The notes beneath the pieces are model-generated. The model saw only the letters and a program-made list of their open reading frames with translations. It had not been told where the DNA came from and did not search any database. This document shows positions 1-64,000 of a DNA stretch of 64,000 bases, in pieces. Each line of letters begins with the position of its first letter. The stretch's first letter is position 1. The translations under genes and the position numbers were made by a program. The stretch lies in NCBI GenBank assembly GCA_023957245.1, contig JAMLHJ010000014.1, positions 16,248 to 80,247 of the forward strand. The letters are read 5' to 3'. This DNA is from Chitinophagales bacterium. Its GTDB lineage: Bacteria > Bacteroidota > Bacteroidia > Chitinophagales > JADIYW01.

Positions 1-21
1 TTAGAAGTTTATTATTTCAAG

Positions 22-3000
22 ATGGCCGAACACAACTATTATAGCGAGATACAAGAAATTCATCATTCAGACTTGTCCTTATCTGAGCGATATTTTGCAT
101 TGCGAAAACTGTTAGAAAATATATTAAAAACACTTACTCAAGACCAAGAGTTACAATTCCCTGATTTATATTCCAAACTGACATTTGCGTGTGAACATTT
201 TGGCTTAAATAGTCATCAGCAGCTGAGAATTCAAATGTTTAGAAAAAATGCCCATCTCATCTTGCTCAAAGAAAAGTCAGCAACACATGAAATGTATATT
301 TATGATTTTTCAACATTTGTAAGAACAATTCATCTGTTTACAGGATTGCCCATCCCCCACCAACTCCAGCAAGAATTATTGCCTATAACTACTTTAGAAG
401 AGCCTTTCAATCATCTTAATAAAGAGAAACATAGACATATTTCACTCATAAGATTTTATGTCAAAGAAGTTCATTCCAATTATTTTATAGGTCATTCAGA
501 TGAAATAGAAGGTGATCTGTGCCAATTAGAATTTGACTTAGAAACTTCACTTTTTAAAGAAACCTTATCTCATATTGATGCAGGGCAAATCTTACATTTA
601 GTTGATTGTCAAGTCAATGATAAAAAAATAAATGCTCAAATAATTATTACAGAACCCGATTACTTAATTGACATCAGTACTATCGCAGAATGTATAAAAG
701 AGCATGGGCAACATCCTTATTTTTATTATATCAATAGACTAAGAAGTAAGACCACTTCCACACCGATATTGATAGGAAATATTGCTAATCAATTTTTAGA
801 TATTTTTGTTCATGCTCCTAAAGACAAAGAAATTCCTTTCCTTGATACAATCAAACAAATATTTAAACTCTTCCCTTTTGACATTAGCACCAATTCAGAT
901 TTGGATGATAGGGAAAAAATGAAATCATTTATCAGTCAAGCCGAGCAACAATTCAATCATATAAAATATATTGTCAGAGAAGTTTTTCCCAAATTAAATA
1001 TTGATGTCAATCAATCTATATTAGAACCTAGTTTTATCTGTACAGCCCTGGGTATTCAAGGGCGTTTGGATTTTTTAGCGATAGACCAGCCTTATACCAC
1101 CGTAATAGAATTGAAATCAGGCAAAGCTCCTTTTCCAGAAAATAGAACAGATTTGATAGCAACAAGCCATAAAGCTCAGTTATTTCTATATCAAATCGTC
1201 ATTCAATTAGTCTTAGGCATAAAATTTAAAGACATTCACTCCTACCTTCTTTACTCCAAATATCCAGAGCCTAATTCTAATATGCGTATGGTCAAACCAT
1301 ATATGGATGGGATAAAAGAAATCTTAAACGTCAGAAACCAAATAGCAAATATTGAAAGAAAAATTGCTCATGATGGAAGTATTTTACCTCAATTGATAAA
1401 TAATATTACACCTCAAAATATTATCAACCCACATAATTATAATGAACGATTTGTTCAACAATACATTATTCCTCAAATAGAGCAATTTAGGCTTCCTTTT
1501 CAAAATGCTAGTTCATTGGAACTCGCATATTTTTATCAATTTTATGAGTTTGTCAGCAAAGAATTATATATATCAAAAGCTGGAGTTACTCACCATGAAC
1601 AGACACTTGGGCACTCATCATTATGGTTAAATGATGCAGAAGAAAAATTAGATGCTGGAGATATTTTATTGGATTTACAAATTGTAGAAAATTTTTCAGA
1701 CCAAATTCCACCAAAAATTCGATTAGCAATTCCGGAATACGGCGACTGTTTTCTCCCTAATTTTCGACAAGGAGATATTGTCTTGCTCTATGAACGCAAT
1801 ACACCTCAGGACAATGTAAGCAATAAGGAAATTATTAGAGGAAGCATTACACATATCCAACACAATGAAATAGTTGTCCAGCTCAGAAACACACAAAATA
1901 AAGCGATATGCTTCCCTGATGAAAGCAAATATGCAATAGAACATGATTTTATGGACTCTTCGTATGGAGGTATGTTCAGAGGACTTTATAGTTTTTTGCA
2001 AGCCAATGAGAATAGAAAAAAACTTATTCTTCATCAGCGTCCATTAGAAATTGATAGCTCACAACAACTTGAACATACATGTATCAATCAGGAAATTGAA
2101 GAAATTATTTTAAAAGCCAAACAAGCCAAAGATTATTTCCTACTTATCGGCCCTCCTGGAACTGGGAAGACTTCTATTGCTTTAAAATCCATGGTGAAAG
2201 AATTTTATTCAGACAATCAAAACAATATTTTGCTACTCTCCTATACCAATAGAGCTGTTGATGAAATCTGTGCTTCGATCGAAGAAATTGACCCCAAAAT
2301 AGAATATATTAGAATAGGTTCTGAACAATCTACTGACAGCCAATTTCATCCTCGATTATTACAAAATTTGCTAAAAGATTTATCAAAAAGAGATGAGGTC
2401 AAAAATGTACTTCACCAATGCCGAGTATTTGTTGGAACAGTCGCATCGATATCTGGAAAACTAGAGCTTTTCAGTCTCAAACAATTTCAGGTAGCTATTA
2501 TTGATGAAGCCTCTCAAATACTTGAACCTCAATTAATAGGCATATTATCTGCAAAACATTCATCTAATCGAAATGCTATCGAAAAATTTATTCTTATTGG
2601 AGATCACAAACAAATTCCTGCGATTGTAGTACAAAGCCCTCAATCTTCTATCATTAAAAATAAAGAACTACTTCAAATTGGATTGACAGACAGAAGAATT
2701 TCACTCTTTGAACGTTTGTATAGATACCACGAGCAAGATAATCCTTCACCACATTGGGCGATGCTCAAAAGACAAGGACGTATGCATGAAGAAATAGCTT
2801 CATTCTCAAATCAATATTTTTATGAAAATCAATTAAATACTGTTCCTACTAAACATCAAGCTGAAAAACTGGTTTGGGGAAAATGGAATATTGACAACCC
2901 AATTCAAAATATTATAGCAACAAAAAGAGTGGCATTTTTCCCTTCAGAAAAAAATGAAAAAGATATTTCCTTTAAAACCAATTCCAATGAAGCAGAAATA

Positions 3001-3417
3001 GTCGTAAATCTTGTCAAAAATATTTTTCAATTGTATGAAAGTCACCATTTAGAATTTGAACCTAAATTATCTGTTGGAGTCATTACGCCATACAGAAGTC
3101 AGATAGCATTAATTAAGAAAGGGATACACCTTTTGAACATTCCTCAACTCAATGAAATGACTGTCGATACGGTAGAAAGATATCAAGGTTCACAAAGAGA
3201 CATCATCATCTATTCATTTTGTGTCAATCATCCCTCACAATTAAAGACTTTATCGAATACATTTATCGAAAACAATCAAATCATTGACCGAAAACTTAAT
3301 GTTGCTTTGACCCGTGCCAAAAAGCAGATGTTTATCATTGGGAATCCATTCTTTTTATTAGAAAATAAAACCTTTAATGATTTAATCAACCATATTGAAA
3401 ACCAACAAAAAGTATAA
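22..3417 (+). CDS. Dna2/Nhi-like nuclease-helicase: RecB-family PD-(D/E)XK nuclease domain fused to a Upf1/DNA2-type SF1 helicase
   Basis: 1131-aa ORF. Nuclease motifs: D350 (RLDFLAID), E363-x-K365 (VIELKSGK), QxxxY (QLFLY, aa 386-390). Helicase motifs: Walker A GPPGTGKTS, Walker B IIDEASQ, VDTVERYQGSQRD, LNVALTRAKK. Confidence 0.8.
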   Translation: MAEHNYYSEIQEIHHSDLSLSERYFALRKLLENILKTLTQDQELQFPDLYSKLTFACEHFGLNSHQQLRIQMFRKNAHLILLKEKSATHEMYIYDFSTFVRTIHLFTGLPIPHQLQQELLPITTLEEPFNHLNKEKHRHISLIRFYVKEVHSNYFIGHSDEIEGDLCQLEFDLETSLFKETLSHIDAGQILHLVDCQVNDKKINAQIIITEPDYLIDISTIAECIKEHGQHPYFYYINRLRSKTTSTPILIGNIANQFLDIFVHAPKDKEIPFLDTIKQIFKLFPFDISTNSDLDDREKMKSFISQAEQQFNHIKYIVREVFPKLNIDVNQSILEPSFICTALGIQGRLDFLAIDQPYTTVIELKSGKAPFPENRTDLIATSHKAQLFLYQIVIQLVLGIKFKDIHSYLLYSKYPEPNSNMRMVKPYMDGIKEILNVRNQIANIERKIAHDGSILPQLINNITPQNIINPHNYNERFVQQYIIPQIEQFRLPFQNASSLELAYFYQFYEFVSKELYISKAGVTHHEQTLGHSSLWLNDAEEKLDAGDILLDLQIVENFSDQIPPKIRLAIPEYGDCFLPNFRQGDIVLLYERNTPQDNVSNKEIIRGSITHIQHNEIVVQLRNTQNKAICFPDESKYAIEHDFMDSSYGGMFRGLYSFLQANENRKKLILHQRPLEIDSSQQLEHTCINQEIEEIILKAKQAKDYFLLIGPPGTGKTSIALKSMVKEFYSDNQNNILLLSYTNRAVDEICASIEEIDPKIEYIRIGSEQSTDSQFHPRLLQNLLKDLSKRDEVKNVLHQCRVFVGTVASISGKLELFSLKQFQVAIIDEASQILEPQLIGILSAKHSSNRNAIEKFILIGDHKQIPAIVVQSPQSSIIKNKELLQIGLTDRRISLFERLYRYHEQDNPSPHWAMLKRQGRMHEEIASFSNQYFYENQLNTVPTKHQAEKLVWGKWNIDNPIQNIIATKRVAFFPSEKNEKDISFKTNSNEAEIVVNLVKNIFQLYESHHLEFEPKLSVGVITPYRSQIALIKKGIHLLNIPQLNEMTVDTVERYQGSQRDIIIYSFCVNHPSQLKTLSNTFIENNQIIDRKLNVALTRAKKQMFIIGNPFFLLENKTFNDLINHIENQQKV

Positions 3418-3549
3418 AATACAATCAAACGACATATTTAAAAGTCAATAATTTTTTTAAATTATTATTAAACTATTGAGTTTCACTTGATTTATCAAAA
3501 ATCAATAATGAACTTTACTATATTAGTATTTTAGAAGTTTGAAAATAAA

Positions 3550-4767
3550 ATGAAAGATTATTCAAGGGAATCATTAGCACTACACGAAAAACTACGTGGA
3601 AAAATCAGTGTAGAGTTAAAAACCGAATTAGAAACGAAGGAAGATATGACGCTTTGCTATTCTCCAGGAGTAGCAGAACCATGTATGCAAATAGCCAATG
3701 ACCCTGACAAGGCTTGGACACTCACATCAAAAGGAAATATGGTCGCTGTATTGACAGATGGTACAGCAGTATTAGGTTTGGGGAATATTGGGCCAGCAGC
3801 TGCAATGCCCGTAATGGAAGGGAAAGCGATGCTTTTCAAAAGATTTGGAGGCGTAGATGCTTTTCCTATTTGCTTAGATACTCAAGACACAGAAGAGATT
3901 ATCCGTACTGTTAGATTATTGGCACCGGGATTTGGAGGATTTAATCTAGAAGATATTTCATCTCCACGTTGTTTTGAAATCGAAGAGAGATTGCAAGATT
4001 TAGGTATTCCAGTTTTCCATGATGACCAACACGGAACAGCCATTGTTACTGTTGCAGGATTGATCAATGCTTGTAAATTATTAAACAAAGAAATAAAAGA
4101 TTTAAAAGTCGTCATCAATGGTGCGGGTGCAGCTGGTATTGCTATCGCTAATTTGTTGAATGGCAAAGATTTGGATCCTGATGTTTTCACTCCTGTGAAA
4201 GAAATCATCATTTGTGACACCAAAGGAATTATTCATAAAGACCGAAAAGATCTGAATGCATTTAAAACTTCCCTTCTAACCTATTCCAATCCTAGAAATA
4301 TCAAAGGAACAGTTCGTGATGCTATCAAAGATGCTGATGTTTTTGTAGGTGTAAGCTCTGAAAATATTTTGATTCCTGCTGACATCAGAACAATGGCTAA
4401 AGATCCTATCATCTTTGCACTCGCCAATCCCAATCCCGAAATCACTCCAGAACTAGCTTATGAAGGTGGAGCAGGTGTCGTAGGAACAGGTCGTAGCGAT
4501 TTACCTAATCAAGTCAATAACGTATTGGCATTCCCCGGAATTTTTAAAGGAGCTTTGGAAATCAGAGCTTCAAGAATCACCCCAAGAATGAAACTTGCTG
4601 CTGCTCATGCAATTGCTGAGGCAGTAGGAGAAATAAGCAGAGACCATATTATCCCATCTTCTCTCAATCTAGGTATTGCAGATAAAGTGGCAGAAGCTGT
4701 TAAAGAAGCATGGCTACAGGAATTGGAAATTGCTCAGCTAATGGAAGTTGTCAATCACCCTTTATAA
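3550..4767 (+). CDS. NAD(P)-dependent malic enzyme (short form, no PTA domain)
   Basis: 405 aa. N-terminus LALHEKLRGKI...YSPGVAEPC, GLGNIGPAAAMPVMEGKA and Rossmann GAGAAGIA are typical of prokaryotic malic enzymes. Confidence 0.9.
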   Translation: MKDYSRESLALHEKLRGKISVELKTELETKEDMTLCYSPGVAEPCMQIANDPDKAWTLTSKGNMVAVLTDGTAVLGLGNIGPAAAMPVMEGKAMLFKRFGGVDAFPICLDTQDTEEIIRTVRLLAPGFGGFNLEDISSPRCFEIEERLQDLGIPVFHDDQHGTAIVTVAGLINACKLLNKEIKDLKVVINGAGAAGIAIANLLNGKDLDPDVFTPVKEIIICDTKGIIHKDRKDLNAFKTSLLTYSNPRNIKGTVRDAIKDADVFVGVSSENILIPADIRTMAKDPIIFALANPNPEITPELAYEGGAGVVGTGRSDLPNQVNNVLAFPGIFKGALEIRASRITPRMKLAAAHAIAEAVGEISRDHIIPSSLNLGIADKVAEAVKEAWLQELEIAQLMEVVNHPL

Positions 4768-4786
4768 TTTAATATTATACAATATC

Positions 4787-4821
4787 AAAATCTCTTCAAT
4801 TAGCTTTGAAGAGATTTTTTT
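4787..4821. terminator. Bidirectional hairpin terminator between convergent genes
   Basis: aaaatctcttcaa / ttgaagagatttt inverted repeat followed by a T-run. Lies between the malic enzyme stop and the stop of the minus-strand membrane protein. Confidence 0.6.
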
Positions 4822-5764
4822 ATATCCAATCTGCAAAAACATAAATCAAATAATACCATATCAGCGAACCATCATACCACAGCATAATCTCCCATTTCTG
4901 AGCTCTTTTGCTACGCAAGATTGTTTTATATAAAAGTGCAAGGAGAAGAATAGAAATCCCTAATTGGAACATCAGATTTCTAACAAAAAATTTATCTATC
5001 CAAAGAAAAAGCACAAATAGATATACAAAAGTCAATATAGTTAGTAAAATTTTAGATTTTTTGATTCCAATTAAAATCGGAATAGTATTGACACCTACTT
5101 CTTTATCTACTTCTACATCATTGATATCAAAAGGTAAAGTGATGATAAAAATAAATAGAAATTGAATAAAAAATAATTGAATCATTTTCATATCCCAACT
5201 CCACCCATATTTTTCCACCCAAGGCAAAACTACTGCCATTGATGCCCATACAATAGCTATTAAAAAAATCTTAGCAAATGGGATTCGGCGTATTGTCAAG
5301 ATTTTATTGCCAATAGGAATATTGACATTATACAGAAAAGAAATAATACCCAAACAAAACAAAACAACCACACCTTCAATATTTGCCTTAAACGTTGCAA
5401 TACCTCCGACAACAACACTTAACACCAAACATAACTTCACTACATATTTATGTTCGTCCATCCAATAATACAACTTATCCTTACTCAATTCCTCTTGAAC
5501 TTTCTTAAAAAAAGTCCATCTACTAAATTGATAAATAAACATTGTTGCTGAACCTATTAAAAAATAGATTATCCAAACATCTTTCCAATCTATACCTAAA
5601 AAATAAGTGTTGCTTAAAGCAAATGCAATAGCACCAAGGGTAATATAAATATCGCTAAAGATTATCCATTGTGCTAAATTTTCAAATTTTTGAATAATTA
5701 GTCTAAAAAAGTGATTTGTATGCTGAACGTCCAAACTCATTTTAATGTATTTCAAATATATCAT
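4820..5764 (-). CDS. UbiA-like polytopic membrane prenyltransferase family protein (start uncertain; alternative Met at 5740)
   Basis: 314 aa, about 8 hydrophobic segments. One Asp-rich motif, FDINDVEVDKEVGVNTIPILIG, resembles the second UbiA motif. No clear first NDxxDxxxD motif. Confidence 0.5.
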   Translation of the reverse strand: MIYLKYIKMSLDVQHTNHFFRLIIQKFENLAQWIIFSDIYITLGAIAFALSNTYFLGIDWKDVWIIYFLIGSATMFIYQFSRWTFFKKVQEELSKDKLYYWMDEHKYVVKLCLVLSVVVGGIATFKANIEGVVVLFCLGIISFLYNVNIPIGNKILTIRRIPFAKIFLIAIVWASMAVVLPWVEKYGWSWDMKMIQLFFIQFLFIFIITLPFDINDVEVDKEVGVNTIPILIGIKKSKILLTILTFVYLFVLFLWIDKFFVRNLMFQLGISILLLALLYKTILRSKRAQKWEIMLWYDGSLIWYYLIYVFADWI

Positions 5765-6026
5765 TCCAATCCAAAAAAGAAATATCTTTATTTATAAAAC
5801 TGACATTTTTTAACTTCATATTATCACTTTACAATAAAAAACTCTGCTAATTATTAAAATAATGAAAATCCTAACACTTATTTCACAAAATGCCCATATA
5901 CCAATATGATGAATTTCATTACTTTTGTTGCGTCAATGAAAAGATTTGCCTTCCAATATTTTTGGTATAACAAATTAATAACATTGACTTCAAAATACAT
6001 TTTTGACAAACATATATCTTAGATAC

Positions 6027-6950
6027 ATGAATATTCCCAGTTTAAGAGGTGTAGGGGTCGCATTAGTTACACCCTTTAATTCACAGAAAGAAGTCGATTT
6101 CGACAAATTCGAACAAGTCATTAATTATGTCATTGAAAATGGCGTAGATAATATTGTTGCATTAGGAACAACAGGAGAATCAGCTACTCTTAATAAAGAA
6201 GAGAAACAAAGTGTAATTAATAAAGCTGTTGAAGTTGCAGACAAACGTGTATCAGTAATTGCTGGTTTCGGTGGCAATAACACTATGGAAATCGTCAAAG
6301 ATTTGCAAACATTTGATTTGACTGGTGTCGATGGCATATTATCTGTATCTCCTGCTTACAATAAACCTACACAAGAAGGAATATATGAGCATTTCAAAAC
6401 GATAGCATTAAGTACAGATTTGCCAATTATTCTTTATAATGTACCTGGAAGGACATCTAGTAATATCAGAACTACAACTACCTTACAATTGGCTCATGAG
6501 TTTAAAAACATCATAGGAATCAAGGAAGCGTCAACAGATTGGGGGCAAATATTGGATTTGGCAAGAAATAAACCTGAGAACTTTTTATTATTATCAGGAA
6601 ACGATGATTTGATTGTTCCTCAGATAGCATTGGGTTATGATGGAGTTATCTCTGTAATCGGCAATGTTACTCCAAAATTGTTTTCTACAATGGTTCACAG
6701 TGCTTTAGATGGTGATTTTGATACTGCTAGAAGAATACTATTTGAGTTGGATGAATTGATAGCTATGATGTTCGAGCAAGGCAATCCTGCTGGAGCCAAA
6801 TGTGCATTGGAGCACATAGGAATCTGTTCAGATGAATTACGTCTGCCGCTTGTTCCTGTCAATTATGATTTAAGAAAAAGAATTGGTCAAAAATTAGTTG
6901 GCCTTAGCAAAGAGTTTAGAGATATTATTAATCATCACTCTAAATCTTAA
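6027..6950 (+). CDS. dapA: 4-hydroxy-tetrahydrodipicolinate synthase
   Basis: GTTGES, YNVPGRT and the active-site Lys context IIGIKEAS. The ATG at 6027 is preferred over the TTG at 6003 in the ORF track. Confidence 0.9.
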   Translation: MNIPSLRGVGVALVTPFNSQKEVDFDKFEQVINYVIENGVDNIVALGTTGESATLNKEEKQSVINKAVEVADKRVSVIAGFGGNNTMEIVKDLQTFDLTGVDGILSVSPAYNKPTQEGIYEHFKTIALSTDLPIILYNVPGRTSSNIRTTTTLQLAHEFKNIIGIKEASTDWGQILDLARNKPENFLLLSGNDDLIVPQIALGYDGVISVIGNVTPKLFSTMVHSALDGDFDTARRILFELDELIAMMFEQGNPAGAKCALEHIGICSDELRLPLVPVNYDLRKRIGQKLVGLSKEFRDIINHHSKS

Positions 6951-6969
6951 AGATTTTCAGAAAAATAGC

Positions 6970-7004
6970 AACGGGGTGTACTTCAATGTGCATCCCGTTT
7001 TTTT
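6970..7004 (+). terminator. Rho-independent terminator after dapA
   Basis: aacgggg...cccgtt stem followed by tttttttatttg. Confidence 0.55.
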
Positions 7005-7082
7005 ATTTGTAAAAAGAAATTCAAGAGCTAAAAAGATAGCAAAAAGTATAAAATCTAGAGAAAATATTCTTCAGCCCAAAAT

Positions 7083-8000
7083 CTATTCCTCCAATACCAT
7101 CTCAACATAAGGAATACAGACATCATAACCCATTTTTTTGAAATAAGATTGAGTATTTGCTAGTGTATCATGCATCGTTAGTAGCACAAAATCACCTCCC
7201 CACGCACCTAATGACTTTATAACTCCTTGATAATCTGAAAACAGCTGCGATTGAACAGTAGGAATTTGAAGTATTTGAGAAATAATAGCTTCATGACGCA
7301 ATATCAATATTTCAAATTCCTGTAAACTTGTACATTCCAAAATTTGTGTGGTAATTTTATCAATATCTTTTATCCAAGATTTTTTATCCGATTGGATAGC
7401 ACGATAATGTTGAATACCTTCCCTACTATTCTGTTTTTTACCTAAATATAAAAAAGCCAATTTGTCTCTAAAAACAGGGTCAAATTTTGCATTTTTTACC
7501 ACTCTACTACCTTGATAAATTTGATACAATATCGGTGAAGATGAATTGGCACAAGCAATATCATAACCAGAACCACCAAAGCTAATTTTCAATAACTCAT
7601 AAGGGTCTGCCTTCCACCATTGTGCTAATAACGCAATTAAAGTTGAGCTAGAACCCAAACCCCAATCATTGGGAAACTCTAGATTTGTTTCTACCTGACA
7701 ACCTGAAAGATTGAATTTTAAATTATCTGATGCATAAACCAATAATTTTTCAAGATAAGAACTATTCTCAGGATGACTGATTGAAGTCCACTTTTGTTGC
7801 TGAATATCCCAATATCCTTCCAACCAAATATTACCTTGATTATCCTTACTTTTCCAATGTAGCAATTTATTATCTGGCTGAAACTTCACTTCCATTCGCT
7901 GACCTAAACGAGTAGGCAAGGCAAGTGACATAGCACCATCTAAAACCAGATATTCACCAGTCAGCAATAATTTACCATGTGCATAATATTGCTCAGCCAC
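7083..8000 (-). CDS. GYDIA-family GHMP kinase (putative phosphomevalonate kinase)
   Basis: 305 aa. GHMP ATP-binding motif GLGSSSTLIALL and the family signature GSGYDIACA. Adjacent to HMG-CoA reductase and fni. Confidence 0.8.
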   Translation of the reverse strand: MAEQYYAHGKLLLTGEYLVLDGAMSLALPTRLGQRMEVKFQPDNKLLHWKSKDNQGNIWLEGYWDIQQQKWTSISHPENSSYLEKLLVYASDNLKFNLSGCQVETNLEFPNDWGLGSSSTLIALLAQWWKADPYELLKISFGGSGYDIACANSSSPILYQIYQGSRVVKNAKFDPVFRDKLAFLYLGKKQNSREGIQHYRAIQSDKKSWIKDIDKITTQILECTSLQEFEILILRHEAIISQILQIPTVQSQLFSDYQGVIKSLGAWGGDFVLLTMHDTLANTQSYFKKMGYDVCIPYVEMVLEE

Positions 8001-8003
8001 AAT

Positions 8004-9323
8004 CTAAGATTTCTTTACCTCGTCACTTCTCACTTGATCCAACATTACTCTCACATTGGTGAAAGAAACAATTTTATCTCTAAAATATTCCAAAGCATAA
8101 TGCTTTTCATCATCAGAAGCTTCTAAATGATTCAAAATATTCAACAAATGCATTTTCATGTGACCTTTTTGTATTCCGACAGTTGTCATCGCTTTGATAG
8201 CAGCAAAATTTTGAGCCAATCCAGAAACTGCAACTATCATCATCAGTTCACGAGCATCTGGATAACCTAGCATCTGCATACATCTTTTAACCAATGGGTG
8301 AAGTTGAGTAAGACCACCGACCGTCCCGACAGCCAAAGGCAAATCTATCCAAAACTTAAAAATACCATTTTCAATACTACAATGCGTCAAACTTCTATAT
8401 TGACCATCTTTTGAAGCATAAGTATGCCCACAAGCTTCCACAGCCCTAAAATCATTGCCTGTCGCAATAATAACAGCATCTACACCATTGAAAATCCCTT
8501 TGTTATGAGTGGTAGCACGATGAGGATCGACTTCTGCAATTCGGATAGCTTTTTTGAATTTTTGAGCAAATTCTTGAGCTGGTACGCCACTGATTGTCCC
8601 CAAATCTTCTATTGGACATTCTACCCATGCACGGGCAATGCACTCTGGAGTATAATTGGAGACAATAGACATGATGATATATGGACTGTCATTGTATTTT
8701 TCAACGGAAACAACCTGCTTGATGAGTTGAGCCATCTCTTCCAATACCGTATTGATATAATTGGCTCCCATGGAGTCACAAGTCTGAAAACTTACCTTCA
8801 ACTGAAATAAATCTGGTTCTTGTGTTGTAAAATCTACTAATTCAACATCGACAACACCTCCACCTCTCGCTTCCATATTTACACTCAGATAGGCACTATT
8901 CTCCAATAAAAACTGTTTGATACTAGCAAAATCAGCTTTCAATTTTGCGACATCACCTTGAAAAGAAAAGTGAACTTGCCCAATCTTTTTCGTATCAAAT
9001 ATTTCAGCTTTAAAGCCACCTTTATCCATCCAAAACTTGCCCGTCTTTGCCATTGCAGCTACGACTGAGCTTTCTTCAATAGCCATCGGCAAAGCATAAG
9101 GTTTGCCATTGATGATAAAGTTGGGTGCTATACCCAAAGGCATATAAAAATTGGTAATCGTATTTTCAGTAAACTCATCAAATGACTTTTGAATCTGTTC
9201 ATCTTTATGTAGAAAACCTTCAAATTCTTCTTTGACTTTTTTATCGCCATCGAAAAAATTTTCTACCAACCAATCCATTTTCTGAGTTTTGGACAACTTA
9301 GAATATCCTTCAATTGTTTTCAT
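8004..9323 (-). CDS. Hydroxymethylglutaryl-CoA reductase (bacterial type)
   Basis: 439 aa. Motifs EESSVVAA, CDSMGANYINT and AVGTVGG. Confidence 0.9.
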   Translation of the reverse strand: MKTIEGYSKLSKTQKMDWLVENFFDGDKKVKEEFEGFLHKDEQIQKSFDEFTENTITNFYMPLGIAPNFIINGKPYALPMAIEESSVVAAMAKTGKFWMDKGGFKAEIFDTKKIGQVHFSFQGDVAKLKADFASIKQFLLENSAYLSVNMEARGGGVVDVELVDFTTQEPDLFQLKVSFQTCDSMGANYINTVLEEMAQLIKQVVSVEKYNDSPYIIMSIVSNYTPECIARAWVECPIEDLGTISGVPAQEFAQKFKKAIRIAEVDPHRATTHNKGIFNGVDAVIIATGNDFRAVEACGHTYASKDGQYRSLTHCSIENGIFKFWIDLPLAVGTVGGLTQLHPLVKRCMQMLGYPDARELMMIVAVSGLAQNFAAIKAMTTVGIQKGHMKMHLLNILNHLEASDDEKHYALEYFRDKIVSFTNVRVMLDQVRSDEVKKS

Positions 9324-9325
9324 AC

Positions 9326-10348
9326 TTATTCTTTTACTTTTAAATATGCTTGAGCTAATTTCAAGCCATCTCTCTGACTATTAATATATTCTTGCAATGC
9401 TTCATAAGATACTGATGCATATTTCAATAATGTAGAAGCCTGCCCATAAATAGCATTAGCTTTGATTTTGTTCATGCAATAATATCCATCAAGGAAATTT
9501 TTGATACCTCCAGAAATAATAAATTGCTGACATTGAATTTCCAATGAATGAGTTGCTAAAATTTCATTGACAAACCCTACCATTTCTTCTGCTGAATGAC
9601 CAATTTTAGCAATATCTTGATACAATTCTAAAAATACAGGTTGACTTCTGAGTAATTCCAATTTAGAAAAATTTGTTCCACCATGTGCTGCAAATTCTAT
9701 CGCTTGAATCGGCAATTTCATCAAAGCCAGCAAACTATCTTTTCCCATTCCCTGCCCTACTTCTTTGACAATAACAGGAATATTTGAACGCTCAATAAAA
9801 TCTTGAATCGTTTCTATTGCAGGTCTGAAAAACTGATCTCCTTCTGGTTGCAACCACTCCTGTAGAGGATTGACATGAATAAACAACCCATCTACTCTCA
9901 ATCTTTCTACAAGTCTTTCTATTTTATCTTCTTGCTTCAGACGCAATAATTCGTCCACCTGAGCTACTCCGAGATTGGCATAAAACGGCCTATCCTCTCC
10001 TATTAAATTGCGCCAATCAAAATCTTTTAAACGGACATCACTTTCCAACAATTGACGGCAAGAGCCTAAGCCCATTCCCATTTTAAACTCATTACAAGCA
10101 CGAGCAAGATTTTCATTGATTTGAAATGCCTTTTCTGTTCCACCTGTCATACTTCCCACCCATATAGGCGTATGTATTTCCTTACCTAAAAAAATTTTTA
10201 TAGGAATATCGGTGTCAGATTGTCCCATGAGTGGCTCATAACTAAACCTTTTATCGATATGATAGCTATCAGTCTGAGAAGCAAATGCCAAATCTATATG
10301 GTCATTTTTCCTTTCTTGGGACGTCGGGTCGGTTTTCATTTCACTCAT
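9326..10348 (-). CDS. fni: Type 2 isopentenyl-diphosphate delta-isomerase
   Basis: 340 aa. Motifs VGSMTGG, VKEVGQGMG and AAHGGTNF typical of FMN-dependent IDI-2. Confidence 0.9.
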   Translation of the reverse strand: MSEMKTDPTSQERKNDHIDLAFASQTDSYHIDKRFSYEPLMGQSDTDIPIKIFLGKEIHTPIWVGSMTGGTEKAFQINENLARACNEFKMGMGLGSCRQLLESDVRLKDFDWRNLIGEDRPFYANLGVAQVDELLRLKQEDKIERLVERLRVDGLFIHVNPLQEWLQPEGDQFFRPAIETIQDFIERSNIPVIVKEVGQGMGKDSLLALMKLPIQAIEFAAHGGTNFSKLELLRSQPVFLELYQDIAKIGHSAEEMVGFVNEILATHSLEIQCQQFIISGGIKNFLDGYYCMNKIKANAIYGQASTLLKYASVSYEALQEYINSQRDGLKLAQAYLKVKE

Positions 10349-10372
10349 TTCAATGCTGCTATATCTTTGAAT

Positions 10373-10909
10373 TTATTTCGTTCCTTCTAAAATATGGATA
10401 GATTGATTCATCGCTTCAATATCTTTTACCCACAAATCTCTTTTACTCCAAAAGCACCATCCTGAAGTCTGGAATAATGTATTACCCTGTTGAATCAGTT
10501 GCATGTTAAAAATTAACTTTTTCTCATTCAAAACTCCTGTCAATAACAAATCTTGTACAAAATATCCTTTATCGTTATTATAGCTGGTATCTCTCAAAAC
10601 CAATACTTCATGAAGTCCTTGCTCGGCTTTCTTGACATTCTTTAAGTCATTACTAAGTGAATCAAATAAATAATAAACGTAAGCAGAGTCATTTCTCCAT
10701 TTTTGAGGCACTACAATATAATAGACATCTCTATACTTATTTTGAAGACCAATAATAGCATTGGGATGTAAATCTTCTGTTTTGTTCAGATAAGGCGCAT
10801 AATCCAATTCTAAATGTTTGCGAACTTCTATGTGTTTAGGAATATCAGAATATTTGCATGATGTCATCAATAAAATAACAAATGTCCCTAAAATCAAAAA
10901 TTGTCTCAT
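10373..10909 (-). CDS. Hypothetical lipoprotein
   Basis: 178 aa. Signal peptide with lipobox LMTSC. 24 nt upstream of fni on the same strand. No recognisable domain. Confidence 0.6.
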   Translation of the reverse strand: MRQFLILGTFVILLMTSCKYSDIPKHIEVRKHLELDYAPYLNKTEDLHPNAIIGLQNKYRDVYYIVVPQKWRNDSAYVYYLFDSLSNDLKNVKKAEQGLHEVLVLRDTSYNNDKGYFVQDLLLTGVLNEKKLIFNMQLIQQGNTLFQTSGWCFWSKRDLWVKDIEAMNQSIHILEGTK

Positions 10910-11098
10910 AAATTTAAAATTGCCACTAAGTTACGTTTAATACAGATTTAAGAGTAAGAAAATCATGTTGAATTTTGAAAAGAAGAAAATACTAAAACTA
11001 ATTCACTAAAAAACAACTAGCCATTTTACATTAGAAAACAATACGCAAAGATTTTTTACAAAAAAAATCAAAACCTATCAATTCCTAATTATTAATCC

Positions 11099-11106
11099 TA
11101 CATTTG
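11099..11106 (+). promoter_or_regulatory. Candidate Bacteroidota -7 promoter box (TACATTTG)
   Basis: Exact match to TAnnTTTG, immediately upstream of the TPP aptamer. Confidence 0.45.
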
Positions 11107-11107
11107 C

Positions 11108-11195
11108 CTCGGCTTTAGGGGTATTCTGAAATAGAATTGAGAGAGTCCCTTTGAACCTGACACAGTTCATACTGTCGTAGGGAAAAGTACAGCAT
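11108..11195 (+). promoter_or_regulatory. TPP (THI-box) riboswitch aptamer
   Basis: aggggtattctgaaatagaattgagagagtccctttgaacctgacacagttcatactgtcgtagggaaaag matches the conserved GGGG...UGAGA...CCCUUUGAACCUGA...CGUAGGGAA core. A hairpin at about 11216-11245 could be the expression platform. Confidence 0.85.
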
Positions 11196-11278
11196 GATGA
11201 CCTATTGTGCGTAATGGTATTTTTGAATTTCATTCAAAATATTCCTTTAGCCCAAATTATATTTAAAAATTCAGGCTA

Positions 11279-13351
11279 ATGAACTACTTAAAGACTTTCA
11301 GCAATTACGCTTTTTTGAGTTTCAATTCAACTCAATTCATTGCAAAATTTCAATTCAGATTTTATCGAGCAACATTTGCACTAATCTTGCTCATTTCGAC
11401 TCAGTTACACGCACAAGAAAGCGAAACATCTGACACCATCAATAAATTAGAAGAAGTTGTCATCAATTATCAAGTCAAACAAAATGCTCCAATTGCATTT
11501 CAAAATATCTATTCAGAAGAAATCAAAGCAAAATTGACAGGGCAAGAACCATCCTTCTTTTTATCACAGACTCCATCAATTACCAATTACTCTGACGCAG
11601 GTGGACCCAATGGTTACTCCTATTTCAGAATTAGAGGGATAGACCAACCACGTATCAATTTGACTCTTGATGGAGTCCCTATAAATGAACCTGAAGACCA
11701 AGGAGGATATTTTTCCAACTATCCTGATATCTTTAATTCTGTCAGTAAAATACAGATACAAAGAGGAGTAGGTTCTACAAAAAATGGAGTTGCCAGCTAT
11801 GGCGGAAGTATTCAATTATTCTCTCCTTTATTGACAGACTCAACACAAGTAAATATTGGGTTAAATTATGGCTCGTATAATAGTTTGAGAGCATTTGTAG
11901 AATACAATAGCGGTATAAAAAATCGTAAAGGAATATATGCTAGAGTAAGTGAAGTGTATTCAGATGGATACAAAGAACATTCCAATAATCATTCACAATC
12001 TGTATATCTTTCAGGAGGACTATACTACGATAAAACCACATGGAAATTTAATAGTTTGACAGGTCATCAGCAAAATGGAATGGCTTGGATAGGTGTTTCA
12101 GATTCTCTTATTCAAATCAATAGAAGAACCAATGGCAATGCAAAAGATGAAAAAGACAATACTACACAATCACTTTTTCAGGTACTCAATCAATGGCAAA
12201 TATCATCTTCATCTTCATTGCAATCTAGCGTATATTACACCTATTTAAAAAGTGGATATTACTTTGATTACAACAATTTTATTGGAGCACCTTCTACTGA
12301 TGAATTGTACAAATACGATATGAATTCACATTTTGTTGGTTTATTTTCAAATTATACCTTATCGAAAAAAAATCTCCAATGGACAAGTGGAGTACACGCT
12401 AATTACTACAAGAAAAACCATCATGGAAGCGAAAAAACTTTGGGTCCATTATATAGTAATATTGGATATAAAAACGAAGCCAGTATATTTTCAAAAATCA
12501 ATTACACTTATAAATGGTTGAATGTCTTAGCAGATTTACAATATAGATATGTCATGTTTAACTATAATGGCTCTGTCAAACTATCCAAAATGGATTGGAA
12601 TTTTATCAGTCCAAAACTGGGGATAAATGCTAATATCCATCCAAAACTATCTCTTTATTACAGCGTAGGAAGCACTGGAAGAGAGCCTACAAGAAATGAT
12701 ATATTTGGAGGAAATGACGATTTGCTTGCTGACAGTCTAGGTAATGCTATCTTATTTAACACTACTCCAGAATATGTTCTAGATCATGAACTAGGGCTTA
12801 GATGGACACGAAGTAATCTTCATCTCAATGTCAATTTATACTATATGAATTTCAAAAATGAAATTGTATTAAATGGAAACTTTGGACCCAATGGACTAGC
12901 ATTAACTAATCATGTCGAGAAAAGTTTTAGAATAGGAATTGAATTTAGTCTGGATTACAAAATCAACAAACATTTTAGTATCAGCAATCAATCTTCATAC
13001 AATTACAGTCGTATCAAAGAGCAATCAGAAAAATTTAGCCCTATTTTGACACCTGCTTTCATTATCAATCAGGAAATTGCATACACTGTAAAAGGATTTA
13101 ACATAGCAGTAAATGGTAGATTTCAATCTTCTTCATATATCAATTTTGCCAACACTTCAAAAATAAATTCTTATTTCCTACTTAATGCAAATGCTTCTTA
13201 CCAATATAAGAAATTCAACTTCTCAATTCATGCCAATAACCTTACTAATAGCAAATATTACAACCATGGATATGAGGAATTTGATGGAACAAAAAAATAT
13301 TTTACACAAGCACCTATCAATTATTCATTAGGAATACAATATCGTTTCTAA
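11279..13351 (+). CDS. TonB-dependent receptor (probable thiamine or thiamine-precursor uptake)
   Basis: 690 aa. Signal peptide, plug motif FRIRGIDQPRINLTLDGVPINEPED, C-terminal GIQYRF. Directly downstream of the TPP riboswitch. Confidence 0.85.
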   Translation: MNYLKTFSNYAFLSFNSTQFIAKFQFRFYRATFALILLISTQLHAQESETSDTINKLEEVVINYQVKQNAPIAFQNIYSEEIKAKLTGQEPSFFLSQTPSITNYSDAGGPNGYSYFRIRGIDQPRINLTLDGVPINEPEDQGGYFSNYPDIFNSVSKIQIQRGVGSTKNGVASYGGSIQLFSPLLTDSTQVNIGLNYGSYNSLRAFVEYNSGIKNRKGIYARVSEVYSDGYKEHSNNHSQSVYLSGGLYYDKTTWKFNSLTGHQQNGMAWIGVSDSLIQINRRTNGNAKDEKDNTTQSLFQVLNQWQISSSSSLQSSVYYTYLKSGYYFDYNNFIGAPSTDELYKYDMNSHFVGLFSNYTLSKKNLQWTSGVHANYYKKNHHGSEKTLGPLYSNIGYKNEASIFSKINYTYKWLNVLADLQYRYVMFNYNGSVKLSKMDWNFISPKLGINANIHPKLSLYYSVGSTGREPTRNDIFGGNDDLLADSLGNAILFNTTPEYVLDHELGLRWTRSNLHLNVNLYYMNFKNEIVLNGNFGPNGLALTNHVEKSFRIGIEFSLDYKINKHFSISNQSSYNYSRIKEQSEKFSPILTPAFIINQEIAYTVKGFNIAVNGRFQSSSYINFANTSKINSYFLLNANASYQYKKFNFSIHANNLTNSKYYNHGYEEFDGTKKYFTQAPINYSLGIQYRF

Positions 13352-13378
13352 TTGATTGACAAATAATTATCTTCAAAT

Positions 13379-13427
13379 ACCTGTTTGTTATTTAATGCTT
13401 TTCAATGCATAGTAACAAGCAGGTTTT
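13379..13427 (+). terminator. Hairpin terminator after the TonB-dependent receptor
   Basis: acctgtttgtta ... taacaagcaggt (11/12 complementary) followed by tttt. Confidence 0.5.
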
Positions 13428-13476
13428 GAAGTTTTTATGATGCATTTATCAATGAGTATTTTTATATTGGCAGATA

Positions 13477-13641
13477 ATGAAAAGCAAAAAACATAGTTCA
13501 ATCAAAGCAGTCAAAAAAGCACGTAGAGAAATGGCTATTCAACAAGGAGCTTATGATGGGAGATTTGCACCTAAAGTTCTAAAAAACAAAAAGAAAGAAT
13601 CTTCAAAAAAATCTTGTAGAACTTTCAAATGGGAAGATTAA
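13477..13641 (+). CDS. Small, highly basic hypothetical protein (54 aa); too short for the ORF track
   Basis: Manual translation: MKSKKHSSIKAVKKARREMAIQQGAYDGRFAPKVLKNKKKESSKKSCRTFKWED. ATG at 13477, TAA at 13639-13641. Fills an otherwise empty gap. Confidence 0.4.
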   Translation: MKSKKHSSIKAVKKARREMAIQQGAYDGRFAPKVLKNKKKESSKKSCRTFKWED

Positions 13642-13643
13642 TC

Positions 13644-15251
13644 CTATTTAAGCATTAGACGAATGGACTCTAAAGGAAATCCATCTTTTAATACAATCAA
13701 CTGATATACACCACTACTTAAAAGAAATTGTTTTGTACTTATCTCTTGTTTTTCAATTACATCCATCTTTTTAATAGCTACTACTCTACCCAATTCATCA
13801 AAAATCATCATACTATAATTGCCTTGAATAGCTCCATTCAAAACAATAGTAAAATCACCATCAGTAGGATTGGGATATACATGAATTGCTTTTGCTAAAT
13901 ACTGATTCTTAACAGAAGTAGGTTTTGTTCTGTCAATAATATATTCTATTGAATCTAGCCCACAAGCATTTTCCCCTTTCAACTTTACAACATAATATCT
14001 ACCATCTTTCACATCAAAAATAAAAGAAGCTCCTCTCATCATAAAAGTATCATTGACATACCATTTCATGAAATTTCCTGATAATTGATTTGTGTCACTA
14101 TGAAATATATACTGATTGGTCAATGATAGACTATCTACATCCATCTGTAAATTCAATGGAGGATTATAATGAGTAATCTGAGTAACCATACTGTCACATC
14201 CATTGATTGCAGTATAAATATTCACGACAGTATCACTTTTTGAATTTCCACATGCATATTGAATATCCTGTGTATGTATGGAGTCGCAAATTATCTGACA
14301 AGCCTTAGAGTTCATTAAATTCTTCCTTACTGTACTATAAAACTGAGAATAAGCTCTATCCTTTTGACCTTGAGTAAACAATATTCTCTGCCAGCAATAA
14401 CTCATGATGTTTAAAAAAGAATTATATACATCTGGTGATGAACTACACTGAGTCAGTTCGCAATCATATTTCACATGAGGTGGAGTATCGCATACTTTAT
14501 CTCCTTGATTAGAACAATTGTCATTCAAAGGACAACTATTCTCACTTCCTTCAAAAGTATGATATAAACCCAATGCATGACCAAGCTCATGAGCTAATGT
14601 TGGCGAATTTGCACTCATATATTCATACATGACAGTTGCACCATCATAATTAAAATGAACACCTAAAGGATAATAGGCAAATGCTGCAATATTCTCTTTT
14701 GAAATTTTACTTACAATCCAAATATTATAAACATAATCATGATTCCAGTTGCTCAAATTTTTTAATACAATTTCGTTGGCACCAGGGACACCACCATAGC
14801 TCATCCCCAATTCTTTATAATTGGCTATATGACTTGCATCTACTCTGACTATTCCATTGCTAGGCAGACCTTGAGGAGTCTTATTAGCTAGACAAAATTG
14901 AAAATTCATATCCAAACTATTGCCATTTGCATTTCGCCATAAATCATTTGCATATTGAATTGCATCAATAATCTGCTTATCTGAAAGATTTGCACCTTGA
15001 CCGATTGCTTCACCTGTATGAAGAACGTGGACAGCTACTGGAATTGTAATCAAATCAGCAGATTGAGCTCTCTGATTATGAATGGGAGCTTGTTGAGAAA
15101 ATGATTTATACTCACTAAAATAATTAGGATATAATTTTACATGTTGTTCAAAATATTCATTTCCACATACACCTTGAGCAAAAGTCAAATGATTATATAC
15201 ACTTAACAAACTGTAAATAAATATTAGACATGCAAGTTTTAAACATTTCAT
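13644..15251 (-). CDS. Secreted zinc metalloprotease (M43/pappalysin-like) with a T9SS C-terminal sorting domain
   Basis: Signal peptide, HELGHALGLYH zinc motif, Met-turn context NIMSY, C-terminal VYPNPTDGDFTI sorting-domain signature. Confidence 0.8.
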   Translation of the reverse strand: MKCLKLACLIFIYSLLSVYNHLTFAQGVCGNEYFEQHVKLYPNYFSEYKSFSQQAPIHNQRAQSADLITIPVAVHVLHTGEAIGQGANLSDKQIIDAIQYANDLWRNANGNSLDMNFQFCLANKTPQGLPSNGIVRVDASHIANYKELGMSYGGVPGANEIVLKNLSNWNHDYVYNIWIVSKISKENIAAFAYYPLGVHFNYDGATVMYEYMSANSPTLAHELGHALGLYHTFEGSENSCPLNDNCSNQGDKVCDTPPHVKYDCELTQCSSSPDVYNSFLNIMSYCWQRILFTQGQKDRAYSQFYSTVRKNLMNSKACQIICDSIHTQDIQYACGNSKSDTVVNIYTAINGCDSMVTQITHYNPPLNLQMDVDSLSLTNQYIFHSDTNQLSGNFMKWYVNDTFMMRGASFIFDVKDGRYYVVKLKGENACGLDSIEYIIDRTKPTSVKNQYLAKAIHVYPNPTDGDFTIVLNGAIQGNYSMMIFDELGRVVAIKKMDVIEKQEISTKQFLLSSGVYQLIVLKDGFPLESIRLMLK

Positions 15252-15573
15252 AGCAATTTAAATGTAAAGGAAATACTCCATATATGCAATAAAATGACTA
15301 GTATATTTCATCTAAAAAAATATATAATACTTAGTGAATAGTTACTATATAAAAATATCTCATTAAAAAGATTTCCATACACTTTCGCTCACAACAATTC
15401 AAAACACGGATATTACCTTTCAATATTTTAATATCAATTTTTCATCGATACTTTGTTATATCCTATTTTCTGTAAGATATTATCCTTTGGAATAACTTTT
15501 AGGTATTATGCTCCTAATATTATAGTCAGCTGACAATATAGAATAATCTGAAAAATCAGCTATTTTTACTGAT

Positions 15574-16368
15574 ATGAATAAGCCTACGCTGACTTTAATA
15601 AAAATTGGAGGGAATATTGTAGATCATCCTGATGCTTTAAGTCGATTTTTAAATGATTTTCATCAAATCGAAGGAGAAAAAATATTAGTTCATGGAGGTG
15701 GCAAAATTGCTAGTGAACTATCTAAAACAATGGGTATTGAGCCTGTAATGATTGATGGAAGAAGAGTGACAGACAGCGAGACCTTGAAAATCGTCACTAT
15801 GGTTTATGGTGGTTTGATTAATAAACAAATCACAGCTCAACTTCAGACATTAAATACAAATGCAATTGGCATTTCTGGAGTTGATGGAAAAATAATTTTA
15901 GCACACAAAAGAAATCATCCTTCTATTGATTTTGGATATGTTGGAGATATTGAAAAAGTAGATGCTCAAAAAATAAAATCATTAATTCAAGCAGGATTTG
16001 TTCCCATTTTTGCACCATTGACTATTGACAACAAAGGTCAAATACTCAATACCAATGCCGACACAATAGCATCTTCTTTGGCTATAGCACTTAGTGAAGC
16101 ATTTCAAGTTCATTTCTATTATTGCTTTGAAAAAAAAGGATTATTGAAAGATATCAATGATGACAATTCATCCGTTCCACATATTCAGATAGGAAATATC
16201 CAGAGCCTCATTGACGACAAAACAATAGTAGCAGGAATGATTCCCAAAGTACATAATATTGAAATGGCTATTCTTAAAGGTGTACACCAAGTCAGATTGT
16301 GTCATGCTTCGGATATTTTTCATATCATTCAGGAAAACAAAGCATTAGGAACCTTATTTACAGCATAA
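15574..16368 (+). CDS. argB: Acetylglutamate kinase
   Basis: 264 aa. LIKIGGN and VHGGG motifs of the amino-acid kinase family. Confidence 0.85.
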   Translation: MNKPTLTLIKIGGNIVDHPDALSRFLNDFHQIEGEKILVHGGGKIASELSKTMGIEPVMIDGRRVTDSETLKIVTMVYGGLINKQITAQLQTLNTNAIGISGVDGKIILAHKRNHPSIDFGYVGDIEKVDAQKIKSLIQAGFVPIFAPLTIDNKGQILNTNADTIASSLAIALSEAFQVHFYYCFEKKGLLKDINDDNSSVPHIQIGNIQSLIDDKTIVAGMIPKVHNIEMAILKGVHQVRLCHASDIFHIIQENKALGTLFTA

Positions 16369-17447
16369 TGGAACAAACGATTATTTTTCAAAAAACATTT
16401 CAATTGCTGAAAGATTTGATTGCTACGCCTTCATTGAGTAGAGAAGAAGAAAATGCAGCCCAAGTCATTAGAGATTTTTTTACAACTGAAAATATAATAT
16501 TTCATACCCGTCAAAATAATACATGGGCATTCAATAAATATTTTGATAAAAATCTTCCTACCCTATTACTCAATTCACACATTGATACAGTCAAACCATC
16601 ATCTTTATACACCAAAAACCCATATAGCCCGATTGAAGAAGATGGGAAACTCTATGGTTTGGGAAGCAATGATGCAGGTGGAGCATTAGTAAGCCTTATT
16701 GGTGCATTTCTATACTTTTATGATCAAAAAAATCTTCCTTTTAATATTTGTATTGCAGCGACTGCAGAAGAAGAAATTTCAGGTTCTAATGGCATAGCTT
16801 CAATTTCTGACATTACATCTTCTTGTACACTAGCTATTGTAGGCGAACCGACAGAAATGCAAATGGCAACTGCTGAGAGAGGATTAATGGTCATAGACGC
16901 AACAGTATATGGAGTAACAGGGCATGCTGCAAGAGATACAGGAGACAATGCAATATATAAAGCAATAGAAGATATTCATTGGATCAAAAACCATCAGCTA
17001 GAAAAACTTTGCCCTGTCTTGGGAGCCACAAAAATGACAGTCACTGTTATTGAAGCAGGAAAACAGCATAATGTAGTTCCAGATATTTGCAAATATGTGA
17101 TAGATGTTCGTACTACTGCTGCTTATGATTACGAAGAACTTATCCAATTTCTTCAAAGTCATCTTCATGCACAAATCCAAGCACGTTCCACAAGGTTACA
17201 ACCAAGTGTTATAGCCGATGAGCACCCAATTGTACAAGCTGCAAAAGAATTAAATATTCCTACATTTGGTTCGGCTACACTTTCAGATCAGGCATTATTA
17301 AAAATTCCATCCATCAAAATGGGACCAGGTAAATCTGAGCGTTCACATACTGCAGATGAATATATCTTCATACAAGAACTAGAGGAAGGGTTAAATATTT
17401 ATATTCAATTAATTAAAAAACTGTCATGTTTAAAAGTAAAAAAATAA
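16368..17447 (+). CDS. M20-family acetylornithine deacetylase-like metallohydrolase
   Basis: Start at MEQTIIF (TAATG overlap with the argB stop). M20 motifs NSHIDTV, GSNDAGG and EEE. Confidence 0.75.
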   Translation: MEQTIIFQKTFQLLKDLIATPSLSREEENAAQVIRDFFTTENIIFHTRQNNTWAFNKYFDKNLPTLLLNSHIDTVKPSSLYTKNPYSPIEEDGKLYGLGSNDAGGALVSLIGAFLYFYDQKNLPFNICIAATAEEEISGSNGIASISDITSSCTLAIVGEPTEMQMATAERGLMVIDATVYGVTGHAARDTGDNAIYKAIEDIHWIKNHQLEKLCPVLGATKMTVTVIEAGKQHNVVPDICKYVIDVRTTAAYDYEELIQFLQSHLHAQIQARSTRLQPSVIADEHPIVQAAKELNIPTFGSATLSDQALLKIPSIKMGPGKSERSHTADEYIFIQELEEGLNIYIQLIKKLSCLKVKK

Positions 17448-17923
17448 CACTTGCATTATTTATATTTTTCCTCATTTTTCTGATAGGAACTTTTGTCAAA
17501 AGATATCTCATCGCACCAGAACTCGATTTAAAAGAAATAATAGTAGAATCCTCAGAGGGAGAAAAAATAGATTTAAGTCAATTTAAAGGAAAAGTAATTG
17601 TTCTTAATTTTTGGGCGACATGGTGTCCTCCGTGTGTGCAGGAAATGCCGATGTTTGAAAACGTCTATCAAGAATTGAAAAATCAAGAGATTGCATTTGT
17701 TTTAGCATCAGATGAAAGCAAAAATAGAATAGAAGCATTTAAGAGTAAACATCAATTATCTGTTCCTATTTATCTACTACATACAGAAATGAAAAAGCTA
17801 GGAATATATACCATTCCTATTACATTTATCTTTGACAAAAAAGGTAATCTTGTAGCCAAAAAGATGGGTGCATTTGAGTCTGCTGGTGAACTCATGCTTT
17901 ATATTCAGCCTTATCTCAATTAA
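17426..17923 (+). CDS. TlpA-family thiol:disulfide oxidoreductase (membrane-anchored thioredoxin fold)
   Basis: 165 aa. N-terminal TM segment and WATWCPPC active site. Confidence 0.8.
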   Translation: MFKSKKITLALFIFFLIFLIGTFVKRYLIAPELDLKEIIVESSEGEKIDLSQFKGKVIVLNFWATWCPPCVQEMPMFENVYQELKNQEIAFVLASDESKNRIEAFKSKHQLSVPIYLLHTEMKKLGIYTIPITFIFDKKGNLVAKKMGAFESAGELMLYIQPYLN

Positions 17924-17997
17924 AAATTTTAAACCCTATTTGAATTTAGATTTACATTTTTAAATAAATATTATATCTTCATCCATATACATTTAAA

Positions 17998-18828
17998 ATG
18001 TCTAATACCCCAAAAACTAAATCTTCCCAAAAGAAAAATAATCATTCAAATACAAAATATTGGATACTATTATTGCTCTTTTCTACCCTATTTATGGGAG
18101 GTGCTGGATACTTATTAAAAGAAACCAAAGGGAAGTTTCATCACTCAAGACATAAAATAAATAATTCCAAATATGAAACAAAGCGTATCAATGGAATTCT
18201 TGACCACCACTCAGACAAAATATTGGGAATAGATATTTCTCATTATCAATCAAAAGATAAAATCAAATGGGAGAATTTTACGATTGGCGATAATAATGCA
18301 GAAATCAAATTTATCGTCATGAGAGCCACTATGGGCAAAAATGGAAAAGACAAGCATTTCAATGAATATTGGGAAAAAGCTAAAGATGTAAATCTGATTC
18401 GTGGTGCTTATCATTATTACCGTCCTCATGAAGATCCTGAAAAACAAGCTAAATGGTTTTTAAAAAATATTGACCTTCAACAAGGCGACCTCCATCCTAT
18501 TTTGGACATAGAAAAATATCCTAGAGGAAAGTCAAAAGAAGATTTTCATAAAGATTTGAAAATTTGGCTTAAAATAGTTGAAGAAGCTTATGGCAAGCAA
18601 CCTATTATTTATAGCTATTATTCATTTTATAATGATTATCTAAGAGGAGAGTTTGAGGAATATCCATTGTGGATGGCCAATTATAGAGATGTATTAGTTC
18701 CATCAAAAATAGACAATTGGGCATTTTGGCAGTTTACAGAAAAAGGTATCGTTTCCAATATCAAAACCAAAGTAGATGTCAATATTTTTAATGGAAAACT
18801 TTCCCAATTGAAAAAATACACAATCTAG
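17998..18828 (+). CDS. GH25 muramidase (lysozyme) with an N-terminal membrane anchor
   Basis: GIDISHYQ, FIVMRAT, AYHYY and PILDIE motifs of glycoside hydrolase family 25. One TM segment at aa 21-40. Confidence 0.8.
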   Translation: MSNTPKTKSSQKKNNHSNTKYWILLLLFSTLFMGGAGYLLKETKGKFHHSRHKINNSKYETKRINGILDHHSDKILGIDISHYQSKDKIKWENFTIGDNNAEIKFIVMRATMGKNGKDKHFNEYWEKAKDVNLIRGAYHYYRPHEDPEKQAKWFLKNIDLQQGDLHPILDIEKYPRGKSKEDFHKDLKIWLKIVEEAYGKQPIIYSYYSFYNDYLRGEFEEYPLWMANYRDVLVPSKIDNWAFWQFTEKGIVSNIKTKVDVNIFNGKLSQLKKYTI

Positions 18829-18835
18829 AATTTCA

Positions 18836-19486
18836 CTAGACATAAATCCACATCAGCACTGGTTTAGAGCTATGTCTGAGCATCGGATCTATTGTGCGAA
18901 AAGCATCATTAGAAACAGCTGGACAACCCCATCCTTCTGAGACACCTCTTGGATATACTTCTCTATTTGGAATAATATCCCACGAATGAAAAACGATAGT
19001 TCGCCTCAATGCATTATTATTGGATGGCTCAAGTCCATGCATGAGATATTTGACATTAATTCCCCAATTACTATAACCTCGTTCACCGATTTTATATTTC
19101 CCCAATGAAGTAAGGTGACTACCATCGGAATTACTAAACATTGGATTCTCTCTCGAAAAATCCAAACCCCAAGGGCTTTCACCACAACCATGACTCACCA
19201 AAAAGCTATACATTATTGATTCGTTATTAAAATCCCAGATATAAAATCTTTTTAAGCCAGAATGCTCGCCCATATTAATCAATATGCAAAAGTCAGTATT
19301 ATATCCCTTAGTTTTACAAAATCTCAACGCTTCATTTCCTTTATTCTGAAGAGCTTCTATTTTAGCTGCTTGAATACGTTTTTCTTCCAAAATACTTTCT
19401 TCCGAGGTACAACTACCTATAAACAGACTACTAGTCAAAAGTAAAAAAATAAAAAATGGAGATATTTTAAAACAGTATTTATTCAT
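18836..19486 (-). CDS. Murein L,D-transpeptidase catalytic-domain family protein (YkuD_2-like)
   Basis: Start placed at MNKYCFK (signal peptide), not at the upstream extension in the ORF track. Motifs VSHGCGES, FSNSDGSHLTSLGKY, IVFHSW and GWGCPAVS. Confidence 0.7.
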   Translation of the reverse strand: MNKYCFKISPFFIFLLLTSSLFIGSCTSEESILEEKRIQAAKIEALQNKGNEALRFCKTKGYNTDFCILINMGEHSGLKRFYIWDFNNESIMYSFLVSHGCGESPWGLDFSRENPMFSNSDGSHLTSLGKYKIGERGYSNWGINVKYLMHGLEPSNNNALRRTIVFHSWDIIPNREVYPRGVSEGWGCPAVSNDAFRTIDPMLRHSSKPVLMWIYV

Positions 19487-19679
19487 TTTCTTTAGTGGAA
19501 GTTTAATACTCGTAAGATAAGAATTGATTGAGAATATTTCATTAAATAATAGATATATACATTCAAGAACTACAAACGAATTAATATTTATTAATATTTT
19601 TTTTAATGCATTGTGTAAAAAATACAGTGGTTCAACATCTTCACACTTTCTCATTAATTCATTATCAAGCTATTACACA

Positions 19680-19965
19680 AAAGACACGAAGAAGGCACAA
19701 AAAACACTAAGAAAATACTTTGTGAAATTCTGGACTACTTTGTGAAACTTAGCGTAAAACTTAGTGACCTTTGCGGTTAAATTCTGGATAGTATCAGCTA
19801 TTTCTTCAAAACTCGACTTCGTCTCAAACAGTTGAAGAAGTTACGCTTTCTTCATATAGTGGATGCCTAGCTTCAAAATCTATGGTGCAGGACGCATTCG
19901 CAACGTGTAATACTATCTATCACTCTGTGAACTTTGTGTAGAATCTTTGTGTGCTTTGTGGTAAA
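19680..19965. repeat. Non-coding block of short CACAAAG/CTTTGTG-type repeats
   Basis: Left block: cacaaaag, cacgaag, gcacaaaaa, cactaag, then ctttgtgaaa x2, cttagcg, cttagtg, ctttgcgg at about 10-nt phasing. Right block (19923-19962): ctctgtga, ctttgtgta, ctttgtgtg, ctttgtggt. Confidence 0.6.
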
Positions 19966-20016
19966 AAACACTATCGTCCTAAACTCATTTCAAGATCTCT
20001 TTTAACAGAACAAAAT

Positions 20017-20042
20017 AAGGGTGAACTTTACAATTCACCCTT
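20017..20042 (-). terminator. Hairpin terminator downstream of dnaJ
   Basis: aagggtgaa / ttcaccctt perfect 9-bp stem, with a T-rich tail on the minus strand. Confidence 0.65.
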
Positions 20043-20075
20043 CAATTAAATATTGTTGAAAAATCTAAATTTTAC

Positions 20076-21227
20076 TTATTTGAAGAAATCAAAAAAGCTA
20101 CCGCTTCCTTTCTTTTCTTTCACAGTTCCTGGATTAAAATTTGGAGACTCTCTTAATTTTTCCAACAAACTTTCTTCTTCAGATGTCAATTCTGTAGGTG
20201 TAAATACTTTAACTTCAATGATTTCGTCACCTCTACCATATCCATTAATATTTGGAAAACCTTTACCTTGTAATCTAAATAACTTTCCACTCTGTGTACC
20301 TTTAGGCACTTTTATTTTTGCTTTACCTGATATAGTAGGGACTTCCACAGATGTACCTAAGGCAGCATCAGCGATATTGAGATATAATTCATGGACAACA
20401 TCAATACCTTCACGTCTTAATTCTGGATGCTCAATTTCATCAACTGTAATCAATAAATCTCCAGCATAACCTCCACGAACTCCAGCATTTCCTTTGCCAT
20501 TCATAGATAACTGAATCCCTTCTGTCACACCAGCTGGAATATCTATCGTAACAACATCTTCGCTATAGATACGTCCTTCACCTCTACATTTTGTACATTT
20601 TGCAGTGATAATTTTCCCTTCACCTTCACAAGTAGGACATGCTTGAGTTGTTGCCATTTGTCCTAAAAAGGTATTAGTCACTTTACGCACAGAACCTTGA
20701 CCATGACATGTCGTACAAGTTTGATAGCTACTACTATCTTTAGCACCTGAACCATGACAAGCATCGCAAGTAACATGTTTCTTAACTTTTATCTTTTTCT
20801 GAACACCATTGGCAATTTCTTCAAAATTAAGTTTGACTTTCACACGAATATTGCTCCCACGTTGTCCTCTACCTCTTTCTGTTCTACGACCTCCGCCACC
20901 AAAAAATCCTTCAAAAGGACTTCCTTGACCAAAAATATCTCCAAATTGGGAAAAAATATCGTCCATATTCATTCCGCCACCGCCACCGAATCCTCCAGAA
21001 GCACCCATACCTGCATGTCCAAACCTATCATATTGAGCACGTTTTTGTTCGTTGCTCAATACATCATAAGCTTCAGCAGCTTCTTTAAATTTCTCCTCAG
21101 CTTCTTTATCATCAGGATTCTTATCAGGATGATATTGCATCGCTAATTTTCTATATGCCTTTTTCATTTCATCAGCAGTCGCAGATTTGCTGACTCCTAA
21201 TACTTCATAGTAATCTCTTTTTGACAT
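20076..21227 (-). CDS. dnaJ: Molecular chaperone DnaJ
   Basis: J-domain HPDKN, G/F-rich linker and four CxxCxGxG zinc-finger repeats. Confidence 0.97.
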
Positions 21228-21229
21228 TT

Positions 21230-21817
21230 TTATTTACTTACAACTACTTTAGGAAATCTTATTATCTTATCGTTTAAGACATAACCTTTTTCAGCCACAT
21301 CAAAAACTTTCCCTTTATGTTCTTCAGAAGGTGCAGGAAATTCAGCTACTGCTTCATGCTTATCTGCATCAAATATTTCACCTAATACTTCCATTTCTTT
21401 CAATCCTTTAGAAGATAAATTCCTAACCAATTTCTCTTTTATCAATGTGAAACCTTCTTTTACAGCTTCAACATCTGAAGCATTTTGAACAGCCTTCTCT
21501 GCTCTATCCAAATCATCTAAAACTGGCAATAAATCTTGCAAAATATCTTGCCCCGCAACTAATCTTGCTTCGATTTTTTCTTTTGCAATTCTTTTGCGAT
21601 AATTATCAAACTCAGCCACCAAACGAATATATTTATCATTGACTTCGTTTAATGTTGCTTGAATTTTATCCATTGTATTCTCTTCTGCCTCTTTGTCAGT
21701 ATCAATATCATTAGGAATAGTATCTGTATCCAGATTATCAGTCCCAATATTCACATTTTCTTGTTCTAGGCTATCTTCGATATTATTTTTCACTGTATTC
21801 TCCTTGTGTGCCATCAC
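21230..21817 (-). CDS. grpE: Nucleotide exchange factor GrpE
   Basis: 195 aa. Coiled-coil region plus C-terminal GrpE signature (HEAV...[16 protein letters not shown]). 2 nt upstream of dnaJ. Confidence 0.9.
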
Positions 21818-21893
21818 CTTAAAATTTATCAGATGATAGTTTCAAATGTCTTGCCAATAGCATATTATGGACAAAATGACACGATTACAGCTA

Positions 21894-22436
21894 TTATTTA
21901 GACAATCTTTCCTCTAAAAACGCATTAACTGCATCTGTTGAAGGATTAATCATCAAAATATTCCCATCTGGGTCTAGCAAAATAGTCGTAGGAATGGCTC
22001 TCACTCCATAATCACTAGTAGCCTGACCATTCCAAAATTTCAAGTCGCTGGTATGATTGGACCACTCCAATTGGTCATTGGCAATGGCATCTACCCATGC
22101 TTCTTTATATCTATCCAATGAATAACTATAAATAGTAAATCCATTTTTGTTGTTGTCAAATTTCTTGTCTTTATATGTTCTATATATCCTCACTAATTCA
22201 GGATTTTTTCTTCTGCAAGGACCACACCATGATGCCCAAAAATCCAAAAGTACATAATTACCTTTCAGTTCTGAAAGCTTAATCACCTTGCCTTCAGGTG
22301 ATGGGAAAGCTATCTCTGGTGCTGGCGAACCCAATTTTACACCACGACTTTGAGCATGTAAAAAGCTAGCACTTAACGTAGTACCACAAATAAGAATTAT
22401 AGCAAAAAATAATTTATTCATTCTGTTTATTTTCAA
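21894..22436 (-). CDS. TlpA/AhpC-TSA-family periplasmic thioredoxin-like protein
   Basis: Signal peptide and WASWCGPC active site. Confidence 0.8.
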   Translation of the reverse strand: MKINRMNKLFFAIILICGTTLSASFLHAQSRGVKLGSPAPEIAFPSPEGKVIKLSELKGNYVLLDFWASWCGPCRRKNPELVRIYRTYKDKKFDNNKNGFTIYSYSLDRYKEAWVDAIANDQLEWSNHTSDLKFWNGQATSDYGVRAIPTTILLDPDGNILMINPSTDAVNAFLEERLSK

Positions 22437-22461
22437 TGTTTTTCAGTCAACTAATCTACAA

Positions 22462-23169
22462 TTATTTATTTTTTTGAGAAACAGCAGTCTTCTTTTTCTT
22501 TTTAATTTCATAGTGATATTCAATCTCAAAAGTATGTCCATTCTCAGGTTTTTTCTTATTCCATTCATGTTGATAATAATAACCGATAGCGAAAGTGTGT
22601 CTCTTTTTTAGCTCATAATCCAAATTTGTGCCATATCTCATACTATAGAAACGAGAATCACCTTTTTCTAGTTTTAAAAAATTCTCGGTATAGGCAGAAA
22701 CATCCCATTGTTTGGAGATGCGATATTCGTACTTCAATTTATTTCGCCACACCCATGAAGGGTCTTCAACTTTCCAATAATCTATATCCAGATAGTCAGA
22801 AGTAAAATTAAAAGAAGATTTCCATTGATATTGATGCTTCTTATTGGTCGTATTTTTCTTGGCTGACCAACCCCAAGCCCAACGATGTGAATCTTTTTTA
22901 TATGAAGTTCTGAAGCGGTATTCCAAATTCAATTTCAACCATTTCAACACATCATAATCCACTCCTAATGTAAAATTACTTTTACTAAAGGTGCTCATGT
23001 TTTGGTCTAAATCCAATCTGTAAGAAGTATAAAGCCCTAAAGTTTTTATAGGAGAATAGGAAACGCCAATACTCGGTCTTAATCTAGTATCAGTTTCTTG
23101 TGCTGTTACTGAAAAACCAAAAAATAAAAAACCGAAAAGCAATATTATCCATCTGTTACTCATCTTCAT
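22462..23169 (-). CDS. DUF2490-like outer-membrane beta-barrel protein
   Basis: 235 aa. Signal peptide. Alternating aromatic/polar beta-strand pattern rich in Y and W. Confidence 0.6.
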   Translation of the reverse strand: MKMSNRWIILLFGFLFFGFSVTAQETDTRLRPSIGVSYSPIKTLGLYTSYRLDLDQNMSTFSKSNFTLGVDYDVLKWLKLNLEYRFRTSYKKDSHRWAWGWSAKKNTTNKKHQYQWKSSFNFTSDYLDIDYWKVEDPSWVWRNKLKYEYRISKQWDVSAYTENFLKLEKGDSRFYSMRYGTNLDYELKKRHTFAIGYYYQHEWNKKKPENGHTFEIEYHYEIKKKKKTAVSQKNK

Positions 23170-23179
23170 TTCCTAGAAT

Positions 23180-23818
23180 TTAATCATCTGCACCTCCGCT
23201 TACTGTCTTATTTTCATTTTCTAGTGCATAATAAAAAACATAAATATTAGCAGTGTCTCTTAAAAAGTTAATACTTGTAATTTCTATTCTATGAATAGGC
23301 AAACCTGTCCTCAATTTTAAATCTGCTAGCATTTCAACTCTCCTCTCAGGAACAATCAAATCTATCCGTTCATACACGACTTCTTTCATATTTTCATGTG
23401 AAAGGTGCATGAATTTATCCAAAAGCAAGGTCGCTCCTATCACCAGTATATTGCAAAAAATAATAATGGCGAAAAACTTTCCAGGAACTGCCAATGCATT
23501 GATAATACCTAAAGTTAATGATGCAAACAAATACCCCATCTCTTTAATGGGTACAGTTACTGTCCTATATCTAATGAAACTGAATATGGCAAATAACCCG
23601 AAAGCAAACCCCATTTCAATTGTTGCAGTAGTCAACAATGCACATATTAAAAATATCAACAAATTGAATAACGCAAATGTGAAAAGGAAATCTTTATTCT
23701 TATGGGTATTGTAATAAATTAATCTTACTAATATAAAGGAAGCTAATATATCAATTATCAATCTCAAAATCAACACTTGATTGTCCCAATCGAATAATTC
23801 TGTTAAATCTAAATTCAT
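23180..23818 (-). CDS. DUF4956-like polytopic inner-membrane protein
   Basis: 212 aa with four hydrophobic segments followed by a soluble tail. N-terminus LILRLIIDILASFILVRLIYY is typical of the family that pairs with VTC-domain proteins. Confidence 0.65.
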   Translation of the reverse strand: MNLDLTELFDWDNQVLILRLIIDILASFILVRLIYYNTHKNKDFLFTFALFNLLIFLICALLTTATIEMGFAFGLFAIFSFIRYRTVTVPIKEMGYLFASLTLGIINALAVPGKFFAIIIFCNILVIGATLLLDKFMHLSHENMKEVVYERIDLIVPERRVEMLADLKLRTGLPIHRIEITSINFLRDTANIYVFYYALENENKTVSGGADD

Positions 23819-23836
23819 GCTATTTTTAAAAACTAC

Positions 23837-24589
23837 TTATGAATAAATGGGTTGGTAATCTTTTACTTTTAATATCTGAGGTTTAAAAAGATTTTTTTTA
23901 GGATGCAAATCTAATAAAACAACTCCCATCACATACTTACTAAAACTACTTGGGTAAACTCTCATTTTCTTGAGCAGTTGAACTATCGGACTCAATACAT
24001 TGTATTTTGGTTGCTTCAATTCTAATATCACTAATTCGGATAAATTTACACTTTTAAGCTCAGTATTCAATTGGATATTAAAATCAATAGTTACCCGTTC
24101 ATTTAAAGCAATATTTGCCAATGTAATACGACTAAATGTATTGACCAATTTCTTTTCCAATGGCATACCTTCCAGCTTGGGATAAGTGACCTTTTTGTAT
24201 TCTTCTGTTGAGAGATATTCATCCATTTGTTGAATTCCCCATCTTGCCTTATCGGTTTGCTGTCCAGCTAGCTTCTTTTTCACTTCATAGAATTTCACTC
24301 CAGTATTTAGATATTCTCTTTTGCGAACTTTCATTCTATGTGTATATCCATTGTGATGATCTAAATAAAATTGAAAATTGGGCGTATCAAAATATACTGT
24401 GTAATATTCAAAAATACGTTTCCCATTGATTTCCAATATCTGATAATCAGAAAATATATTTGACAATAAAAACTCTAATTGGTGTATGCTGAGAATAAAT
24501 TTTGTATCATATCTCTTAATCAGCGCCACCTTATCCAGCTCTTTCAATGACAAAGCCTCAAAATCATTTATCAAATGAGAAATAGACAT
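23837..24589 (-). CDS. VTC-domain (polyphosphate polymerase domain, CYTH/TTM-like) protein
   Basis: 250 aa, no signal peptide. RYDTKF, YYTVYFDTP, RMKVRKREY and FYEVKKK, alternating basic beta-strands typical of the Vtc4-type tunnel fold. Confidence 0.7.
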   Translation of the reverse strand: MSISHLINDFEALSLKELDKVALIKRYDTKFILSIHQLEFLLSNIFSDYQILEINGKRIFEYYTVYFDTPNFQFYLDHHNGYTHRMKVRKREYLNTGVKFYEVKKKLAGQQTDKARWGIQQMDEYLSTEEYKKVTYPKLEGMPLEKKLVNTFSRITLANIALNERVTIDFNIQLNTELKSVNLSELVILELKQPKYNVLSPIVQLLKKMRVYPSSFSKYVMGVVLLDLHPKKNLFKPQILKVKDYQPIYS

Positions 24590-24592
24590 TTA

Positions 24593-24985
24593 TTAAATAT
24601 TTATTTCAAAAACAGGCAATTCAACCTTTGATTTCTTTCCACTAATATTTACTTCTTGAATAACGGCTTCCACGCCATTGGGACAAGCTTTACAATCTGA
24701 ATATACCCACACTTCATAATCTCCTTTTCTCAATTGACTGAATTGAAAAGAACCATCATAAATTGTCCTTATTCTATCAATGATTTCTTTATCATCTTTC
24801 GCTTTAATATATACTTCAATATCACCAGCATATCCTTCAGATAATAAATCTCCAGAATTGCTATAATCATGAGCATATACACGTCCCGAAACACTCGCCA
24901 AACCACCATATCCTTCTTCTTTTTCACAGGATATGAGTGTCAATAATACAGCTAAGCCAACAACAGAAGAAAACCTTTTAATCAC
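24593..24985 (-). CDS. Small lipoprotein with a carboxypeptidase-regulatory-like beta-sandwich signature
   Basis: 130 aa. Lipobox LISC. GRVY...GSFQFSQLRKGDYEVWV resembles CarboxypepD_reg domains. Confidence 0.5.
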   Translation of the reverse strand: MIKRFSSVVGLAVLLTLISCEKEEGYGGLASVSGRVYAHDYSNSGDLLSEGYAGDIEVYIKAKDDKEIIDRIRTIYDGSFQFSQLRKGDYEVWVYSDCKACPNGVEAVIQEVNISGKKSKVELPVFEINI

Positions 24986-25005
24986 AATAACATTTATAAA
25001 AATTA

Positions 25006-25035
25006 AAAAAGGAAGCTATAAAAATAACTTCCTTT
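25006..25035 (-). terminator. Hairpin terminator downstream of the saccharopine-dehydrogenase-family gene
   Basis: aaaaggaag / cttcctttt stem, with a T-run on the minus strand. Confidence 0.55.
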
Positions 25036-25096
25036 TAAAAATATATATTTTTTGGGAAATTTAGTATTAAAAAGAAATTTACTTCCCAAATCTTTC

Positions 25097-26305
25097 TTAC
25101 TCGGCTGGATATTCGTGAGGCAAATCAATATTTACTGCTTCTTGCCAAGGTAAACCATATTTGCCAATTTGTGCCATAAATGGATCTGGGTCCATCTCTT
25201 CGCAATTATATACTCCAGCTTGGTTCCATACTCCTTCCATCATCAATTTTGCTCCCAACATTGCAGGAACGCCTGTTGTATAAGATACTCCCTGCGCTTT
25301 TGCATCTTTATAAGCATCTTGATGCAAACAATTATTCCAAATATAGTAGGTTTTTTCTTGACCGTTTTTAATTCCTTTTATATGAATACCAATAGAAGTT
25401 TCACCTGTATAATTTTCTCCTAAGCTACCAGGTTCAGGCAATAAAGCTTTCAAAAACTCCAATGGAATAATATCTTGTCCTTGAAATTTAATCGGTTCGA
25501 TACTTGTCATGCCCACATTTTGAAGTACTTGAAGATGAGTAATATATTGCTGACCAAAAGTCATCCAAAATCTTGCTCTCTTGATAGTAGGGAAATTTTT
25601 TACTAAAGATTCCAATTCTTCATGGTACAATAAATAAGATTCTTTAGGACCGATATTTGGATAGTCGATAGGTTTATGAATAGACATAGGGTCGATTTCT
25701 ACCCATTCTCCATTTTCCCAATATTTTCCTTTCTGAGTAATCTCTCTGATATTGATTTCGGGGTTGAAGTTGGTAGCAAATGCTTGTCCGTGATCTCCAG
25801 CATTACAATCAACAATATCTATATAATGAATTTCATCAAAATGATGTTTGGCAGCATGAGCAACATAAATCTGTGTCTGTCCAGGATCAAAACCACAACC
25901 CAAAAGTGCCATTATTCCTTTTTCCTTAAATCTTTCTTGATATGCCCATTGCCAGCTATACTCAAATTTAGCTACTTCTTTAGGTTCATAGTTGGCAGTA
26001 TCCAAATAATTGACACCTGTTTCCAAACAAGCATCCATAATCGGCAAATCCTGATAAGGAAGAGCAACATTTATCACTAGTTCGGGCTGGAAACTTCTAA
26101 TCAAATCAGCTACTTGTTTGGCATCATCAGCATCTACTTGTGCCGTCTTGATATTTGCACCTGGAATATCATTGGCAATAGCATCACACTTTGACTTCGT
26201 ACGACTAGCCAACAAAATTTCTGAAAAAACTTCCGGTATTGCTGCGCATTTACGTACAACAACATTTCCTACGCCACCGGCACCGATAATGAGTACTTTT
26301 CCCAT
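25097..26305 (-). CDS. Saccharopine dehydrogenase family protein (probable carboxynorspermidine synthase)
   Basis: 402 aa. N-terminal Rossmann MGKVLIIGAGGVGNVV. Length and conserved blocks are typical of carboxy(nor)spermidine dehydrogenases. Confidence 0.75.
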   Translation of the reverse strand: MGKVLIIGAGGVGNVVVRKCAAIPEVFSEILLASRTKSKCDAIANDIPGANIKTAQVDADDAKQVADLIRSFQPELVINVALPYQDLPIMDACLETGVNYLDTANYEPKEVAKFEYSWQWAYQERFKEKGIMALLGCGFDPGQTQIYVAHAAKHHFDEIHYIDIVDCNAGDHGQAFATNFNPEINIREITQKGKYWENGEWVEIDPMSIHKPIDYPNIGPKESYLLYHEELESLVKNFPTIKRARFWMTFGQQYITHLQVLQNVGMTSIEPIKFQGQDIIPLEFLKALLPEPGSLGENYTGETSIGIHIKGIKNGQEKTYYIWNNCLHQDAYKDAKAQGVSYTTGVPAMLGAKLMMEGVWNQAGVYNCEEMDPDPFMAQIGKYGLPWQEAVNIDLPHEYPAE

Positions 26306-26416
26306 TCTAAAAATTTAGTTTTACAAAATGAACTACAAAAGTACATGATTTTTTATCTATTGGTCAATAGTAAAAATTAAAATGTATTAAATCGATAAAA
26401 TCTCTTGACTTCCAAT

Positions 26417-26848
26417 TTATCCCTCCTGACATTCAGAGCATATACCTTGTACCAATAAATTAACTTGATGAATTGTAAAACCTTTCAATACAGGCAAGTG
26501 TGGGATTTCCATATCATGAAAACAAATCACTTTGGAGCAAACTTCACATTTGAAATGTATGTGATTGTCATTATGCTGATGCTCATTGCAATTGTGCTTA
26601 CATAATGCAAATTTTGCCACTCCTGAATCATCAAATACCTTGTGAAGTAATCCTTTTTCAAGAAAGCTGTTCAATGTACGATAGATTGTCACTCTATCAT
26701 ATTCTTTTGTTAATCGAGCTTCAATATCTGCATGTGACCAGGCTACATCTTTTTCAACAAAACAGTACAATACCTTTTTTCTCACATCTGTGATACGTAA
26801 ACTGTGTTTTTTTAAAAGATTTTCTACCATTTCTAAATAATTTTTCAT
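26417..26848 (-). CDS. Fur-family metal-responsive transcriptional regulator
   Basis: 143 aa. Winged helix (RVTIYRTLNSFLEKGLL), H-rich metal site HNCNEHQHNDNHIHFKCEVC and C-terminal CSEC. Confidence 0.8.
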   Translation of the reverse strand: MKNYLEMVENLLKKHSLRITDVRKKVLYCFVEKDVAWSHADIEARLTKEYDRVTIYRTLNSFLEKGLLHKVFDDSGVAKFALCKHNCNEHQHNDNHIHFKCEVCSKVICFHDMEIPHLPVLKGFTIHQVNLLVQGICSECQEG

Positions 26849-26856
26849 TTAAAATA

Positions 26857-26871
26857 TGCAACACTGTTGCA
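26857..26871. promoter_or_regulatory. Perfect palindrome TGCAAC-ACT-GTTGCA in the fur/merC-like divergent region (candidate operator)
   Basis: 6-3-6 inverted repeat. It abuts the exact -7 box of the fur-like gene (TAAATTTG on the minus strand, 26870-26877) and lies 8 nt from the merC-like -7 box (TATTTTTG, 26879-26886). Confidence 0.4.
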
Positions 26872-26903
26872 AATTTAATATTTTTGCATCTGAAATCATT
26901 ATC

Positions 26904-27287
26904 ATGAGCAAATCTAACCATAATCATTCGCATAAAATAGGTAAAATCAGTACTGTCTTATCTATATTATGTGCTATACATTGTGCTGCCACTCCTATTC
27001 TAGTCATCTTTCTTCCGTTTTTAGGAAGTCATGGCTCTGATTGGTTTGAGATTGCTATGATAATATTTATTATCATTTTGGGAGGGTCTTCATTACAACA
27101 TAGTTATAAAGGTCATCACCAAAACATATTTCCAGCTATTTATTTTGGCATAGGAGTCACATTAATGGTGATAGGCTTATTTTTACATTCAGATGAATTG
27201 ACTACAATACATACTATCGTAATGGTAACAGGTGGAATTTTTAGTGCTATCGGTCAGATATACAATTTAAAACTCAGTCATTTTTAA
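26904..27287 (+). CDS. MerC-family membrane protein
   Basis: Start placed at MSKSNHNHSH. Four TM segments with the CAIHCAATP cysteine pair typical of MerC-domain proteins. Divergent from the Fur-family gene. Confidence 0.65.
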   Translation: MSKSNHNHSHKIGKISTVLSILCAIHCAATPILVIFLPFLGSHGSDWFEIAMIIFIIILGGSSLQHSYKGHHQNIFPAIYFGIGVTLMVIGLFLHSDELTTIHTIVMVTGGIFSAIGQIYNLKLSHF

Positions 27288-27360
27288 TGATGGTCAATCA
27301 CTTCACCACTCAAAATTCTATTCCTCGCTCGTGCATAAAAAAGTTGTTTATATTTATAAC

Positions 27361-27568
27361 ATAAGTCGAAAGTATAAATTCCACGAAAAGGAAGGTGCTT
27401 ATTTTATCAGCTTTGCTGTAATCGCTTGGATAGATGTATTTACAAGAATAGACTACTTTTCTATTTTGATTGAACCCTAGATGATTGCAAAAAAATAAAG
27501 GATTGATCATTTTTGCATATTGTATCATGACGAGTTATGTCCATTTGATTTTTTGTTCATCAATTTGA
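27361..27568 (+). pseudogene. Decayed N-terminal fragment of an IS200-like Y1 (HUH) transposase, copy 1
   Basis: Frame 1 reads ISRKYKFHEKEGAYFISFAVIAWIDVFTRIDYFSILIEP*, with ATA in place of ATG. A shifted frame reads IFAYCIMTSYVHLIF, a degenerate HUH motif. The catalytic-Tyr half is absent. Confidence 0.7.
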
Positions 27569-27575
27569 CAAGTTA

Positions 27576-27604
27576 GCACGAGCGAGACGCTTGCGCAAAC
27601 GGGG
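27576..27604 (+). repeat. REP-like GC-rich hairpin element
   Basis: gcacgagcgagacgcttgcgcaaacgggg. Stem gagcg/cgctc extends to about 9 bp. One of six related copies. Confidence 0.7.
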
Positions 27605-27725
27605 AGAAAACCCAGTTAAGTCTGGATTTGTAGTAGCATCATATGAATAAAAGTATAGTAATGCCAGAAATTATATTGATGGGATGGGAACCTATCTAGA
27701 AATCAACATTATTTAATAGGTTAAT

Positions 27726-27753
27726 GCACGAGCGAGACGCTCGCGCAAACGGG
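27726..27753 (+). repeat. REP-like GC-rich hairpin element
   Basis: gcacgagcgagacgctcgcgcaaacggg, just downstream of the parE stop. Confidence 0.7.
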
Positions 27754-27764
27754 CTGTTGTTTTT

Positions 27765-28064
27765 TTATTCATTAAGTCTGATTTTCAAGTCCATTCGTTC
27801 GTGCAATATTCTTGTTATCTCAATTGGTCTTTCATTCAGCTTTCGATAAAAAATTATGTGTCGGTTTACTTTTAGTCCGAAAAGTTCATCTCTAATTCCG
27901 TCATATTTTTTTCCGATGTTTGGATCATCTGCAATACGTCGGCAATTTTCAAGCAACATTTCATAATATTTGTCAGCTTGTTTTTCCGACCATTTATCAA
28001 ACGTATAATCCCAAATTTTCGTCAAATCTTCAACAGCTTCATTGGTCAATTTATATTTTACCAT
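27765..28064 (-). CDS. parE: Type II toxin-antitoxin system RelE/ParE-family toxin
   Basis: 99 aa. LTNEAVEDLTKIWDYT...IIFYRKL...IEITRILHERMD is typical of ParE. Overlaps the antitoxin stop by 14 nt. Confidence 0.85.
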   Translation of the reverse strand: MVKYKLTNEAVEDLTKIWDYTFDKWSEKQADKYYEMLLENCRRIADDPNIGKKYDGIRDELFGLKVNRHIIFYRKLNERPIEITRILHERMDLKIRLNE

Positions 28065-28305
28065 TACTTCGTTTTATCTCTTTTAATTGTTGAAGATGTT
28101 TTTCAGGGTCAAAATCGTGAGCAATCCCGCTGTCAATTCCTTTCTGAATTGCAGCTTTTAGAGCAATAACTTTACTTTCTTCTTCTTCCAAAAGTCGCAA
28201 TCCTGCCCGAACTACTTCACTAACATTCTTATAGCGTCCTGCTGATACTTGGTTACTTACAAACTGGTCAAAATAATCTCCAAGTGATATTGATGTATTT
28301 TTCAT
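28051..28305 (-). CDS. parD: Type II toxin-antitoxin system ParD-family (RHH) antitoxin
   Basis: Start at MKNTSISLGDYF. VSEVVRAGLRLLEEEE is typical of the ParD/CopG ribbon-helix-helix. Confidence 0.85.
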   Translation of the reverse strand: MKNTSISLGDYFDQFVSNQVSAGRYKNVSEVVRAGLRLLEEEESKVIALKAAIQKGIDSGIAHDFDPEKHLQQLKEIKRSNGKI

Positions 28306-28325
28306 ACTTAATCTTTTTCCTAAAG

Positions 28326-28342
28326 TTACCAAAAATTGGTAA
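28326..28342. promoter_or_regulatory. Perfect palindrome TTACCAA-AAA-TTGGTAA upstream of parD (candidate autoregulatory operator)
   Basis: 7-3-7 inverted repeat, 21-37 nt upstream of the parD ATG. Confidence 0.45.
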
Positions 28343-28419
28343 TTATAAAAATTGTTTAGTCAGAAATATTCAAGTTTGCTTTTTGAAATTTATCTAAGGG
28401 AGAGTTTTAGCAAAATTGT

Positions 28420-28450
28420 CCCCATGTTGGCTCAAGCGTCTCGCTCGTGC
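28420..28450 (-). repeat. REP-like element, inverted orientation
   Basis: ccccatgttggctcaagcgtctcgctcgtgc is the reverse complement of the REP consensus. A truncated equivalent (ctcgctcgtgc) lies at 27324-27334. Confidence 0.65.
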
Positions 28451-28476
28451 ATAAAAAAGTTGTTTATATTTATAAC

Positions 28477-28686
28477 ATAAGTCGAAAGTATAAATTCCAC
28501 GAAAAGGAAGGAGCTTATTTTATGAGCTTTGCTGTAATCGATTAGATAGATGTATTTACAAGAATAGACTACTTTTCTATTTTGATTGAATCACTGGATG
28601 ATTGCAGAAAAAATTAAGGAATGATCATTTTTGCATATTGTATCATGCCGAGTCATGTCCGTTTGAATTTTCATTCATCAATTTGA
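28477..28686 (+). pseudogene. Decayed N-terminal fragment of an IS200-like Y1 (HUH) transposase, copy 2
   Basis: Aligns with copy 1 over about 280 nt, with about 20 mismatches and small indels by manual alignment. The HUH region reads IFAYCIMPSHVRLNF. Confidence 0.7.
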
Positions 28687-28693
28687 CAGGTTA

Positions 28694-28723
28694 GCACGAG
28701 CGAGACGCTCACACAAATGGGGG
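28694..28723 (+). repeat. REP-like GC-rich hairpin element
   Basis: gcacgagcgagacgctcacacaaatggggg. Confidence 0.65.
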
Positions 28724-28841
28724 TTTTACACTTTTTTGTGTAAACCTATTTCAGGGATAGACATAAAGCAATAAGCACCGTAACCCAATCGCTACCTGAC
28801 AATTTTGATACTCTTTAAAAAAGATTAATATTCACAGGTTA

Positions 28842-28870
28842 GCACGAGCGAGACGCTCGCACAAACGGGG
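28842..28870 (+). repeat. REP-like GC-rich hairpin element flanked by a 28-nt direct duplication
   Basis: gcacgagcgagacgctcgcacaaacgggg. Flanks are gatactctttaaaaaagattaatattca (28807-28834) and gatactctttaaaaaagcttaatattca (28872-28899). Confidence 0.7.
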
Positions 28871-28953
28871 AGATACTCTTTAAAAAAGCTTAATATTCAA
28901 CTGATATAGCTTTTTCCTGAAAACTTTAAAATATAAAAAATCATTTCATTCAC

Positions 28954-28961
28954 TACCTTTG
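28954..28961 (+). promoter_or_regulatory. Candidate -7 promoter box (TACCTTTG) for recR
   Basis: Exact TAnnTTTG, 6 nt before the recR ATG. This would give a near-leaderless transcript. Confidence 0.35.
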
Positions 28962-28966
28962 TAAAT

Positions 28967-29593
28967 ATGGAGTTTCCTTCAAAATTGATAGAAAATGGAG
29001 TATCTGCTTTTGCCAGCCTTCCGGGTATTGGAAAAAAAACAGCTTTACGTTTAGTGATTCATCTTTTACAAGAAGATGAAGAATTGGCAAAAAACATTTC
29101 AGAATCTATCTATAAGTTACGAACAGAAGTCAAATATTGTCAAAAATGTGGCAATATCTCTGATGACGAAATTTGTAGTATTTGTAGTAATGCTTCTAGA
29201 AAACATGACTTAATCTGTGTAGTTGAAAATTTCAGAGATATACTAGCTATTGAAAACACAGGTCAATATCGAGGTGTATATCATATATTGGGAGGATTGA
29301 TTTCACCATTGGACGGTATTGGACCAGAAAAACTTAACATCTCAAGTCTGATTCAAAGAATACAGACACAAAATATTCAAGAAGTGATCATGGCGCTCAA
29401 TCCGACTATTGAAGGTGATACGACATTGTTTTATCTTTCCAAACAGCTATCTGCTTTTCCAGTAACAGTTACTACATTAGCGAGAGGTGTTGCATTTGGA
29501 GGAGAATTGGAATACGTAGATGAAGTGACATTAGCACGTTCTATTCATAGTAGAAGACCGTTTGAAAATTATATTTCTGGGCAAAACTCATGA
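28967..29593 (+). CDS. recR: Recombination protein RecR
   Basis: 208 aa. HhH LPGIGKKTALRL, zinc finger CQKCGNISDDEICSIC and Toprim domain. Confidence 0.95.
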   Translation: MEFPSKLIENGVSAFASLPGIGKKTALRLVIHLLQEDEELAKNISESIYKLRTEVKYCQKCGNISDDEICSICSNASRKHDLICVVENFRDILAIENTGQYRGVYHILGGLISPLDGIGPEKLNISSLIQRIQTQNIQEVIMALNPTIEGDTTLFYLSKQLSAFPVTVTTLARGVAFGGELEYVDEVTLARSIHSRRPFENYISGQNS

Positions 29594-31569
29594 AGTTATC
29601 TGTCGTCATAGTCAATTATAATGTAAAGCACTTTCTCTTTCAGGCTTTAACTTCAGTATTCAAATCTGTTACAAATTTTGATTACGAAGTTTTTGTAGTT
29701 GATAATGCGTCTTCTGATGGTTCTATTGAAATGATTGCTCAACATTTCCCTCAAGTGGAATTGATTGCTAGCACTGAAAACTTAGGATTTTCCAAAGGCA
29801 ATAATTTGGCTATCAGGAAGAGTAATGCTACATACATTTTATTGCTCAATCCAGACACCATAGTCAGAGAAGACACCTTTCAACAAGTCGTTGACTTCAT
29901 GGACAAACATGCGGATGCTGGTGCTTTGGGAGTAAAAATGTTCGATGGACAAGGTATCTTTTTACCCGAATCCAAAAGAGGATTTCCTACGCCGAAAGTT
30001 GCATTTTTTAAGATGTCAGGATTGTCGAGGATATTTCCAAAGTCAAAAATTTTCAACCAATACCATTTAGGCTATCTAGACAAAGATGAGGTGCATGAGG
30101 TAGATGTTCTTTCTGGAGCATTTATGTTACTAAGAAAATCAGTTTTGGACAAAGTAGGTTTATTAGATGAAGATTATTTCATGTATGGTGAAGACATTGA
30201 TTTATCATACAGAATACAGAAAGCTGGATACAAAAATTATTATTATCCCCATGCTCCAATTATCCATTTTAAAGGAGAAAGCACAAAAAAGGGTTCATTG
30301 AACTATGTGAAAATATTTTACAAAGCAATGATCATTTTTGCTCAAAAACATCTTCAACGTAGAGGAAAAACAGGATATGTTTTGTTGCTGACCATCGCCA
30401 TCTATTTTCGAGCAGCATTGGCTCTATTCAATCGGGCAAGTGCAATTATTGGGAAGCAAATAGCAGATATTACTTTACTTATCAGCACATTTATCGGCAT
30501 ATCTTGGGTATGGGAACATTGGGTAAGACAAGCAGATAATTTAAAATTAATCAACCAACATTATCTAGTTAACTTACCAATATATGTATCTATTTGGCTA
30601 TTTATCAATTACTTATCAGGAATTTATGAGAAAAACTCTAAACTATTCCATTTATGGATTAGCATGCTCATTGGTACTGCTCTCATTGGCACACTCTATG
30701 GATTTTTTCCCAATAATTTAAGAACATCAAGAGGAATTATCCTATTGACATTCCTTATCGCTACAAGTTTAATGGCAATATATCGCTTAATATTGGCATG
30801 GGCTAAAGGTTCTTACAAACAATTGTTCTACAATATTCAAAAAATGGCAATTGTAGGTTCGTATTCTGAAAGCAAAAGAGTCAACGAGCTACTCAATGAA
30901 ATTGGTATCAAAAGGAATTACTTAGGATTCATCTCTCCCAATAGTCAAGACTTCAGTCAGCCTCTATGTATCGGAACATTGAAAGATTTTAAAAACATCA
31001 TCGATTCTAATGATATCAATGAGGTTATTTTCTGTGCAAAAGATATTTCTTCTAGTGAAATGATTAAACAAATTACTTCACTCAGAAATGAGGTTCAATT
31101 TAAGATGATAGCCCCCCAAAGTGAAGCTATTATAGGAAGTCACTCCAAAAGTTCTCCTGGTGAATTATTGACTTATGATATAGGATTTAAAATCAATAAA
31201 ACTTATTTGAGGCGTCTGAAAAGATTTAGCGACTTCTCATTTTCGCTCCTGTTTCTTACATTAAGCCCAATATTAATATGGATTCAAAAAAGCAAATTGT
31301 GTTTTATCAAAAATATATTTAGCACGCTCATAGGAAAAACCACTTGGGTAGCTTATGATAAAAATGGTAGCCCGAATATGAATATTCCTAAACTACCCAC
31401 AGGGATTTTAAGTCCTATCAATAATTTTTTTATTCAAGACGAACAATTGAACACAGAATTTATAGATCGACAAAATTACCTATATGCTAAAGATTATCAC
31501 ATCATTACAGATTTACAAACCATCTTCAACTCCCTCAACAAATTGGGAGGCGGCAAAAAGATAAAATAA
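29590..31569 (+). CDS. Family 2 glycosyltransferase fused to a polytopic membrane region and a C-terminal Rossmann-like domain
   Basis: 659 aa. N-terminus SVVIVNYNVKHFL...VDNASSDGS and the DxD-like YGEDIDLS are typical of GT2. About 5 TM segments at aa 260-400. ATGA overlap with recR. Confidence 0.7.
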   Translation: MKLSVVIVNYNVKHFLFQALTSVFKSVTNFDYEVFVVDNASSDGSIEMIAQHFPQVELIASTENLGFSKGNNLAIRKSNATYILLLNPDTIVREDTFQQVVDFMDKHADAGALGVKMFDGQGIFLPESKRGFPTPKVAFFKMSGLSRIFPKSKIFNQYHLGYLDKDEVHEVDVLSGAFMLLRKSVLDKVGLLDEDYFMYGEDIDLSYRIQKAGYKNYYYPHAPIIHFKGESTKKGSLNYVKIFYKAMIIFAQKHLQRRGKTGYVLLLTIAIYFRAALALFNRASAIIGKQIADITLLISTFIGISWVWEHWVRQADNLKLINQHYLVNLPIYVSIWLFINYLSGIYEKNSKLFHLWISMLIGTALIGTLYGFFPNNLRTSRGIILLTFLIATSLMAIYRLILAWAKGSYKQLFYNIQKMAIVGSYSESKRVNELLNEIGIKRNYLGFISPNSQDFSQPLCIGTLKDFKNIIDSNDINEVIFCAKDISSSEMIKQITSLRNEVQFKMIAPQSEAIIGSHSKSSPGELLTYDIGFKINKTYLRRLKRFSDFSFSLLFLTLSPILIWIQKSKLCFIKNIFSTLIGKTTWVAYDKNGSPNMNIPKLPTGILSPINNFFIQDEQLNTEFIDRQNYLYAKDYHIITDLQTIFNSLNKLGGGKKIK

Positions 31570-31645
31570 TAATTTTTTTGTAATATTTTTCATTACACTA
31601 CAAAGTAACTAACTGTTTTTGGTTAGATTTTAATACTTTCACATA

Positions 31646-32674
31646 ATGAAAAGTCTAAAGTGTATAATTCTAATCATTATCATTGCATCAATTGCGTGTA
31701 AAAAAGAAGAAAAAACAATACAAAAACTTCAAATTCCTTCTATTTCAACACCTTGGATGTCTCAATTAATGGAGGAAAGTCCCAATGAAGAAATATATTT
31801 TTCCGATATTTTTATACCAGCAGCTCATGATGCAGGAATGTATATTTTAAGAAAATGTAACTTAGGTGCGAATAGTTGCAATACACAGACACAAAAATAT
31901 GATATCAAAACACAATTGGAAGTTGGGTATAGAATGTTTGACATACGACCAGCAAAAGTTGGAGATAAATATTATGCTCAACATACGACTAGTTGTGGAG
32001 GGCTGGGTTGTCAGGGAGATTTTTTAAAGAATATCCTTCAATACACTAATGATTATTTAGAAAATAATAATGAAGTTGTCATTTTCGTTTTAAGTCATTT
32101 CTGTAGAATTCAAGCTACAGATACTATTTTCACCAATATGCTTCAAGATATTTTGGGCGGTAAAATTTATAAAGAAATAGATAATGAGCCTTATTTTGCC
32201 AATTGGTCGCTCAATAAAATTCTTGGAGAAAATCCTACTCATGGAAAAATCATCTTAATGTTTGATGAAGGATATGAGGACAATTTAAGCAATAGAAGAA
32301 ATGGTTATTTTTCGAGTGAAATTATGCAATTGGTTGGAGGATGGTCCAACAAAAGTAGTTATGAAGAATTAAAAAATGACCAGCTTTCAAAATTTAAAAA
32401 CTACCAACCCACACCAACTTCTATTTTTCAATTTTCCTATCAATTAACACAAAACGAAACCTTAGCTGTATCCTGCGCTTTAGGACAGCAAGGAAATTCA
32501 ATTTATGCACTATCACAACAAAGCAATCCTGATTTTCCTATTGTAATTAATCGGCTAATAGAAAGCCATGAAATTCTTCCCCAAAAAATACCTAATATAT
32601 TTTGGTGTGATTATGGCGACAAATGGATGATAGATATTGCACTCCAAGTATCAAAAATAGGATTGAGTAAATAA
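31646..32674 (+). CDS. Lipoprotein with a PI-PLC X-domain-like (PLC-like phosphodiesterase) fold
   Basis: Lipobox IACK. IPAAHDAGMY and YRMFDIRP resemble the catalytic His and Arg blocks of bacterial PI-PLC. Confidence 0.45.
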   Translation: MKSLKCIILIIIIASIACKKEEKTIQKLQIPSISTPWMSQLMEESPNEEIYFSDIFIPAAHDAGMYILRKCNLGANSCNTQTQKYDIKTQLEVGYRMFDIRPAKVGDKYYAQHTTSCGGLGCQGDFLKNILQYTNDYLENNNEVVIFVLSHFCRIQATDTIFTNMLQDILGGKIYKEIDNEPYFANWSLNKILGENPTHGKIILMFDEGYEDNLSNRRNGYFSSEIMQLVGGWSNKSSYEELKNDQLSKFKNYQPTPTSIFQFSYQLTQNETLAVSCALGQQGNSIYALSQQSNPDFPIVINRLIESHEILPQKIPNIFWCDYGDKWMIDIALQVSKIGLSK

Positions 32675-32806
32675 TCAGCAGAGAACTATCTTTCAATTAT
32701 TGAAATCTTAAAAGGATTTTTAAACTATAAATCCAGTGAAAATCTAAAAATGAAATAAAAAATCTTTAAATCCTATTGAAAAGTTTATGGATTAAGCAAA
32801 ATAATT

Positions 32807-32814
32807 TAGATTTG
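32807..32814 (+). promoter_or_regulatory. Candidate -7 promoter box (TAGATTTG) for pyrR-pyrB
   Basis: Exact TAnnTTTG, 9 nt upstream of the pyrR ATG. Confidence 0.4.
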
Positions 32815-32822
32815 TATCGTCC

Positions 32823-33365
32823 ATGAATAATCGTATCATCATAGATCAACAGCTTATGAAGCTCATGTTAGAGCGATTCAGCAACCAGCTCATTGAGAAC
32901 TATGGTGATTTTTCAGATGCCGCTATTATAGGTGTCCAGCCTAGAGGAGTACTATTTTCAGATAAATTAATCCAACATCTGGAAGGCATTACAAATACAC
33001 ATATCCTTTATGGGAAATTGGACATTACCTTTTACAGAGACGATTTTAAAAGTAAAGGTTTACAATTAGAAGCCAAAACTACTGATATTGATTTTTCTTT
33101 GGACAACAAACGCATCATTCTAATAGATGACGTATTATATACGGGAAGAACTATCAGAGCGGCTTTAGATGCACTTCTCGCACATGGAAGACCATCAGAA
33201 GTCAAATTACTCACTTTAATTAATAGAAGATTTAATAGAGAATTGCCAATACAACCGGATTTTATTGGAAAGACCGTTGACACACAGATGGGAGAAGTCG
33301 TATCTGTTCAATGGGACACACCAAAAGACGGAAGTCATGTCATCTTGTTAAAAGAAAATATATGA
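32823..33365 (+). CDS. pyrR: Bifunctional pyr operon regulator / uracil phosphoribosyltransferase PyrR
   Basis: 180 aa. PRPP-binding motif IILIDDVLYTGRT. Confidence 0.9.
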   Translation: MNNRIIIDQQLMKLMLERFSNQLIENYGDFSDAAIIGVQPRGVLFSDKLIQHLEGITNTHILYGKLDITFYRDDFKSKGLQLEAKTTDIDFSLDNKRIILIDDVLYTGRTIRAALDALLAHGRPSEVKLLTLINRRFNRELPIQPDFIGKTVDTQMGEVVSVQWDTPKDGSHVILLKENI

Positions 33366-34285
33366 GCCATCTTAGTACAAAGCATTTGATAGGAATCAAA
33401 GACATCACAAAGTCTGATATTGAATTGATTTTACAAACAGCAAGTACTTTTAAAGAAGTCATCAATCGTCCTATTAAGAAAGTTCCCACACTTAGAGATT
33501 TGACAATCGCCAATCTGTTTTTTGAAAATTCCACAAGAACGAGAACTTCTTTTGAACTTGCACAGAAAAGGCTTTCAGCAGATATCGTCAACTTTACATC
33601 ATCTTCTTCGTCAGTCAAAAAAGGAGAAACCTTATTAGATACTGTCAATAATATTTTGGCAATGAAAGTAGATATGGTCGTCATGAGGCATCCTAGCCCA
33701 GGCGCACCAAACTTTTTAGCCAATCATATCGAAGCCAATATTCTCAATGCAGGAGATGGTACTCACGAACACCCAACACAGGCTCTTTTAGACGCATATT
33801 CTATGCAAGAAAAAATAGGAGATTTGAAGGGTAAAAATATTTTAATAATAGGCGATATTATGCACTCCAGAGTTGCTCTTTCTAATATTTATTGCCTTAC
33901 AAAATTAGGTGCAAACGTAAAACTTTGCGGACCTCCAACTCTTATCCCAAAATACATCACAGAATTGGGTGTCACAATAGAATATAATATCCAAAAAGCT
34001 TTAGAATGGTGTGATGTCGCCAACGTACTTAGAATTCAATTAGAACGTCAGAATATTAAACTATTCCCTTCTATCAGAGAATATGCTTTATACTTTGGTG
34101 TCAATAAAAAAAGATTAGAATCTCTCAATAAGCCAATTGTCATCATGCACCCTGGACCTATCAATAGAGGTGTGGAACTTACTTCAGATGTAGCAGATTC
34201 AGAACATTCTATCATCTTAGACCAAGTTGAAAATGGTGTAGCTGTGAGAATGGCATGCATGTATCTTCTCGCTGGGAAAGCCTAA
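33362..34285 (+). CDS. pyrB: Aspartate carbamoyltransferase catalytic subunit
   Basis: Start at MSHLSTKHL (ATGA overlap with pyrR). STRTR and HPTQ motifs. Confidence 0.92.
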   Translation: MSHLSTKHLIGIKDITKSDIELILQTASTFKEVINRPIKKVPTLRDLTIANLFFENSTRTRTSFELAQKRLSADIVNFTSSSSSVKKGETLLDTVNNILAMKVDMVVMRHPSPGAPNFLANHIEANILNAGDGTHEHPTQALLDAYSMQEKIGDLKGKNILIIGDIMHSRVALSNIYCLTKLGANVKLCGPPTLIPKYITELGVTIEYNIQKALEWCDVANVLRIQLERQNIKLFPSIREYALYFGVNKKRLESLNKPIVIMHPGPINRGVELTSDVADSEHSIILDQVENGVAVRMACMYLLAGKA

Positions 34286-34295
34286 TATCAAGCAC

Positions 34296-35012
34296 CTAGA
34301 ACTTTAAATAAAAATCTTTAGTCAGATTTTTGTACGCCTCAGTATAAGTTCTATCTGGATGATAAATAACAAGATGTTCGTCATAGCAAACTGAACTTTC
34401 CTTAGCAAACTCGACCATCATTCTCACTGGCAATTGACCTTCTGTACTATAAACAAAACATTTTCTTGCTGGAAACCAATGATATTGCGCTGCAAATTCA
34501 ATAGCTATTTGCATTTCACTAAAAGGTAAAATAAGGGCTAATCTTCCTTCTTTATTCAATAAACTTGTTGCCTTTTTAACTAAGCTATCCATGGTTAAAT
34601 ACACTTGATGCCTTGCCCTATTCTTATCGTCCCTATCAGATAATAAAGCAGAGGAAAAATATGGAGGATTACTGATAATTGCATCTGGCAATTTTTCTAA
34701 GACAATTGACTCAAAATCCTTACAAGCAAAATCTAAATGGTGATTTAAAGGAAAATTAGATTTGTTATATAAAGCATCTTGAATACTTCCTTCATGAATA
34801 TCTATACCTAAAATATCAGCATCTCCAAATCGCTGAGCCAACATCAAAGCAATTAATCCAGATCCAGTTCCCACATCAACAATATACTTAGGACTCACAT
34901 CTTTAAATGCCCATGCACCTATAAGTGTACCATCAGTCCCTACTTTCATAGTGGCATTTTGATGATAGACACTAAACTTTTTAAAATGAAATTGTGATTT
35001 ATCTTTTGACAT
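34296..35012 (-). CDS. tRNA1(Val) (adenine(37)-N6)-methyltransferase-like SAM-dependent methyltransferase
   Basis: 238 aa. SAM motif VDVGTGSGLIAL and N6-MTase motif NPPYF. Confidence 0.75.
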   Translation of the reverse strand: MSKDKSQFHFKKFSVYHQNATMKVGTDGTLIGAWAFKDVSPKYIVDVGTGSGLIALMLAQRFGDADILGIDIHEGSIQDALYNKSNFPLNHHLDFACKDFESIVLEKLPDAIISNPPYFSSALLSDRDDKNRARHQVYLTMDSLVKKATSLLNKEGRLALILPFSEMQIAIEFAAQYHWFPARKCFVYSTEGQLPVRMMVEFAKESSVCYDEHLVIYHPDRTYTEAYKNLTKDFYLKF

Positions 35013-36042
35013 TTAGATATAGGCTTTCAATCACTTTTTTAGCAGCAAGATTGGGAGAAATAATACGCATAGCTGCTTCTCTTTTCATTTTTTCATAAAA
35101 TTCAAAAACCATTTTATCCTTACGAATAAATTGCAACAACTGCTCTTCAACACTTTCTTCAAACCATAAGCTCCATTCTTGTTCTCGCTTTTTCATCAAA
35201 TACCCATTAGTATATGTATGATGAAAATAAGATTCAATTTTTTCATGAACAATATCTATTCCCATTGGAGGTTCTGAAGAAGCTGTCAATACACATGGTG
35301 TCCAAGCACTTTCAGAAGGTGCAAATAAATGCAATGCTCTTTTATAATCAATAGATGCGATTTTGGCTTTCTTCTCATTCTCTCCATCAGCTTTGTGAAC
35401 CACCAAAATATCTGCTAACTCCATAATTCCTCTCTTTATTCCTTGAAGTTCATCTCCTGCTCCTGGTAACATTAACAACAAAAACAAATCCGTCATTTGA
35501 TGCACGAAGGTTTCTGACTGTCCCACTCCTACTGTTTCCACTAATATTCTATCAAATCCAGCTGCCTCACACAAAAGAATTACCTCTCTAGTTTTATGAG
35601 CCACACCACCCAATTGTCTGCCTGAAGGACTTGGACGAATAAAAACATCAGGATGTGAAAAAATATCTTTCATACGGGTTTTATCACCCAAAATACTCCC
35701 CCCAGATTGCTGGCTTGATGGATCTACAGCTAAGATGGCTACAGACATACCCTTTTGCACCAATAGCTGAGTATAAGCATTAATAAAAGTACTTTTCCCC
35801 ACTCCTGGGACTCCAGTCACTCCAATTTTCAAACATTTATCGGCAATATGCTGCGAAGCTTTTTGTATCAACTCATCAGCCACTATTTGATGCATTTCTG
35901 ATTGACTTTCAATAATAGAAATGGCTTGCCCCAAAGCAACTTTATCTTTATTCTGAATTTTCAACCACAGCTCTTCTGAGGAAATTGCATTCCTCTTAAG
36001 TCTGCTTAAAGCAGCCTCTTTACTCTTTGAAAGCTGGCTCAT
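34999..36042 (-). CDS. meaB: Methylmalonyl-CoA mutase-associated G3E-family GTPase MeaB/ArgK
   Basis: 347 aa. P-loop GVPGVGKST, ETVGVGQSE and NKAD-like HKADG. Confidence 0.85.
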   Translation of the reverse strand: MSQLSKSKEAALSRLKRNAISSEELWLKIQNKDKVALGQAISIIESQSEMHQIVADELIQKASQHIADKCLKIGVTGVPGVGKSTFINAYTQLLVQKGMSVAILAVDPSSQQSGGSILGDKTRMKDIFSHPDVFIRPSPSGRQLGGVAHKTREVILLCEAAGFDRILVETVGVGQSETFVHQMTDLFLLLMLPGAGDELQGIKRGIMELADILVVHKADGENEKKAKIASIDYKRALHLFAPSESAWTPCVLTASSEPPMGIDIVHEKIESYFHHTYTNGYLMKKREQEWSLWFEESVEEQLLQFIRKDKMVFEFYEKMKREAAMRIISPNLAAKKVIESLYLNVKR

Positions 36043-36103
36043 GCTATAAATTTAGCATAAAATACTTTCAAATTTCATTGAAGCAACTTAGATAATGGTG
36101 GAA

Positions 36104-37600
36104 TTAAAATTTGATACCCACTGAAACAATGAAATTGCTCCTATTGAACTTGGAAGTTAATACATCAGAAGGTGCTAAAGATACATTGTAAGGCACTATA
36201 AAAGCGTCACTCAATTGATGAACATAAGCCACATCTGTATAAAAGCTTTTTCCTCTATAACCCAATCCTCCAGAAATCGCCATCTGATTATTTTTGGCAA
36301 GATGATTTACTGCATCTTGGTCTGAATATGCAGAGCTACGATATTGAAAACCCACTCTAGCTCTATACTGCTCAGCGATAATACCTTCCAATCCCACTTT
36401 GACTGTGTGTACTGATTTGTATTTGTTTTTGATAGATTCATTCAAACGCTCTTCAGCATCTTTAGAATTATACATATCATCAGTGAAGACATACTTATTT
36501 TTTGCAGGATTGGTATATTCATATTCTACAGTAGCAAAACCCAAATTAGAATTGACATAAGATAAGCCTGTATTCAATTTCAGTGGAGAAATATATTTAT
36601 AATCAAAATACCCTTCGGCAGGCTTATTAAAATTATCTAAAGTATAAGTTTCAAAATCTGCTCTAAAATAAGTAGCATACAAATCTTTCAAACTATATCT
36701 TGTCGGAGTAGTAAAGGAAGCTCCTATTCTTAAATCAGGAGTAGGAATGAACAATACTCCTATTTTAGCATTGATTCCGTTGCCTTCAGTTCTATATTTA
36801 TCCCTTTTGTCCCAATAATTAATTTCTCCGCTTATATTGGTTTCATCTGTTTCTCTGACATAAAATTCTTCTTCATAGTTGATAAATGGAATGCCAATAT
36901 TCATTCCTACCATGAATTGGTCATTAATCGCAACACCCGTTCCAAAAGAGAAATCACTAAGACTGCCAGACCTTTTAATTTCAAATCTTTGTGTTAATGG
37001 AAGCTCCAAAATTGAAAAGAAAAAATTATCATCTGTCCTACCAATCACTCCTGATTCAAAAGCCAAGCTAGCTCCAAATGGATAATTATTCATCGCTCTA
37101 CTACTGTCAGCCCCATCACCGTTCAGCTGTTCTGCATATATATCACTATAAGAGCTATGATCATTAATTCCCTTAGCAGAAATACTTTGATTAAAATTTT
37201 CTTGTCGGTTGTATGATGCAGCAAGAGTAATATTCTTTATACCTTTAAAATTTCTTTTGGGAACATATACCATTCCAAAATTATTCAATTGAAAAGCTGC
37301 CTTTTGAACATCTGTGGAACTACCCAAATAATTATTAGCACTTTTATTTACATTAAATCCTCCAGAAAAAGATACTTCTGATAATCCCATTTGACCTAAG
37401 CCAGCAGGATTAGAATTTAATGTAGAAATATCTCCACCCAAACCAGCAGTCGCATTACCTATCGCTGCCGATCTTGCAGTACCCAAAGAGAGTGGAGTAC
37501 TATATCTCAACGCATCTATATCTGTTTGCGCAGTTACAATTGTCCAACTTCCCAAAAAAGAAAGTACAGCGAGAAAAATTTTTGAATTACTCAAACTCAA
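36104..37600 (-). CDS. FadL/OmpP1/TodX-like outer-membrane transport beta-barrel
   Basis: 498 aa. Signal peptide. N-terminal block GTARSAAIGNATAGLGGDISTLNSNPAGL is typical of the FadL family. C-terminal aromatic residue (GIKF). Confidence 0.55.
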   Translation of the reverse strand: MSLSNSKIFLAVLSFLGSWTIVTAQTDIDALRYSTPLSLGTARSAAIGNATAGLGGDISTLNSNPAGLGQMGLSEVSFSGGFNVNKSANNYLGSSTDVQKAAFQLNNFGMVYVPKRNFKGIKNITLAASYNRQENFNQSISAKGINDHSSYSDIYAEQLNGDGADSSRAMNNYPFGASLAFESGVIGRTDDNFFFSILELPLTQRFEIKRSGSLSDFSFGTGVAINDQFMVGMNIGIPFINYEEEFYVRETDETNISGEINYWDKRDKYRTEGNGINAKIGVLFIPTPDLRIGASFTTPTRYSLKDLYATYFRADFETYTLDNFNKPAEGYFDYKYISPLKLNTGLSYVNSNLGFATVEYEYTNPAKNKYVFTDDMYNSKDAEERLNESIKNKYKSVHTVKVGLEGIIAEQYRARVGFQYRSSAYSDQDAVNHLAKNNQMAISGGLGYRGKSFYTDVAYVHQLSDAFIVPYNVSLAPSDVLTSKFNRSNFIVSVGIKF

Positions 37601-37624
37601 TTTATTTAAAATTTTAAAAGTAGT

Positions 37625-38695
37625 TTACTTATTTGTTCTTTGCATAGAACCTCCACTCCTCTGTGGAGATTGATTTTGACTTCCTTTCCCAGTCGAACCA
37701 TTACCTTGAGATCCACCAAAACTTCCTCCTCTATTAGGTGTAGCGTTATTCTCTGGTCGATTATATCTATCAGGAACAGCATTTTTATACCTATCAGGCA
37801 CATTATTCGGTTTGGACTGATATTTATCTTTTCCACCTTGATTAATATTGGGAGACGGAGTATTAGACGGTGCAGTATTTTTAGGAGTGTATTTGAAATT
37901 TCCACTTCCATTATTTGGATTCACAGAAGGGTTGGAATTATTTTGTGGACCACGATTGATGCCTGTTTTTCCACCATCATACTGAGAACCATTGTAATAA
38001 GAATTATTATAGCTACTACCTCTTGGACCGTAATACATGTTATTTTGATATGGTTTATAATCATTATGATGATGATGATTGTTATTGCCACCCCAACCCC
38101 AATAAGGATTCCAAGTATTATAATACGGACTATACCAATTGCCCCAACCCCAATTATTGTAAGAATAAAACGGGTCAAAATAAGTAGGCGTAAACCATGT
38201 ATTGAAACCTATATTCCATGAAGGTCTTCCCCAGCCAAAATATATAGATGAGCTATAAAAAGGATTCCAAAATGAAGAACCATAACTACCATAATTAGAA
38301 TATCCAAAACCAGTTCCTATTCCAATTCCATAGTTAAGTCCCGAATTGAAACCTGTATAAAATGGGCTATAATAATCAAAGCCATAATTAGAACTATTAA
38401 ACCTTCTTATTCTTTCTGTATATGTACCATAACCAGAAGAATATTCATCATCTACATACAATCTGCTATTACTATTATCTTCATAGCTATTAGGAGATGT
38501 ATAGTTTGATGAAGAAGAAGGTTGATACGATGGGCGATCATCTGTATATCCCACAGTCCTTCTTTTCTCCTGCGAATACGATGGACGATTGTTATAAACA
38601 TCGTCAAAATAAGTATAACCCGATCTGCTAGAGCTACAAGAAGCAGCGATTAAACTACCAAGTCCTATAATGAGCAATATTTTTTTCATGTTCAT
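37625..38695 (-). CDS. Low-complexity Y/W/F-N-G-S-P-rich lipoprotein
   Basis: Start placed at MNMKKILLIIGLGSLIAASC (lipobox). The mature part is dominated by Y, N, S, G, W and P, with an HHHH run and a VPDRY(K/N) duplication. 24 nt upstream of the FadL-like gene. Confidence 0.6.
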   Translation of the reverse strand: MNMKKILLIIGLGSLIAASCSSSRSGYTYFDDVYNNRPSYSQEKRRTVGYTDDRPSYQPSSSSNYTSPNSYEDNSNSRLYVDDEYSSGYGTYTERIRRFNSSNYGFDYYSPFYTGFNSGLNYGIGIGTGFGYSNYGSYGSSFWNPFYSSSIYFGWGRPSWNIGFNTWFTPTYFDPFYSYNNWGWGNWYSPYYNTWNPYWGWGGNNNHHHHNDYKPYQNNMYYGPRGSSYNNSYYNGSQYDGGKTGINRGPQNNSNPSVNPNNGSGNFKYTPKNTAPSNTPSPNINQGGKDKYQSKPNNVPDRYKNAVPDRYNRPENNATPNRGGSFGGSQGNGSTGKGSQNQSPQRSGGSMQRTNK

Positions 38696-38797
38696 AAATT
38701 TATAAAACCAGCGCAAAGTATAAAATATTATCTTTACGCTCTTATCAATATAATCAATTTTCGAGATTAAAAGTTCAAAAAACATACCAATTTTAAG

Positions 38798-40276
38798 ATG
38801 AGCAAGGAATTAACAAGTAGAAGCGAGGATTATTCACAGTGGTACAATGATTTAGTCCTTAAAGGAGGCTTAGCTGACTATTCTGCAGTAAGAGGCTGCA
38901 TGGTGATAAAACCTTATGGATACACACTTTGGGAAAACATCAGAGATGTACTGGACAAAATGTTCAAAGACACGGGACACGTCAACGCTTATTTTCCACT
39001 CTTTATTCCTAAGAGCTTTTTGAGTAAAGAAGCTGATCACGTTGAGGGATTTGCAAAAGAATGTGCTGTCGTCACACATTATAGACTAAAAAACGACCCT
39101 GATGGTGGAGGAGTTGTCGTAGATCCAGATGCTAAATTGGAAGAAGAATTGATTGTTCGCCCTACATCTGAAACCATCATTTGGAATACATATAAAAATT
39201 GGATACAATCTTGGAGAGATTTACCTATTCTTGTTAATCAATGGGCAAATGTCGTCCGTTGGGAAATGCGAACCAGATTATTTTTGCGTACAGCTGAATT
39301 TTTATGGCAGGAAGGTCACACAGCACACGCCACAGCACAAGAGGCTATCGAGGAAGCAGAAAGAATGCTAGAAGTATATGCCACATTTGCAGAAGACTAT
39401 TTGGCATTGCCAGTAGTGAGAGGTGTAAAATCTCCTAACGAAAGATTTGCTGGAGCGATTGATACATATTGTATAGAGGCATTAATGCAAGATGGAAAAG
39501 CCCTGCAAGCAGGAACTTCACACTTTTTAGGTCAAAATTTTGCAAAGGCATTCGATGTAAAATTCATGAACAAAGAAGGTAGAGAAGAATTGGTATGGGC
39601 AACATCTTGGGGCGTATCTACTCGTCTGATTGGGGCATTAATCATGGCTCACTCTGATGACAATGGGTTAGTTCTACCACCAAGATTAGCACCTTTCCAA
39701 GTCGTAATCATTCCATTTATCTCAAAAAATCCTGATGAAACAGCTGCATTGAAAGATAAAGCTGATGAAATAAAAGCTGCATTAAAGTCCAAAGGAATAC
39801 GTGTGCAAGTAGATGATGATGAAACCAAGCGACCAGGATTCAAATTTGCTGAATATGAGATGAAAGGATATCCAGTTCGTATTGTTATAGGCCCTCGTGA
39901 TTTGGCCAATGGAGTTGTAGAAGTGGCTAGAAGAGATACTAAAGAAAAGCAAAGTATGGCTTTAGAAGGCTTGGAAAATTCTATCGAAAATTTACTCAAA
40001 GAAATTCAGGATAATATGTACAATAAAGCACTCAATTATAGAGATGAACATATTACTCCAGCAAATACTTGGGAGGAATTTATTGACATATTGGACAATA
40101 AAGCAGGATTTGTATCGGCACATTGGGACGGAACTCCAGAAACTGAAGATAAAATCAAAGAACTTTCCAAAGCAACGATAAGATGTATTCCTATCAACAA
40201 TCCTTTAGAAGAAGGAAAATGTATTCTTACAGGAAAAGTATCTACACAGAGAGTATTGTTTGCAAGAGCTTATTAA
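38798..40276 (+). CDS. proS: Proline--tRNA ligase (short type without an INS editing domain)
   Basis: 492 aa. Class II aaRS motifs and a C-terminal zinc-binding-like domain. The N-terminus is typical of this ProRS type. Confidence 0.93.
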
Positions 40277-40355
40277 TGAATAATTCTGTATCTTTCAAGG
40301 TCTGATTAATCACATTAAAAATTGACCAACAAATGGATATAGATATTCAATCCAC

Positions 40356-40396
40356 CTTCTTAGAATTCCTAAATTAACCTTAGGTCTTCTAAGAAG
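40356..40396. terminator. Bidirectional hairpin between convergent proS and dnaE2
   Basis: cttcttagaa / ttctaagaag perfect 10-bp arms, with an inner cctaa/ttagg stem. Confidence 0.55.
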
Positions 40397-40474
40397 CTAT
40401 TAGATACATTGGGAAATGAAACACAACATTATTATTATCTAAGAAAGAAAAAGTATATCGGCAACCCTACCCTA

Positions 40475-43411
40475 TCAACTCCTTGGATCAGATTTCAATG
40501 GCATTTTGGCACAACGATACACTTCTATACTCGGAAAATCATACTCAACCACACATTTACCCTCTAAAAGGTACAAACCTTTCCCTTTTAAAGGATAGGC
40601 CTGAATACTTTTAGAAAAATGTACTGTTTCAAAATAATTGCCATCTACGTCACAAAATGTTCCAAATTTCATTAACAAGCCTTTTGAGGTGCGAATCGTC
40701 TTCCAAGTCAACAATTGGGCAACAATTCTGACGATTTGACCTTGAGCAGCTTTCAGATTTTCAACTTTTATATTTCCTCTATAATCTGATTTTGCCAAAT
40801 CAAACAAAGTCCCAGATATAGGAAATCCCAAATATTGAATCTCATCATACAAATGTTCCAAATACTGAGTTTGAAATTTAGGTAGGGAAGCTATTTCCAA
40901 TGGACTTTCAAAAAGGCACCATCTATCTGAAATCACATCTCGTTGTTGATTGGCAACAATATGAGCTGTCCACAGAAGTTCTTTCTTATCTATTTCTAAA
41001 AAGCGAAATGCACCACAATGTATCAGAATCAGTATTTGTTCCAAATTTGCACTAGTACGAAAATAAAAATCTTCTACACTTAAAAAAATACCATTTCTCA
41101 ATCGCTCTTCCTCAATCAAATGAGCTAGGCACTCCTCCATATTTAAGATTCCATCAAAACCCAAATAGACTTTATTGCCATCTATTGATGTACAAAAATA
41201 ACTGTGATTAACACAAGGAAGACAGACTTCTCCACCAGCTTTTTTCACCTCTTGCACATATACTTCTCTGGAATAAAATCCTCCATAATTATTCAGTACA
41301 GCCACAATAAACTCCAATGGAAAGTACGTTTTCAGATATAGACTCTGATAACTTTCTACAGCAAAAGATGCACTATGTGCTTTACTAAAACTATATCCAG
41401 CAAAAGATTCAATCTGTCTCCAAACTTCTTTAGCAACACTATCAGCATATCCTTGATGGCGACAATGAGTAAAATACTTGTCCTCTATTTCTTCTAAATA
41501 TTTCTTATTGCGATATTTCCCACTCATCATCCGCCTCAGTACATCGGCATCTGCTAAGTCAAGACCTCCAAAAAAACAACCAATTTTCATCACATCTTCT
41601 TGATAGACCATCACACCATAAGTCTCTGCCAATTGTTCTTGAAACACAGGGTGAGGATATTTTACAGATTCGGGATGAAGATGCCTATCAATATACGCTT
41701 GCATCATACCAGACGAAGCAACTCCTGGTCGAATAATCGAACTAGCTGCCACTAAAGTCAGATAATTATCACATTTGAGCTTTCGCAATAACTGGCGCAT
41801 TGCTGGGCTTTCTATATAAAAACAACCTATTGTATTACCATTTTGAAGTTGAGATGCAATTTTTGAATCTTCAAACAACTGCTGCGTGAGAGGTATATTT
41901 ATCGGAGTGCCTCTATTTGCCCGTACCAATTCCTTACAATCTTTAATATGCCCAATTCCCCGTTGTGAAAGGATATCAAATTTTTCAAACCCAATATTTT
42001 CTGCAGCATACATATCATATTGCACTGTAGGCAAGCCTTTAGGTGGAAAATCCAATGCCGAGTAATAAGTCAAAGGCTCTTCGGATATCAGCACTCCTGA
42101 CGAATGAATTGTTCTTTTATTGGGAAAATCCATCATCTGATGATAACTTCCCAATACCGTTTTTGCAATTGTATTATCATTCAATTGATGCTGAGGTTCA
42201 AATATTAAACGATCTATTTCGGACTTGGAGAGTCCATAAACTTTGCCTAATTCCCTAATAACAGAGCGATCCTGAAATGTACTCATCGCTCCCATCAAGG
42301 CTGTATGTTGATGCTGGTATCTTTTAAAAATATAATCATACATTTCATCTCTCTCCTTCCAAGAGAAATCTACATCAAAATCTGGCGGGCTTTGTCTTTT
42401 GGGATTTAGAAAACGTTCAAAATACAAATCTAATTCTATAGGGCAGACCTCTGTTATTTCTAAACAATATGCCACAATACTATTTGCCCCACTCCCTCTA
42501 CCCACATAATGAAAATTTCGATTTCGAGCATAACGGCAGATATCATCTGTAATCAAAAAATAACTAGAAAAATGAAGTTGGTCAATGATGGCTAGTTCCT
42601 TTTCAATTCGTTCCTTGGCTATCTTGTGATGCTTGCCATATCTTTTTTGCCATCCATCTAGCGCATATTTCTGTAATAAAAGTTTGTCATCATAAGCATT
42701 GCCTGTAAAAAATCTTTTATTCTTAGACGTATGAAAAGTAAACGCTATATTACAGGACATCAACAACTGTTCAGTGTTTTTTAGCAACAATGGCATTTCT
42801 TCAAAAGCATGAATCAACTCATTCTTATGAATGAAAATTTCATGCTCACTCCCTTTTTGTTCTGCTTCTAATCGAGAAATGAGCACATTGTTATCAATAG
42901 CTCTCAATTGATGATGCAACAAATAGTCTTGCACCAGATAAGATACTGTATGTAAAATAACATAATGTTCTAACTCTTTTTTAGACTGCCAAGACACTTT
43001 GTTCAATTCTGATATCCTTATTCCTACCCTCTCATATTCTCTCAAGCGATTAACTTCTATAGCACCATAAGGGTATATCACAAATACATTTTCAAATGCT
43101 GGCGCAGGAAAATCAAAATTATTATTATTTCTATTTGCTTGTGTCAAATAATCATTCAACTCTTTAAATCCTTCTATATTTTGAGCTATACCGAAATAAA
43201 GCAATCTCCCTTGATTTCTAAACTCAATACCGACTACTCCTTTTATCCCAGCATTATTGCATGTATTCACAAATTCTAATGCCGCCGTAGAATTATTGAT
43301 ATCTGTCAACACACCAATATCATATCCATGACTAATCAATCCTTCTACCAACTGAGCTATACTCAGCGTACCATATCTAAGACTATAATAGCTGTGCAAA
43401 TTGAGTATCAT
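40475..43411 (-). CDS. dnaE2: Error-prone DNA polymerase III alpha-type subunit (DnaE2-like)
   Basis: 978 aa. N-terminal PHP domain (LHSYYSLRYG), polymerase core and C-terminal OB region. Short compared with replicative DnaE and coupled to a Y-family polymerase gene. Confidence 0.8.
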   Translation of the reverse strand: MILNLHSYYSLRYGTLSIAQLVEGLISHGYDIGVLTDINNSTAALEFVNTCNNAGIKGVVGIEFRNQGRLLYFGIAQNIEGFKELNDYLTQANRNNNNFDFPAPAFENVFVIYPYGAIEVNRLREYERVGIRISELNKVSWQSKKELEHYVILHTVSYLVQDYLLHHQLRAIDNNVLISRLEAEQKGSEHEIFIHKNELIHAFEEMPLLLKNTEQLLMSCNIAFTFHTSKNKRFFTGNAYDDKLLLQKYALDGWQKRYGKHHKIAKERIEKELAIIDQLHFSSYFLITDDICRYARNRNFHYVGRGSGANSIVAYCLEITEVCPIELDLYFERFLNPKRQSPPDFDVDFSWKERDEMYDYIFKRYQHQHTALMGAMSTFQDRSVIRELGKVYGLSKSEIDRLIFEPQHQLNDNTIAKTVLGSYHQMMDFPNKRTIHSSGVLISEEPLTYYSALDFPPKGLPTVQYDMYAAENIGFEKFDILSQRGIGHIKDCKELVRANRGTPINIPLTQQLFEDSKIASQLQNGNTIGCFYIESPAMRQLLRKLKCDNYLTLVAASSIIRPGVASSGMMQAYIDRHLHPESVKYPHPVFQEQLAETYGVMVYQEDVMKIGCFFGGLDLADADVLRRMMSGKYRNKKYLEEIEDKYFTHCRHQGYADSVAKEVWRQIESFAGYSFSKAHSASFAVESYQSLYLKTYFPLEFIVAVLNNYGGFYSREVYVQEVKKAGGEVCLPCVNHSYFCTSIDGNKVYLGFDGILNMEECLAHLIEEERLRNGIFLSVEDFYFRTSANLEQILILIHCGAFRFLEIDKKELLWTAHIVANQQRDVISDRWCLFESPLEIASLPKFQTQYLEHLYDEIQYLGFPISGTLFDLAKSDYRGNIKVENLKAAQGQIVRIVAQLLTWKTIRTSKGLLMKFGTFCDVDGNYFETVHFSKSIQAYPLKGKGLYLLEGKCVVEYDFPSIEVYRCAKMPLKSDPRS

Positions 43412-43432
43412 AAAAAACGATATAAGCAGATA

Positions 43433-44572
43433 TTAAAAGGTAGAGCCACGCATTACGGAGCGATACCCGTACCTCATGCGGACACGATCCATCGCCTCTG
43501 AAAGATGTAAATCTGACAAAGTATCTTCAAACAAATCTGTCTGATAATTACCCGAAGTAATATCACTAAATCTAATCCCCACCAAGCGAATCAACATCCT
43601 TCTACTATAAAGCTTTTGAAACAGTGATAGCACTTTGGGAGCAATAACTCTCTCTGATGAAGTAAAAGATATTTTACTCTGCATCGTGTGAGTATCAAAA
43701 TTGCTATATCTAATTTTTAGCGTTATACAAGAAGTCAATTTACCTGCCTGCCTCAAATCAAAAGTCAATTCATCTACCATCGTCAGCAATAAGCGTTTCA
43801 GCAAGACCATATCTATTGTATCCACTTCCAAAGTCGTCTCCTTACTCATGCTCTTCTGTTCACTAAAAGGCAATACGGGAGTATCATCCAAACTATTGGC
43901 TTTATTCCAAATCGCTACACCATTCTTTCCCAACACTTTACGCAATGCGAATACATCCATCTGTTGTAAAGTAGCAATATGAGAAATTCCCATATTTCGA
44001 AGCAGTAAATAAGTCTTCTCTCCTATTCCTGGTATTTTACGAATAGATAAGGGAGCAAGAAAAGGAATTTCATTACCACTATCCACTTTTAATTCACCAC
44101 TAGGCTTAGCTTCTCCTGTAGCAATTTTGCTGACAGTCTTATTGGAAGAAAGACCAAAAGATATTGGGAGCCCCGTCTCTTTAATAATATACTGGCGCAA
44201 TTCTCTTGTCAATTTCCAAGTACCATAAAAACGCTCCATGTCTGTCATGTCTAAATAATGCTCATCTATAGACGCTTTCTCAACAACAGGAATTCGCTCT
44301 TGAATGATTTCTGTCACTATGCGAGAATATCGGCTATACACATCAAAATCTCCACGGACAATTATTGCTTCTGGACACAACTGGCGAGCCATTTTCATAG
44401 GCATAGCAGAATGTACACCAAGCCGACGAGCTTCATAGCTACAAGATGCGACTACCCCTCTATCTGAATCACCTCCTACTAAAACAGGCTGCCCTATCAG
44501 ATTGCTATTCAACAATCTCTCTACAGAAACAAAAAACGTATCCAAATCACAGTGAACTATTACCCGTTGCAT
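43433..44572 (-). CDS. dinB: Y-family DNA polymerase (DinB/Pol IV-like, catalytic residues present)
   Basis: 379 aa. CDLDTFFVSVE and SIDEHYLD catalytic motifs, HhH IPGIGEKT. 21 nt upstream of dnaE2. Confidence 0.85.
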   Translation of the reverse strand: MQRVIVHCDLDTFFVSVERLLNSNLIGQPVLVGGDSDRGVVASCSYEARRLGVHSAMPMKMARQLCPEAIIVRGDFDVYSRYSRIVTEIIQERIPVVEKASIDEHYLDMTDMERFYGTWKLTRELRQYIIKETGLPISFGLSSNKTVSKIATGEAKPSGELKVDSGNEIPFLAPLSIRKIPGIGEKTYLLLRNMGISHIATLQQMDVFALRKVLGKNGVAIWNKANSLDDTPVLPFSEQKSMSKETTLEVDTIDMVLLKRLLLTMVDELTFDLRQAGKLTSCITLKIRYSNFDTHTMQSKISFTSSERVIAPKVLSLFQKLYSRRMLIRLVGIRFSDITSGNYQTDLFEDTLSDLHLSEAMDRVRMRYGYRSVMRGSTF

Positions 44573-44600
44573 ATAATGATGATATTACAGAACAATATTA

Positions 44601-44650
44601 ATACAAATTGTAGCAACAACTTCCTATAATAATGATACAAATTATAGCAA
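44601..44650. promoter_or_regulatory. Two direct 16-mers, ATACAAATT(G/A)TAGCAA, upstream of dinB (candidate repressor sites)
   Basis: Copies at 44601-44616 and 44635-44650 (15/16 identical), 29-78 nt upstream of the dinB start. TACAAATTATAGC (44636-44648) recurs exactly at 58806-58818. Confidence 0.45.
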
Positions 44651-44895
44651 TATCAAAAAGAAAAATAAGACAATTTCATCTTAATTATCTAAAAAGATAG
44701 GTTGAGAAAATAATTTTAGACACTAAAAATATTTATAATGTAAAAAAAAGGTATCTTTTTTAGCAAAAACACATCAAAATCGCACTTTTTTTTACTTATT
44801 ATAAAAATTTAACCTAAAAATTACAAATCCATTTGCAAAAGAAATAATTTTAATTCTATTTTTGAGGAATAGTTCACCATTAAAATAGAAGTCAA

Positions 44896-45966
44896 TTGGA
44901 AGCTCAAGAATATAGCACAATAGAGGATAAGTTTCCTGGATTAATTCTGCCAGAAGCATATCAACCACGTATGGATACGCTAGCTACATCATACGCATTT
45001 CAACAATTAAAGAACTTCCTTGGAATCAACTTTGAGACCGAAATGCATTTACATTGGATCAATGCTCCATTATTTGTACAAAAAGGAACAGGAGTTAATG
45101 ATGATTTAAACGGCACGGAATGTCCTGTAAGCTTTCCAATTCGTGAAGTGAATAATATTCAAGCTGAAGTCGTACAATCTCTAGCAAAGTGGAAAAGAAT
45201 GGCATTGGCAAAATATAATATTCCAATGCACCAAGGCATCTATACAGATATGCACGCTATCCGTCCTGATGAAAGGCCAGATAATCTACATTCTATATTT
45301 GTAGATCAATGGGATTGGGAACTTAAAATAAGCGCAGAAGATCGCAATATTGAATTCCTGAAGAAAATTGTAAAAAAATTACACTTCATTTTCCGTAGAG
45401 CAGAAGCTTTTATGCATAAACAATACGGCATACAACCAGCATTACCAGAAAAAATTCACTTCATACATTCTGAAGAACTATTACAACGTTATCCTCACTT
45501 GAGCCCTCCAGAAAGAGAACAAGCTATAACAAAGGAGTATGGTGCAGTATTTATCATCGGCATCGGTGGAGCACTCTCAGATGGCAAACAACATGATGGT
45601 CGCTCTCCTGACTATGACGACTGGAGCACCCCTAATTCCAGTGGCTTCTCTGGACTCAATGGAGACTATTTATTGTGGCATCCAGTTCTCAATAGAGCTG
45701 TAGAAATCTCTTCAATGGGTATCCGTGTGGACAAAGAAAGTTTAATTAAACAACTAGAAATCAAAGGAGAAAATAGAAGAAAAGATTTATTGTACCACAA
45801 AATGCTCCTCAATAACGAACTACCTTTGACTATTGGTGGAGGTATCGGGCAATCTAGAGCAGGGATGTATTTCTTAAGAAAAGTACATGTCGGCGAAATC
45901 AGTGTAGGATTGTGGCCAGAAGAAATGATTCAACTCTGTAAAGAGCACAATATTAACTTGCTGTAA
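44896..45966 (+). CDS. asnA: Aspartate--ammonia ligase (asparagine synthetase A)
   Basis: 356 aa. AsnA-type class II aaRS-like core (APLFV...GVNDDLNG, DWDWE, GGGIGQSR). Start is TTG, or a nearby codon, so uncertain. Confidence 0.88.
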   Translation: MEAQEYSTIEDKFPGLILPEAYQPRMDTLATSYAFQQLKNFLGINFETEMHLHWINAPLFVQKGTGVNDDLNGTECPVSFPIREVNNIQAEVVQSLAKWKRMALAKYNIPMHQGIYTDMHAIRPDERPDNLHSIFVDQWDWELKISAEDRNIEFLKKIVKKLHFIFRRAEAFMHKQYGIQPALPEKIHFIHSEELLQRYPHLSPPEREQAITKEYGAVFIIGIGGALSDGKQHDGRSPDYDDWSTPNSSGFSGLNGDYLLWHPVLNRAVEISSMGIRVDKESLIKQLEIKGENRRKDLLYHKMLLNNELPLTIGGGIGQSRAGMYFLRKVHVGEISVGLWPEEMIQLCKEHNINLL

Positions 45967-45990
45967 GATAAATTACCGTTGTAAATATCT

Positions 45991-46022
45991 AAAAGCCCAT
46001 AGTTCCAACTATGGGCTTTTAG
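45991..46022 (+). terminator. Rho-independent terminator after asnA
   Basis: aaaagcccatag / ctatgggctttt stem followed by T residues. Confidence 0.75.
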
Positions 46023-46102
46023 ATATATTTCATATAGCGATTAAAAAGAAAAAACCTCACAAGGCAAAATTTTGCATAGTTATAATTTTCAAAAAATAAT
46101 TG

Positions 46103-46110
46103 TATCTTTG
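46103..46110 (+). promoter_or_regulatory. Candidate -7 promoter box (TATCTTTG) for the rpsP operon
   Basis: Exact TAnnTTTG, about 70 nt upstream of rpsP. Confidence 0.4.
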
Positions 46111-46181
46111 CGCACGTTTACAAACCCTGTTCATGCTATTGATAGCCAAGCAGGCATTAAAAAACAAAAAACATTTTTAAA

Positions 46182-46700
46182 ATGGCAACAAAAATTCGTT
46201 TACAAAGACACGGTAAAAAGGGAAAACCTTTTTACAAAATCGTTGCTGCAGACAGCAGAGCGAAGAGAGATGGTAAATTCATCGAAATTTTAGGATCTTA
46301 CAATCCAACAACCGTACCTGCTACTATCGAGCTAGATGTGGATAGAGCTGTGTATTGGCTACAAACAGGTGCTGAACCTACTGACACTGTAAAATCTATT
46401 TTACAATTCAAAGGTGCTTTATACAAAAAGCATTTATTGAGAGGTGTTGCTAAAGAAGCTATGACTTTAGAAGAAGCTGAAGCTAAATTTGAAGCATGGA
46501 TTGCATCTAAAAACACTGTTATTGAATCTGCTCAAGAAAACGCTAAAAACAAAAAATTAGAGTTTTATAAAGCATCTGTTCAAGCTGGTAAAGAAAGAGC
46601 TGAAGCAAGAATCGCTGCAAAACAAGTTGTAGAGGAAGTTGCTGCTGAAGAGCCTGCTACTGAAGAAGCTGCTGAAGCTGAAGAAAACAGCGCAGAATAA
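46182..46700 (+). CDS. rpsP: 30S ribosomal protein S16 with an Ala/Glu/Lys-rich C-terminal extension
   Basis: [31 protein letters not shown]. 172 aa, about 90 aa longer than the core S16 fold. Confidence 0.95.
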
Positions 46701-46747
46701 AATAAAAAAATAACAAAAAAGTTCTTTGAAATTCTTTACTCGTCAAA

Positions 46748-47257
46748 ATGAGTGATTTATTGGTATCAATAGGCAGTATATATAAAGCTCATGGATTTAA
46801 AGGCATGATGAAAATCAGAGTTACACCTGAATATATGGATGATCTACTTCAATTAGATGCTATATTTATTCAGACTCAGACTAGTACATTGCCTTATTTC
46901 ATCAGCTCTATCGAAGATATTGCCGACGATATGGCACTCCTCCAACTGGAGGAAATTACCTCTAAAGAGGAAATCACTCCTTTAATCAAATGTCCTATTC
47001 TCGCAAGAGAAGAAGACCTCGAAGGTGAAGTGGAAGAATGGGAATCATTAGTTGGATATTTTATTTCCGATAAAAACATTGGAGAAATTGGAGAAATTTT
47101 CGATGTGATAGAAATGCCACATCAAGAAATAGCTCAAGTGAAATACCAAGATAGAGAAGTACTCATTCCTATTCATGAAGATTTGATTATTGAAATTGAC
47201 GAAGAAAAGAAGAAGATTTATATGGATTTACCAGAAGGTTTTTTTGAAGTATTCTAA
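46748..47257 (+). CDS. rimM: Ribosome maturation factor RimM
   Basis: 169 aa. IGSIYKAHGFKG start and PRC-barrel C-terminus. Position between rpsP and trmD. Confidence 0.85.
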   Translation: MSDLLVSIGSIYKAHGFKGMMKIRVTPEYMDDLLQLDAIFIQTQTSTLPYFISSIEDIADDMALLQLEEITSKEEITPLIKCPILAREEDLEGEVEEWESLVGYFISDKNIGEIGEIFDVIEMPHQEIAQVKYQDREVLIPIHEDLIIEIDEEKKKIYMDLPEGFFEVF

Positions 47258-47266
47258 ATAGACACT

Positions 47267-47953
47267 ATGCGTATAGATATTCTTTCAGCTGTTCCAGAGT
47301 TACTTAGTGGCCCATTTTCACATTCTATATTGAAAAGAGCTGCCAACAAAGGGATATTTGAAGTCTATGTGCATAATATCAGAGACTTTTCTACTCATCC
47401 TCATCAACAGATTGACGATTATCAATTTGGAGGAGGAGCAGGAATGGTGATGATGATAGAACCTATTTTGCGTTGTATAGAATCTCTCATTGCAGAAAGA
47501 AAATATGACGAAATAATATTTCTGACACCCGATGGTGAATTATTAAATCAAAGTATTGCGAACCAACTTTCATTGAAAGAAAACCTCATTTTAGTCTGTG
47601 GTCATTACAAAGGAATAGACGAAAGATTGAGAGAGCATGTGATTACCAAAGAAATATCTATTGGCAATTATGTTCTTTCAGGAGGTGAGCTTCCAGCAGC
47701 AGTATTAGTAGATAGTATTGTGAGATTAATACCTGGAGTGCTCAATGATGAGACATCAGCTTTGTCTGACTCCTTTCAAGATGATTTATTATCTGCCCCC
47801 GTCTATACAAGACCAGCAGATTATAATGGTTGGAAAGTTCCAGATATCCTTCTTAGCGGACATAAAGCTAAAATAGATACTTGGAGACATGAAAAAGCAA
47901 TAGAAAGAACTTTAGAAAGAAGACCTGAATTATTAAAAAACAAACAAAATTAA
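47267..47953 (+). CDS. trmD: tRNA (guanine37-N1)-methyltransferase
   Basis: 228 aa. SPOUT knot motifs [12 protein letters not shown] and [13 protein letters not shown]. Confidence 0.95.
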
Positions 47954-47980
47954 GGTACAAATAAATTATTTGATTTGTAA

Positions 47981-47988
47981 TAAATTTG
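47981..47988 (+). promoter_or_regulatory. Candidate internal -7 promoter box (TAAATTTG) for rplS
   Basis: Exact TAnnTTTG, 35 nt upstream of the rplS ATG, embedded in an inverted repeat (47955-47991). Confidence 0.35.
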
Positions 47989-48022
47989 TACTAACTTTGC
48001 ACACCGATTTAAAGATAGAGAA

Positions 48023-48373
48023 ATGGACATCATTAAAACTCTCGAAAAAGACCTCATACCAGAAAGATCTTTCCCTGACTTCAAAGCAGGAGACAATATT
48101 AGCGTTCACTACAGAATCATTGAAGGCGCAAAAGAGCGTATTCAGATTTTCCGTGGTGATGTCATCCAAAGAAAAGGCAGCGGTCTTACCCAAACTTTTA
48201 CAATTAGAAAAATTTCTAACGGCATTGGCGTTGAAAGAATTTTCCCTTTCTACTCTCCAAATATTGCAGAAGTAGAATTACACAAAAGAGGTAAAGTACG
48301 TCGTGCACGTATCTACTATCTACGTGACTTGAAAGGTAAAGCTGCTAGAATTAAAGAATTAAGAAAAGGGTAA
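48023..48373 (+). CDS. rplS: 50S ribosomal protein L19
   Basis: 116 aa. [16 protein letters not shown]...[10 protein letters not shown] is typical of L19. Confidence 0.95.
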
Positions 48374-48396
48374 TTCCTTTTATCTTATAAGTAAAA

Positions 48397-48428
48397 GAAG
48401 GCTGTCTAATTTAGGCAGCCTTTTTTAT
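48397..48428 (+). terminator. Rho-independent terminator after rplS
   Basis: aaggctg...cagcctt stem followed by tttttt. Confidence 0.7.
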
Positions 48429-48565
48429 TGGCATCTTCCAATCTATACAAAATTCCATTTCGTCTAAATTCATCCCAAAACCAAGTATCAATTAACTTTC
48501 TTAACAATTTTTAGAATGTCAAATGATTTATTTATCAGACTTTTGCAAAATATTATAATTTCTAT

Positions 48566-51022
48566 ATGCGCATTTTAGTTTTAGGTCTAATTACACTTTT
48601 AAATTTACACATCTTAGCTGCTCAAGCACCAACTGGAAGAGTTTTTGGTTCAGTACATGATGAATCTGACAAGACTCCTTTGGATTATGCTTCTGTTATT
48701 CTTAAAAATAAAAAAGACCAAACTTCAATTGGAGGTTTGACTGACGATAAAGGTAAGTTCAATATTGACCAAATTAAACCTGGAGTCTATACGCTTGAAG
48801 TTTCATACATTGGATATACCAGCTATATACAAGAAGAATTTAAAATCACCCCACCGAATTTATCTATCAATTTAGGAGAAATAAAACTCAAAAGCTCTGC
48901 CACTCAACTAGATGCAGTAGAAGTAGTTGCAGAGAAAAGCATGTTCCAATTGGGAGGAGAAAAGAAAATATTTAATGTGGACAAAAATGCTATTTCCGCA
49001 GGTGGCAATGCAGTAGATGCAATGAAGCAAATACCCACACTAGATGTAAGCATGGATGGAAATATCTCTTTGAGAGGTTCAGAAAATATCATGATTTATG
49101 TCAATGGCAGACCAACAGGTATGACCGCCGATAGTAAAAAAGCTATTTTAGAATCTCTTCCTGCTAATAGTATAGAAAGTATCGAAATTATTACCAATCC
49201 ATCTTCAAAATATGATGCTGATGGCTCAACTGGTATTATCAATATTGTTCTTAAAAAGAATTACAACAAAGGACTAAATGGCACTGTCAATGTTGGTTAC
49301 GGCACCAAGTTCAAGAACAATGCTGGAGTAATATTGAATTTTAAAAAAAATCGCATCAATTTCACTTCTGGATTTAATTACAGATTATATGAATCCTTTC
49401 ATAATGGAGATGATAATAGAAAAAATATTTTTGGGTCAGATATCAACTATTTTAAGCAATCTGATGAATCTACATTCAAAAATTATAGTGGTAACATCAA
49501 TCTAGGATTGGATATTGAAATTACCGACAAAGCGACCTTATCTTTTGGCAATATTATTACTGCCAATGGTGGACCTAATAATGGGATAGTTACAAATAAT
49601 TTTTCTGATGCTAATGATATTTTTTACGGTGGCTATGCTCGTACAAGTGAGGCTTCAAGAAAGGGTTATAATAACACAGCAAATATCAATTACTTTCAAA
49701 AATTAAAAAATCAAGGGCAGACTTTAAATACTTCTGTTTCTGTTGAAAGTGGTGCAGGTAGAAACCCTAAAGAATTTTTCCAAGTCAACTATGATGAGAA
49801 TAACTACCCTACAGATTTAGTACCAGCTAAAGATTTTAACAGAACAAACAACAACAATATCACAAGCATATTCCAAACAGACTACACGCATCCATTTAAA
49901 AAGCATGGAGAATTGGAAGCTGGTGCAAAAGTGACTTATAGAAGATTTCTTAATGATTTCTATGCAGACTCTTTAAATAGAGCCACACAAGAAACTATCA
50001 TTAATGAAGATGTCAGCAATGGATTTTTATATAATGAAGTTGTCAATGCTGCCTATGCTACTTTCGGAGGCAAATACAAAAACTTCAATTACAAATTGGG
50101 GGTCAGAACAGAGCAATCTAATATTATTATTGAAAACAATAAAGTTGAAGGAAAATTCACTAATCATTACGTTGATTTCTTTCCATCAGTATTTTTCAGC
50201 CAAAGACTTCCTAAAAATCACGAACTTCAACTATCATACACCTATAGAATCAACCGTCCCAATCCATGGATGCTCAATCCGTTTGCAGACTATGACAATC
50301 CTCTAAACATCCGTGTAGGAAATCCTTATTTAAAACCGGAATATATCAACTCAGTTGAATTGACTTATTTGAAAAACTGGAAATCTACATTCTTGACTTC
50401 AAGTGTTTATTATAGATACAAAAGCAATAGTTTTACCAGATTAAAAACTATCGACCCTGAAACTTCTGTTTCGACTACGTCATGGGACAATTTGGATATC
50501 ACTCAAAATACTGGAGCTGAAATTATATTTAGATCTCCTATTACCAAATGGTGGAATATCATGCTTAATGGTAATTTTTTCTATAATACTAGTAAAGGAA
50601 AAATACCAGGAGAAGAGCAGGACAATAGTGTAGATAATTTCCAGTGGAATGGTCGTGCAATGACAGGTTTTAAGTTTTGGAAAACAGCCGAATTCCAACT
50701 ATCTTATCGCTATAATAGCAAAATGGTCTATATCCAAGGATATATTAAACCTATGCACAGTTTAGATATTGGGCTTAAAAAGGACTTCCTAAAAAACAAT
50801 AAAGCTACAATATCACTTAACGCTCAAGACATCTTTAACACAAGAAAGTTTTTTGTACATAGCAGTGGAGCAAACTTTGAATCTGATGTAACAAGAAAAT
50901 GGCAGTCTAGAGTGTTCACTATCAATTTCTCTTATAAGTTTGGTAAACCACAATCTGGCACGACACCTAAGAGAAAAAATGATAATCAAATGAACGACAG
51001 TAATCAAATGATGGATTTTTAG
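48566..51022 (+). CDS. TonB-dependent-receptor-like outer-membrane beta-barrel with an N-terminal carboxypeptidase-regulatory-like domain
   Basis: 818 aa. Signal peptide. GRVFGSV...GVYTLEVSYIGY (CarboxypepD_reg). Plug-like block DAMKQIPTLDV...ISLRGSENIMIYVNGRP. Confidence 0.75.
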   Translation: MRILVLGLITLLNLHILAAQAPTGRVFGSVHDESDKTPLDYASVILKNKKDQTSIGGLTDDKGKFNIDQIKPGVYTLEVSYIGYTSYIQEEFKITPPNLSINLGEIKLKSSATQLDAVEVVAEKSMFQLGGEKKIFNVDKNAISAGGNAVDAMKQIPTLDVSMDGNISLRGSENIMIYVNGRPTGMTADSKKAILESLPANSIESIEIITNPSSKYDADGSTGIINIVLKKNYNKGLNGTVNVGYGTKFKNNAGVILNFKKNRINFTSGFNYRLYESFHNGDDNRKNIFGSDINYFKQSDESTFKNYSGNINLGLDIEITDKATLSFGNIITANGGPNNGIVTNNFSDANDIFYGGYARTSEASRKGYNNTANINYFQKLKNQGQTLNTSVSVESGAGRNPKEFFQVNYDENNYPTDLVPAKDFNRTNNNNITSIFQTDYTHPFKKHGELEAGAKVTYRRFLNDFYADSLNRATQETIINEDVSNGFLYNEVVNAAYATFGGKYKNFNYKLGVRTEQSNIIIENNKVEGKFTNHYVDFFPSVFFSQRLPKNHELQLSYTYRINRPNPWMLNPFADYDNPLNIRVGNPYLKPEYINSVELTYLKNWKSTFLTSSVYYRYKSNSFTRLKTIDPETSVSTTSWDNLDITQNTGAEIIFRSPITKWWNIMLNGNFFYNTSKGKIPGEEQDNSVDNFQWNGRAMTGFKFWKTAEFQLSYRYNSKMVYIQGYIKPMHSLDIGLKKDFLKNNKATISLNAQDIFNTRKFFVHSSGANFESDVTRKWQSRVFTINFSYKFGKPQSGTTPKRKNDNQMNDSNQMMDF

Positions 51023-51179
51023 AATAATTGACTCTGAAAAACCTTTTTACTGCTATTCCTTTTGGGAAACAAACAGCTTGTTATGCTTTAAAATAGATGT
51101 AATAAAAAATCTAGTAAAAAGCAGATAGAAATATCCTTTGAATATTGAAGAATATAAAGTTTCTTCCTTACATTTGAAT

Positions 51180-52112
51180 ATGGCTGATATTGCATTTTTT
51201 ATCAACAAAAACATAAAAAAATGGGAGAAGACGGTATTTGATATCAAAGAAGTCTTTTCAGATTTTAATATTGGCTTTTTCTACACAGAATATTCAGGAC
51301 ATTTACCCGATTTAGTTCAATCTGCTATTCAACAAGGTTATCATAGCCTTATTGTATCTGGAGGAGATGGGTCCATCAATGAGCTACTTAATGGCTTGAT
51401 AGGAGCTTATTCAGATTCATCAAGAACAGATTGGGATAAAATAGCAGAACATACGTTGGGGATTATCCCTTCTGGCACAGGCAATGACTTTTGCAAATCG
51501 CTGAAATGCCCTATGGATTTGACTGGCCTAAAAGAGAAAATCAATCAACAAAAAAGAAAGTTGATTGATATTGGGTTAGCTGAATTTAAAGATAAAAATC
51601 AATTGGATTCCAAAAGATATTATGTCAATATCACAGATGTAGGTATGGGTGGAGATGTCGTAGCCAAACTTGAAAAAGAACGAAAAGTATTGCCCAAAGC
51701 ATTGAGATATCAGACTGTTATTCTGAAGACTTTTTTCACTTATCAAAAATCACAAGTTAAAATCACAAGTGGAGATTTTAGTTTTGAGGGAAAAATCATG
51801 AATGTAGTAGTAGCCAATGGCAAATATTTTGGCAATGGATTGGGCGTTGCTCCTACTGCCGAGCTACAAGATGGACTCATGGATATCGTCGTACTTGGAG
51901 ATTTGGGAATATGGGATTATTTGACACATTTGGGACAAGTAAAAAACTGCGAAGTATTGAATCATCGACATGTCAAATATCACAAATCCAAAGAAGTAGT
52001 GATTACATCTTCCGACAATAGGCAATTGCCTGTCGATATGGATGGGGAATTTATTGGTTATGCACCTTTAAAAATTATTAACTTATCTCAACGGATATAC
52101 TTTTACAGCTAA
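51180..52112 (+). CDS. Diacylglycerol kinase-family lipid kinase (YegS/BmrU-like)
   Basis: Start placed at MADIAFFINK. GGDGSINE and IPSGTGNDF motifs. Confidence 0.8.
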   Translation: MADIAFFINKNIKKWEKTVFDIKEVFSDFNIGFFYTEYSGHLPDLVQSAIQQGYHSLIVSGGDGSINELLNGLIGAYSDSSRTDWDKIAEHTLGIIPSGTGNDFCKSLKCPMDLTGLKEKINQQKRKLIDIGLAEFKDKNQLDSKRYYVNITDVGMGGDVVAKLEKERKVLPKALRYQTVILKTFFTYQKSQVKITSGDFSFEGKIMNVVVANGKYFGNGLGVAPTAELQDGLMDIVVLGDLGIWDYLTHLGQVKNCEVLNHRHVKYHKSKEVVITSSDNRQLPVDMDGEFIGYAPLKIINLSQRIYFYS

Positions 52113-52139
52113 AAGTCTGTAAATTGTTACCCAACAATT

Positions 52140-53786
52140 ATGAGCAATCAATTTAGTAGAAGTTTTTGGTTTCCATTAGTATTTGCAATTATTCTTTCTA
52201 GTGGAATCTATTTAGGTTATAATATACAAGAATCTAGATCATTTTATCGTCATCTCACTCCAGGAAAAAACTCCAATCCAATTGAAGAAACGCTGAAACT
52301 CATTCAGGCCAATTATGTCGAAGATCCTGAACTGAATAAAAATTATGACCAGATTATCGAAGGTATTTTAAGCGATTTGGATCCTCACTCCTACTTTATC
52401 CCTGCCAAAGATATGCAAAGTGTCAATGAGGAAATGGCTGGCAATTTTGAAGGTATAGGTATTGAATTTTTCATTGTAAATGATACAATACAAGTTGTAA
52501 CACCTATTCCCGGAGGGCCATCAGCCCAATTGGGTGTTCTTTCTGGTGACCGAATTATCAAAGTCAATGACACATTAGTAGCTGGTGTAGGTATTAGTAA
52601 TGAGAATGTTGTAAAAAAATTAAAAGGCCCGAAAGGCACAAAAGTAAAAGTAGGTATTCAACGAAATGGGCAAAAAGAATTGATTGACTTCACAATTCAA
52701 AGAGATAAAATTCCATTATATAGTATTGATGCAAATTTCAAAATTGATGCAAATACTGGATATATCAAGATAGGTAGATTTAGTGGACAGACTTATAACG
52801 AATTCAAAGAAAAACTAACTGCTTTAAAAGAGCAAAACATCAATCAGCTTATCATTGACTTACGACAAAACCCAGGTGGATTTTTGGAAGAAGCAGTACA
52901 AATTATTAGTGAGTTTTTAGGTGACAAAGATGAAATCGTATATATCGAAGGGCGCAATGTTCCTAAAGAATCTTATAAATCTTTAAGTGGCGGTAGTTTT
53001 CTCAAAGGGAAAGTTGCAGTTTTAATAGATGAAGGTTCTGCATCTGCAAGTGAAATTTTAGCTGGAGCCATTCAAGATTGGGATAGAGGAGTTATTATCG
53101 GAAGAAGATCATTTGGGAAAGGGCTTGTTCAACAACAATTTCCGCTTTCCAACGGTTCCGCTATCAGGCTGACTATTGCCAAATACTATACTCCTTGTGG
53201 TAGATCTATCCAGCGACCTTATGTAAAAGGACATGGCGAAGAATACAATCATGAAATAGAAGACAGATATACCAATGGAGAATTATTTACAGCAGATGAC
53301 AACCTAGCATTAGCACAGCAAGACACTGCCAATGAATATTTCACTAAAGTCCTTCATCGCCCAGTCTTTGGAGGAGGAGGAATAGCTCCAGATCATTTCA
53401 TACCTTTTGACACTTCATATATCAATGCATTCAGCATGCAAGTATTTGCCGGAGGATGGGTACAAGAATTTATTTACGATTATTTCAATAAACACACTTC
53501 CCAACTGAATCAATATAAATCCTTTGAACAATTTGAAAATCAATTTCAAATCTCCAATGAACTGTATCAAAATTTTATATCTTTTTGTATTCAGACTAAA
53601 AAAGCTCAAAAGGCTCATCTAGCCAATGACCGTGTGAAAAAAGAAATTATTTTCAGATTGAAAGTTGCACTTGCCAAACAATTATTTAATTCAAATGGAG
53701 CTAATTATGTCATTACAAAACATGATGAAGCTGTCAAAAAAGCAATAGAAGTTTTTAACTCCAAGAGTTATCCTTTTAGTAAATAA
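52140..53786 (+). CDS. S41-family carboxy-terminal processing peptidase
   Basis: 548 aa. N-terminal TM anchor, PDZ (GGPSAQLGVLSGDRIIKVND), catalytic DEGSASASE and GKG...Q blocks. Confidence 0.88.
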   Translation: MSNQFSRSFWFPLVFAIILSSGIYLGYNIQESRSFYRHLTPGKNSNPIEETLKLIQANYVEDPELNKNYDQIIEGILSDLDPHSYFIPAKDMQSVNEEMAGNFEGIGIEFFIVNDTIQVVTPIPGGPSAQLGVLSGDRIIKVNDTLVAGVGISNENVVKKLKGPKGTKVKVGIQRNGQKELIDFTIQRDKIPLYSIDANFKIDANTGYIKIGRFSGQTYNEFKEKLTALKEQNINQLIIDLRQNPGGFLEEAVQIISEFLGDKDEIVYIEGRNVPKESYKSLSGGSFLKGKVAVLIDEGSASASEILAGAIQDWDRGVIIGRRSFGKGLVQQQFPLSNGSAIRLTIAKYYTPCGRSIQRPYVKGHGEEYNHEIEDRYTNGELFTADDNLALAQQDTANEYFTKVLHRPVFGGGGIAPDHFIPFDTSYINAFSMQVFAGGWVQEFIYDYFNKHTSQLNQYKSFEQFENQFQISNELYQNFISFCIQTKKAQKAHLANDRVKKEIIFRLKVALAKQLFNSNGANYVITKHDEAVKKAIEVFNSKSYPFSK

Positions 53787-53809
53787 TATCTTTTCATTTA
53801 ATTACAACT

Positions 53810-54556
53810 ATGTTTTCAGGACATAAAACGGCGTTTAAAGTTCATCAACATAATTTACAACTAGCTACCTTTCTTTCTTTTGTGGCAGGGATGGTTAATG
53901 TGGGAAGTATCTTGAGCATTCAGAGGTTCACTACCAATGTAACAGGGCATTTTGCTGTATTTATTGAAGAGCTATTAAGACCAGATTACACATTAGCCGT
54001 TACATTTTCATTATTCGTATTGTGCTTCTTTCTAGGTTCATTCTCTTCCAATTTAATGGTAGAAATCATTAAAAGATATAATTTCACCTATCAATATACG
54101 CTTCCTGTAGTCATTGAAACAATACTCGTATTTATCGCTGGCTCTGCTTATACCTTCTACACACCTTCCAATCCTGATTATATTGGATTTATCTTATTAT
54201 ACGCCATGGGGCTTCAAAATTCCTTAGTCACTAAGGTGTCCAAATCAGTAGTTCGAACAAGCCACTTAACAGGCTTATTTACAGATTTGGGTATAGAGGT
54301 TTCCAATTTATTTTTCATCAAGAATAAATATAGACGAACAAAAATCAAACTCTCTATTCAATTACGACTTCGAATTATCATCTGCTTTTTCTTAGGTGGA
54401 TTGACATGTGGAATAATATACAGTCACTTACAACTCAAAACATTATGGATAGCTTCTACTATCTTGGTGGTCACAATTATTTTTGATGTTATAAAGAAAA
54501 GAGTTTTCAAATTCAAACAATGGGTTAGCACCCAAACCAAAAAGATAGAATTTTAA
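53810..54556 (+). CDS. DUF1275/YoaK-family membrane protein
   Basis: 248 aa, about 6 TM segments. FVAGMVNVGS and TGHFA motifs. Confidence 0.65.
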   Translation: MFSGHKTAFKVHQHNLQLATFLSFVAGMVNVGSILSIQRFTTNVTGHFAVFIEELLRPDYTLAVTFSLFVLCFFLGSFSSNLMVEIIKRYNFTYQYTLPVVIETILVFIAGSAYTFYTPSNPDYIGFILLYAMGLQNSLVTKVSKSVVRTSHLTGLFTDLGIEVSNLFFIKNKYRRTKIKLSIQLRLRIIICFFLGGLTCGIIYSHLQLKTLWIASTILVVTIIFDVIKKRVFKFKQWVSTQTKKIEF

Positions 54557-54561
54557 AAGCA

Positions 54562-54598
54562 ATAATTTTCCTCGTACTGTTGCCAACAGAAAATTATC
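54562..54598 (+). terminator. Hairpin after the YoaK-like gene
   Basis: ataattttc / gaaaattat 9-bp arms with a T-rich downstream sequence. Confidence 0.4.
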
Positions 54599-54739
54599 AA
54601 TTTATTTACTATCCTAATTTTGAGAAAGAATCAATTGATATATTTCAATTTTAGTTATTCTGATGACAAATCTTATTTGAGAATAGAATAATAGTACGTA
54701 AAATCTTATAACTTAGCTTAATATTCTATCATTTTCAAT

Positions 54740-56404
54740 ATGCTTGAACCCGTCATTCCAAATATTCAAGATTGGCCGATAGCCAGAATTGCCAGACATC
54801 AAGATGAAATCATTGAAGATGTTTCTGAAGAAAGTTTGAGTCAAATCATCCATCTTTCTGAGCACTCAAAAAGTATCAGAGACCTTATTGCTCAAGCTGT
54901 ATATTTAGAGAGAATAAGAATAAAAGATGATTCATGGGATGTCGATCCAGAAGATGAGCCTGATTTTTGGGCTAAAATTAAAAAGCGATTAAGTAGTTAC
55001 GACCCTATTTTAACGGATAAGAATGAAGTTGTTAAAATAGAAAATGACCTTTTAAAGAAAATTGTAAAAAGATACACAGAAGAAATCATTGGCAACTTTG
55101 ACCCCAAGCTATATTGGTTTGCACAACAGACACTTCCTATTTTCTTCGGCAGATTACTCAGTGCATCAAATGGAGGAATAAAATCTCTATTCAAACCCAA
55201 AATGGCTCTCAAAGACCGTTTATTTCTAACTGGTCCTATTGAAAAAATTCGGCAACTTTCCACTAAAGGAACTGTCATTTTAGTACCCACTCACTTTAGC
55301 AATCTTGACTCCATCATCATTGGATATGGAATGACGACTATCGGTTTGCCAGCGTTTCAATATGGAGCAGGTCTCAATTTATTCAATAGTAGAATATTGG
55401 GTTATTTCATGGGCAATCTAGGTGCATATAAATTAGATAGACGTAAAAAAAATCTGATTTATATTGAAACTCTGAAAGCTTACTCCAGAATCAATGTCTA
55501 TAAAGGAGCTCATACTATTTTCTTTCCAGGAGGCACACGTTCCAGAGCTGGGAATATTGAAAAAGATTTAAAACTAGGATTAGTAGGTACAGTTATCGAA
55601 GCTCAGAGGATGCACTTTGAAAAAGAAGACAACAATAGTGCCCACAAAATATTTATTTTGCCACTTACTGTAAGTTATCATTTTGTCTTGGAAGCCTCAT
55701 CGCTTATCTCAGAACATCTTAAAAGGACAGGCAAAGAACAATTTATCATATCAGACGACCCTTTCCAAAGTGCTAGGGCAATATTTAAGTTTTTCTGGGA
55801 GTTATTCTCTGCTTCTTCAGATATTACACTTTCATTCAGTGAGCCGATGGATATTTTCGGTAATCAAGTAGATGATGATGGCAATAGCATCGATAAGTTT
55901 GGAAATAAAATCGATATCAAGAACTATTTTTCTATCAATGGGAAAATCACCAAAGACCCTCAACGAGAACAAGTTTATACAAAAATGCTAGGAGATAAAA
56001 TCTTAGAGAAGTTCATGACTGCCAATACTGTATATTCTTCACACATGGTGGCTTTTGTCGCATTTGAAATATTGAAAAAGAAATTTAAAGATACAGACAT
56101 ATTTACCATATTACGTTTACCAGAAGAAGATCGAGAAATAGCTTGGGATGATTTTGTATTCACTTGTAATAGAGTACGTGATGAGCTATATCATCTCAAC
56201 AATCATAATAAGGTCAAACTAGCTCCACACATGACATTAGAAATGGAAGATATCATTGAGCATGGTATTCGCAACGTAGGATTGTATCACACACTAAATC
56301 CCATCTTCCGGACTAAAGAAGGAAATATTTCTAGTGAAGATTTGAAGCTATTATATTTTTATCACAATAGATTAGAAGGCTATGGATTACAAAAATGTAT
56401 CTAA
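54740..56404 (+). CDS. PlsB-like glycerol-3-phosphate / lysophospholipid acyltransferase
   Basis: 554 aa. Acyltransferase HX4D motif (THFSNLDS) and FFPGGTRSR block. Overlaps gpsA by 23 nt. Confidence 0.7.
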   Translation: MLEPVIPNIQDWPIARIARHQDEIIEDVSEESLSQIIHLSEHSKSIRDLIAQAVYLERIRIKDDSWDVDPEDEPDFWAKIKKRLSSYDPILTDKNEVVKIENDLLKKIVKRYTEEIIGNFDPKLYWFAQQTLPIFFGRLLSASNGGIKSLFKPKMALKDRLFLTGPIEKIRQLSTKGTVILVPTHFSNLDSIIIGYGMTTIGLPAFQYGAGLNLFNSRILGYFMGNLGAYKLDRRKKNLIYIETLKAYSRINVYKGAHTIFFPGGTRSRAGNIEKDLKLGLVGTVIEAQRMHFEKEDNNSAHKIFILPLTVSYHFVLEASSLISEHLKRTGKEQFIISDDPFQSARAIFKFFWELFSASSDITLSFSEPMDIFGNQVDDDGNSIDKFGNKIDIKNYFSINGKITKDPQREQVYTKMLGDKILEKFMTANTVYSSHMVAFVAFEILKKKFKDTDIFTILRLPEEDREIAWDDFVFTCNRVRDELYHLNNHNKVKLAPHMTLEMEDIIEHGIRNVGLYHTLNPIFRTKEGNISSEDLKLLYFYHNRLEGYGLQKCI

Positions 56405-57443
56405 AAAAACGCCTGTCGGAGTCATAGGTGCTGGAAGCTTCGGTACTGCAGTTGCAAATTTATTAGCAGAGAACAATTCTGTTATCTTATATTCTAGAAG
56501 AGCAGATCGTGCAGAGGAAATCAATAAATCAAAAACCAGCTCAGGACAATCTATACATCCTCGGATTATAGCCACCAATGATATTGAATATATCTGTAAA
56601 GAGTGTTATTTAATTTTTCCGAGTATTCCATCTCAAGGATTTAGAGAAATGCTTAGAGATTTTGCACCATTTCTAAGACCAGACCACATTCTCGTCCATA
56701 CAACAAAAGGGCTAGATGTCAATCTGAAAACGTCTGAAAATATTTTTGATAAAGAACTTTCATTTGAACCATCGGAAATATTAACGATGAGTCAAGTCAT
56801 TTTACAGGAAACAAATGTCAAGCGAGTAGGCTGTATGTCTGGACCTAATCTTGCAAAAGAATTAGCACAACATCAACCAGCTGCGACTGTAATTGCCAGT
56901 CGATTTGATGAGGTGATTGATGAAGCTAAAAGAGCTATCAAAAGCCCAAGGTTTCAAGTATATGCTAGTCATGATATATTTGGAGTAGAACTAGCGGGTG
57001 TCTTAAAAAACACAATGGCTATTGCCGCTGGAATACTGAATGGCATGGGCTACGGTCAAAATACTATGGCATTTATGCTTTCTAGAGGTATTCGAGAAAT
57101 GATAATTATTGGTACTGCTTTGGGAGCAGAAAGGTCAGCGTTCTTGGGATTAGCTGGCATAGGAGACCTCATCGCAACAGCATCTTCTCCATTAAGTCGC
57201 AATTACACAGTAGGATACAGATTGGCACAAGGAGAATCTTTAGATTATATCATATCTACTTCATCAGAGGTAGCTGAAGGATTGAGGACAGTAAATATTT
57301 GCAATCATATCAGTAATAAATTGCGATTAGATACACCAATTATCAAAACGGCATATAGTGTCTTATTTGAAGAAATGGAACTATCTGAAGCACTCAATTA
57401 TTTAATGAGTTACCAAAGCAAAAAAGATGTAGATTACGTCTAA
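56382..57443 (+). CDS. gpsA: NAD(P)H-dependent glycerol-3-phosphate dehydrogenase
   Basis: 353 aa. Rossmann GAGSFGTA and the GVLKN, GLAGIGDL motifs. Confidence 0.9.
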   Translation: MDYKNVSKKTPVGVIGAGSFGTAVANLLAENNSVILYSRRADRAEEINKSKTSSGQSIHPRIIATNDIEYICKECYLIFPSIPSQGFREMLRDFAPFLRPDHILVHTTKGLDVNLKTSENIFDKELSFEPSEILTMSQVILQETNVKRVGCMSGPNLAKELAQHQPAATVIASRFDEVIDEAKRAIKSPRFQVYASHDIFGVELAGVLKNTMAIAAGILNGMGYGQNTMAFMLSRGIREMIIIGTALGAERSAFLGLAGIGDLIATASSPLSRNYTVGYRLAQGESLDYIISTSSEVAEGLRTVNICNHISNKLRLDTPIIKTAYSVLFEEMELSEALNYLMSYQSKKDVDYV

Positions 57444-57449
57444 CTCAAT

Positions 57450-58085
57450 ATGCAAGAACATTCACTAAATATCACTCGTACAGCGAGAATATATACATTA
57501 GGTGAGTTAAGTTCTAGCACTGAATACATTTGGATTGTTCTTCATGGATATGGAATGTTGGCAAAATATTTTATACAGAAATTTGACCAATTAGATTTGA
57601 ATAAAAATTTTATTGTCGCTCCAGAAGGCTTATCTAGGTTTTATAACAGTGATATGAGTGGCCGTGTTGGTGCATCTTGGATGACAAGTGAAGACAGAAT
57701 TAATGAAATTGAGAATTATATTCAATATCTAGACATTGCATTTCAAAACATTATTCCAGCTACTTTTCAAAATAAGAAAATAATAGGGTTGGGATTTTCT
57801 CAAGGAGTTTCTACCCTTTTCAGATGGGCCAATCAAAGCTCAATTTATTTTCATCAACTTATCGCTTGGGCAGGATCTATTCCAATCGAAACAATAGAAA
57901 ATTATCAATTAAAATCTTCTCCTCTGAAAATATATTATAGCCAAGAAGATACTTTTATTTCCATTGAACAGATTAATAAGTACTTATCACTTTTGAAAAA
58001 TAATAATATCGCTTTTACTTATCATGAATATGTCGGAGGCCATAAGCTGATTAAAGAAGAAATTTGTCATTTAATTGATTTTTAA
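57450..58085 (+). CDS. Alpha/beta-hydrolase-fold esterase (phospholipase/carboxylesterase-like)
   Basis: 211 aa with nucleophile elbow GFSQG. Confidence 0.6.
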   Translation: MQEHSLNITRTARIYTLGELSSSTEYIWIVLHGYGMLAKYFIQKFDQLDLNKNFIVAPEGLSRFYNSDMSGRVGASWMTSEDRINEIENYIQYLDIAFQNIIPATFQNKKIIGLGFSQGVSTLFRWANQSSIYFHQLIAWAGSIPIETIENYQLKSSPLKIYYSQEDTFISIEQINKYLSLLKNNNIAFTYHEYVGGHKLIKEEICHLIDF

Positions 58086-58194
58086 AATGGCTTTAGTGGC
58101 ATTTTGGACAAAATTTTAAATTTTAACCAACTTGTTTAACAACGCATTAACAATTTTAAGAAAATCTTGACTTTATCCTTCTTTCATGTGTCCG

Positions 58195-58202
58195 TATCTT
58201 TG
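58195..58202 (+). promoter_or_regulatory. Candidate -7 promoter box (TATCTTTG) for the rlpA-like gene
   Basis: Exact TAnnTTTG, 21 nt upstream of the ATG. Confidence 0.4.
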
Positions 58203-58222
58203 GATATACACAAAAAGAAAAG

Positions 58223-58663
58223 ATGAAACTATTAAAAATCTTACTGTTCTTACTGGTAGCAAATACGCTATCTGTCGAAGCACGGGACAATTTTGAAGGC
58301 ACAGCTTCTTTTTATGCAGACAAATTTGAAGGTAGAAGAACTGCAAACGGAGATACTTATTTGCACAAATATTATACTTGTGCACACAAGACATTGCCAT
58401 TCGGAACTAAGTTAAAAGTCACCAATCTCGCTAACAACGAAAGTGTAATTGTAACAGTAAATGACAGAGGCCCTTATGTAGGCAATCGTTCAATCGATTT
58501 ATCAAAAGCTGCCGCTCAAAAAATTAAAATGGTCAACCAAGGAATAGCAAAAGTATCTATCCAAATTATAGGAAATGATGATGATGCAAAAGAAGCTCCA
58601 GAAGAGTTTGAATTTCCTATTGAAGAAGCAATCGTTCAACTTTCAGACTTAATGAACTTCTAA
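58223..58663 (+). CDS. rlpA: RlpA-family septal ring lytic transglycosylase (DPBB domain)
   Basis: 146 aa. Signal peptide. ASFYADKFEGRRTANGD...VTVNDRGPY. Confidence 0.85.
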   Translation: MKLLKILLFLLVANTLSVEARDNFEGTASFYADKFEGRRTANGDTYLHKYYTCAHKTLPFGTKLKVTNLANNESVIVTVNDRGPYVGNRSIDLSKAAAQKIKMVNQGIAKVSIQIIGNDDDAKEAPEEFEFPIEEAIVQLSDLMNF

Positions 58664-58686
58664 AATAAATTTTAAAAATATCACCC

Positions 58687-58716
58687 ATCCCGACTCCAAA
58701 AGGTCGGGATTTTTTA
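58687..58716 (+). terminator. Rho-independent terminator after rlpA
   Basis: atcccgac / gtcgggat perfect 8-bp stem followed by ttttt. Confidence 0.8.
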
Positions 58717-58801
58717 TTGTGATTACTCAAATACACCCTTAGTATAACTCTACAAATTCACTAAAAAAAGATACAAATAATACCAAAAATAAGTATTTTT
58801 A

Positions 58802-58820
58802 TAGCTACAAATTATAGCTA
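58802..58820. promoter_or_regulatory. TAGCTA-CAAATTA-TAGCTA inverted repeat abutting the start codon of the XRE-S24 gene (candidate operator)
   Basis: 6-7-6 inverted repeat containing TACAAATTATAGC, identical to the 13-mer upstream of dinB. Related words occur at 58751-58760 and 58771-58782. Confidence 0.45.
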
Positions 58821-59590
58821 TGTCATTTTTATCTGACAATATCAGATACTTGAGAATACAACTTGACAATTCTCAACAGAAAACTGCCGATGACCTGAGT
58901 ATCACGCGAGGAAGATATGCCAAATATGAAGACGGAGCATCTGAGCCTCCTTTAGAAATACTTATTAAGATATCTAGATACTTTAATGTCAGTATAGATT
59001 TATTAGTATCCGTTGATCTAAGAAAAATATCTTTGAAAGAAATTTTGACTCTGGCAGATAATCGTATTTTACTTCCCATTCAGGTTAATCATTTAGGCGA
59101 AACCACTATAGAGATTGTTCCACTCAAAGCCTCTATGGGTTATCTCAATGGATATAGTGACCCTGAGTATATCGAGAACTTAGATACAATGTCCCTACCC
59201 TTCCTTAGTATTGGCAAATATCGAGCTTTCCCTGCTATCGGAGACTCTATGCCTCCACATAAAGACGGTTCGTATATTATTGGAAGATATATTGAAGACA
59301 CTCGTGAACTGAAAGCCAATAAGAGTTACATCTTTATCACTCGTAATGAAGGAATTACCTACAAAAGATTATCAAAAATTTTAGAAGAATCAATCATAGT
59401 CAAAGCTGACAATCCTATTTATGAGGCATACTCCATCGTGCATTCAGATATTTTTGAAATTTGGGAATATGCATGTAGTATTGCCACAAAAGAGTTTACT
59501 CAAGATGATTTCCAATTGGACAATCAGATCATCATCAATATGTTCAAAGAGTTGAAAGATCGTATTAGTGAGTTGCACCAACAACAATAA
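58820..59590 (+). CDS. XRE-type HTH / S24 peptidase repressor (non-canonical LexA-like or CI-like)
   Basis: 256 aa. N-terminal HTH_XRE (QQKTADDLSITRGRYAKYEDGASEPPLEILIKISRYFNVSIDLL). C-terminal S24 domain with AIGDSM (Ser nucleophile) and ITYKRL (Lys). Confidence 0.8.
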   Translation: MSFLSDNIRYLRIQLDNSQQKTADDLSITRGRYAKYEDGASEPPLEILIKISRYFNVSIDLLVSVDLRKISLKEILTLADNRILLPIQVNHLGETTIEIVPLKASMGYLNGYSDPEYIENLDTMSLPFLSIGKYRAFPAIGDSMPPHKDGSYIIGRYIEDTRELKANKSYIFITRNEGITYKRLSKILEESIIVKADNPIYEAYSIVHSDIFEIWEYACSIATKEFTQDDFQLDNQIIINMFKELKDRISELHQQQ

Positions 59591-59608
59591 GACAACTTCT
59601 TTCTGTTA

Positions 59609-60376
59609 TTACAAATCTTTTTTATCAAATTTTCTTACAGAAAAATATAAAGGCAATACCATCCACAACAAGAGTACAACAAACGAGATTATCGAACCGA
59701 TATTACCTGCAAAACTCTGCTTAAAAACAGCACTAGTAGCTCCCATCAATGCAGATACATCCATCTTCAAAAGCGAGATTATCCTCACCAAATCTATTGG
59801 ATTTAAAATACTCAATCCAATAATTAATTTTTCAAGCGGGTACTCCAAAAGTTGAAATAAAACGAACAGCACAACTCCATCAAACAATAAGGAGAAATAC
59901 AACCAAATCAATAGTGCAACACCGATTCCTTTTGTTTTATCTTTGATATATACAGAGGAAAACATAGATACGGACACAAAAATCACCGAGAGTAATAGCC
60001 CAGTTATTATCATTGTTATTCCTACACTATTGGCAGAAAACAACAAAATAGGGATACCACATCCAATAAAAAATGCGATTGCCAAAGCAGAAGCAAGTCC
60101 AATAAAAAAACTCAGCCATAAAGATTTTCTTCGAATAGGTTGAGCTGCTAGAAGCTCAATAAATTCAGACGAATTATAAATATAAATCGTAGAAAACATG
60201 ACACTAATTAACGGAACTAATATTAAGTTCAAAGTCAATAAGCTCATTAAACTTTTCTCTGGTACTTCTTCCATCAAAAATAAACCCATTGAAAAAACAA
60301 ATAAAAACAGCATATAAGCTATCACTATCTTATTTCTCAAAATATCAAAAGCTACATATTTTACAACCTTTTTCAT
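59609..60376 (-). CDS. nosY: ABC-2-type permease NosY
   Basis: 255 aa with 6 TM segments, directly downstream of nosF in the nos cluster. Confidence 0.8.
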   Translation of the reverse strand: MKKVVKYVAFDILRNKIVIAYMLFLFVFSMGLFLMEEVPEKSLMSLLTLNLILVPLISVMFSTIYIYNSSEFIELLAAQPIRRKSLWLSFFIGLASALAIAFFIGCGIPILLFSANSVGITMIITGLLLSVIFVSVSMFSSVYIKDKTKGIGVALLIWLYFSLLFDGVVLFVLFQLLEYPLEKLIIGLSILNPIDLVRIISLLKMDVSALMGATSAVFKQSFAGNIGSIISFVVLLLWMVLPLYFSVRKFDKKDL

Positions 60377-60379
60377 TCG

Positions 60380-61096
60380 TTATCCTCTTTTATCGACATT
60401 CATAATTGCAGCGATTGCTTCAGTCAATTTCTCTTTACCCGTATCAGCTTTCACTTGTGCAAGTGGCTTGTTAAAAATAATTTTACCTTCCTCCATGTAC
60501 ACTATTTGATTGACAATATCATCTAGTTCACTCAAAATATGAGATGTAATTAAAATGATTTTACCTTTCTGCTTTTCTTTAATAATTTTCTCTCTCAAAA
60601 TTAAAGCTGACAAAGGATCTAAGCCAGCTGTAGGTTCATCTAAGACCAAGACTTGTGGATGAAATAAAAAAGCCAAATAAGCACTCACCTTCTGCCTTGT
60701 TCCTCCAGATAAAGCACCCATCCTTTTGTAGAGAATATCTTTTAACTTATAACTTTCATAGAGTTCTCTATCTAAATCTTTATGAGCAACATTACGCAAA
60801 TCTTCAATCATTCCTATCACTTGACCGACAGTCATATTCTCAGGATATTTTCCTATTTGCGGCATATATCCAATATAATTTCTATAATTCCAGTCATTTT
60901 TAATAGATTTCCCTTGATAAAAAATCTCACCAGAATCTGGAATTACCATTCCTAATAAAGTCTTAATTAATGTCGTCTTACCACAAGCATTAGGGCCGAT
61001 TAGCGCAATAATATTGCCCTCTTCAAATTGAAGTTCAATATTATTCAAGACCTTAAATTGGTCAAACTGTTTATTGATATTTGAAAACTGTATCAT
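60380..61096 (-). CDS. nosF: ABC transporter ATP-binding protein NosF
   Basis: Walker A GPNACGKTT, signature LSGGTRQK, Walker B LVLDEPTAGLD. Confidence 0.88.
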   Translation of the reverse strand: MIQFSNINKQFDQFKVLNNIELQFEEGNIIALIGPNACGKTTLIKTLLGMVIPDSGEIFYQGKSIKNDWNYRNYIGYMPQIGKYPENMTVGQVIGMIEDLRNVAHKDLDRELYESYKLKDILYKRMGALSGGTRQKVSAYLAFLFHPQVLVLDEPTAGLDPLSALILREKIIKEKQKGKIILITSHILSELDDIVNQIVYMEEGKIIFNKPLAQVKADTGKEKLTEAIAAIMNVDKRG

Positions 61097-62354
61097 TTAC
61101 CGAATGCTTTATTTTTCTCATGATTGGAGCTGTGTCTTTCAAATTTTCTGGCGTCAAACTAGGAAAGACACTTTCTGCCTTATCCATTAATTTAACAAAA
61201 AAACTTCTAAATAACATCAATGCACCAGGATTGCGTTCTATGATTAAGGAATAAAATGTAATAGGTCGGTACGGAACATCTCCTACTCCGTCTTTATTCA
61301 AATCGTAACCTTCATATTTATCCCAATAGTTGCCATCCATTGATTTCATAACCAAATTTCCATTGGTTGCCAAGTCAAATGTATTGGCTATAAAATTATT
61401 TTTATTCAATTCTACATCTGAACAACTTGCCTGAATCTTCAATGCCCAACCATTTTTTGTAAATTGATTATTGAATATCTGGATTCTATTGGCACCATCA
61501 GCAAGTATAGCAATTGTATTTTCTTGAAAGATATTATTTTCAATTTTACTATCATCAATTTCCTTTAAAAGAACACCATAGGCTGCATTGCCCCAATTCT
61601 CAGCAAAAAGATTATTAATCATGTGTACACGTTTGCTATACATCACAGCAACTCCAGCACCATTTCCTCTAAATTCATTTTTCTTATATAGGTTGTCATG
61701 TGAGAACATGAAATGAAGACCATATCTTTTATTTCCCACACTATGATTATTTTCAATTGTAGATTGAGTGACAAACTCAAAATATATTCCATCACGATGA
61801 CCTTTTACAGTGTTATTTTTAAGTGTAAGGTGATTACTCTTCCAACAATGAATACCATTAGAGGAAGGTTTACCTTTGGTCATTCCAGAAATTAATTCGT
61901 TATTGAGATACGATATATAACTAGAATTTATCGTGTGAATACCAAAAAAATTATTTTCAAACACACAGTTTTCAATCACTATATTCTTTGAGTTTTTAAT
62001 CTTTAAAGCAGCTATATCTGTAAAACTTGAGCTACCAGAATTTTTAAAGACTATGCCTTGAATTCTTACATTGTCATGTTCGACTAAAAGATTTTCAAAC
62101 TTATTCTGTCCATCTATCACTGGAGTTCCTTCACCAATAATAGTGATACCCTTTTTGAGAATCATAGCTCCTTCTTGATAAACACCAGATTGAACAATCA
62201 GAGTATCTCCATTTTGAGCTATTTCAAATGCATTAGAAATTACCTTTTCTTGACCTTTAGGCGACACCACTATTGTAGCAGCATTTCCCAATGATACTAT
62301 CAAGAATAAAAATGATAATAATAAACCTATTTTGAATTCAAAAACTCTTCCCAT
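61071..62354 (-). CDS. nosD: Nitrous-oxide reductase maturation protein NosD (periplasmic beta-helix)
   Basis: 427 aa. Signal peptide. Repeated parallel beta-helix units (NxxIxxN, GIHxxxS patterns). Confidence 0.85.
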   Translation of the reverse strand: MGRVFEFKIGLLLSFLFLIVSLGNAATIVVSPKGQEKVISNAFEIAQNGDTLIVQSGVYQEGAMILKKGITIIGEGTPVIDGQNKFENLLVEHDNVRIQGIVFKNSGSSSFTDIAALKIKNSKNIVIENCVFENNFFGIHTINSSYISYLNNELISGMTKGKPSSNGIHCWKSNHLTLKNNTVKGHRDGIYFEFVTQSTIENNHSVGNKRYGLHFMFSHDNLYKKNEFRGNGAGVAVMYSKRVHMINNLFAENWGNAAYGVLLKEIDDSKIENNIFQENTIAILADGANRIQIFNNQFTKNGWALKIQASCSDVELNKNNFIANTFDLATNGNLVMKSMDGNYWDKYEGYDLNKDGVGDVPYRPITFYSLIIERNPGALMLFRSFFVKLMDKAESVFPSLTPENLKDTAPIMRKIKHSVNDTVFKYQ

Positions 62355-62764
62355 TGTATTTCATTCCCCAAAGATGTCGAACGATAAGATTCCAAACTGT
62401 CTTTCACACCAAATGATGCTATATTAGATCCCATAGGGCTTTGAATTTGGTCATTGTGAAGGAAAAAAGAACTTTTGATTTCTATTAACTTTTCAGGAAT
62501 AGAAAAATCTATTGCCCATAAAGAATGAATATCTTTCGATTCAACTATATTTTCTTCCATAAAACCTTTGATACAATGTAGGTCATCAAACTTATAAACT
62601 CTACCCTTATTTGTCACCAATTCTGCACCATATCTATTATCACTAATCGTCATTTTGCAATAATCGCAATCTTCTTCATCGAAATGAATAGCGTGAGGCT
62701 TGGGTTGGCATGCACTCAACAAGAAAAAAACAGATACAAATAAAAACAAACTAAGCCCTCTCAT
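62327..62764 (-). CDS. nosL: NosL copper-chaperone lipoprotein
   Basis: 145 aa. Lipobox LLSAC and the CDYCKM motif. Confidence 0.8.
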   Translation of the reverse strand: MRGLSLFLFVSVFFLLSACQPKPHAIHFDEEDCDYCKMTISDNRYGAELVTNKGRVYKFDDLHCIKGFMEENIVESKDIHSLWAIDFSIPEKLIEIKSSFFLHNDQIQSPMGSNIASFGVKDSLESYRSTSLGNEIQWEEFLNSK

Positions 62765-62773
62765 AAAACAATA

Positions 62774-63367
62774 CTATGATTTTTTTGATGCCAAAAATTC
62801 ACTTACAAAAACTGCTGCCATCATCACTCCTACTCCTGCCATCAACCATCCGCCAATATCAGGGATAGAATAAGCTCCAAAATTTAGCAACTGTTTGAAC
62901 CCAATCAATGGTGGCTGATATGTCATACCCGGCACTTGAATGGGTGCTTTTGGGTCAAGATTATGTCCATAATCATAAAGCCATTTATAGAAATCTACCA
63001 TTGACAAAACTCCAAATAAAACAAATCCTATTAACCAAGAATAAAAGAACCATCTTTTATTTACAAATGCTACCAATAATGCCCAAATTGCAAAAAAACC
63101 TAAGATATACGGCAGAACAGTAAACTCAATAAAATTCTCAGCATGTAATTCTTGCATACCAATATAATGATTAAGACCATTAATAATCTCAACATCTCCA
63201 GCCAATTTATTGGCATGAATATACATTTCTAATCCCTCTGGATATTGCGGAGCATCTAACTCTATTCTCCATATCGGGATAATTATTACTATCGCTAAGG
63301 CTATTCCAGAAATAACAGCTGCTATTCTAGTAATACCTCTTAAAGCAGATTGACTAGACAAACTCAT
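62774..63367 (-). CDS. Four-TM membrane protein immediately downstream of nosZ (NosB-like position in clade II clusters)
   Basis: 197 aa with four hydrophobic segments. Assignment rests on gene position and topology only. Confidence 0.5.
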   Translation of the reverse strand: MSLSSQSALRGITRIAAVISGIALAIVIIIPIWRIELDAPQYPEGLEMYIHANKLAGDVEIINGLNHYIGMQELHAENFIEFTVLPYILGFFAIWALLVAFVNKRWFFYSWLIGFVLFGVLSMVDFYKWLYDYGHNLDPKAPIQVPGMTYQPPLIGFKQLLNFGAYSIPDIGGWLMAGVGVMMAAVFVSEFLASKKS

Positions 63368-63387
63368 AAATAAATTTTTATTTAATA

Positions 63388-63412
63388 ATGGGCTACTCTA
63401 TGCGAGTAGCCC
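63388..63412 (-). promoter_or_regulatory. Intercistronic hairpin between nosZ and the downstream membrane-protein gene
   Basis: tgggctactc / gagtagccca perfect 10-bp stem with a 5-nt loop. Confidence 0.5.
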
Positions 63413-63433
63413 ACTCAATTTACAATAAATATC

Positions 63434-63997
63434 TTATTTTTTTGCTCCTGGAGCAGTATCTCCTGTACCATAAGCCAATGGCACGTTGCTACCAGCAGGA
63501 GAAACTCTTACATACCCTTGCATTTCTTGGTGTAATGCACTACAGAAGTCAGTACAATAGAATGGAATAATACCTACTCTATTTGGCACCCATTTCAAAG
63601 TTTTTGTTTCACCAGGAAGGATAAGCAATTCAGCGTTATTATTACCTTTTACAGAAAATCCGTGAGGTAAATCCCAGTCTTGCTCTAAATTAGTAATATG
63701 GAAATATACTTCATCACCGATTTTGATTCCTTCAATATTATCAGGAGTGATATGAGTTCTTACTAATGTCATATAGACATGAACTTTATTTCCTTCTCTG
63801 ACAATTTTAGTTTTGTCTTCACCTTTAGCTACATATTTATGACTGTTCTTATTGATATCATAAATACGTTTTTGTTTGTCTTTAATCAAACTAGCAGGAA
63901 TAATCTGTGCATAGTGTGGTTCTCCAATAGTAGGGAAATCCAATAATAATTGCATTTTTTCACCACTAATATCAAATAATTGAGCACTTTGAGTCAA
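63434..63997 (-). CDS. nosZ: Nitrous-oxide reductase NosZ, C-terminal part (5' end lies beyond the window)
   Basis: CuA-site motif FYCTDFCSALHQEMQG within a cupredoxin-like C-terminal domain. The ORF runs off the window edge. Confidence 0.9.
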   Translation of the reverse strand: MTQSAQLFDISGEKMQLLLDFPTIGEPHYAQIIPASLIKDKQKRIYDINKNSHKYVAKGEDKTKIVREGNKVHVYMTLVRTHITPDNIEGIKIGDEVYFHITNLEQDWDLPHGFSVKGNNNAELLILPGETKTLKWVPNRVGIIPFYCTDFCSALHQEMQGYVRVSPAGSNVPLAYGTGDTAPGAKK

Positions 63998-64000
63998 TTC

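Follow-up and report, generated by a model that had tools for sequence, protein, structure and literature searches.

The window analyzed here is a 64-kb stretch of DNA from a Chitinophagales bacterium. It contains five minus-strand open reading frames (ORFs) separated by gaps of 3, 18, 10, and 25 nt, which are followed by grpE and dnaJ and bracketed by two terminator-like hairpins:

25007-25036 (-): U-tract hairpin resembling a terminator (RNA fold -14.3 kcal/mol, z = -5.5)
24985-24593 (-): lipoprotein, 130 aa (ORF), first gene of the cassette
24589-23837 (-): stand-alone VTC-type triphosphate-tunnel metalloenzyme, 250 aa (ORF, Pfam VTC)
23818-23180 (-): DUF4956 inner-membrane protein, 212 aa (ORF, Pfam DUF4956)
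23169-22462 (-): DUF2490 putative outer-membrane beta-barrel, 235 aa (ORF, Pfam DUF2490)
22436-21894 (-): exported TlpA/ResA-like thioredoxin, 180 aa (ORF, Pfam and NCBIfam)
21817-21230 (-): grpE, 76 nt after the thioredoxin gene
21227-20076 (-): dnaJ, directly after grpE
20017-20042 (-): second terminator-like hairpin, also with a U tract, downstream of dnaJ (RNA fold -15.7 kcal/mol, z = -5.5)

ORFs, strand, and gaps all agree exactly with the first-pass annotation of this DNA, which had also correctly placed grpE and dnaJ on the same strand after a 76-nt gap. The hairpin at 25036-25007 sits between a carboxynorspermidine-synthase-like gene and the lipoprotein gene and is the upstream boundary of a block of seven genes that starts with the lipoprotein and runs through dnaJ; the hairpin at 20042-20017 flanks it on the other side. 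The scan found no terminator-like site between the cassette and dnaJ, and the thioredoxin-grpE gap showed no significant RNA structure (z = -0.26). Since the first terminator-like signal downstream comes only after dnaJ, the thioredoxin, grpE, and dnaJ genes are possibly co-transcribed with the cassette in this lineage.

The VTC protein matches the Pfam VTC profile (PF09359) over positions 1-233 of 235, scoring 79.4 bits where the cutoff is 23 (E = 3.9e-22), which bears out the initial assignment. Its AlphaFold2 (AF2) model (pLDDT 93.4, pTM 0.89) has a closed beta-barrel tunnel fold that is nearest to Vtc4/3/2. Indeed, ranks 1-13 of a Foldseek search were all Vtc4, Vtc3, or Vtc2 tunnel domains (E 5.5e-11 to 4e-9; TM-scores normalized to the query 0.52-0.64), with YgiF, SaTTM, and ThTPase ranking below them, and Vtc4/3/2 were also the only significant PDB sequence matches. 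The protein has no signal peptide by sequence inspection, no transmembrane (TM) segment, and no SPX domain.

Nine residues of yeast Vtc4 are known to lower polyphosphate (polyP) when mutated; K200, R264, R266, K281, R361, S457, and K458 bind triphosphate, E426 binds Mn2+, and K458 is the sole critical residue that differs between the active Vtc4 and the inactive Vtc2/3 (bioRxiv 10.1101/2023.01.27.525886). Eight of the nine are identical in the window protein, where K200, R264, R266, and K281 correspond to K30, R89, R91, and K104, and R361, E426, S457, and K458 to R154, E190, S217, and K218; all eight are invariant in 32 homologs. The catalytic basic residues of the tunnel, whose loss, if joined by the absence of a polyP phenotype, had been named as grounds for rejecting the proposed polyP system, are thus present. 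At the tunnel exit, the window protein likewise retains the basic residues R196 and K428 of Vtc4, at R26 and K192. The ninth residue, Y359, is replaced by F152, and the Y359F change lowers polyP in yeast (bioRxiv 10.1101/2023.01.27.525886). The family has Phe at this position in 24/32 members and Tyr in 8/32, so the position tolerates both. From its fold and active-site conservation, the window protein is predicted to be a cytoplasmic polyP polymerase of the Vtc4 type. The bacterial stand-alone Vtc4-like family comprises 2,655 clusters (50% identity, E <= 1e-30).

The product of the next gene was correctly recognized from the start as a DUF4956 protein: it matches the full-length PF16316 profile with 166.4 bits against a cutoff of 30.6 (E = 6e-49). 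Its AF2 model is weak overall (pLDDT 66) and predicts five helices, which we read as 4-5 TM segments modeled at low confidence, and a C-terminal beta-alpha-beta-beta (ACT-like) domain at residues ~141-198 with a pLDDT of about 85. Two conserved basic loops, HKNK (39-42) and RYRTVTVPIK (83-92), are predicted to be cytoplasmic. The whole model gave no significant fold match, and the C-terminal domain gave weak matches solely of the ACT/NikR/IlvN type. Searched against PDB, the DUF4956 profile found no VTC-complex chain at E <= 10 and no MgtC match. Membership in the MgtC family was rejected, as none of 40 DUF4956 members matched PF02308 at E <= 10. The first-pass annotation had described a catalytic domain and a membrane partner encoded as separate genes; the separate but adjacent genes are borne out by the locus survey described below, while the role of DUF4956 as a polyP channel is only an analogy with yeast VTC.

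The two remaining cassette proteins carry predicted export signals. The barrel scores 41.7 bits against Pfam DUF2490 (PF10677; cutoff 29.8, E = 1.3e-10), as first proposed, and 26.7 bits against OMP_b-brl, just under the cutoff of 28.7; a cleavable signal peptide (..VTAQ|E) was read from the sequence. DUF2490 constitutes its own putative porin family, TC 1.B.81 (PMC4827864). The family profile matched only the small porins KdgM and OmpG in PDB, and not significantly (E about 0.09). The near-threshold OMP_b-brl score and these weak porin matches lend the barrel fold indirect support. The window barrel is strongly basic (42 K+R vs 25 D+E) and its C-terminus is an oligo-lysine tail (..EIKKKKKTAVSQKNK); both traits are found in nearly all 41 barrel homologs. 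The lipoprotein has the lipobox LISC with Cys20 (sequence inspection), the conserved motif C-K/E-K-E-x-G-x-GG-L-A-S-I-x-G-K-V-Y, and a CxxC at C98/C101 that is kept in 38/42 homologs. Its CarboxypepD_reg (PF13620) score of 13.6 bits is under the 32.3 threshold, but matches, weak ones, occur in 27/28 family members (best 3.4e-6) and the family profile hits the transthyretin-like repeats of NOMO2 at 2e-12, which is in keeping with the earlier call of a CarboxypepD_reg-like sandwich. The domain calls and export signals together support the proposed layout across cytoplasm, membrane, periplasm, and outer membrane.

We surveyed loci in 80 Bacteroidota genomes. The VTC gene lies directly upstream of the DUF4956 gene in 76/77 Bacteroidota loci with enough flank, so the gene order extends well beyond this strain; at loci L081 and L083 the pair is contiguous or overlapping, and the two genes are also adjacent in an Anaerolineaceae locus. 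The Bacteroidota count and the Anaerolineaceae locus argue that the pairing is more than chance. The pair has been described in Streptococcus, Clostridia, and Bifidobacterium as well (10.1101/768473; PMC12345266). The lipoprotein gene is upstream of VTC in 48/75 loci and the barrel is present in 49/75. Among 70 loci, 42 have both, 6 have one only, and 22, about a third, have neither beside the VTC-DUF4956 pair (Fisher 4e-12, kinship ignored). Neither was found beside the pair in the monoderm Anaerolineaceae locus examined. The claim of a five-gene system has to be narrowed: the conserved unit is a four-gene Bacteroidota cassette, lipoprotein-VTC-DUF4956-DUF2490, plus a neighbor, since only 5/66 loci, those of the five closest relatives, have the thioredoxin gene after the cassette, and these also keep grpE-dnaJ.

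The most frequent extra partner is a CotH-family kinase with a T9SS sorting domain, which heads the cassette in 29/69 loci. The first-pass gene list had overlooked this partner, although the window itself has no CotH gene anywhere in its 64 kb (tblastn and HMM). No pel genes were found in the window, nor did scanning the ORFs over its 10-40 kb region (approximate bounds) with Pfam reveal any phosphate-metabolism genes. The CotH genes heading these cassettes and the effect of deleting the Gram-positive counterparts on an exopolysaccharide-dependent surface phenotype (PMC12345266) form an extracellular link.

Judging from its sequence and the structural model, the cassette probably makes polyP at the membrane and, by analogy with yeast VTC, may pass it outward. 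The reading that we favor, tentatively and at somewhat less than an even chance, is that of a membrane-docked polyP polymerase with transfer by DUF4956, an outward route formed by barrel and lipoprotein, and a role at the cell surface. The soluble VTC protein would be an Mn2+/ATP-dependent polymerase of the Vtc4 type, as suggested by its fold and active site. It would dock on a DUF4956 oligomer in the inner membrane, whose basic cytoplasmic loops and ACT-like domain would take the nascent chain to the periplasm; here we rely on the yeast complex and the obligate gene pairing. In diderm hosts, co-occurrence and composition suggest that the basic barrel and the lipoprotein could carry the polyanion as far as the outer membrane or across it, with the barrel's periplasmic oligo-lysine tail capturing the chain. 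The product would then act at the cell surface, in many relatives together with the secreted CotH-family kinase. A trans-envelope polyP route fits the basic barrel family with its oligo-lysine tail, as well as the monoderm locus devoid of barrel and lipoprotein.

Several observations count against the favored reading. Regulators such as MgtC share the layout of DUF4956, a point made in PMC12345266. DUF4956 has no detectable sequence or fold likeness to the VTC channel, and the model of its TM part is of low confidence. Phe occupies the Y359 position in the window protein and in most homologs, barrel and lipoprotein are both missing beside the pair at 22/70 loci, and their co-occurrence statistic ignores kinship. 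The window lacks CotH, and its scanned part yielded no phosphate-metabolism gene.

A credible but unlikely alternative is that polyP is made at the membrane and kept in the cytoplasm, with DUF4956 as an anchor and sensor that switches the polymerase on and off and the barrel and lipoprotein importing phosphate or a counter-cation. The intact VTC active site is in keeping with this, and so are a DUF4956 protein unlike the VTC channel, a C-terminal domain with weak matches to ACT/NikR/IlvN types only, and outer-membrane parts that many loci do without; small basic barrels are also the typical look of phosphate and anion uptake porins. DUF4956 has moreover been described as MgtC plus ACT (PMC12345266), but the 40 members gave no Pfam MgtC signal. 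Further points against this alternative are that coupling to translocation is obligatory in the eukaryotic homolog, that the ties to secreted CotH kinases and exopolysaccharide loci (10.1101/768473) point outward, and that Pi uptake needs no periplasmic oligo-lysine tail.

Somewhat less probable still is a tunnel enzyme that is not a polyP polymerase and instead acts on a triphosphate substrate by hydrolysis or transfer; the cassette and CotH would then phosphorylate or otherwise modify a surface polymer or protein. Most characterized TTM/CYTH enzymes are hydrolases, and YgiF, SaTTM, and ThTPase do appear lower in the same Foldseek search; the Y359-to-F change impairs synthesis in yeast, and genetic links connect the module with Pel polysaccharide loci and with CotH kinases (10.1101/768473; PMC12345266). 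Against this, no other structures come as close as Vtc4/3/2, which alone gave significant PDB sequence matches, the polymerase-specific lysine K458 is invariant, and a quarter of the family members (8/32) carry Tyr at the Y359 position.

An extension of the export reading, which we consider improbable, is that the cassette exports polyP over both membranes as an extracellular phosphoryl and energy currency, that secreted CotH kinases use polyP rather than ATP to phosphorylate surface proteins or exopolysaccharides, and that the system is a bacterial counterpart, possibly the ancestor, of the synthesis-coupled eukaryotic VTC translocase. CotH is T9SS cargo in Bacteroidota and Sec-secreted in streptococci.

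The thioredoxin was rightly called TlpA-like and exported: it scores above the Pfam cutoffs for Thioredoxin_8 and Redoxin and carries WCGPC and a cleavable signal peptide (..LHAQ|S) read from the sequence. Its membership in TlpA/ResA holds at the superfamily level only, as it is far under the NCBIfam cutoffs for the TlpA equivalog (55 bits, cutoff 230) and the ResA subfamily (72 bits, cutoff 170). A paralog lies 4 kb away, at 17426-17923. The idea of a five-gene unit with this thioredoxin as an integral periplasmic part, for example keeping the lipoprotein CxxC reduced, is highly improbable: the gene is on the same strand after a 25-nt gap with no terminator-like site before dnaJ, the protein is exported, and the CxxC is widely kept, but TlpA-like proteins are numerous in Bacteroidota, a paralog is nearby, and grpE-dnaJ is conserved in the same five loci, so that thioredoxin, grpE, and dnaJ look like neighbors kept by lineage synteny rather than machine parts.

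The cassette is a real, widespread, and uncharacterized variant of a known enzyme system. Bacterial polyP synthesis is credited to PPK1 and PPK2, yet there is a large bacterial Vtc4-like family with an intact active site that is nearly always joined to DUF4956. An active VTC enzyme would give bacteria a third polyP synthase. Were its synthesis coupled to export, this would explain how bacteria could deliver polyP to the periplasm or the cell surface. Export would also supply a plausible phosphoryl donor for secreted CotH kinases, which lack extracellular ATP, and would connect the system with the Pel-dependent aggregation of streptococci. For Chitinophagales of wastewater and freshwater, the cassette has a bearing on the cycling of phosphorus.

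Among known systems, the yeast VTC complex (Vtc4/Vtc3/Vtc1; PDB 7YTJ, 8I6V; Vtc4 tunnel domain 3G3Q/3G3R) provides the best structural matches and shares the tunnel fold, 8/9 critical active-site residues (among them K458 and E426, which binds Mn2+), and the obligate link of the enzyme to an integral membrane protein. The bacterial catalytic domain, however, is a free 250-aa protein without an SPX sensor or a fused 3-TM domain, the cassette has no inactive Vtc2/3-like paralog, and DUF4956, the protein it pairs with in the membrane (about five predicted helices and an ACT-like domain), shows no detectable similarity to the Vtc1-type channel; Y359 is Phe, and the cassette further includes an outer-membrane barrel and a lipoprotein. 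We do not class the locus as a eukaryotic VTC complex, as the 250-aa protein comprises the tunnel domain only, without the SPX domain or the C-terminal 3-TM (Vtc1-like) channel domain that belongs to the heteropentameric pore.

The barrel (mature ~210 aa) is of a similar size class to the small anion-specific porins KdgM and NanC, without significant homology to them (E about 0.09). Like the DUF2490 barrel, these are basic barrels suited to acidic oligomers; to our knowledge, an oligo-lysine C-terminal tail is not one of their features. MgtC resembles DUF4956 in having several TM helices ahead of a small cytoplasmic beta-alpha-beta-beta domain, a comparison made in PMC12345266, but it acts as a regulator of F1Fo and PhoR and has no tunnel enzyme for a partner.

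The accessory genes of the S. intermedius pel locus (CotH SIR_1594, 'polyphosphate polymerase' SIR_1593, and DUF4956 SIR_1592) include the same VTC and DUF4956 pair and the secreted CotH partner common to many Bacteroidota relatives. Aggregation that depends on Pel was reduced when either the DUF4956-type SIR_1592 or SIR_1594, the CotH gene, was deleted (PMC12345266), so the earlier statement that no such bacterial module has an experimentally defined function was nearly right. Unlike this locus, the window has no CotH or pel genes and was not classed as a CotH-VTC-DUF4956 triad. Compared with the Gram-positive pel loci, the diderm cassette adds the DUF2490 barrel and the lipoprotein, of which we found no description in the papers searched, and the Bacteroidota CotH has a T9SS sorting domain rather than a Gram-positive secretion signal. 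Finally, PPK1/PPK2, the canonical bacterial route, have the same predicted product, polyP from ATP, but are unrelated to VTC in fold and mechanism and release polyP into the cytoplasm with no dedicated envelope partners; reviews still label VTC the 'eukaryote-type' enzyme (PMC12526157).

The first-pass annotation had described five same-strand genes with inter-ORF gaps of 3, 18, 10, and 25 nt, followed after a further 76 nt by grpE and then dnaJ, and its coordinates match the ORF list. The first four genes are referred to here as the cassette.

24985-24593, minus strand, lipoprotein gene (130 aa)
24589-23837, minus strand, VTC protein gene
23818-23180, minus strand, DUF4956 gene
23169-22462, minus strand, DUF2490 barrel gene
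22436-21894, minus strand, thioredoxin gene

Its VTC, DUF4956, and DUF2490 calls held up in HMM searches, as all scored above their Pfam cutoffs: VTC (PF09359) with 79.4 bits (cutoff 23), DUF4956 with 166.4 bits (cutoff 30.6), and DUF2490 with 41.7 bits (cutoff 29.8), OMP_b-brl falling slightly under its own cutoff for the barrel. The fifth gene product matches Thioredoxin_8, Redoxin, and AhpC-TSA in Pfam. No NCBIfam model was found for four of the five proteins, and the annotation of the cassette genes is limited to domain names. Cleavable signal peptides were read from the sequences of the barrel and the thioredoxin and a lipobox (LISC) from the 130-aa protein, while the VTC protein has no signal peptide. 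Pfam scans show the neighboring chromosomal genes to be unremarkable for a T9SS-bearing member of the Bacteroidota. The following genes were also observed in the window:

27765-28064 and 28051-28332, minus strand, overlapping genes for a ParE toxin (Pfam 3.8e-18) and a ParD antitoxin (4.1e-24), located upstream of the cassette at a distance of about 3 kb
26417-26848, minus strand, Fur-family regulator
26856-27287, plus strand, MerC-family membrane protein, divergent from the Fur-family gene and 7 nt from it
17426-17923, plus strand, second exported TlpA/AhpC-like thioredoxin paralog, its ORF sharing 22 nt with the 3' end of the M20 peptidase gene at 16299-17447

The cassette is real, conserved, and widespread. 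We collected 80 Bacteroidota loci with the DUF4956 alignment and analyzed them by tblastn, ORF clustering, and custom HMMs. The VTC gene is coupled near-obligately to DUF4956, lying directly upstream of it on the same strand in 76 of 77 loci. The lipoprotein gene adjoins this pair in 48/75 loci, the barrel gene in 49/75, and a PfkB kinase gene in 17/66. The outer-membrane barrel and the lipoprotein co-vary in diderms: both are present in 42 loci, neither in 22, and only one in 6 (Fisher 4e-12, not corrected for phylogeny). Where the pair occurs in a monoderm Anaerolineaceae locus, its neighbors are a Cthe_2159 protein and a two-component system, and neither barrel nor lipoprotein lies beside it. 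Given the conservation across loci, we rejected the idea that the four core genes sit together by chance.

A PDB search with the single VTC sequence gave no match; a 32-sequence profile matched only yeast Vtc2 and Vtc4 at E below 0.01. AlphaFold modeled the protein with high confidence (pLDDT 93.4), and the Foldseek ranks 1-13 of this model are the tunnel domains of Vtc4, Vtc3, and Vtc2 (E 5.5e-11 to 3.6e-9), with YgiF and other tunnel enzymes ranking below them. In Vtc4, the active yeast polymerase, polyphosphate (polyP) is lowered, according to a cryo-EM study, by mutating any of nine residues (K200, R264, R266, K281, R361, K458, S457, Y359, and E426), of which E426 is an Mn2+ ligand and K458 is the sole one that differs in the inactive subunits Vtc2/Vtc3 (10.1101/2023.01.27.525886). 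Yeast numbering was recovered from HMM alignments with a chain offset of 185. K30, R89, R91, and K104 of the window protein correspond to Vtc4 K200, R264, R266, and K281, and R154, K218, S217, and E190 to R361, K458, S457, and E426. The catalytic tunnel residues are thus kept at eight of the nine critical positions, each invariant in 32/32 homologs; the alignment contains 23 invariant residues, mainly basic or acidic. Exit-side R196 and K428 of Vtc4 are retained as R26 and K192. The ninth position, Y359, is Phe in the window protein (F in 24/32 homologs, Y in 8/32), which is a real caveat because Y359F is deleterious in yeast (10.1101/2023.01.27.525886). The protein is a Vtc4-like tunnel enzyme with an essentially intact active site, and it is probably a polymerase.

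The VTC family is large: of 1.84 billion representatives of clusters at 50% identity, 12,271 match at E <= 1e-3, and 2,655 of these reach E <= 1e-30. The best matches are without exception free-standing proteins some 250 aa long. In two MAG loci, L059 (5150-5894, on a 'tig' contig that is likely long-read) and L070 (5141-5864), the VTC gene is broken into two ORFs, reflecting a true frameshift or else a fault in the assembly. Reviews treat VTC as a eukaryote-type polymerase (PMC12526157), and our literature searches found no functional study of any bacterial VTC protein.

Within the respective alignments, identities are 54-87% for DUF4956 and 23-72% for the enzyme, making the membrane partner by far the better conserved of the two. 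Its AlphaFold model (pLDDT 66 overall, weak in the membrane part) has five helices and a beta-alpha-beta-beta C-terminal domain (pLDDT about 85). The best-conserved motifs in the alignment are the loops HKNKDFLFTF and RYRTVTVPIKEMGY. By the positive-inside rule, these loops and the C-terminal domain would lie in the cytoplasm, alongside the VTC protein. Foldseek found no significant fold match for this weak model, giving non-significant ACT/NikR/IlvN-like hints for the C-terminal domain, and the family profile matched no chain in the PDB, where the VTC complex is present. A relatedness to MgtC has been asserted (PMC12345266); our searches did not recover it, as 40 members gave no Pfam MgtC signal and the PDB profile search gave none either. 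The proposed pairing of catalytic and membrane parts on separate genes is upheld; no resemblance of DUF4956 to the yeast VTC channel was detected with this weak model. Since the Foldseek, PDB profile, and Pfam comparisons were negative, a role like that of the channel-type subunit Vtc1 is an analogy only.

The envelope components carry two features unremarked in the first-pass annotation, one in the barrel (its basicity and oligo-lysine tail) and one in the lipoprotein (its CxxC and post-Cys motif). Across 41 homologs (from loci L001-L077), the cassette DUF2490 proteins are strongly basic, with about 40 K+R versus about 22 D+E, and almost all have an oligo-lysine tail past the last strand (..EIKKKKKTAVSQKNK in the window protein), identified by homolog comparison at:

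22462-22510, minus strand, oligo-lysine C-terminus of the DUF2490 protein

Such an ending is unusual, as barrel proteins normally end in an aromatic residue. Outer-membrane barrels normally have their termini on the periplasmic side, which would put this polycationic tail at the point of arrival of a polyanion released from the inner membrane. A homolog search with the protein gave 6 close matches, and the DUF2490 profile matched only the small porins KdgM (E 0.087) and OmpG in the PDB, neither significantly. In TCDB, DUF2490 is entered among the putative porins with its function unassigned (PMC4827864), and BT3498-99 of B. thetaiotaomicron form an adjacent DUF4956/DUF2490 pair (PMC10434189). 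The CarboxypepD_reg-like sandwich ascribed to the lipoprotein falls below the Pfam threshold in the window protein but is recovered at family level, with weak matches in 27/28 homologs and a profile match to the transthyretin-like repeats of NOMO2 (2e-12). A CxxC, which may serve as a disulfide or a metal site, is retained in 38/42 homologs (C98-x-x-C101 at 24683-24694 in the window), and a C-K-K-E-x-G-x-GG motif is conserved immediately after the lipidated Cys. Acidic or lysine-rich residues at this position may resemble the Bacteroidota surface-export signal. In this lineage only, an exported thioredoxin gene lies three genes downstream of the CxxC lipoprotein.

We tentatively propose that polyP would be made at the inner membrane, that DUF4956 would hand it across, and that the basic barrel and the lipoprotein would capture it and pass it onward. 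This full outward-handling model is possible, at somewhat less than even odds. A somewhat unlikely alternative is a cytoplasmic synthase, tethered to the membrane and regulated, with uptake-type envelope partners. It is unlikely that the protein is instead a tunnel enzyme without polymerase activity that modifies a surface polymer together with CotH, a T9SS-secreted CotH-family kinase. The cassette is frequently linked to this kinase (beside the pair in 29/69 loci), which bears Por_Secre_tail or CHU_C T9SS sorting domains, and locus L083 shows the typical full unit of CotH, a 133-aa protein, VTC, DUF4956, and DUF2490. A trio of CotH, 'polyphosphate polymerase', and DUF4956 has been described among the accessory genes that accompany pel loci in Gram-positive bacteria (10.1101/768473), and its authors' successors suggest that it is tied to phosphate metabolism (PMC12345266). 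Neither tblastn nor HMM searches found a CotH gene within the 64-kb window.

Chitinophagaceae repeatedly have the following genes upstream of the cassette (loci L008-L014, L017, L021, L024, and L056): CotH, a Cys-rich protein of 125 aa, a tRNA_anti-like protein, YceI, and a membrane beta-barrel of the DUF5777 family. In some of these loci (L008, L009, L011, and L056) a LytTR response regulator gene comes before the set. In loci L052, L058, and L076, a 658-aa PPDK_N protein (PEP/pyruvate-binding, ATP-grasp-like) takes the place of CotH directly upstream of VTC, with tandem small paralogous ORFs before it.

Of the five-gene order proposed initially, the VTC-DUF4956 core and the recurrent lipoprotein and barrel stand, but the thioredoxin does not, being beside the pair in only 5/66 loci. 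These are exactly L001-L005, the closest relatives, and since they alone have the thioredoxin and also keep grpE-dnaJ, the thioredoxin is a synteny neighbor. L001, a Chitinophagales MAG, is the closest public relative and has the same nine genes in the same order, Fur through dnaJ, their proteins being 71-98% identical; its Fur-family and MerC-family genes likewise adjoin the cassette. A five-gene system including the thioredoxin, a reading that overlaps with the others, is very unlikely, and we rejected such a unit on this distribution.

The cassette may share a transcript with thioredoxin, grpE, and dnaJ in this lineage; most genomes do not have it beside them. The block that begins with the lipoprotein gene and ends with dnaJ has a strong site on either side:

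25036-25007, minus strand, terminator-like hairpin with U-tract (scan; z = -5.5)
20042-20017, minus strand, terminator-like hairpin with U-tract (scan; z = -5.5)

The gap between the thioredoxin gene and grpE has no significant RNA structure (z = -0.26). A sigma-70 promoter scan gave 30 sites versus 32 expected in shuffled sequence. The exact Bacteroidetes -7 motif (TAnnTTTG) was found ahead of the preceding gene, which is carboxynorspermidine-synthase-like, and is absent before the lipoprotein gene and before grpE. The first hairpin lies about 21 nt upstream of the GTG start of the lipoprotein gene, leaving almost no promoter space; transcription there would depend either on read-through or attenuation from the upstream polyamine gene or on an unrecognized promoter.

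Compared with yeast VTC, the VTC-type enzyme is here separate from its membrane partner DUF4956, in which no channel likeness was detected, and outer-membrane parts are added. The cassette is not a categorically new system; it is a VTC-type putative polyP polymerase with a split-off membrane partner.
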